Below the pieces are notes generated by a model. The model did not search any database. It saw only the letters and a program-made list of their open reading frames with translations, and was not told the DNA's origin. This document shows, one piece after another, positions 1-36,953 of a stretch of DNA of 36,953 nucleotides (the stretch's first letter is position 1; the number at the start of each line of letters is the position of its first letter). The stretch is taken from contig JALAGF010004526.1 of assembly GCA_030167865.1 (NCBI GenBank), positions 62,001 through 98,953 on the forward strand, written 5' to 3'. The position numbers and the translations under genes are program-made. The DNA comes from Craspedostauros australis (Eukaryota).

Positions 1-644
1 TGCTGAATTGAATTCACACCACGTCTCTTGTTCAACCACTTGCGAAACGGGCCGACAGCTTGCGAGAGGCAACGTCTGATGCGAAAGTCGTCTGTGAATG
101 CCGCGCAATGCAGCCACGCTCTCAAGGATCGATTCCTCGGCTGTGCTCGGACGAGCAAGAGTCCTCGGAGCCTTGTATTAGTGAGCCCTGGCCTGGTTGG
201 CGTTTCGTCGTGCTATTTTCCAAGGAATGAGTGAGAGTGCGGGTATTAATAGTAAGTATGTGTGGTTCGAGTGCAGCCTGAGTGTTGTCCGAATGTTTGC
301 ATCCGTTGGTTGGTACGACTACTCTTCCTGTTTCTGTGATCATCGGCTTGCTTCTCTTTGTTGACTTCTGACACATGGCGGTGGATGTCATCATTGACCT
401 GTGTGCACACTCGTGATTGAAATTCACGGGCGTGATTTGATTCGCGTTGTTGTGATTCCTGTTGTTCGGCTGTCCACGTTTGGCCTCTTGGTTGTCTTTT
501 GGTCGTGTTTGCGTTTTATCGTCAGTTCCGGTTCCACGATTGTTCCTCCGTTGGGTCCTGCCGTCGCCCGTTTCCAGAGTTGATGAGAACCAGCCAATCA
601 ACGCAAAATTGAAGTCAAATGAATCAGAACAGATACCTTTTGCG

Positions 645-649
645 TTTCT
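645..649. repeat. Target-site duplication TTTCT (partner at 7951-7955)
   Basis: The same 5-mer lies immediately outside both LTRs; 5-bp TSDs are typical of Ty1/copia. Confidence 0.93.
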
Positions 650-819
650 TATTGGAACGTAGGTATAGTCGTAAGCGTGTAACTTGATGTATTGATTGGT
701 TTGAGGGATTATGGCTATTCCATCTCGTTGTGTTCTTGTTCTTTTTCTTGGTGTCTGCTGCTTTTGTTTTGGATACGGTTTCCGACTCCATGGACTCGAT
801 CGATGCTCAGGCTCCAATA
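650..819 (-). repeat. 3' LTR (170 bp)
   Basis: Direct repeat of 7781-7950. Preceded on the minus strand by a purine run, and contains the polyprotein stop codon at 807-809. Confidence 0.96.
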
Positions 820-3800
820 CGCCCCTTCAGCACATGCATGGTGGATGCACCTTGGTTGGGCTGATCGATGTATACAAAGTGAATCGTCTTCGTTGATTCC
901 ATGTATGTTGCGGTAGGATCAGCTGGTTGACTCGTCGTGGCTTTCTTGATTTGTGCGAGGTGATGCGGAGTTCGGAATAGTGTGGCGTTGACGACGCGGT
1001 AAAACGATGCCTTTGATACGGGTTTTGTGAGGATGTCGGCTTCGTTATGATCTGATGGAATGTGAATGAAGCGAATGGCCTTGGCGGCGATGGCTTCTCG
1101 GATTCGATGGTACGCAATACCGCAATGCTTCTTTTTGAGAACGCTGGAGGGTATGCTTGTGTTCAACACGACCGACTTGTTGTCACCGAGGAGCAAAGCT
1201 GGTCCAGCAAGAGGAACCCCAATGACGCGTAGAGCGGTGCGGATCTCCATGATCATATCGGTTGCAATGCGAGCGGCGACGAGTTCAGAACCATACGTAG
1301 ATGATTCCACTGTGCGTTGGCGTTTGCAGTAGGTGCGAACGATCATCCCATTGATCTTGACGATGACACCTGTAACCGAGCGGCGAGTGACGGCATCGTG
1401 TGCATGATCGGCATCCACATGAACGGTAATGTGTGCTTCCTTACCCCTTGGAGTAGGCATCTTGTGTGGTAACTCCTCATGGGCGTATGGGTAGTACTCC
1501 GTCCATTTGTCACTCTCATGTGATGTGTATTGGCGATGGTCTGGTATGGTAGGATCACACAGGATGCGGCCGTTGCGATGCGTCTTCAGGTACCCAAACA
1601 CTCGGAGTATAGCTTTCATGTGGCCTTCACGCGGAAGCATGGAGAATCTTGATAGGGCCATCGTGGCAAACTGGATGTCAAACCGACCCAATGTGATGAT
1701 CCAGTTTGCGCATCCAATCATCGTACGGAACTTGTTGGCCGCCCCTGAATCCAACAAAGGTGAGTCATCCAGCTCGGCGTGGTAGGATTCTGCCATCGGG
1801 GTACTGTATCGTGGGAGTTGTTGCTGAGTCAGTGATTCGATCTTTTCGCATGCTGTTCCGATGTAGGTTCGCGCCGACAATGCAGTGAAGACCCCGTCTT
1901 GTTGCCATGCTTCGTCCAGTTGCTCAATGTTGCCTCCAAGATAGTACATCGGGGTACCAACGCCTTTCATCACGTATTTCGACTTGAGCACCTTCATGAC
2001 ATCCATGGGATGTCGGCTGAATACCAGCACATCGTCAACATACGTTGCGATCATCTCGTAGTGGTCTTCTTGTGCACGTATCCACAAGTCCGTATCGTAT
2101 GGTGTTGGTTGGAATCCCATCTCACGGAATGATTGCGCCAAGTGTTCGTGAAAGCGGGCGCTTGATGTCCGGAGTCCATACAGCCCTTTGTGGATGATGA
2201 GCGGCTGCCCCTGTTTGTCACCAAACTCTGGTCCTGCAATGACATAGCACCGTTCTTGCGTTTTCGCATACAAGAATGCGTTTCCGACGTCTCCAGCACA
2301 CACCTGCAGTCCGTTCATTGCAGCGATGATGAATGCAATACGCATGGTTTCGAATGCAATGACTCCGGAGTATACGTCCTCGACGGATGGATCAGACATG
2401 TTGCCATTTGCAACCAGTCGGGCCTTGCGTCGCAGGTCGAATTTGACGTCAAAGACGATATGGTACGGAATGCACTTGTACGTGTTGAGATCGTCGTCGT
2501 TGGTAGGGCTGCGAAACGTCTGGTACGAATTGATTTGTCCCATCTCCTTTGCGATGGCATCCTTCCATTGTGAATCACCGTTGACCTTGTCCAGGTACAA
2601 TGCATGTCGGATGTTGTTGGGCACTTGTATGCCAAACTTGTATCGCACCTTGGATCGCGGCTTCGTTGCGGCAAGGACCTGCTTGTTGATGGTGTTGAAC
2701 GCATTGACCCAAACAAAAGGCGGAGTGCTCGTAAGCCGATTATGTTGGGCATAGCGTGTCACGGAGAGGGGATGTTGCAGCCGCATTTCATCCACGTGAT
2801 GCCAACTGTGGGAACCGTCCATCCACTCCATGAGTAGTCGGTTGTCATCATGTGTGATGACGCGTCGTGCTGAGTTATCCATGCATGGACCGTACACAAT
2901 CGCCTCGATTTTGGCTGAGTTGACATCAAGGGAAAGGACTGTGTGCAAACGGTCTTGCTCTGCCTGTGTGAGATCACGACGGATGCGTCTTGGCTCCATG
3001 GAGTGACTGTTGGCTTCGTCGCTGTGCTGGCCGACATGAGCGAAACGACCACCGTTAGGAGTATCGTGGGTTTGAGTCGCCCCTACGACGCAGGACGGTC
3101 CGAGCTGTAGTACTACGTCGTGAGCGATGGCAGTGGCCGTCACGGTAGCGAGCGCGTCATCATTGTAGCGACGTTTCCATGGGTGTGCGTCGCCGCGCCC
3201 CTGAATACGGCGTGATCGTCGAGGTGCCGCTGCCGGAACCACATCATTCCTGGTCGCCAGGGACTCGGGTGGCGTCGTAACCCCCCCTGACTCGGGAACA
3301 GACGAGGTGTGTTTGCGAGGCAACGACGAAGACGTCGGCTGGGACGCGTGTGGCACACTGACAGACGCCGGGACTCGAGACGGAACTGCAGCCTTGGTCA
3401 TGTTCGGTTTGCGATACTGGGTGAGAGCACGGTTGATGGGTTGGCGATCGGCCGTCAGCTGGAGTGGTTGAGGCGGGGAAGGGTGTGAGACTGCTGGATC
3501 GAGCTCCTTGTGGAACCCAAGTCGCTCATTCGCCATGTGAGGCCGGTACGGGCGTACGACGCTGCGGACGAGGACACGTTGGTTATGGTCAGCCAACACG
3601 AAGTACGTGAGTGAATCACCGCAGGACGGGGCGGTCCCAAGCCAATAGCCTGTCTTCTCCTTGGATTGTGGGAATGAGCTGGTCGGTTCGTGGAAGTACA
3701 CCTTCTCAAAAAATGTGAACGTCAGAAAAGGTGAGATGTCAACTGTCTCACCGGTGCGAACAGTGATCGGAATGTTGTATCGCAGGGATTGGTCCGCTGT

Positions 3801-6800
3801 GACGTTATGAATATCAGCAACATACTTGGCAGCGAAGAACCAAGCCCTTGGTGGCGCACCGGTACGGTCGAGAACGTTGTGTACGTGACCCTTGATCCAT
3901 TTCACCGCTCGAAGCTCGGCCGGATTTTGGTTTTGGAACGTGGGTTCCGTGAGTTCCATACCGATGTGGAGATCACGCAGGACACGATCGACACGCTCAC
4001 CCGTCTGTTCGTTCGCATTGTCCATTCTGAAAGCCCATGGGGCGCCTTCCTCGCGAATGAAGTAGTTGATGGCGTCGCTGACTTGTTGTTTCGATCGTAA
4101 ACCGACGATGTTGATGACGTGTGACGACATCCCGAAGAAGACCTGCGCACATGTGAAGTTTTCACCGTATGATGGGGTGTTGGCGAAGAAGGTGTCAGTC
4201 GCAACCACCTCCTTGATGCGTGGTCGCCGCATCCAAGCAAACCGAGATCGGAGATGTCTGATCATCGGCCATCGGACAACAGCTTTACAGTCCTGGGTCG
4301 TGCGCTTGAGCGTTTCCTGAATCACCCGGGCGTTGCGCCATCCTAAGTATGGCCGCAAACGAACAGGGTCATGCACGGCATGCTTGGCCTTCACTTTGAA
4401 GCCAACATCATGGACATTGATTTCGTCTGGTTCGGTCGGCGATGGCGCATGAGCATTGTGTCGCGCAGCAAGAGCATCAGATAAGTCATTGTAGGAAGAA
4501 ACGGTGTCTGTTTTGTTTTTATTGACGTTGTCAATAGGCACCGTTTCTGCGTCGTGGAACTCATCTGATGCGGAAAGTACCCAGGTTTGTGGGGGTGTTG
4601 TGATCAGGGCCTCGAGAGTACTGTGCTCACACGTACACATGCTGGCGAAATCAAGGATACCATCCATGATTGCACCCGGTGGTTGTTCCTGTTCGGTCAC
4701 GTCAGGGCAGGTGGTATGAAGACGCATGTGAGGAATGCGCATGACTGGTGCGTTCGCGCACTCATGGAAGGCCGATGGCGGGTCGGGTGCTCGGGTCGCA
4801 TCCTCAGAACGGTGGATGGCCATGGCAGCATCAAAGGGCATTAGGTCTTCGCGTGATTGATGGTGATCAGATGGTTGCCATTTGTAGTCGTTTGTGACAA
4901 CGAATACTGGAAGCCGCTCCATATCATCGTCAGTGGGTGGTTCGATATTGAAGGTCATCAAGGCATTTCGGACTGACAAAGGAATCGTTGTCGTTTTGGT
5001 TGGGTGCAACGACTGTGTTCCTTTGGATGGTGGATCCACTGTCTTGAGGTGATGAGCAGCGACAGAGTCGACTACGCATCCGGCTTCCCGCATTTGATAC
5101 TCCGACATGAGTGTCACCCTGCTTCCTGGATTCAGTGCACACTCATTGGCGTGCAACAGCACTTTTGTTCCATCATCCAAGGTGGCTTTTGTCACGGCTG
5201 AGACGACTCGAAGCCCATTCTTGCGCATGGTTGATGGTATGGCACCGATGACGTTGATGCGACGATCAGGGTTGACGCTCTCCACCCTCCATACACCACC
5301 AAGGCTTCCCAGAATGGTGCATTGGGCCCCGCTGTCGCATATGGCATATGCATCTTCGTTGCCATCTGTTGCACTTGCGTGTATACCCATGTGCGTGGAT
5401 GTCACAACCGGGTCGTTGGGTCTGGGCTCTGACGGTGCGAGTTGGAGGTCGGTGTACACTGTCGTTGCGGCATATAGGCAGAAGTCGTTATCACCATCGC
5501 TTTGACTGTATTCGAAGTCGTCATCATCCGACTCCATCCCACCGGAATCATACCATTCGCCAGTCTTGTGACCTGCACGGGTGCCGTCATCGCGTACTGA
5601 TGCCGCAGTCATGTTGTACTGCATGGGCATGGTGGAAGTTGGTTGGTTGCCTTCGCCCTTTGGTTTGATAGGTACATCCCCCGACGGCTGGGCCCCCCCT
5701 GGATCTGGTATCGTGGGGTTATGCGGGCCTCGAACACCCTTAGAGGTGAGCCGTCGGATACGTTCCCGAAGGTGGCGGATGACCCTTCGCACTTGGGCGG
5801 GAAGCTGCCGGAAGACCGTGCCATCAATGAAGTTGTCATCACGTTGGGCCGCATCCAAATGTGGTTGAGCAGCACACACCAATAGTTCTGCATGTGACTG
5901 ATCACACTGCATGAGGGCGGCAACGAATGCGACATCATCGTAGGGAGACATGTCCGAATCGTCGACATGGACTTCCTTGGTGCGTACGTGAGACGCGCGC
6001 ATTGTGCGATCGCGAGGGCGTGCCTTGCGTCGATGATGTTGCTGTTGGATCTCATCTTGTTCCCGAGCGCGAGCTTGGATGTACTCACACATGCTTTGAA
6101 AGTCGCCCATCTTGGTTTGTGACCGAGCAAGGTTGGCCCACATGATGTATGTTGGGTTGTCGGAAGCAAGGATGGCACGACACAGCTTGCGACGTTGTGC
6201 AACTTCGTCGAGTCGCTCTTCATTGCGGCCAGCCTCCTCGTTGTATGCCAATATCGAGTCGCGGAAATCGTTGATGAATTGAATGATGTTGTCGTTGGCA
6301 CGAAGAGTGACATCCAATCGAGCAAGGAGGGCGTCCGCTCGAGACATGCGGCGTGCTGGACTGTCACAGCTGCTGACAATATCACTCCAAAGTAGGACAC
6401 CATCGCCTTCGTGATTCGTCTGTATGAGGTAGTCCATTGTGCTCCCATCGACTGCTTCTTGAAGGAATCGTGCCAAAAGCGCAATATCCGATTTCACTTG
6501 CACTTTGGAGAGAGGGAGTGGAGCCTCGTAGAATGGATCGATGTAGTACGTGACAGCATCAAGTCCTCGCAGACGGTATGATCTGGCAAAATCGCTGCTG
6601 AGGAGATACTGCATCCCATACGGGACGAGGAAGGCATGGAAGCGCTTCTTGAACCGAGTGAAATGCATTTCGTCCTCGAACTTGCAGTTGGGTGGCAACT
6701 TGGATGGCCGACTGACTTTTATTGACGATCGTGGGGTAGGCGGTGTAGTCTCATCGTCAGCAGATGATGTGGATCCGAACTCAGGCATTGTAAACCGAGT

Positions 6801-7547
6801 GCGTGGCTGTGAAGCCATGTACCCACTGGTGCTGTGTGGGGTCAGAGATGGTGACATACGTGGCGAAGTAGCAGGTGATCGATGGTGCTGCTGTTGGGGT
6901 TGGTTGTCACCATCATTGGCAGTATGGACGTTGAGTGGTGTAGGAGGCAATGTCGCCATTGATGGCTCGTTTTGTTTGGTGATGGTGACAGTCAAAGCCA
7001 TCTTTGTGCGTCGAAGCCATGCCTCAGGAGTGCTGACAGCGTGCTTGGAACTGGCCTTGCGCATGGCGAAGTTGTCGGAGGATACTTGACGGAATATGTT
7101 TCCATGCGAAAAGGATTCAGGGAAGATGTACGTTGAGGCAAACTCGTCGAAGGCCTCATGGTCAATCTTGTCCACATCGACGACTGGTTTGTTGTTGTCG
7201 TCTTTGCTGATGATCTTGTTGTCCGTGCAGTACTGACCGAAGGCGTACATGCGTTGGAAGTCGTCCTTCATGCGCACTGGGTCGACAGGGTATCGAAGGT
7301 TGTCGAGGTTGGTCTTGAGGGGCAGCGTCGCGAAGTAGTAGAGGTGATTGATCACCTTTTGTTTGTCGAGGCCATTGCGAAGCGCTCGTGGTGTGCAGAT
7401 GGGCACAAGGTATGCGAAGGGTTCGGTGAATGCGAGAGTGTCGGTAATGTAGGAAATGACTGTGGTCGTGGCGTCGGGTGGTTCTGGAGGAATCCGGAAG
7501 GATCCCACAGACTCCTCCTCCATCGACTCATCAACCTTGAGACTCAT
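807..7547 (-). CDS. Copia gag-pol polyprotein (~2246 aa)
   Basis: First ATG at 7547. Aspartic protease AICDSGAQ (~5336). Integrase DDE: ATDTFF (~4196), MDNANE (~4022), QNPAE (~3917). Chromo-like EWMDGSHSW...P..V.RYA (~2700-2870). RT: KARLVANG, LYGLRTS, YVDDVL (~2040). RNase H: DADHAHD, TYGSELVAAR, GDNKSV, NEADILTK. Confidence 0.96.
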   Translation of the reverse strand: MSLKVDESMEEESVGSFRIPPEPPDATTTVISYITDTLAFTEPFAYLVPICTPRALRNGLDKQKVINHLYYFATLPLKTNLDNLRYPVDPVRMKDDFQRMYAFGQYCTDNKIISKDDNNKPVVDVDKIDHEAFDEFASTYIFPESFSHGNIFRQVSSDNFAMRKASSKHAVSTPEAWLRRTKMALTVTITKQNEPSMATLPPTPLNVHTANDGDNQPQQQHHRSPATSPRMSPSLTPHSTSGYMASQPRTRFTMPEFGSTSSADDETTPPTPRSSIKVSRPSKLPPNCKFEDEMHFTRFKKRFHAFLVPYGMQYLLSSDFARSYRLRGLDAVTYYIDPFYEAPLPLSKVQVKSDIALLARFLQEAVDGSTMDYLIQTNHEGDGVLLWSDIVSSCDSPARRMSRADALLARLDVTLRANDNIIQFINDFRDSILAYNEEAGRNEERLDEVAQRRKLCRAILASDNPTYIMWANLARSQTKMGDFQSMCEYIQARAREQDEIQQQHHRRKARPRDRTMRASHVRTKEVHVDDSDMSPYDDVAFVAALMQCDQSHAELLVCAAQPHLDAAQRDDNFIDGTVFRQLPAQVRRVIRHLRERIRRLTSKGVRGPHNPTIPDPGGAQPSGDVPIKPKGEGNQPTSTMPMQYNMTAASVRDDGTRAGHKTGEWYDSGGMESDDDDFEYSQSDGDNDFCLYAATTVYTDLQLAPSEPRPNDPVVTSTHMGIHASATDGNEDAYAICDSGAQCTILGSLGGVWRVESVNPDRRINVIGAIPSTMRKNGLRVVSAVTKATLDDGTKVLLHANECALNPGSRVTLMSEYQMREAGCVVDSVAAHHLKTVDPPSKGTQSLHPTKTTTIPLSVRNALMTFNIEPPTDDDMERLPVFVVTNDYKWQPSDHHQSREDLMPFDAAMAIHRSEDATRAPDPPSAFHECANAPVMRIPHMRLHTTCPDVTEQEQPPGAIMDGILDFASMCTCEHSTLEALITTPPQTWVLSASDEFHDAETVPIDNVNKNKTDTVSSYNDLSDALAARHNAHAPSPTEPDEINVHDVGFKVKAKHAVHDPVRLRPYLGWRNARVIQETLKRTTQDCKAVVRWPMIRHLRSRFAWMRRPRIKEVVATDTFFANTPSYGENFTCAQVFFGMSSHVINIVGLRSKQQVSDAINYFIREEGAPWAFRMDNANEQTGERVDRVLRDLHIGMELTEPTFQNQNPAELRAVKWIKGHVHNVLDRTGAPPRAWFFAAKYVADIHNVTADQSLRYNIPITVRTGETVDISPFLTFTFFEKVYFHEPTSSFPQSKEKTGYWLGTAPSCGDSLTYFVLADHNQRVLVRSVVRPYRPHMANERLGFHKELDPAVSHPSPPQPLQLTADRQPINRALTQYRKPNMTKAAVPSRVPASVSVPHASQPTSSSLPRKHTSSVPESGGVTTPPESLATRNDVVPAAAPRRSRRIQGRGDAHPWKRRYNDDALATVTATAIAHDVVLQLGPSCVVGATQTHDTPNGGRFAHVGQHSDEANSHSMEPRRIRRDLTQAEQDRLHTVLSLDVNSAKIEAIVYGPCMDNSARRVITHDDNRLLMEWMDGSHSWHHVDEMRLQHPLSVTRYAQHNRLTSTPPFVWVNAFNTINKQVLAATKPRSKVRYKFGIQVPNNIRHALYLDKVNGDSQWKDAIAKEMGQINSYQTFRSPTNDDDLNTYKCIPYHIVFDVKFDLRRKARLVANGNMSDPSVEDVYSGVIAFETMRIAFIIAAMNGLQVCAGDVGNAFLYAKTQERCYVIAGPEFGDKQGQPLIIHKGLYGLRTSSARFHEHLAQSFREMGFQPTPYDTDLWIRAQEDHYEMIATYVDDVLVFSRHPMDVMKVLKSKYVMKGVGTPMYYLGGNIEQLDEAWQQDGVFTALSARTYIGTACEKIESLTQQQLPRYSTPMAESYHAELDDSPLLDSGAANKFRTMIGCANWIITLGRFDIQFATMALSRFSMLPREGHMKAILRVFGYLKTHRNGRILCDPTIPDHRQYTSHESDKWTEYYPYAHEELPHKMPTPRGKEAHITVHVDADHAHDAVTRRSVTGVIVKINGMIVRTYCKRQRTVESSTYGSELVAARIATDMIMEIRTALRVIGVPLAGPALLLGDNKSVVLNTSIPSSVLKKKHCGIAYHRIREAIAAKAIRFIHIPSDHNEADILTKPVSKASFYRVVNATLFRTPHHLAQIKKATTSQPADPTATYMESTKTIHFVYIDQPNQGASTMHVLKGRIGA
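820..828 (-). other. Putative polypurine tract (GAAGGGGCG)
   Basis: Purine-rich run directly abutting the 3' LTR on the coding strand; it is short. Confidence 0.7.
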
Positions 7548-7765
7548 CACAACGAACCAGGCAACCCACAGTCAGCCCAGAAACCCCCCCCTCGTTCACC
7601 GAAGCCAAAGCCAAACGTTCACGAACGTGAGCCAGAAACACCCAGCGCGAAAAGACCGCCCTCGACTCCCTCGTGCTCAACAGCGGCGGGACAAACGGGC
7701 GCACTCGAAGCGGGCAACAACGGCAGCAGCGTCGGAATCGAAAGCGAAAGCCACGACGGAGCGAT

Positions 7766-7780
7766 GATTGTCTGATAAAC
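7766..7780 (-). other. Putative primer-binding site position (GTTTATCAGACAATC), atypical
   Basis: Immediately follows the 5' LTR. It shares only TATCAGA with the canonical tRNA-iMet PBS TGGTATCAGAGC and lacks the initial TGG. Confidence 0.5.
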
Positions 7781-7950
7781 TATTGGAACGTAGGTATAGT
7801 CGTAAGCGTGTAACTTGATGTATTGATTGGTTTGAGGGATTATGGCTATTCCATCTCGTTGTGTTCTTGTTCTTTTTCTTGGTGTCTGCTGCTTTTGTTT
7901 TGGATACGGTTTCCGACTCCATGGACTCGATCGATGCTCAGGCTCCAATA
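7781..7950 (-). repeat. 5' LTR (170 bp)
   Basis: Begins TATTGGA and ends TCCAATA (7-bp terminal inverted repeat). No mismatch to 650-819 found by eye. Lies upstream of the polyprotein on the minus strand. Confidence 0.96.
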
Positions 7951-8658
7951 TTTCTTGTTCTTGTTCCTTTTTGATGGGTTGGTCATTGCTGCAGAATTCT
8001 CATCACAAAATGATTCTGGGTTCTTTCCCGATTGCTTCTCTCTGGTGTCGACACTCTTGGTGTTCCACATGTCTCCCCCCGTGGATGGCTGATGCCATCA
8101 CCACAACCCGCAACTCCACGAAGAAACAAGCTGCCGCGGGACTTCCACATCCACCATGTGCCCATGTTCGCAGGAATCAATCACCATGGGGATGGCGGAT
8201 GAATCAGCCCTCCTGTGGGCATGCCATGTGCTTTCATCGAATCAGTTGCAGCCACGCAGCAGATGAAAAGTGCCCAGGACGGACCGGAATTCCTCAGCAG
8301 AACCAGAACAGGCATCAACAATCAACTGACTCATAGTCATGCTATTCGTACGAGCTATGGTGCAAGTACCGACACGAGTGCAAGTATTGACATCATCACC
8401 ATCCCCACTAGCATCATTCTGTCATTTCGCTACTGCTCACAATTCTATTCGTAAACACTCCATCGCACAGCCGTTGTACGCGATCAGAAAAGACATCAAG
8501 AAAGAAAAGCGAGAAACACCACTTTGGGTGTACATCACCATTCTCACCATCACCGCACGGTCATAAAACAGCTACAACAACAGACACAAAAGCACAAACA
8601 GAAGGGACGGCCCGACAACTCCGTTCGAACTTGCCAGCGTCGCTATCATTCCTCGATC

Positions 8659-9690
8659 ATGTTCTCCGCTGTGGCTCTGTTCGCCTTCCTTGGCATGCTC
8701 ACGGTGCTAGGCGTCGCCATGAGCTTGATTTGCATCGCCATTGAGCTGGCCTCCAACTCTGACTTTGCCACTGCTCTCACTCCCAAGTTACCCAAACAAG
8801 CATTCGAAGGACGCGTCGTCTGGGTGACAGGCGCATCCTCCGGCGTGGGCAAGCAAGTTGCGCTGCTCCTGGCTCGCCACAACGCCAAGGTGATCATCTC
8901 TTCTCGCAGCCGCGACAAGCTGGAGCAGGTGAAGTTTGAATGCGAAGCACTCAACAAGAATGCGATCATCCATGTGCTCCCGCTCGACTTGGAGCTGACT
9001 GGCACCATGGAAGAGAAGGCCACGGAAGTCCTCAAGAAATTCGGCCGGGTGGACGTCCTGATCAACAATGGGGGCATCTCCACGCGTGTCTTCGCCCATC
9101 GCTGCCACTTCGATCTTGATCAGTACGTGACCAACGTCGACTACATGGGACACGTCGCCCTCGTCAAGGCTCTCCTGCCTCACTTCCGTTCCGCGGGTGG
9201 TGCCACCATCATGAACACCGGATCCATCGCCAGCAAGGTGGGCGTCCCGGTCCGCACCGGATACAGCGGCGCCAAGCACGCACTGAACGGATACATGAAC
9301 GCGCTGCGCATGGAGTGCATCATCACGGGCGTCGATCTGTACATCGGCAACGTGTGTTTGGGATCCACGAAGACCAACCTCCCCTTCAACGCTGTGGTGG
9401 ACAGGACCGCCGCGAGCGACGACGCAGATGCAAGCGCAGGCGCCGGTGGAGGCAACAAATCGGGAATCCGGAAGTTCGGCCAGCAGGACCCGAACACGGC
9501 GAAGGGCATGCCCCCGGAGTTCGTGGCGGAGCGCATCCTCTCCGTTGCCTACCACCGCAGGTTGCCGGAGATCTGGCTGGCCAAGCCGAACGAAATCGTG
9601 GCACTCCTGCTCAACCAGTACATTCCCAACACCAGCATCAGAATCCTCTCTGCCACCATGTCCCACTACGCCGTGCAGAAGGACGAATGA
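8659..9690 (+). CDS. Short-chain dehydrogenase/reductase, DHRS7-like, with N-terminal membrane anchor
   Basis: TGASSGVG Rossmann motif, INNGG and catalytic YSGAK (YxxxK). Hydrophobic N-terminus from ATG 8659. Confidence 0.9.
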   Translation: MFSAVALFAFLGMLTVLGVAMSLICIAIELASNSDFATALTPKLPKQAFEGRVVWVTGASSGVGKQVALLLARHNAKVIISSRSRDKLEQVKFECEALNKNAIIHVLPLDLELTGTMEEKATEVLKKFGRVDVLINNGGISTRVFAHRCHFDLDQYVTNVDYMGHVALVKALLPHFRSAGGATIMNTGSIASKVGVPVRTGYSGAKHALNGYMNALRMECIITGVDLYIGNVCLGSTKTNLPFNAVVDRTAASDDADASAGAGGGNKSGIRKFGQQDPNTAKGMPPEFVAERILSVAYHRRLPEIWLAKPNEIVALLLNQYIPNTSIRILSATMSHYAVQKDE

Positions 9691-10526
9691 ACCATGCATT
9701 GAGGGGGAAAATACCACATGGTACATACAGCCCTACACGATAGCGCTGAATACGCACATCACGATGCGACATGACACGACACGACACGGCACCATCCGCT
9801 CTTCGCAGTGGCCAATTTTGCCTGATTTTCACAATAGGTTGAACCGGGACAATAGCTCCTCCTGCTTTACCAACATACTCGTACTATTCGTTCTCGTGCT
9901 CTTGTCGCTGGATGCACAGATTGCTTCGTACAACAGCATGTCGTGCGTGCGTGTACGATCCATGGTGTCATGAAAGCACTCACGAAACAGTTCACACTCT
10001 GCAGATACAAAAGATGATGGTGATGTCTCTTCGTGGATTTCGGAGAACCAGAACAGTTTTCTCTGCATCCAGTCGTGTATCTGAATTCGCTTGTTCTGTG
10101 AGGTTGAAACACGTCTGACAGAAGGAACTCATATAGACCCATATGGAACTTGCCCTTCGTGTCGTGGGTGCAACCAAGTCACGGGTTCCACAAGCTTCCA
10201 TCAAAATCCACAGCGGAAGTCCCAAATCCAGACTTCGACGATGGCCATCGCCGCGAAGGGAAGAAAGGCACACGACGAAATCAACGACGACGCCAACAAG
10301 AGAGGCACCACACTTTGGCTGACTCTTCACCGTCGCCCCTTGCACAACAACCAAAACAAAGGAAGCCGAAACAATCGCAAGGCAAGAAGAAACGCATCGC
10401 TGCTGTTCGTCCGTGAATAGATCACTGCACAGCAACACAAACCAACTCCAAACCAACTCCAACCAAAGCAAAGCAAAGCAAACCACAACACAACACAGCA
10501 ACAACACAGCAATAACACTGCCCAAA

Positions 10527-11825
10527 ATGAGCTCCTACGTAAATCCAACCAGCGGCTCCGTGCAGCACTGCAGCGACATGTCGAAGGAATTCCCTGATCT
10601 CGCCGAACAGTACTACGACAACATCGCCAACTACTGCCAGCAAAAGCTGTGGCACCAGCTGACAATGCTGCTCCTCGACTTCCTGGAGAAGAAGGAGGAG
10701 ACTCTGAAAGTGACCGGCGCCAGCAACACCTTCGTGCAGCTGTACGAGCATGTCGTGCGGGCGGTGTCCAGCAAGCTGCAGCCGCTGGCGATGGCCAGAA
10801 TCGCATCCTCCGTGGCCATCGGGTCGTTGGACAAGAGCGTCCAGCCGTCCGGCACCGTCGGGGCCGCGGAATTGACTGCCTCCAAGGCCATCCTGGAATC
10901 GTTGCTGAAAGAGATCGCCGACGACCGCGCAAATCCCAACCAGGCGGCCTACTTCCCAGCCAAGCTCTTCCTGCAATCGCGGCTTTCCTTGATCACCTTG
11001 ACGCAGGGTCGACCGCTGGACCCGTCGCCGTCCATCGCACCGAGCAAGGAGGATCTGGCGGCCGTGTACGCCACCATGAAAGAGACCGCCGCCATGCTGG
11101 ATCAATGGTCATCCGACACGCCAGAGGCTGCCATCGTGCACGCGACCCACTACGAGACAAGCATGACGTATTACAAGCTCGCCGGACTCCCAGAGGCGTT
11201 CTACGAGCAAGGAGTGTCCTACCTCAATTACGCGCCGGAGGAGGCATCCAGCTATCAGCACCAGTTGGCGGTCGATCTGTGCTTGGCTGCCCTCATCGGC
11301 GAGGGCGTTTACAACCTTGGCCAGGTGGTCACGAATCCTGTGCTGCTGTCCCTCAGAGGAACACAGGATGAATGGCTGCTCAGCTTGCTGGAATCCTGCT
11401 CCAAGGGAAACGTGGCGGAATTTCGGCAGCTCGTGCAGACCACGTACGCGTCGCAGATCGCCGCACAACCAGCCTTGGTGAACCGCGGTCAGGCCCTGCA
11501 AGAGAAGATGACCCTCCTTGCGCTGGTGCAGATGGTGTTCGAGCGACCCGCCAGCGAGCGAACGCTCAAGTTCAGCGACATCGCGCAGCGCTTGGATGTG
11601 CCCGCCGAGCAGGTGGAGTGGATCCTCATGAGAGCATTCTCTGTCAAGCTCGTCGAAGGCAGCATGGATCAGGTCGATGAGAGCGTCCACGTCACGTGGG
11701 TCATGCCGCGCATCTTGTCGCCGGATCAAATGAAGGAGCTGGGAGGCAGATTTGGTGCATGGGCGCTCAAGGTCAACTCCACCAAGGACTACATGCGCGA
11801 GGAATGCCCTGCACTCACGGCCTAA
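10527..11825 (+). CDS. RPN9: 26S proteasome regulatory lid subunit RPN9/PSMD13
   Basis: QKLWHQLT N-terminal motif, DLCLAALIGEGVYNLGQVV, and a C-terminal PCI domain (RTLKFSDIA...VEWILMRAFSVKLVEGSMDQVDESVHVTWVMPRIL). ATG at 10527. Confidence 0.93.
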   Translation: MSSYVNPTSGSVQHCSDMSKEFPDLAEQYYDNIANYCQQKLWHQLTMLLLDFLEKKEETLKVTGASNTFVQLYEHVVRAVSSKLQPLAMARIASSVAIGSLDKSVQPSGTVGAAELTASKAILESLLKEIADDRANPNQAAYFPAKLFLQSRLSLITLTQGRPLDPSPSIAPSKEDLAAVYATMKETAAMLDQWSSDTPEAAIVHATHYETSMTYYKLAGLPEAFYEQGVSYLNYAPEEASSYQHQLAVDLCLAALIGEGVYNLGQVVTNPVLLSLRGTQDEWLLSLLESCSKGNVAEFRQLVQTTYASQIAAQPALVNRGQALQEKMTLLALVQMVFERPASERTLKFSDIAQRLDVPAEQVEWILMRAFSVKLVEGSMDQVDESVHVTWVMPRILSPDQMKELGGRFGAWALKVNSTKDYMREECPALTA

Positions 11826-12744
11826 TCATTCATCTACTTTACGCACACGTACCATACCGACACAAGCCACTTTGTACGCACACTCAAATAGGGCATGAGT
11901 AAGGAGAGAAGCACCGGTTGGTACTCTATCGCCAATGTGCCGATTCTGGAGAGCAGACACTCTCTTCTGATTTGGTAGCAGCAAGTAAACTGCAATCTCA
12001 TACTCATCCGCATTGATATCATCGCGTACACTTGGAACGAACCGTGTCAGAGTTCCTGTTTGGTCTACCATACACGCCCATACCATGCCTTCATGTCTGC
12101 TATCTACTCGCAAGCGACCTGGCATCTCCAGAGTGTGGCGTACTCGATTCGGATGCCCGTTCTTTCTACTGTATCACAGATTGGGATCTCCTCCGTGCTG
12201 CGCAATGCCATGCCATCCATCAACCAACTGAACGCATCAGCAGCACGACAATTCAAATTCAATCTCCGCTCGCCACGATGCGTGGTTTTTGAAATGCAAC
12301 TCATGGCTTGGTTGGAGATATAGTACATCTGCGCCCAATGGAAGATGCTCCCAAGTTTACTCTTCTGTGCATCTCTTCAGAATTCCCCGGCGCCTCCTCC
12401 TCTATTGCATTATATATTCACTGTTCATAGTCGTACGGAGTATAGTAGGTGAGATCAGTGCTTGGCAGAGCATGTTGTGACGTGTCTCGTGTCATCGAAT
12501 CATGGGTGGAGGCTACGGATTCGACTCAACGGATTTGCGATGTCAAAAAAGATCTCGCCAAAGATCGCTGCGTCAAACAAAAGAAGAACGAAGAGATGGC
12601 TCTCGTACGAGCGTCAACCTGTTTTTGACACGTCCACAAATTGAACCGTGTCTGTCTCTCTTGCTGATGTCACAAGAGGAGGTTCATGCAGGGGAGGAAA
12701 GAAAGGAGACACCGCGCATTACGGGCTATTCCACTCTACATACA

Positions 12745-12772
12745 AGAGAGACAGAGAGAGAGAGAGAGAGAG
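12745..12772. repeat. (AG)n microsatellite just upstream of the Deg protease start
   Basis: AG dinucleotide run with one interruption. Confidence 0.85.
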
Positions 12773-12803
12773 GCAACGAAACAAGAATCAAAGCAGGATC
12801 ACG

Positions 12804-14779
12804 ATGAAGACCATCGGCGTGAAGATCGCGACGGCACTTGGCTGCGCCGCGGCAATTGCCGTGCTTCAAGCTTGTTCCAGCAGCAGCGGCAGCAACAATG
12901 GCGTCACTGCCTTTGAGTATCCCAGAGTGCCATTCCTCGCGCCGAGCAAACGCGTGGATCCCCTGAAAGCGCAGAAAGGCGATGGTGCCAATACCAGCAG
13001 GGCAGAGAATGGTCCCAGAATCGTGGGAGGCAACCACGTTCAGAAACCCATCTACAGTTTGGGAATTGGCGCCAAATCGTCGGCATTCTCGCGTGACGCT
13101 CGCAGGCACATCCAAAATGAGGATCCATCGGACATCGATTCCATCATCGACAACAGACGACGTGGAATTATCGCGTCATCACTTGGCATGGTCTCATCTG
13201 CGTTGCTGGGCGTTCGCCAGTCGTCAGCCTTCGGTGAACGCAATGAAAACACGGTCGTGCTGGAAGATTCGGAGGCACGTCGCATCGACATATTTGAACG
13301 CACGGCACGTTCCGTCGTGTTCATTGATACCTTCACTCAAAAGCAAGATGCATTCTCAACCAACCTGATGGAAATCCCATTGGGGTCTGGTTCTGGTTTC
13401 GTGTGGGATGATGATGGTCACATTGGTGAGTCAACTGAAGGTGTCGGAAGGGTCAATGAATGAGAAAAAACAAAGTACACGTGCCCATGAATCCTTCCTC
13501 TCACCAATGTTTTCGTTTTCATTTTTGTCTGTCTGTTTTTGCTCACATTTTCTGCCATGCCTACCTATTGACACCTGTACTCGTACTAACGTTGGCACCT
13601 ACACCTCATGTCTCTTGCCTAATCCATCGATCTATCGAACAACCATGGTTGTTCGTTCCAATGTATCACATATCTCCTGTTCTGGTAGTCACCAACTATC
13701 ACGTTGTGCGCAATGCCAACTTTGCACAGGTTGCATTGATCACGCCGACGACGGGGAAATACGCAGTCACTGTCCCCCCTCGAGCACAGCCATCGCCATC
13801 ATCAAACGTCGAACCAACCGACGCGACTTCAGATCCAGATGTCACCAACACGCCCATCGATGTGTTCGAGCCAACCACGAAACCCAACGATGGCATCATC
13901 CCGTATACATCCGCCAAACCGAACGACAACATCAATGCAAACTACCGCCGCACGGTATACAAGGCCAGAGTGGTAGGTGTAGACCCCGGCAAGGACATCG
14001 CGGTGCTCAAGATCGACGTGCCCAACGAGGCAGAAATCGTCCCCATCCCCATCGGCTCATCGAATGGGCTGCGTGTCGGGCAGAACGTCATGGCGATCGG
14101 CAACCCCTTCGGACTGGATCACACCCTCACCTCCGGCATCATCAGCGGAATTGGGCGCGAGGTCCGCAGCCCCATCGGGCGGCCCATCAACAACGTCATT
14201 CAGACCGATGCCGCGATCAACCCAGGCAACTCCGGCGGCCCTCTGCTCGATTCATCCGGCAACTTCATCGGCATGAACACTGCCATCTTTTCACCTTCCG
14301 GTGGCAGCTCGGGGATCGGTTTCGCCATACCATCCGACACGGTCAAGTACATCGCCACCTTGCTCATTCGTGACGGCAAGATCGTGCGCCCCATCCTCGG
14401 TATCAGCTACTTGGAATCGAAGCAGGCTCGCGCGCTGGGCATCAACCGCGGCGTGCTGGTACTGGACGTTCCCCCCAATAGCGCGGCGTCGCGCGCTGGC
14501 ATGAAGGGAACCCGGCGTACCGAAACAGGATTAATTGAGATCGGCGACATCATCACGATGGTGGGTGACAAGGTGATCAACGCGGAGGCGGATCTGTTCC
14601 AGGCGCTGGAAGGATACAAGCCGGGTGACATGGTGTCGGTGCGCGTGAGCCGCTTCGAGGCGGTGGAGGACAAGCTGGTGACGAAGGATCTGAAGCTATC
14701 CATGGAGCTGCAGTCCAGCGAGAGCATTGCGAAGTTGAGCCAGTCCATGAACACCAACAGCAACATGTATCAACAGTGA
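12804..14779 (+). CDS. Deg/HtrA trypsin-like serine protease with PDZ domain, plastid/thylakoid-lumen type (Deg1/Deg8-like); exons 12804-13425 and 13689-14779
   Basis: Splicing GTGAGT(13426)...TAG(13688) restores GSGFVWDDDGHIVTNYHVV. Triad H (TNYHV), D (DIAVL), S (GNSGGPL); C-terminal PDZ. Signal peptide ending VTA-F, then RRR plus a hydrophobic stretch ending SSA-F. Confidence 0.92.
13426..13688 (+). other. GT-AG intron (263 bp) in the Deg protease gene
   Basis: Joins two ORFs in the correct phase inside the conserved GHIVTNYH motif. Confidence 0.9.
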
Positions 14780-15056
14780 TGCTTGCTGTTCCATGTATAG
14801 TATAATACCACGCGTACTCGTAGCATGATGCGACTACCACTGCGGTGAAGCTGGAGAGAGGCATCCATTTACCATTGTCTTCATTGCTATTCTGTTACAA
14901 ACATCAAGGTAGACCTCGATTTTCTCTTCACATGTGTAACTTTATGCGATGTGACGTAACGTTAAGCAACGTAGCGTGTACTCGTGATGCAGTCCCAAAG
15001 TCTGCGATCCTCGCGAACACTGCATCACAGCGCGCCTTCCCATGCAGCATTGCATT

Positions 15057-17096
15057 CTATTTGTAGTCGAGCAATTTGTCGCTGCTGATCTTGGCCATCG
15101 GATCATCGCCACGTCCCTTCCGCATTCGGTACGCTTCCATTTCTTCCGCAGTCACATCCGCCTCGGAATCCAGCGAATTGTATTTGCGTTTTCGTTTGTC
15201 GTCGCCGGCTTCCTTGTTCTTCTTCTCCTGCTTCTCCAAGGCCGCCTTGAGCTTGTCCTTGTCCAAATTCTCGATCTGGCCCTGGTCAGCATCGCCGTAC
15301 AGTTTGGACATGGTCGCGCTGGGCGGTGCGCCTGCCGATAACGTGCTGTTCTTGCTGGTTGGCTTTGGCATCGCCTTGAGGAGAGCCCGTGCCTGCGCCA
15401 GCGCGGCTGTGCCGGCAGAGCCAGTTCCGTACCGCAGCTTGTTGGACTCGTCGTTGGCGCGGCGTCCATTTTCACCTGTGCAGTACGAACTGCGGATCAG
15501 CGAGTGATCGTCGCCGTAGCCCCACGCGAATGCACCAATGTGGAAGAAACTACCCCAAACGGTGGTGTGGCCGTTGATGAAGATGTCCTCCTGGTACTTG
15601 GACTTTTGCGCGATATTCTTGCTCTTGCCGCCGTTGACGCCGCCCTTGATGAGACGTCCGTCGCGGCTGTACTCCTCGGGCGTCATGCTGACACCGTACC
15701 GCGTCTTGCGTTCGGCGGCCATGTTGGCGAGCTTTTTCTTGTTGCTAGTGCTGCCGCCGCTGCTGGCATCGGCAAGACCGTCCGTTCCGTCGAGGTATTC
15801 TGCACCACCGTACTTGCTGAGGACCGCCTGCTTCTTCTTCATCTTAAGGTCAGCGGCCTTGTTCTTGAACTTCTTGTTGAGAAGTTCCGCCTGCGATGGG
15901 TTGGCCTGCGCGTGGACCTCGTCGATACCCTTGGATTCGGCATCCCATGCAAACATCTGCGTGTCGGCGAGCTTGACGGCGTCTCCGGATATTCTGGCAA
16001 AGTTGTCGCCGGCAAACTGCGCATCCTCTGGCGCGATTTCCGGATTTGGATTGTCACGCATACTGCGCGATTTGGGATCGTAGTGAGCGGAGTTGACATC
16101 GAGGTTGCGGAGGTACTTGGCGGTGTCTTCGCGGATACGCAGGTTACGCGCCGTGACTTTCATCTGCGCACCACCGACACCTCCCTGGCGAGCAAGGCGG
16201 GACGTAATGACCTTGTCATCCTCATCCTGCTGCACGAACTCCTCATCGCTGTCGCTCTCCACGTCGGAATCCAAATCGGAATCGGAGTCGCTGTCGAACT
16301 TCTCCTTCTTCTTGCCACCTTCGGCATCACCCTCTTCCCCCTTCTTCTTTCGCTTCTGCGCGTCCTGCTGCTTCTGCTCTGCCTTTTCCTTGGCGCGCAT
16401 CTGCCGACGGATGGCCTCGCGTTCCTGGAAGATCTTCTCGACCATCTTGGTGTGCGATTCGTGGTCGTAGCCGTGGTACTTGTCGCGCTTGCTGTCGAAG
16501 GTCTCCTTGCCGTGCACGCTGGCATCCAGCGACATGGCGCGGTTGCCGCTCTTGACCATCTTGATGCGCGGCTTCTTGTCGGCGAAGAGCTTCCCCTTGG
16601 ACTTGCTCTTCTTCTTGTCGAATTTGACCTTCTTCTCGAGGCTGCCGTCCTCGTACTCGAGGTCGAACTGCGTGCCCTTCTTGGCGATCTTGACGATCTT
16701 GCACATGCGGTAGGGGCCCTTGTTGTTCTTCATGGCCTCCACCCACATTCCGACGGCGAATTTCTGCTTGCGCTGCATCTCCTTGAACTGCTTGCGCTGC
16801 TTCTTGACTTCGGCGTCCACCGTGGACATGGACAGCTCCACGCGGTCCTTGTCGAGTCGCTGGTCGGCCTGATGGTCCAGCGACGGACCGGCATCCGCAC
16901 CGCCGGCATCGCCGCCTCCGAGATACCATGGTCGTTTGGTGATGAACTCGGGGTTGTGAGGGTTGATGATCTGGCCGGACTTGACGTCCACGGCCGGGGC
17001 CACCGTGCCTGCCTGACGGGCCTCCTGCAGGCCCCTCGCCTGCTTGCGGTCTGACATGGACTCCGTCACGTGCGACGGTGCGGAAGAGGTCGCCAT
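15057..17096 (-). CDS. SLU7: Pre-mRNA splicing factor SLU7
   Basis: INPHNPEFITKRPWY, FDSKRDKYHGY, RNLRIREDTAKYLRNLDVNSAHYDPKSRSMRDNP, SKYQEDIFINGHTTVWGS, and C-terminal VTAEEMEAYRMRK..DDPM. ATG at 17096. Confidence 0.95.
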   Translation of the reverse strand: MATSSAPSHVTESMSDRKQARGLQEARQAGTVAPAVDVKSGQIINPHNPEFITKRPWYLGGGDAGGADAGPSLDHQADQRLDKDRVELSMSTVDAEVKKQRKQFKEMQRKQKFAVGMWVEAMKNNKGPYRMCKIVKIAKKGTQFDLEYEDGSLEKKVKFDKKKSKSKGKLFADKKPRIKMVKSGNRAMSLDASVHGKETFDSKRDKYHGYDHESHTKMVEKIFQEREAIRRQMRAKEKAEQKQQDAQKRKKKGEEGDAEGGKKKEKFDSDSDSDLDSDVESDSDEEFVQQDEDDKVITSRLARQGGVGGAQMKVTARNLRIREDTAKYLRNLDVNSAHYDPKSRSMRDNPNPEIAPEDAQFAGDNFARISGDAVKLADTQMFAWDAESKGIDEVHAQANPSQAELLNKKFKNKAADLKMKKKQAVLSKYGGAEYLDGTDGLADASSGGSTSNKKKLANMAAERKTRYGVSMTPEEYSRDGRLIKGGVNGGKSKNIAQKSKYQEDIFINGHTTVWGSFFHIGAFAWGYGDDHSLIRSSYCTGENGRRANDESNKLRYGTGSAGTAALAQARALLKAMPKPTSKNSTLSAGAPPSATMSKLYGDADQGQIENLDKDKLKAALEKQEKKNKEAGDDKRKRKYNSLDSEADVTAEEMEAYRMRKGRGDDPMAKISSDKLLDYK

Positions 17097-18152
17097 CGTT
17101 GCTATTCTTGGTATGCGCTGTACTTGTACAATATGATTGAGTGTTGGATTAGTCGCACGCAGGTCGTGGAGTCGAGTTGAGTTGAGTTGAATATGGTAGG
17201 CTTGTCGGCCACGATGGAGCTTGCGGAGTTTGTGATTCTTCGTGAGGATTGGCAACAAGGTTGTGTTGGGCTGGTTTGGTTTGATTTGTTTTGGTGGGAT
17301 ACAGCGTTTGTCGGTTTCCGCGTTGTTGTGCGTTGGTTTTGCGTTTGTTCTTTGCGAGATGGGTGGTTGGGACACGGTTGGTCAATCAAGTCAAATACGA
17401 TTCATGTCCTGCTCTTTTGATCGAATGGATCGAATTGGAACCCGGATGTTGATTCTGTTTGGCATCAAGTTGTTGGCATCGGAAAATCACGAAGGCAAAA
17501 CACACACTCACGCAGCACGATGTGGAACAACACGCAACAACGCGCAACGAAACACGTGTGGTGTGGATGTTGCCGTTGCCGCCGTTTCAGTTTTGGAGGT
17601 TGTTGGTGTGGCACATGTCGGAACGCAGTTTGGGACGATTGGTTGCTCACCTCCATCCAAAGTTGAACGAGTGCTTTCCGTTGGAGCTGATCTGTCATTC
17701 TCTCACTTGAATGCACATACTCCACCGATCACCGTGGGTGTGGGTTTGAGATTTTGTTCGCTGTTGACAGATTTCGGCTCAATTGGCCTTTTGCATGCTT
17801 GGTGCTGTTTCACACTTCGCTGCACCTTGCACACGACAAGAGTACGTAGGTTGCTTTGGACATCAACACTGCTCGTGCTCGTGCTCGTACTCCGAACGTT
17901 TCATTCACCCGCATTGGAGACTTGCGAGCAGCAGGACACGAAGGCTCAACGGATTCGCGCTCGTTGAGAGACGATCTGGGTGTCGAATTGATGGATTTGC
18001 AAGGCCAACGAAGGAAAGCGGAGAGGACAGGAAAGGACGGAAACTCGGGACGGAGCCAATTGGGGCAGTGAACTGGGGCGGTCTCTGGGACAAGAAAAGG
18101 GCTGCAGCATCATCAACGACAAATAGAGGGGGCCTTGCTCGCAGGAACCGCC

Positions 18153-21100
18153 ATGACTTCGAAGCAAAGCGATAGCAATGGACTTGGCAAGAACGGAGAA
18201 AATGACGATGGCAAGCAGGATGAGGAAGATGAGAAGGGCCAGAATGATAAAGGTGGCGACGCCGCCAGCAGCTCTGATGAAGATGACGCGGATAGCGAAG
18301 ACGGAGCCAAAGCCAGCCTGATACCAAGAGAGTTGGTGGCCAAGCACAGAGCAAAGAGGAGGATAATGAAGGACCAAGCTCGTGCACGCGCACGTGCCCG
18401 TACTACCGCATGCATGAATGGAAATGCTGATCCACATGCCGCTGCTTGTGAAGATGCCGCTATAGCACAAGCTGACGATGACAGCACCGAGGCAAGTCTC
18501 ATTGAGATCATTCCGAAGCCTACGAAGCGCCCGAAGCTGCGGTTGACTCGCTTCAGCTGGCCGTCGAAGCGAAAATCAATAGCAATACCACCAACACCAG
18601 CAGCAGCAGCAACATCGCTCCCAGCTTCAGGAATCTCCATTCAGACGGGCGCTCTCCAAGGCTCATCTTCCCTCGGCATCAGACAACGGAACACAAATCG
18701 ACCAGCTGATAAATCAAGCCAAAGGTTATCATTTTCGCTGTCGCAGTCCGGGTCAGTTGCCACAAACACAGCAACGACGACAACGAAGCAAACCTCAGCG
18801 AATTACCAACTGCATCCCAACTCGAATATCACTTCTAATAAACCATCGCCAAAGATCAAGGGCAAAACCAAAGGCAAGACCAAGTGCAAGGGCAAGGACA
18901 AGACCAAACATGCGATTTCATTCCACCACCGCACACGATCAAATCGGAAACGGCCACTGCATGAGGATATTGATGTAGACTCTTGGAAATTGCCCGTCCC
19001 GTCAACTGCGTCGAGAGGCGATGAAAAGCTGGCACAGTTGGAGCAGAACTTCCTCATGTCCGACAGCTCGACCGATACCAACAATACCAACAGCGGCGCG
19101 CACAGGTCAACGAAGGAAAATCACGATGTCAATGTTGTTGCTCGGAATACCAAGCAACGGCAACGCTCCAAAACAAGGATACCAGAATCCATCACGGTCA
19201 AACCGTTGCCTTTGTCTGAACAGGCTGGCTTCAGCTCGGACAATGACAGCCTGACCGATGATGGCGAGCCCATTCAGCCACCAACCAATCCCAAACCTAT
19301 CGACCATCCGAAACAGGACCGGCTACCGCAGAACCAAGGAGGTAACGCACAGGATGTTGCGGACGAAGACCATCTCACTCCTCCCAACCACCAAGATGCC
19401 AATTGCGACCATACTCAAGTCTCCAAGACTCCCAGGGCTGCGAACACGGCAAGAATAAAGACCATCCCGATACCATCGGTTCGCACCGATACCAACAAGG
19501 AAAAAAGCGGTGCTATCGAACTACCCACACCCAGAATTGGGAACAAGGCCAAATCAGCAATCGACGACGATCCATCCATCCAGATATTGGAACCAGCAAA
19601 GGCAGACAGAGCAAATGCTACCATCGTCATTGACAATGATTCCACCACCGTTTCCGCTGCTACTACGGCCACCAACAACAGTATCAATAACGACAATAAC
19701 CCCGGCAAGCCAGCGAACTTGACGCATGCCGTGGACATGCTCTTCGCGATCTCCGACAAGAACACGATGAACATCAGATCTTTCTGCAAACAGGTCGAAG
19801 CCAACATACAGCGCAGCCTCACCAACAAGGAACACAAGCTGGTCAAGTTGAGGATACATGACTTCCTCAACGACCGCATCCCTTCGGTCTACCTGCGAAA
19901 GAATGATGCCACTCTCATGGACAAGAATGGCGCTCATAGCAGCAAGGTCAGCACGCCAGGCAAACCCGCAACAGCGGATGGTGACAGTGACAACGCTCGC
20001 AATGACCGCAAATCTCGCAGTGACTGCACCGACGCAGACAATGAGCAGGAGCGGAAAGAAGATAAAAATGACGGGGCCAAAAACAGCAGCGGACAATCCG
20101 GTGGTGATGCCCATGATAAAGACGCCACCAATGCCACCGGCAATATTGATGGTAGTGATGACATCCGCGATTCGCTTGCGGTGGAGATGAGCGGACTTGT
20201 AAACGCAGGCAATTTGGATCCCTTTCTTCCCAAAATCGACACAGAAAAGCTGAAGCAATTTGAAGCTCCACCAGAAGGATCAGCACCAACAAGGCAAAGG
20301 CGCAGGCGGACCAAAGCCGCAGCAGTATCGGCAGCAGTATCGGCAGCAGTATCGGCAGCAGCAGGAACAGGAACAGTATCCACGACGACCAAGCGCGGGA
20401 GAAAATCCGACTCGACCAAACGAAGCCAATCTAAGCTCACCAAGCAATCAACTGCCGCCGCCGTTGTCGACGCTGCCAATGGTACTGATGCGATGTGTCT
20501 ACCGGTAGCAAGGAAGACAAGCAGCAGGAACCAAAGCAACGGGGGCCCCATAACCGCTGCTGAAACCGCGGTCCCGAGCAAGACCGTCGCGAACAAGCAA
20601 GGCAAGAGAAAAGCCGCGACAAAGACGGCGACTCGGCCAAAATCGTACAGCCGCCGATATCGCAAGGGCAAATGCGCGTTGTGCACGACATGTCCGTGTC
20701 ACAATAAGCACGACCCGGAGACCACGTTGGTTGACCTCAAGAGCATGTCGCGATCAGATACAGCCATCGAACGTGCGCTGATTCGTCGTATACTGAAGTT
20801 GGAGAAATCATCCGAGCATATGGATGATCACATCGCAGTGGTGCGTCGCAAGCTGAAGAATCATCGGCGAGAGATGTGGATCAAGTACAACAAAGAAAAG
20901 ACCGCGGAACAGGATGCCATGCGACAAATGCAGCTGCGAAAGAAGAAGGCTGCGAAGGGCAAGATCGCAGGTTTGAGTGCTGCTGGGTTTGGAGGAGGCG
21001 GTGGTGATGCTGCTGCTGCTGCTGAATGCGCGTACGATTTCCTTCCTGACGCGCAAGCATTCGACAAGGTGCCCGTTGGGGTTGAAATATTGTCGAAGAA

Positions 21101-22873
21101 GGCTGTGTGGCAAGCGCAAATGAAGCTCTTTGCGGCCACCAACACAGGACGTGGATTGCGTAAGTGAAGTCGTTCGTGACCTTGTTTCTTTGTGCATGCT
21201 GGCGTGTATGTGCTGATGCTTGTATGTGCATGTGCTGTTTGTGTGTCAGAACGGGATGGCGTTGATGTGTTTTGAAAGTGCTGAATAGTCGCAACTGTGA
21301 GGGCACTGGCTGACGGTCATTCTCAATCTCACTATTCCACTGTCCGTCTACATGCACACATGCGCATTTCGATCTACTCTCCTCAACTCTATTCCTCCCC
21401 GTCCACGTATCATGACCTCATTTCTGCACGCTCTCGACGGTATGCCAATCTATTCGTGCAGATGCCGACCAACCGACCTTGACACAGATGTTTCAAACCG
21501 ATGAAGACGAGAACAACCCACACAACACTGTGGGAAGTGTTGATGGTGGGGGTGGCAATGGCGGCAGTGGCGATAACGGTCCAACAACACTTGGAAACGG
21601 AAATGGCGAAGATTCGGAGATGCTTCAAATGCCAGACTTGGAAGCTGAGTGTGCGGCGGTCACGGATGCAGCGACAGGAAATCCATGCCTCGGCAACGAA
21701 CCTCCAAATACAATCACGATCGATGGGGATCAAGCAGTGGTGCCAAGCCGAATGGACCAAGAGCAGACCTGCGGCGTTATCGACAATTCCATCCCGCCAA
21801 CAGCTAGTGATGGGGTTATGGAGGATGTCCATGATGACGAGGTCGAAATATACGATCCTGACTTGGACACGACGGTGAGAAGGATCATGTTCAACCAGTC
21901 GCAAGCTGTGACGATCCATCCAAGCAGCAACGAGAGCCATGGCAACAATGCAAATGATACCAAGACGCCAAAGCGGAGCAACTTGTGGAGTGCGGTGACT
22001 GGGTCCGGAATGGAGACTCAACAATCGACGAAAGAGATTTGCGCCAATGCAAATCATGCTGCCGCCGTCGAGAATGACGTCGGAAGCAAGACGATCAACG
22101 ATGCCACCAACCACGACAGCAGGTATATGACGCCGCCACAGCAGCAACAATCGCAACAGCAGCAGCAGGAGAGCAACCACGAGGATCTCGTAGTGCCTCA
22201 GCAATCATTCCTGTGCGATTGGGACGCGCTGTTTGCCAGAGAATTCAGCTACAGTCCAGTCGCAAATCCAAAACCAAGCATCATCGAGCAAAAGTTGGAA
22301 CAGCATCGGCGGCAGCAGCAATCGCACCGACAACAGCAGCAGCAGCAGGATGCATCAGATGATGCACTGGATGGAGGTGGATTGACGCAGCTGATTGATA
22401 TCTTTGACGGGGATGAAACTGACTGCGATGAGAACAGCAGGAGCATCGTCATCAGAGACGATGACAACTCGAGATCCGAGAAGACCACGCTTGATGACAC
22501 AATGTCTCTGGGCTCTAACATGAAACGACCAGTGGAGATGTCCGAGTTGACGCAGCAAGGTCAAGCCCTTGCGCAACAAGTCCAGGATTCCGTCGAACAG
22601 GATTCGACCAAGTTGGAACTGGTGAATGCGGCATGTCCAGCATGGAAGGAAAATGTCGCATTTGCCATGCGTCAAGATGAAAAGGAGAGCGTGGCAAGCG
22701 CGTTGGCGCAAGTGACGGAGCAACGTCGATTGATGCTGGAACGCAAGGAACGCTTGCTCAGGATGTGGTCACAACAGGACACTACATTGGAGGTTTACGA
22801 ACGTGCTCTGAGCCTGTCATTGAATCGATTCCCAGCAAAGGAATGCAAAAGTGAGCATCACCCAACTAGCTAG
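18153..22873 (+). CDS. Large mostly low-complexity, probably nuclear protein (~1470 aa) with a DEK-C-like helical segment, a Cys cluster and coiled coils; exons 18153-21159 and 21462-22873
   Basis: Two long ORFs joined in frame by GTAAGT(21160)...GCAG(21461), giving L-H-A-D-Q-P-T-L-T-Q-M-F. DEK-C-like segment at 19719-19868, CALCTTCPCH at 20673-20702, and several basic NLS-like clusters. Function not identified. Confidence 0.75.
20319..20354 (+). repeat. 12-bp coding tandem repeat GCAGCAGTATCG x3 (AAVS x3)
   Basis: Three perfect copies visible in the sequence. Confidence 0.9.
21160..21461 (+). other. GT-AG intron (302 bp)
   Basis: Consensus GTAAGT donor just before the stop of the first ORF, and a CAG acceptor whose phase matches the 21479-22873 ORF. 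Confidence 0.78.
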
Positions 22874-23091
22874 GCGGGCTGCCCAAACAAGCAGACTTGA
22901 AATTTAGACACTTTACTTTGTCCCCTTGATTTTGGCGCTCAGTCGAATTCGTGTTGGGACCGACATCGAGCAAGACTTCGTCCTCCATGTCGCTCTGCGC
23001 TTTCTCCTTGCGCTGCATGGCACAAAGTGGTTTCGAGCAGAGTCCTGAAATGCTCTGTGGCGTTATTGCCACATCGCACCATTCTCTGCCA

Positions 23092-23691
23092 TCACTCGCT
23101 CTTGTTTGCGTCCTGCGATCTCTCCGCAGTATCTGTCTCGCTCTTTGCTACCGCACTCGCGAGTAGTATCTTAGAGTAGAGCACGTGTGGCGGGATGAGG
23201 ATGTTGATGTCTGCATTCGTGTGCTTCACGACAGAACCAAAGCTGTAGTCGACGCTGTGCCCATCTTCCGACAGCACGACCTTCATCCAGGTCTGCGTTC
23301 CCTCGGAATCCAAAATGATCTCACTCTCGTTCTCCTCCAGCACGCGAAACAATCCGTAACCGTACCTGTCGTCCGGATTGTTGCTGTTGGGCAGCGGCGG
23401 CAACGTGTACACATGACTCACTGCCCACAGCACCCAGGATTCCGGATAAAACGCAGCGCATGAGTAAAAGGAATCGGCGAAAGACCGAATGCCGTTCGGT
23501 GCAAAGGCTGGCTTCGCCGCTGGCACTGCTGACGCTGTCGACGATGGTGGTGATGATGATGGGGCTTCACCACGCCTCACAGTGAAGCAATCGATGTAAT
23601 CCCATTTCGCGCCATGCTTCTCCAGCAGCGAGCCCTTGGGCGCTGCGCACTGCCTGATTTTCTGAAAGATCCGGCGGGTATTGGATGACAT
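23092..23691 (-). CDS. Small hypothetical protein, DUF2867-like (~199 aa)
   Basis: ATG at 23691. DYIDCF, F.DSFY....FYPE, GLFRVLEENESEIIL and FGSVV...IPPHVLYSKILL resemble the DUF2867-type pattern from memory; not verified by search. Confidence 0.65.
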   Translation of the reverse strand: MSSNTRRIFQKIRQCAAPKGSLLEKHGAKWDYIDCFTVRRGEAPSSSPPSSTASAVPAAKPAFAPNGIRSFADSFYSCAAFYPESWVLWAVSHVYTLPPLPNSNNPDDRYGYGLFRVLEENESEIILDSEGTQTWMKVVLSEDGHSVDYSFGSVVKHTNADINILIPPHVLYSKILLASAVAKSETDTAERSQDANKSE

Positions 23692-24577
23692 GTTGGGTGC
23701 GTTCACTTCCTGGTTTTCGCTGCGTCGGTTCGAGAGTTGCGATTCTTCCCTCGTTGCCTTGATGTCTCTCTCGCCGGAGAGTAAGACAATCGATGATGGA
23801 TTTATGGACGAATGTGTCCGTACTCGTATTTGCCCTCTGAACATGTATCAGATGCGTCAACTGCATCAAGTGGGCTGCGTGTTTGCAATCACTTGTTCAT
23901 CCGTGCGCAGCATCAGCTTGATCCCACACTGTGCATGAGTCGTCAATGGCTACGCCCCTCTTCCTCCCTCTCCCTCCTTGTGGAGAACATTGAGCTCGTT
24001 CCACCTTCCACCTCCCATCGGCTCAGCTTCGCGCCTGTGACTCTTGATGTGGAGGCTTTGGCATGTTTGTGGGTGTGTTTGTGTTCGTGTTTGGGAAACG
24101 ACACAAAACGCGAATTCGCAAAGAGAAGTGTCGCAGTTGGCATCCACGACCCGAACCAGATTGATGTAACATCAATTCGAACGAGTCCACAGTGGAGGGA
24201 CATTGATGGTTAAATAGACGTTATTACTCGCCAATTTCTTCCACGAATTCACTCCACATGTCACAAAACAACAGAAAAATCAACGCAGGCAGATGCGGAC
24301 GAGACAGCATCGAAAGCGCAACAACTGCGGCACCACTTCCTCGTGTCAGTATCGTGTGTGGTGTGGCAGTAGGATCATATTCGTACCGCGAGTCATACGT
24401 ACACACCATCAACAATAGCGACATCCGCGTCTCTACTCTGACATCTCGTCTCAACAACTGAGCAACTCTCTGGAGTGTGCGACATCTGCGAATCAACGGA
24501 ACGAGCGAGACACTGAGTGCATTGATACCCGGTGGTCATTGGAACAAGCACGGGGGATCAGCAGTCGAAGCAGCAGC

Positions 24578-26659
24578 ATGGACAGCATGAGCAACGGTTC
24601 ATCCATCAGCGAGGATGACGAGGAGGCCAATCTAGATTGGCGCATGCACCCGTCCAAGAGTCTGAGCGACTTCACCCTGGAGATCGTCAACGACCGCACT
24701 GGCGATTCGTCGCTGTATCATGTCCATCGAGTCGTTCTGGCTGTGGGCCCGCGCAAATGTGGATACCTCCGCGATCTCATCCGTGGCCGCAAGAACGATG
24801 CCTCCAGCGCGTCGAATGGTTCGCGCGGATCTCGCAGCTCGAGAGCAACGCGAGAACCGAAGGGTGGTCCCAAAGAAGTCAACAGCTGCACCCTGACGAT
24901 GAATGAATACGCTTGTCATCTCATCCCGCAGTTCTTGGGATACGTGTATAATTCCAACGAATTCCAACTGACGACCGGCACGGCCGTTGGCATGTCCTAC
25001 CTTGCTCAGCTCTTCGTGCAGACCAGTTTGCAACAGGAAGTCAAGGCATTCATCCGCAACGATCTATCACTGCTCAACCTCACGAAGTACTACGAGGACT
25101 CCATCTACTTCGATCAGCAGGAAACGTCGACGCTGGTGGCGCGCCTGTGCGCAAAGGAGATACTGCACATCGACCCGTCCTCGCCGATTCTTTGGAAATT
25201 CACGCCGCATTTCTTCCTCATCATCGTGTCGTCGGCAGCACCGCACGTCTCCACCACCGCCGATCCTGAAGCAAGCCAGGCGCACTTGAGTCAACTGGTG
25301 GCATCGTTCTGCATCACCAATCGCGACAGACTGGACGGTGTCATGTTCGAGATGCTCACCAGCCGCGATCGGCTCCCCATTATCGAATTCAACGCTGCCA
25401 TCAAGCTGTTGGAAATTGAGGCCGATATCCGTCGCAAGAGCAAGCATCAGTTCACCACGACACCTTCTCTATCCCCATCGACGATCGATTGCAACGGAAA
25501 TACGAGCAATGGCGTCGTTTGCAAGGGCACCGTTGGTGGGACCAAGAACAGCAGCGCCGGCAAAGATTGCGCACCTGCAAACCAATTGACCTGCCTCCAA
25601 ACACGATGCGTGCGTGTCATCGTTCGCAACTGGAGGAACCTCACTGCCATCACGGTGGAAGGTCAAACGATCGGCAAGGTTCTCAACAAGTTGCCATCTT
25701 TCGTCACGAGCAGGATCTTTCAAGAATTCTTGACGAGATCTTCAGGTGCGCTGTCCGAAATGCAACAGACCATCGACCAGACCAAGCGTAGCGAGGCTCA
25801 GATCATGCAGGATCGCGATGCGGCTTACGAAAAGCTGGACTCAGCCGTCATGCGTGAGAAACGTCTGAAGGACTCCCTGGACAAAGGCAAACGTCGCGAA
25901 CGTCACATGGAAGGAGCGCTGCGAGAGTCCGAGGACCGCGAGCGGATGCTGGTGGAGAAGCTCGATTCGAATCAGGTGAAGTATCGTCGCGTGAAGGAAC
26001 TCCTGGAAGCATCACGCGTGCAGGAAGTTCAACTGCGGGAGACGTTGGAGACGTCACGCAACACGCTGAAGGCGGAGATTGCGGAGCAACGTATGGTGAA
26101 CGAGCGCATGCAGGAGGCGTTCCAAACGGAGAAGAAGGGGTGGGCTGATCAACGACGCGTTTGGGAGGAGGACAAATGGAATTGGGAGACGGAACGTCGC
26201 GAATGGGAGACGGTGCGAACCAAGTGGGAGAGGGACTTCGTGCTCGTGCAGCAAGAAATCCGGAAGCTGCACATGCAACAGCAGCCGAAGCAACAGCAGA
26301 CTCAGTATCGCCATGATCATAGTCAAAGTCACAGCCATGGTCACAGCCATAGCCAAAGCAACAGCCATTCACAGCAACATCAACAACAACGGCAACAAGC
26401 AGAGCAAGTGAGGGATGCACAATCCACATCGGAACGGCAGCCGCCTCCAGGCTATCATCGGCAACATCGCATCAGCGGCAACGAAGATGACGTGGAGCTC
26501 AACCCGCTCAGTGTCTCGAGCTTGGCGACATCCTATGCCTCGCGCTATTTTGAAGGATCCGTATTCTCTCGTTCCGTCACAGTGGAGAAAGGTGACTCGA
26601 AGTCACCCACCTCCGTCATCATGGATTACTCGCATGCCAGCAGCAGCTGGAGGAAATAG
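24578..26659 (+). CDS. BTB/POZ-domain protein with C-terminal coiled coil
   Basis: LDWRMHPSKSLSDFTLEI...YHVHRVVLAVGPRKCGYLRDL...FLGYVY is the BTB variant commonly seen in diatoms. Long E/K/R-rich helix and a Q/H/S-rich tail. Confidence 0.85.
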   Translation: MDSMSNGSSISEDDEEANLDWRMHPSKSLSDFTLEIVNDRTGDSSLYHVHRVVLAVGPRKCGYLRDLIRGRKNDASSASNGSRGSRSSRATREPKGGPKEVNSCTLTMNEYACHLIPQFLGYVYNSNEFQLTTGTAVGMSYLAQLFVQTSLQQEVKAFIRNDLSLLNLTKYYEDSIYFDQQETSTLVARLCAKEILHIDPSSPILWKFTPHFFLIIVSSAAPHVSTTADPEASQAHLSQLVASFCITNRDRLDGVMFEMLTSRDRLPIIEFNAAIKLLEIEADIRRKSKHQFTTTPSLSPSTIDCNGNTSNGVVCKGTVGGTKNSSAGKDCAPANQLTCLQTRCVRVIVRNWRNLTAITVEGQTIGKVLNKLPSFVTSRIFQEFLTRSSGALSEMQQTIDQTKRSEAQIMQDRDAAYEKLDSAVMREKRLKDSLDKGKRRERHMEGALRESEDRERMLVEKLDSNQVKYRRVKELLEASRVQEVQLRETLETSRNTLKAEIAEQRMVNERMQEAFQTEKKGWADQRRVWEEDKWNWETERREWETVRTKWERDFVLVQQEIRKLHMQQQPKQQQTQYRHDHSQSHSHGHSHSQSNSHSQQHQQQRQQAEQVRDAQSTSERQPPPGYHRQHRISGNEDDVELNPLSVSSLATSYASRYFEGSVFSRSVTVEKGDSKSPTSVIMDYSHASSSWRK

Positions 26660-27087
26660 ATGGTAGATCACTCGTGTGTTCTACTCGTATTATATTCAGT
26701 TGTATGCAAGCATTGCAATGCAAGGGCATCATTGAGTACTTGCGATCATTCCAGGACTGTGTAGCTAGATCGTAGATGGACCGAATTCGATTCTCTACCC
26801 TCGACATTCTATTGCAATTCTGACGACAGACGGACGGTACGAAAGACAACCAACAAAAACTGCAAAACAAGACCAAAACCGAAACAGGTGACGATGGTGA
26901 TTGCCGAAACCAACCAACACACACACAAACGTGAGAGAGCAGCATCAACGCAAGCAACAGTCGTGACAACCGGAACGACCACAACACCCACCAATCAGGA
27001 TCAACACCACCTTCTTGCCACCTTCCTTCTTTGCTGCTGCAGTATCACCTTTCGCCACAACGAGCTTCGAAGAGTATTGCAATCACC

Positions 27088-27480
27088 ATGTCAAACAATG
27101 ACTCGAAAAAGAACTCAACCTCGCGGTTGCCACCGGAGGTGAACCGCATTCTCTTCGTGCGCAACCTCCCGTTCAAGATCACAACAGAAGAGCTGTACAC
27201 GATATTCGGCAAGTACGGCGCTGTCTTTCAGATACGATTGGGCGACAAGGACAAGGACACGAAGGGAACGGCATTTGTTGTCTACGAGGACATTTACGAC
27301 GCCAAGGCTGCCGTAGATCATCTCAGCGGCTTCAACGTCGGTGGACGATACCTCATCGTTCTGTACTACCAGCCGGCCAAGTTCCAGAAACGAGTGCAGG
27401 CAGCGGAGAAGCAAGAGGAGCTGGAAGAATTGCGTCGCCAAGTCAAGGCGAAGAAGGCCAAGATGAAGGCTTCCAACTAG
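27088..27480 (+). CDS. SF3B6: U2 snRNP SF3b 14-kDa subunit (p14, RRM)
   Basis: RLPPEVNRILFVRNLPFKITTEELYTIFGKYG...TKGTAFVVYEDIYDAKAAVDHLSGFNVGGRYLIVLYY closely follows the p14 consensus. Confidence 0.97.
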   Translation: MSNNDSKKNSTSRLPPEVNRILFVRNLPFKITTEELYTIFGKYGAVFQIRLGDKDKDTKGTAFVVYEDIYDAKAAVDHLSGFNVGGRYLIVLYYQPAKFQKRVQAAEKQEELEELRRQVKAKKAKMKASN

Positions 27481-28206
27481 AAAATAGACAGAAGAGAGAA
27501 CACAGGGAGAGAGAGAAAATGAAAGAGAGTGGTGATGGGCAAACATCACACAGGCATACAATCGCATGTGATAGCATTTGATCTTGAGTATTTCTTTGCA
27601 TCCCTCGGTGGTGATGTGTTGGCACGGAGTACCGTACGCGTACGAATCTACTTCGCACAGCCGTATGTCTTTGATGTTCGAGTGCCACCATGGATTGGAA
27701 ACGAACACGAAGATGACACACACAAACACATACACGCACGGACTGTCACTTCGTCTGGCGTAATAAAAATGCGCGAAGACGTTGGTGTGGATGTTGACGA
27801 GAATGATACCAGCATGTGACAATGGTGTTCATACTACTCGTCTTGCCAGACAGCAGCAAATTGCTGAACCGCAGGGCGACACGGAGAGTGCTTCCTCGAG
27901 AGCATGAACGTCGTACAGTAACGCACCTTCAACACTACCAACTATTATACGATGCTCAGATGCGAGATCCCTTCCAAACCCCAGTCACCGTGGATAAATG
28001 CGAGTGTGCAACTGTGCAAATGAAGGAGACCAACAGTGGCGAACAAACAAGCAAATTGACAAATCAATGAATGCAGGAATCACTTTGGCGAAACAAAGCT
28101 TGAAGCAAAGAGAGATTCATTCGGCACCCATTAGATCCAAGAATAGTTGCCTCCTTTGGCAAAACCTTGCTGTGACTATTGACATCATCATCATGCTTGC
28201 TGGTCC

Positions 28207-28821
28207 TCAGGTATTGCTATCGTTCGATGGCTGCGTCCCAAGAAAGTGCTCCCACGATATCCACTCGCCTCGTCCTCCATAGTATTGATCCGGACACGAT
28301 GGAATGTAAGCATTGCGCTTCTCGCCCATCGCGATCCAATCCGTCCAATCCTCCTCGGTCTTCCACCTCCCAATTGCTTGCACCCATTTGCGACACTCGT
28401 CATACGGCAAGAATCGAGGCTTGGCCTTCAGAAAGCGCTTCTTATTCTCTTCCTCCAAACGTAGCTTGTTGACGCGCCATGATAGATCGTTGATGTGCTC
28501 GCCAGCGGGCGGGAAGTCTTCCTCCGAGAAATCAGAATTGGCAGCCAGCAACGCTTTGCCACGAATCGGAAATGTCCGTTTGATGCCGCGCGTACGGCTT
28601 CCTCTAATGATGTGTGGTGATGATGATGATGACGTCGCTGACTGTATCCTTCTACTGATCCCGTTGCGCAACGCGAAGCGTGTCGGCGACATCGGCTTCG
28701 CCACAAATGCGTCAACCACCGACGCCTGCATCTGCAGCAGATCAAAAGGAGCCGACAGTACCACCATGACGAAGGCAACAATCACCAACACCATTGCGGC
28801 GGGCCGCGACGACTTGCGCAT
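28207..28821 (-). CDS. Plastid-targeted protein (~204 aa) with a C-terminal Trp-rich 'integrase-repeat'-like module
   Basis: ATG at 28821 (alternative 28794). Hydrophobic signal peptide, VDA-FV cleavage motif and an S/R-rich transit peptide. C-terminal FLPYDECRKWV...EEDWTDW...IPSCPDQYY...GEWISWEHFLG resembles the phage-integrase repeat unit pattern. Confidence 0.75.
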   Translation of the reverse strand: MRKSSRPAAMVLVIVAFVMVVLSAPFDLLQMQASVVDAFVAKPMSPTRFALRNGISRRIQSATSSSSSPHIIRGSRTRGIKRTFPIRGKALLAANSDFSEEDFPPAGEHINDLSWRVNKLRLEEENKKRFLKAKPRFLPYDECRKWVQAIGRWKTEEDWTDWIAMGEKRNAYIPSCPDQYYGGRGEWISWEHFLGTQPSNDSNT

Positions 28822-29192
28822 TACGATTCGTCGACGATGCCGAGCGCCGATTCCACGGCCTCGCGTCCCTTGATCCTGTTGACGATCTTTCCGTTGATCA
28901 CGGCGTTGGGTCCGTAGCCGCATTCGCCTTGGCATTCGCAGTCCGTGACCTTGAATTGCGCCGCGAGATCCTTCTCGTCGATGACCTCGTTGATCAGCTT
29001 GAGAAGGCGCGGGCCTCCACCCGCGCGCTTGCAATCTTTGAAGCTGCACACCTCGACGGTCGTCTCCTCGGCATGCAGCGCCGTGATCGACCGTGCCGCA
29101 CCTGCGATGGGGGTGAACGCTGTCGTGCGCTGCGCAGCGATCACCAAGATCGAGGCAGCCACGACAAGCATCAAATTCAGTCGACATTGCAT
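28821..29192 (-). CDS. Plastid-targeted thioredoxin-like [2Fe-2S] ferredoxin (123 aa)
   Basis: Signal peptide + TTA-FTP motif + short transit peptide. VEVCSFKDCKRAG ... CECQGECGYGPN gives the Cx4C...Cx3C-GPN ligand pattern of TRX-like ferredoxins. Confidence 0.85.
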   Translation of the reverse strand: MQCRLNLMLVVAASILVIAAQRTTAFTPIAGAARSITALHAEETTVEVCSFKDCKRAGGGPRLLKLINEVIDEKDLAAQFKVTDCECQGECGYGPNAVINGKIVNRIKGREAVESALGIVDES

Positions 29193-30400
29193 GATTGATG
29201 GTCTTTCTTTCGTTGCGACGAGAATGTGTGGTCCCTGGGGGAGAGATGGATGGATAGATAACAGATAGAGAATGAGTGAATGAGAGAATGACGTTGGCAG
29301 TGATAATGGCCTTCCTCTTCTTGTTGTTGCGATTCTGCCGATGATTCTTTGGAACTTGATCGAACGTCATCCACTCGTACTCGTACAGTGCAGCCGCCAC
29401 ATCTTCCGCACTGTTGCAAACATGCGCGCCAACACCGAACATCCGCCATCAGCGACCTGCGTCATCGTCGGAATTGCTCCAAACACGATGAAGAAAAGAT
29501 GAGACGAGTTGGGACACGCTAGTTCCAAAATCGTATTGGAGCTCCAAGTCAGATCACGTGGGTCCTCATGAGAACAAATTGAATTGCTCATACGACACCA
29601 GGACTCACTGATTTGCATGAAACGCACAACAAGGACACAATGGATAGTGAATCCAGACAAGGTGCAAGATCAGACACCAATTGAGCATTCATGACAATTC
29701 GATCTTGCGTCTTGCCCATCATCATCTGCTCTGACACAATCAATCCTCCATCTGCAAGTGCATTACTTCCTTCTGTTACCTGCCAATACAACCAATCAGA
29801 TTGCAGGCCACACAAGAACAGAGAGGCTCTTCCTTGTTCTGAATCAGAAGATTCCGACCAGACTTCCATAGAGAAGATATGCATCAAGTGCATCTACAAG
29901 AGAAGGAGCTGCTTTGTTTGGTCTTACCAAAAGGCGCCTTATCCCATGGCTTTGCACGTTTACTTTTCTATGACTTCTCCAGCTGAACAAGTTCCCACCA
30001 TAATCCCTTCGATAGTAATTTACAACCTATTCAAATTAATACCAGTTCACATCGATCCTCTCTCTTCAGTTTCCTGCTTAAGTCTCAACAACAAACGGTT
30101 CATCAACCGGTTGAGAACAGGCCTTCGCTGGGAACGTGCCCCAAAAGCACGGAACATTCACTAGGGGAAATAACACGGCGATGTGCGTGGTAGATAAGGG
30201 CGTATAACTTTTGAAGCAAAGGTCGGATGAAGACCATTTTTATATGGATAAGATCGTACGGTGGTCTAGATTTGTTTTTATATGCCATTTTAAATTTTAC
30301 GATAATCTGATTCACGACTAGGCGCGACTGCACCATCGGTCACTCATACGGGTATTAGACTGTTCATTTCAAAGTGTCGATCGACTCGTTCGAGGGGCTC

Positions 30401-33154
30401 TTAGAGTTCTTCACAGGCAGATGGGGATGGTCCAGGGCAGTCTGTGGCGTCGTCGATTACATACGTCTCGGTAGGTGACGCACACAATGGTTCTCGGGCG
30501 CAACCGTTGCAGGTGATTTCTGTCGTACACACTCCTGCTCTGATGATGATGTCATTGGTTGCACTGCCACTGGTGCCAAGACCATTGCACGTGCTCGCAC
30601 CCGAGCAGGCACCGTCTTCGATGATCACGTTTCCTGTAAATTTGGCCGACGGATTTTCTGCATGCAAGTCCCTACAAGCAAACTCCCCTGTGCAGGCCTT
30701 CTCTCCGACGAAGACGCTTGTCACGATTAGTGTCGTGGGTGTAGATCCTTGGCTTGCGCGGTTTGCAATGCGATTGCATGCCTCGGGTTCATTGCATGCT
30801 CCTTCTTCCAGTCGTATATTGCCAAAGATATTCGCTCCAAGATGGTTGCAACTCTGTCGCTCGACACAAGCTTTTGGTCCGATCACCCTGGACCCGACTT
30901 CGACACCGGCAGCTGGCTGATCTGGGTCGAAATTGCCCAACCGGAAGCAGGCACCAAGGCCCTTGCAACTGTCAAGTATGATTGCATTGGGGCGTGCGAA
31001 TATGCATGCAATATTTCCAGTACATGATCCTGAGCTCACCGTCATGACACTGCCATCAACAGGTTCAATGGTGCAAGCATTATTACCACTGCAACAGTCA
31101 TCACTGCACGCATTCGTCACCGCAGATGCGCTACCAGTGAAGAGCTTCGTGTCTTCCTTCGCGATTGCCAACAATGCGTTGGTCACACTTTCGTCGTTCT
31201 TGATCTTATCAAAGCGTTTCTGCGCCACCTGCAACGTCACGGGCTGCGGAGTGTCTGCATCATTGCATCCAAAGATGCTCTTGACCATCTGGCGCTTCCC
31301 CTCATCAGTCAGAGCATCAACCGCATTGACAAAGGTTGCGCATGTGCCTGTTGCACCATCGCACAATACGTCACCAGTGACCCTATTGAACATTGACGTG
31401 CCATCACCCGGTGTTGAGAGACATCCTACTGTGAAGGATGCTGGGGTGAGAGTTGGGCTGCTTGTTCTTGTAGGCTCTTGCGAAGGCTGCGATTTTGATG
31501 ATGGCATGTCAGATGGCAGGGTGGATGGGAGTGCGGATGGGAGTGCGGACGGTAGAGTAGATGGCTGATTGGACGGCAGGCCAGAGGGAAATTGAGACGG
31601 CTCATCGGAAGGCATGCTGGTTGGAACGGGCGTGGGTTCAGCCGACACAGTGGGAAATGGGGTGGGAAAGAACGTCGGACAGTCTGTGGGCAAAGTGTCC
31701 TTGCCAATGCAGTACTCATCCACTTTGTCACCAGTAGGATTGCCCCCGGAGCTGCTGTCTCCCTTTGGACAGGCCCCATCGACATCGCTGATGAAGTAGA
31801 ATTCATCAGGGCTGCACTCCGTCTTCGTCATGCATCCCCTGCAGCCTTCGACGCTGCCGCATCCACCAGGAGGAACGATGATGTCCGTCTTCATTAGGTC
31901 ATTGAAGCCCATCTTCTCGCACGACCCATCAGCAGCGCAACCACCAGCACCAATGGTCAAGCTGCCTGCAGACTTGCCACCAGTACCATAGTTGACAGTG
32001 GAATGGGCATCCTTGCAGGCATTGCTGCCGACGCACGCATTCGCCCCGATGTCGATGTGGCTGCGGATGCGCATGGGGGCCTTCTGCACGACGCGGCGTC
32101 CAGCTGCATTGCATGCCTCTGATCCAACACATGCTCCGGTCTGAATGGTGACATCACCATGAGAACGACGTCCCACTCCCTCGCAAGATTGAGGGGTGGT
32201 GCATGCCATCTCGCCAACGAAGGTGACCCCTGTGATGGATGGGTTGATTTTATTTTCGTTCATCAATTCGCATGCACTCTCACCAGTGCATGAGGAATCG
32301 AGGACGAGGGAATTGGGTCCCATGTCCTTGCAGGCGCTATCACCGGTGCAGGCAGTGATCGCGACGGTCATGAATGGAGGAGAGTTGGAGGCAGAACCGG
32401 TGACTGAGGTGCATCCCGAGGATCCTTGGCAGCATGGGTCGGTGACAGGCGGCGACTGCGCCATTCCGATGGCCATGCACGTCTCCCCCATTGCGTCCGG
32501 ACGTTCTGTGACGAGGATCGCGTTGGTGGCAGTGATCATCGCGAGTTGCCCAGCGAGCACGTCATGCGACGCGTACTGGTTGAAGAGCTTGCGTGCAGCT
32601 CCTTCACCAAGGTCTCCTGCGCATGCGAAGAAGTTCTGCAGCTGCTCGGATTCTTTGACGGCGGTGATGGCTTCGCGGCAGGATGGCTTGTTAGCATCGC
32701 AGATGATGGTCTTGGCGCTTCTCTCTTCTGTTGTGATGGCAGTTTTGCCATCCGGCTTGCAAATGACCTCGATGGTGGAATCAAAGCCGGATGGAGGCGC
32801 TGTTGGCTCGGATGTTGGCAGGAGAGTCGGTTGAGAGGTCGGCAAAGCAGTTGGCTGAGCGACAGGCGTCATAGAGGGCATCTCCGAAATCAAGCCTGTC
32901 GGCGGCCCAGTAGGCAACGCGGTTGGCGCGGTTGTTTCTGCGCCAGCCGGGTTTTCAGTGGGTGGCACTTGGTTGTTCTTGTTGCCCTTGTTGGTCGTTG
33001 TGTCGCCGGCCTTGAGGATGCGGGTCTTCATCATCATCGTGTGGAGTTCCTCGGTTGGATCCACAGGAGTCCTGTTGCCGCGGAGCACGGCGTGGACCGT
33101 TGCCGTGTTGGCGAGAGCGAGAAAGGTGACGAAGGCTGCCTTGGTGTGGATCAT
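30401..33154 (-). CDS. Secreted Cys-rich repeat protein with Pro/Thr/Ser linkers (917 aa), probably cell-surface or extracellular
   Basis: Signal peptide MIHTKAAFVTFLALANTATVHA followed by VLRG and RIL. PTxxPT/PSxxPS repeats and many (A/S)CxGxx(A/S)C units; no introns are needed. Confidence 0.85.
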   Translation of the reverse strand: MIHTKAAFVTFLALANTATVHAVLRGNRTPVDPTEELHTMMMKTRILKAGDTTTNKGNKNNQVPPTENPAGAETTAPTALPTGPPTGLISEMPSMTPVAQPTALPTSQPTLLPTSEPTAPPSGFDSTIEVICKPDGKTAITTEERSAKTIICDANKPSCREAITAVKESEQLQNFFACAGDLGEGAARKLFNQYASHDVLAGQLAMITATNAILVTERPDAMGETCMAIGMAQSPPVTDPCCQGSSGCTSVTGSASNSPPFMTVAITACTGDSACKDMGPNSLVLDSSCTGESACELMNENKINPSITGVTFVGEMACTTPQSCEGVGRRSHGDVTIQTGACVGSEACNAAGRRVVQKAPMRIRSHIDIGANACVGSNACKDAHSTVNYGTGGKSAGSLTIGAGGCAADGSCEKMGFNDLMKTDIIVPPGGCGSVEGCRGCMTKTECSPDEFYFISDVDGACPKGDSSSGGNPTGDKVDEYCIGKDTLPTDCPTFFPTPFPTVSAEPTPVPTSMPSDEPSQFPSGLPSNQPSTLPSALPSALPSTLPSDMPSSKSQPSQEPTRTSSPTLTPASFTVGCLSTPGDGTSMFNRVTGDVLCDGATGTCATFVNAVDALTDEGKRQMVKSIFGCNDADTPQPVTLQVAQKRFDKIKNDESVTNALLAIAKEDTKLFTGSASAVTNACSDDCCSGNNACTIEPVDGSVMTVSSGSCTGNIACIFARPNAIILDSCKGLGACFRLGNFDPDQPAAGVEVGSRVIGPKACVERQSCNHLGANIFGNIRLEEGACNEPEACNRIANRASQGSTPTTLIVTSVFVGEKACTGEFACRDLHAENPSAKFTGNVIIEDGACSGASTCNGLGTSGSATNDIIIRAGVCTTEITCNGCAREPLCASPTETYVIDDATDCPGPSPSACEEL

Positions 33155-34960
33155 GGTTGCTCGGTAATTGGTAGTTGGTGATTGATCGTTCAGGGTTGAT
33201 AGTTGTTTGTTTGGTGTTGTTGGTTGACAACTTGGATGGATTTATGAGATGAAGAGTTTGATTTGTTGGTTGTTTGGATCAGCTTGTTTGCGTCATCTTG
33301 TTTGCATGTTTGATGTTGTGCACAAGACAACATGGTGCGAGAATGGCATTATTTCCAGGGAGGCCAAAGCTCCTCTGCAACCAGAACCTTCACAACCTGG
33401 TGACATCACCGTTGGATAGAAAGACTGTATGGATAAATGCAGATGCCCAACATTTATTGTCCAGCATGACCCTCCCTCACGAACATCATACATTGGGCCT
33501 GAACAATAATACGTACCAGCACAGTGCATGCGAGTATGGTAGGACAAGCACACATGGAACATGCTGCTCTTACTCATCTCCACACATCATCATCTGTCAT
33601 TCTTCTTGATCCGCAATTCTCGTCTGTGCCAGAAGAGGACTTTGTCGCGGTCTGATTTCCACAAGCACACACTATGTGTTTTCGCACGCAACACGCAACC
33701 ACCACAACTCATTCGGTAAACAACACTCTTGGAGTAGAGCAGCGGAACATACATCAAGATCGTGATCACTTCAACGCAAGAACGCAAGCGATGAATCGGT
33801 GTCTGGGTTTGCGCCTCCCCTGGTGAAAAGGAGAGAGAAAAAGACTCGCCAACTGTTCGGGCGGAAGGGTCTATCGTGATCGTCGCCTCTGTGATACCGC
33901 GCAAGCACAACCAGGTTGTCGAAGCTGATGCGCTTCGCAGGGATGAAACACTTGTTCGCATTTTGGTTGGGCATGCGAGGATGGAGGGGCGGTTTAGTTC
34001 TGAGAGCAGAAGAGTCTCGCTTCTTGCGACTTACAATGATGGGTGAATTAGGCCTGTGCCGATGTTGCGTAGCCCTGGCATGAACACTCCAACGCTGATG
34101 CATTTTACTGTGCAGCTACGCCACTCAATAATTACGAACGTGGGCCCTGGTTTGGGGCCACAAGTGAAGAATTCCTACTCTTCAGATCAGGAGGCGATTT
34201 GCGTTAGTGTCGGAGTTTGTGGCTCTCCCGCTTCACGCTCACAAGCATTCCTGTGACGAACACAACACAACTTCGCACAAGTTGTGTGACATCTCGTGAA
34301 CAACTGTTCGTCGGAACCGCGAAGACTCTCCGTTGGGCGAAGACAGAGAGGCATTCGATGACCCTTGAGATGTTCTGTGACCGTTGGTGACCACTTTGGC
34401 GGCTTTCTTCCCTGGCGGCACTCACCGGCATGGAGGCAGCGCGAACAATTAGGAAATGAGGCAGGTATCTGCGAAGAGAATGGAGACGCCATCAGCAATC
34501 CTCCTTCTATTCTATTCCATGCGATCTTTGCATTGGTCTCATGTATCATGCGCGGACACAGCCAACATTGACATCAACATCGACATGATGACAACAGAAC
34601 ACCACTTGTGTCGAGGAGGGATCCTTCCGAAGCGATATCTATGGTGATTTCCCTCCGGTACATGGCCTACGACCTTCAGATCGTAGTTGATGCACTCGCG
34701 ATAACACTAGTTGTGGAGCTTTGTTGAGTTTTACTCGTGATGACTCATGTTAAAGTAGACTAAAATAGAGCACACCCAAAACCATCAAATCACTGCTTAT
34801 GATGTTATATCTCAACAACACACCATTTAAAATTAAAACTAGACAGTTCATACAGAATCTTGGCTATCGTTTATTCTGAATATCGAAGTTAACATTTTAT
34901 GAACAGTTGAAGTTCATCTAAAGAACGGACTACTTCTCACTCAGTGTGTTCCTTGTCGCA

Positions 34961-34998
34961 CCAATGAAATTATTTTGGCGCGAATTTTTGGCGCGAAA
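34961..34998. promoter_or_regulatory. CCAAT box followed by two tandem E2F-type sites (TTTTGGCGCGAA x2)
   Basis: CCAAT at 34961-34965; TTTTGGCGCGAA at 34973-34984 and TTTTTGGCGCGAAA at 34985-34998. Function is inferred from the motif only. Confidence 0.45.
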
Positions 34999-35815
34999 CC
35001 TCCACCAACAAATACGGAACAATTGCTCTTTTCCCTCCTTCTCCCACACTCAATCATGAATCACCACTGACTCAAACACTATCCGAAGTCAATGGGATCA
35101 AGACACCCTGGGAACTATGTGCTCTCCTGAACTATTGTAATGCAGCCAACCTGAATTCCGTTGTCAGCTAACCAACCTGATAACCCTGCACGACAACAGT
35201 CAAGAGATCTTCCCCGCTTCAACACATGCAGGGAATCTTACATCAAATTCCCTCGGCTCGACAACCTGTGTTCTCGATCTCAACCTCAATCAAGGTGGCA
35301 AAGCTTAGTACTCGAACATAGAATGACTACGATGAGATACTGGAGAAAGAGAGAAAGAGAGGACCTGTCCGCCCTCAGCACTGAACCTCTGAAGGTCAGT
35401 GCAGAGCCGCACCATTCAGACTGACTATCGTTTCTTCATCCTACATCTCAAACTGATCAACTCACAATGCAGACTATTCAAATAACAAATAGCACAACTC
35501 AAGATCAGCAACAACAACTCTAATCTACTTCATTGTCACACACTACTAATCTCCAGACGGTCGCCCCACGTTGACTTCACCATCAGATTCCTAGAATCTG
35601 GCAGTCAGCTAGGCCATCCCTTCCGGATCATGTCACAACAGCACATGAAAATCCAACTTGAACTTTATTTTTAATGTCGTTTTGGCTTGCTGTCAGTCAG
35701 GTGGTGGGTGCAAAAAATTCCCGATGGCACCATGCTGCCCTACCTTCAGCACCCATTATCATCATTGTCATCCCTGGCATTTTCACAATATGCGCACTGC
35801 ATTAGCTCCGGATAA

Positions 35816-35828
35816 CCCCCCCCCCCCC
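35816..35828. repeat. C13 homopolymer
   Basis: Visible in the sequence. Confidence 0.9.
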
Positions 35829-36953
35829 ATCTATCCACCCCATGAAGGACAGAATAATCTGGGCGCATTGGATATCCCAAAGGGTCCCTGCACTGAAACG
35901 CAGAAATTTCGAACACCCGATTTCGACACGGATGCCGTTCGTATTTGGATCCGTATCTCGTCGATACGATCCTTGAAGCTCCTCCACATGCTCCCCATGC
36001 GTTCCAACATTCTCTGGCGACACACTGATGTGTTCAGAATGGGTTGGGAGTTCATACCTCCAAAGGTACACCTCCATGTGATGATGTCATCATGCTGTTT
36101 TTCCGACACCCAAAAAAATCCCTTTCGTGTGCATCCCAGGCTGAAGCCTCTTCCAGACCTTTGTTTTTTCTGGCGCTTCATGAACCAATCCCTGAGTTAA
36201 TTTTGAACACATCTTGAATGGGTGGCTTGGCGATCTGGGTGACTTGTGAATGGCACCCATCACCAGCGAAGTCATGTGATGTGTCCGCCGCCACCCACCA
36301 AAAAACTCTTGCCTGCCACTTGTTTCTTGCGGAGGGCACCTTCCAGGCCACCCCCGACCCTCAAACTTCGTGTGCATATTCATAGTATCCTCTTGGATGC
36401 ATCTTGCCCATCCATGGTCGTTGGAATGGCCTGTGCATTCCAGGCAGAGACCATATCCAACGAGTCAATGTTCCTCCAAATCGTCTTGTTTGCGCGTGGG
36501 CCTGCCACGGTCCCAAATCAACCACGATGGCATCCCCCTCTCGCTCATCCACCAAACTTTCCATGGCGGTTCCGCCTATGCCCTCAGATCTTGCACTGGA
36601 CCGCTGGTTGTCGCAGTGCTGTTGATGCTGTTCGACAGCGCTTGTGGAGTTTTGTTGTGTTTCTCCATTGTCGTGTTGTTGTGTTGATTTTGGTGTTCTC
36701 AATCAGTTTTTGCTGTTGGGGGCCACGGAGAATACCCAGAATTCGACCGCATGTGCCCAACAATGGGAACACTGTGCGAGTCCCGAATTGCGAATCCATT
36801 CCACAACGACACAACAGAGGCAACAAAATTCTCCTCACAAAGTGAACACAGAAAAGACAGCGCATCTCGAACGAGTTCCTCCTGTTTCTCTGCTGCTTGT
36901 AGTCATAGCTTGCACAGAATGTAGAATGACTGTGACCTTCCCACAAAGGAAAG

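Follow-up and report, generated by a model that had tools for sequence, protein, structure and literature searches.

A putative dual-coding nuclear gene of diatoms carrying a plastid-type ferredoxin and a second plastid-type protein in overlapping reading frames

Long, conserved overlapping reading frames are textbook features of viral genomes, while in cellular genes they are seldom seen and most cases are disputed. In turnip yellow mosaic virus (p69/p206) and in the seadornaviruses (VP7/ORFX), two nearby AUGs in different frames lie on one capped mRNA and each opens a long ORF, with Matsuda and Dreher reported to have described in 2006 an "initiation coupling" at the closely spaced AUGs of the former. 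Termination-reinitiation at UAAUG or AUGA overlaps is known from influenza B virus (M1/BM2) and from caliciviruses (VP1/VP2), the latter with a TURBS, and TGGGA is the core of such calicivirus-type restart elements. Among mammals, XLalphas/ALEX is a dual-coding gene. Proteins directed to the diatom plastid carry a bipartite presequence, made up of a signal peptide followed by an ASAFAP-type motif with F at position +1. In two further sources, AUGs lying 4 nt apart are described together with a coupling mechanism (PMC2832772), and a downstream AUG is reported to affect initiation at the upstream one (PMC12415969).

Cellular and topological parallels have also been described. Polycistronic nuclear mRNAs of green algae encode at least two separate proteins on one mature mRNA, the ratio of the products is set by the sequence context of the first start codon and leaky scanning is the favoured mechanism; their consecutive ORFs are separated by a spacer and stand in random relative frames, about one third of them in frame (Gallaher et al. 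2021, PMC7896298). The word "diatom" is absent from that paper. A survey of the mammalian ARFome proposed that dual coding may be advantageous for proteins that interact and are tightly co-expressed (PMC1868773). Very long signal peptides, such as the 98-aa one of MMTV Rem/Env (PMC8725593) and several of vertebrates (PMC2447879), place a long N-terminal stretch before the hydrophobic core and are still cleaved by signal peptidase. A search of the literature found neither a description of a bicistronic or dual-coding nuclear gene in diatoms nor a diatom precedent for a plastid presequence located some 130 residues from the N-terminus.

The locus considered here lies on the minus strand of a 36,953-nucleotide stretch of Craspedostauros australis DNA, hereafter the window, to which all positions refer. 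The upstream ORF, a predicted ferredoxin (Fd) of 123 aa plus stop, spans 28821..29192; its start codon, AUG1 (29190..29192), has A at -3 and it ends in GAC GAA TCG TAA, the TAA occupying 28823..28821. The last A of this stop (28821) is also the A of ATG CGC AAG TCG, whose ATG (28821..28819) opens a 204-aa ORF ending at 28207 (ORF2), so that stop and start form a TAATG junction at 28819..28823. The original prediction rested on this overlap and on the next in-frame ATG at 28794, and both positions were confirmed; the zero spacer likewise stands apart from the distances to the neighbouring genes, the convergent RRM gene ending at 27480 and the next minus-strand ORF starting at 30401. Two features had been overlooked. 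The ORF2 frame is open upstream across the entire Fd ORF, giving a 411-aa ORF (28207..29442), and within it an ATG in the -1 frame (AUG2, 29185..29187) lies 5 nt past AUG1 (ATGCAATG). From AUG2, the proposed start, a long ORF of 326 aa plus stop (ORF-B, 28207..29187) reads a 122-codon leader over the Fd ORF and then continues into ORF2. The putative 5' UTR (29193..29340), taken from the 5' end of the sole contig covering the locus to the Fd ATG, contains no ATG, and the nearest ATG 5' of AUG1 in the window is at 29370, 178 nt away. The 204-aa form beginning at the junction corresponds to an existing public gene call (P0001), while exact look-up of the 123-aa, 326-aa and 411-aa forms in a protein collection returned no entry for any of them.

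For comparison, 47 related metagenome loci were fetched, of which 19 carry a Fd homologue directly upstream of the ORF2 homologue on the same strand, bearing out the conserved adjacency that the original prediction had proposed to look for. These paired loci amount to 12 lineages plus one distant lineage; 13 lineages were compared including the window and, being related, they are not independent trials. ORF2 stands in the -1 frame relative to the upstream Fd in all 19 paired loci, and the distances that separate the first ATG from the Fd stop (-4, -1, +32, +35, +44, +50, +104 and +134) are all equal to 2 mod 3. The arrangement thus departs from that of the green-algal mRNAs, where frames are random and a spacer is present, both in its fixed frame and in its overlap of about 122 codons.

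The -1 frame over the Fd coding sequence contains no stop in 11 of the 13 lineages before intron removal; in the remaining two (L012 and L014) the single -1-frame stop falls inside intron sequence and the frame is open after in-silico splicing. Both frames are therefore open across the Fd exons in 13/13 lineages after splicing, a long overlap that is conserved and beyond chance, whereas the +1 frame across Fd in the same lineages holds 1–12 stops. Synonymous shuffling (5000 shuffles per lineage) gave means of 1.6–7.7 -1-frame stops per lineage against the 0 observed, a null that overstates the expected stops somewhat, as ordinary genes are mildly depleted (e.g. 93 observed vs 116.9). The shuffle probability of zero stops was 0.11 for the window, about 0.03 in 3 lineages and at most 0.006 in 9, so that the open frame of the window taken alone is not significant. 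As controls, the same 13 sequences contain 8–36 stops where ORF-B, outside the overlap, is read in its own -1 frame, and eight other ORFs of the window show 0.9–7.2 stops per 123 codons, with 28 of 561 segments of 123 codons free of stops. The lineages that share these signatures are only about 45–65% identical at the protein level.

The second conserved element lies at the 5' end. A second, -1-frame ATG is found 5–11 nt past the Fd ATG in 12 of the 13 lineages with a 5' end, at +8 in nine, +11 in two and +5 in the window (29192/29187); in the distant lineage (L043) the -1 arrangement is kept and AAG replaces AUG2. A pair of AUGs no more than about 10 nt apart and in different frames, as expected of a dual-coding gene with closely spaced starts, is present here. 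Of 29 aligned Fd protein homologues, 22 begin with M-x(1-3)-C, and the codon preceding the Cys codon (GCA, GTA, TCA or CAA) always ends in A. A purine is present at -3 of AUG1 in 11/12 and of AUG2 in 12/12. Two further -1-frame ATGs inside the Fd ORF (28921..28935; at -112 and -100 counted from the Fd stop) arise where the cluster-binding motif is encoded by GAA TGC (Glu-Cys) and are found in all the paired lineages listed.

Of 228 stored ORF2-family proteins, 23, including a transcriptome ORF (P0102), begin with the Fd gene as read in the -1 frame. A homology search with the leader itself (ORF-B residues 1–125) returned 203 candidates, none of them at E<=10. A Chaetoceros tenuissimus protein from NCBI (P0065), considered as a long ORF-B form, was dropped as the leader HMM did not bear this out.

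The Fd protein matches PF01257 with 25.5 bits, barely above the cut-off of 24.8, and its profile matches the Trx-like 2Fe-2S domain of 7p5h_A (E 1.6e-6); NCBIfam NuoE-type models scored far below their cut-offs on it. The ligands of a thioredoxin-like [2Fe-2S] domain are present as CX4C...CX3C (Cys49, Cys54, Cys87 and Cys91), aligned to Cys residues of 7p5h_A, with C49 and C54 invariant and C87 and C91 nearly invariant among 29 sequences. In its small size, Pfam match and Cys pattern the protein resembles the thioredoxin-like [2Fe-2S] ferredoxins (PF01257; NuoE, HydA C-terminal domain), for which PMC5343412 served as background, while it differs from them in its near-cut-off score and in an apparent diatom-type bipartite presequence, and it is not a DGAT3. 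The N-terminus is signal-peptide-like and contains AAQRTTA↓FTP, the arrow here and below marking a candidate cleavage site; this call and those of all signal peptides, AF motifs and transit peptides were made by eye and from a hydropathy scan only. None of the 40 Fd homologues found comes from an NCBI-annotated genome, where ORF2 homologues do occur, which suggests that diatom gene models systematically miss a plastid thioredoxin-like ferredoxin.

The predicted ORF-B product would likewise bear a plastid-type presequence, placed at an unusual position. Its hydrophobic core (MVLVIVAFVMVVLSA) and the candidate cleavage motifs LSA↓PF and VVDA↓F, identified by eye, lie at 28705..28794; the core (mean Kyte-Doolittle hydropathy 3.64 over 11 aa) falls about 130 residues into ORF-B, at residues 11–21 after the junction, and is followed by VVDA↓F. 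Past the core, G↓F or A↓F motifs can be recognised by eye in most relatives, and the ORF-B leader is visibly Arg-rich when the translations are read. The claim of two distinct plastid-type proteins without a spacer was supported. The very long signal peptides described above offer the closest likeness, but the predicted stretch here is about 130 residues, derives from the alternative frame of another gene and precedes a diatom plastid presequence. Stand-alone members of the ORF2 family carry 25–60 residues before the hydrophobic core, and an N-terminal extension is therefore tolerated in the family.

Evidence from transcripts bears on whether both ORFs share one mRNA. In the window, one contig of 2356 nt from a single run (X1, whose RNA status is a guess) covers about 26985..29340 without differences and joins the locus to the convergent RRM gene, which fits overlapping transcripts and does not prove a single mRNA; no sequencing run with the locus is on record as RNA. 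Among the relatives, one contig lacks an intron that is retained in a near-identical contig (L027 against L028), and the same holds in a second lineage (L030/L032 against L031). The intron-free contigs of both lineages contain the two start codons, AUG1 and AUG2, together with the Fd ORF and ORF-B, which indicates that the mature mRNA of these two lineages carries both frames. The proposal of a bicistronic locus is thus upheld as regards the pairing and the presence of both ORFs on spliced contigs, while coupling through TAATG did not hold up as the conserved feature.

The fixed -1 frame, the stop-free -1 frame and the conserved second ATG point to a long overlapping ORF that begins at the 5' end, as judged from comparative sequence data. 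We accordingly regard the locus as a probable dual-coding nuclear gene with overlapping frames, expressed from one mRNA, and place the probability of this reading at roughly 60%. Scanning ribosomes would meet two start codons 5 nt apart on one mRNA. Initiation at AUG1 (29192) would yield the 123-aa plastid-type thioredoxin-like [2Fe-2S] ferredoxin, while initiation at AUG2 (29187, -1 frame) would yield the 326-aa ORF-B, with the Fd region read as a leader of 122 codons. Past the Fd stop, the ORF-B product would comprise the hydrophobic core with its cleavage motif of the A↓F type, then a region resembling a transit peptide, followed by an acidic linker and, at the C-terminus, a Trp-rich domain with one INT_rpt-like unit. 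The choice between the AUGs may be made as in turnip yellow mosaic virus p69/p206, by "initiation coupling" or leaky scanning. For targeting, the hydrophobic core would serve as a signal sequence that is internal or very long. Cleavage behind it by signal peptidase would then leave a plastid precursor beginning with F, identical to the one expected from a junction start, and the TAATG Met of the window may be an auxiliary restart site. The full proposal, an overlapping gene conserved among diatoms in which ribosomes are divided, at AUGs spaced 5–11 nt, between synthesis of a plastid [2Fe-2S] ferredoxin and of another plastid protein whose bipartite signal works about 130 residues inside the chain, is put forward more tentatively, with a chance a little short of even.

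The principal alternative is the one originally predicted, termination of Fd translation at the TAA (28823..28821) and restart at 28821, which would produce the 204-aa ORF2 with its signal peptide at the usual place, the N-terminus, and exactly in the form of the public gene call. The junction does recur: TAATG is present in the window and four other lineages and ATGA in one, hence in 6 of the 13 paired lineages, which are scattered over a poorly resolved tree. This exceeds the expectation for a neutral codon, one of 16 that start with A, so that the overlap appears in that sense to be more than chance and a start at the junction may matter. As a conserved feature, however, TAATG reinitiation fails, given that the ATG has been lost in the other seven lineages, and in three there is no usable ATG before the hydrophobic core (none at all between junction and core in L003 and L010, one inside the core only in L005). 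Restart after an ORF of 123 codons is usually inefficient without an upstream element of the calicivirus type, and a TGGGA within 100 nt upstream occurs in just 5/13 lineages, at differing positions, and is absent from the window. The viral UAAUG/AUGA systems thus share the TAATG/ATGA overlap with this locus, which differs from them in having no conserved TGGGA-type motif, an ATG dispensable in 7/13 lineages and a downstream frame that is open on its 5' side. Reinitiation also leaves unexplained the stop-free -1 frame, the frame held constant across spacers of 32–134 nt and the conserved AUG2. We consider reinitiation unlikely as the principal way in which ORF2 is translated in this organism; restart at the TAATG may add to it without being the conserved feature.

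The same three signatures find no reason in a model of nested transcription units, in which ORF2 would have a promoter and start of its own inside or just after the Fd ORF and be translated from a monocistronic mRNA, the overlap being a matter of genome compactness. Such independence is common among relatives: 17 examined loci have a stand-alone ORF2 homologue with its own ATG and an in-frame stop upstream, among them L038/L039, whose domain is closest to that of the window (78%), and shorter mRNAs would be compatible with short-read contigs. The occurrence of unlinked homologues, which the original prediction had named as evidence against itself, was therefore found in part, alongside the 19 paired loci of 47. 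However, lineages without an ATG before the core could make no targeted protein from a nested mRNA, and both ORFs are spanned by spliced contigs in two lineages, leaving this model quite improbable. Trees of the ORF2 domain and of the paired lineages are too poorly resolved to call either the pairing or the junction ATG ancestral. Programmed -1 ribosomal frameshifting late in the Fd ORF, giving a ferredoxin-ORF2 fusion protein, would agree with the -1 relation in 19/19 loci and with a -1 frame already open before the Fd stop. Yet it requires neither a frame open to the 5' end nor a conserved AUG2, the fusion would set a second signal-like segment behind a folded and already targeted domain, and canonical X_XXY_YYZ heptamers in the last 105–165 nt occur in 4/13 lineages only, at different positions and with none in the window. 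Frameshifting is for these reasons the least credible explanation and is very improbable.

Set against the viral systems with closely spaced AUGs, the proposed dual-coding gene would be a cellular nuclear gene with 5–11 nt from start to start, in which the second ORF outruns the first and a conserved domain lies past the overlap. It shares with mammalian dual-coding genes the long overlapping frames in a cellular mRNA, and differs in its lineage, in an overprinted part that is apparently just a stop-free leader, and in the plastid-type presequences on both predicted products. The comparative signatures, namely the fixed frame, the purged stops and the conserved second AUG, are unusually clean here. 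If the reading is correct, the locus would represent a cellular counterpart of viral "initiation coupling" that fixes the ratio of two co-targeted proteins, and the lack of the ferredoxin gene in annotated diatom proteomes would follow from one-CDS-per-mRNA models choosing ORF-B. It would also provide diatom engineering with a naturally evolved way of expressing two proteins together, and raises the cell-biological question, open like the whole proposal to direct test in transformable diatoms, of whether a plastid presequence can function from an internal position.

Concerning the nature of the second protein, Pfam and NCBIfam gave no match to ORF2 or ORF-B, and a PDB profile search with ORF2 yielded nothing meaningful (best E 2.1). 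For the Fd and ORF2 domains, whose proteins the original prediction suggested may act together in the plastid, a complex prediction scored 0.01, which speaks neither for nor against binding. The ORF2 family is characterised by a helix-like conserved segment, DLSWRVxKLRLEExN..RFLKA (28420..28494), with invariant L113, W115, L122, E123 and L131, followed by a Trp-rich C-terminal unit (PRFLPY..W..W..GEKRN.YIP..P..YY..W.SW.HFLG; 28234..28419) that resembles a single integrase repeat unit (INT_rpt, PF14882). The Atlas lead to INT_rpt had a score of 0.85, and none of 31 ORF2-family members matches PF14882 directly at E<=10. Multi-repeat relatives match the C-terminal part of the ORF2 profile and 3/7 of them score above the PF14882 cut-off, so that ORF2 is linked to PF14882 only transitively. 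Over its last ~65 residues ORF2 corresponds to the repeat unit of these multi-repeat proteins, of which it carries a single copy.

The coordinates on the minus strand bear out the stop-start overlap at the centre of the original prediction: by ORF scan, the ferredoxin ORF (29192..28821, 123 amino acids) ends in a TAA stop at 28823..28821, whose last A opens the Trp-rich, 204 amino acid ORF2 (ATG CGC AAG, to 28207) to give a TAATG junction. Two facts were overlooked when this arrangement was proposed as a bicistronic locus with termination-reinitiation. The ORF2 frame runs without a stop upstream through the whole of the ferredoxin ORF (411-aa ORF, 28207..29442), and an ATG in that frame (AUG2) lies only 5 nt past the ferredoxin ATG (AUG1) (ATGCAATG, 29192 and 29187). 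The -1-frame ORF opened by AUG2, termed ORF-B (29187..28207, minus strand, 326 amino acids), is composed of a leader overlapping the ferredoxin ORF followed by ORF2.

Scanning metagenome contigs with the ORF2 alignment identified 47 related loci (L handles), 19 of which harbor a ferredoxin homologue directly upstream on the same strand (tblastn and HMM); with near-identical contigs merged, these represent 12 lineages, or 13 including the window. A distant group, L042/L043/L044, shares the layout with a weak ferredoxin match (E 2.3e-6), and its ferredoxin and -1-frame ORF2 arrangement is kept across an intron. ORF2 homologues at 17 examined loci stand alone, with their own ATG and an in-frame stop upstream, among them L038/L039, whose domain comes nearest to the window's (78%). 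Given these counts, the pairing is, on the contigs scanned, widespread but not universal; the adjacency holds in the 19 paired loci and is missing from the stand-alone ones, which may represent paralogues or losses, the trees being too weak to separate the two. One contig, L041, contains a second ORF2-like match (433..678, minus strand) on the opposite strand, ca. 2.3 kb upstream of its main match.

ORF2 is read in the -1 frame of the ferredoxin at all 19 paired loci, and wherever its first ATG falls past the ferredoxin stop (+32, +35, +44, +50, +104 or +134 nt) the distance is 2 mod 3. Over the ferredoxin coding sequence this frame holds no stops in 11 of 13 lineages, while the single stop in each of L012 and L014 falls inside intron sequence included in the analysed segment; once spliced in silico (GT..AG introns picked by ferredoxin HMM score), both have an open frame that starts upstream of the ferredoxin ATG and continues into ORF2. 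The +1 frame contains 1–12 stops. Synonymous-codon shuffles, 5000 per lineage, gave means of 1.6–7.7 stops in the -1 frame, with a probability of none of 0.11 in the GC-rich window, ca. 0.03 in three lineages and at most 0.006 in nine. As a control, the segment of ORF-B outside the overlap carries, in these sequences, 8–36 stops in its own -1 frame. Eight other ORFs of the window have 0.9–7.2 stops per 123 codons, and 28 of 561 stretches of that length are stop-free; ordinary genes are only mildly depleted in stops against the shuffle null.

A second, -1-frame ATG follows the ferredoxin ATG in 12 of the 13 lineages with a ferredoxin 5′ end, at +5 in the window, +8 in nine lineages and +11 in two, with the consensus aaaATGaaagyATGc. 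The codon preceding the Cys codon varies (GCA, GTA, TCA, CAA) with a constant final A, and a purine occupies position -3 of AUG1 in 11/12 and of AUG2 in 12/12. L043, the sole exception, has AAG in place of the second ATG; in its group the next -1-frame ATG lies ca. 20 codons further on. In the 5′ region of the spliced contig L032 (positions 45 and 138), an upstream ATG shares the reading frame of the ferredoxin ATG and no stop intervenes; the 5′ end of L032 differs from that of L030, of the same lineage.

A long overlapping ORF requires a fixed frame, a frame purged of stops and a second AUG kept across lineages, and on these grounds we consider the locus probably (ca. 0.6) a dual-coding gene, in which initiation at AUG1 would yield the ferredoxin and initiation at AUG2 would yield ORF-B. 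The two AUGs are so close that scanning ribosomes could be shared between them, as described for viral and reporter mRNAs in PMC2832772 and PMC12415969, both of which credit Matsuda and Dreher (2006). None of these three features is needed for restart at the junction, for a nested promoter or for a frameshift near the ferredoxin stop. Restart as the main route to ORF2 is unlikely. The junction ATG occurs in 6 of 13 lineages (as TAATG in the window, L007, L012, L023 and L029, and as ATGA in L030) and is absent from seven, a scattered retention above that expected of a neutral codon; restart or internal initiation at TAATG may therefore contribute in the window. The paired lineages show no conserved TGGGA motif, an absence that counts against restart, and no conserved slippery heptamer. 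Frameshifting is very improbable, and a nested promoter driving ORF2 is a doubtful explanation.

Dual-coding genes are known from viruses and a few mammalian loci. Green-algal polycistronic mRNAs, as described in PMC7896298, carry consecutive ORFs in random relative frames, in contrast to the overlap and fixed frame of this locus. In the literature searched, no description turned up of a diatom nuclear gene that is bicistronic, polycistronic or dual-coding, nor of the ferredoxin.

L027 lacks an intron kept in the 99.6%-identical L028, where the intron side ends in a pyrimidine tract and AG, and L030 and L032 lack one kept in the identical L031. These intron-free contigs contain AUG1, AUG2, the entire ferredoxin ORF and the entire ORF-B, indicating that in two lineages both frames lie on one mature mRNA. 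In the case of the window, a single contig from the sequencing run X1, whose RNA status is guessed, covers ca. 26985..29340 with no differences and begins 148 nt upstream of AUG1, a stretch free of ATG; as evidence of a transcript it is suggestive only. The contig joins the locus to a convergent RRM gene (27088..27480, plus strand; PF00076, E 2.8e-18), bridging 726 nt between the RRM-gene and ORF-B stops, a result that overlapping 3′ UTRs, or DNA in the run, would produce.

Among 228 candidates, 159 are ORF2 relatives at E<=0.001, the named ones being diatoms (Seminavis, Epithemia, Chaetoceros, Cylindrotheca, Nitzschia, Pseudo-nitzschia and MMETSP transcriptomes). An out-of-frame reading of the ferredoxin gene forms an N-terminal extension in 7 relatives among the 120 matches listed, and a leader HMM found the -1-frame leader in 23 of the 228 stored proteins, including P0102, labelled a complete ORF by its transcriptome source. 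Conservation is restricted to the C-terminal ca. 100 residues, and neither Pfam nor NCBIfam has a model that matches ORF2. Searching 1.84 billion representatives with a profile of this domain returned 1666 relatives at E<=0.001, some carrying 5–14 tandem matches to the last ca. 65 profile positions. Of seven such multi-repeat proteins tested, three match PF14882 (integrase repeat unit) above cut-off, with adjoining GIY-YIG, SNF2-helicase or RING domains; ORF2 thus appears to end in one INT_rpt-like unit, the link to PF14882 being transitive only. In the window this is the Trp-rich unit at 28234..28419 (minus strand), and the long proteins in which it recurs in tandem include P0165, P0190, P0241, P0253, P0256 and P0258.

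Beyond the junction, at a distance of 5–55 residues, lies a hydrophobic core, followed in most relatives by a G|F or A|F motif read by eye; no Met precedes the core in L003 and L010, and in L005 the only Met is inside it. In ORF-B the signal-like core would lie ca. 130 residues from the N-terminus, an internal position that is plausible because stand-alone homologues (L008, L013, L025, L035, L038 and others) have 25–60 residues from the first ATG to their core with its G|F or A|F motif and because signal peptidase is known to cleave some very long signal peptides (PMC8725593, PMC2447879).

The ferredoxin ligand pattern (C49, C54, C87, C91) is kept in the alignment of 29 homologues, 22 of which start M-x(1-3)-C, and the profile built from them hits a hydrogenase subunit of solved structure (7p5h_A, E 1.6e-6) in its Trx-like 2Fe-2S domain. 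The 40 relatives among 72 candidates include none from an NCBI-annotated genome, UniRef or EukProt source, whereas ORF2 homologues do come from such sources. The protein collection contains the window's 204-aa ORF2 and lacks its 123-aa ferredoxin product, and diatom gene models may omit the ferredoxin.

Elsewhere in the window, a 917-aa Cys-rich ORF (30401..33154, minus strand) has Pro/Thr/Ser-rich linkers, a signal-like N-terminus and, to DUF7640, only a weak similarity that stays below the cut-off (25.8 bits vs 28.1). A 2246-aa ORF (807..7547, minus strand) encodes a reverse transcriptase domain of Copia type (PF07727, E 7.4e-22) and represents a retrotransposon whose long frame is intact.
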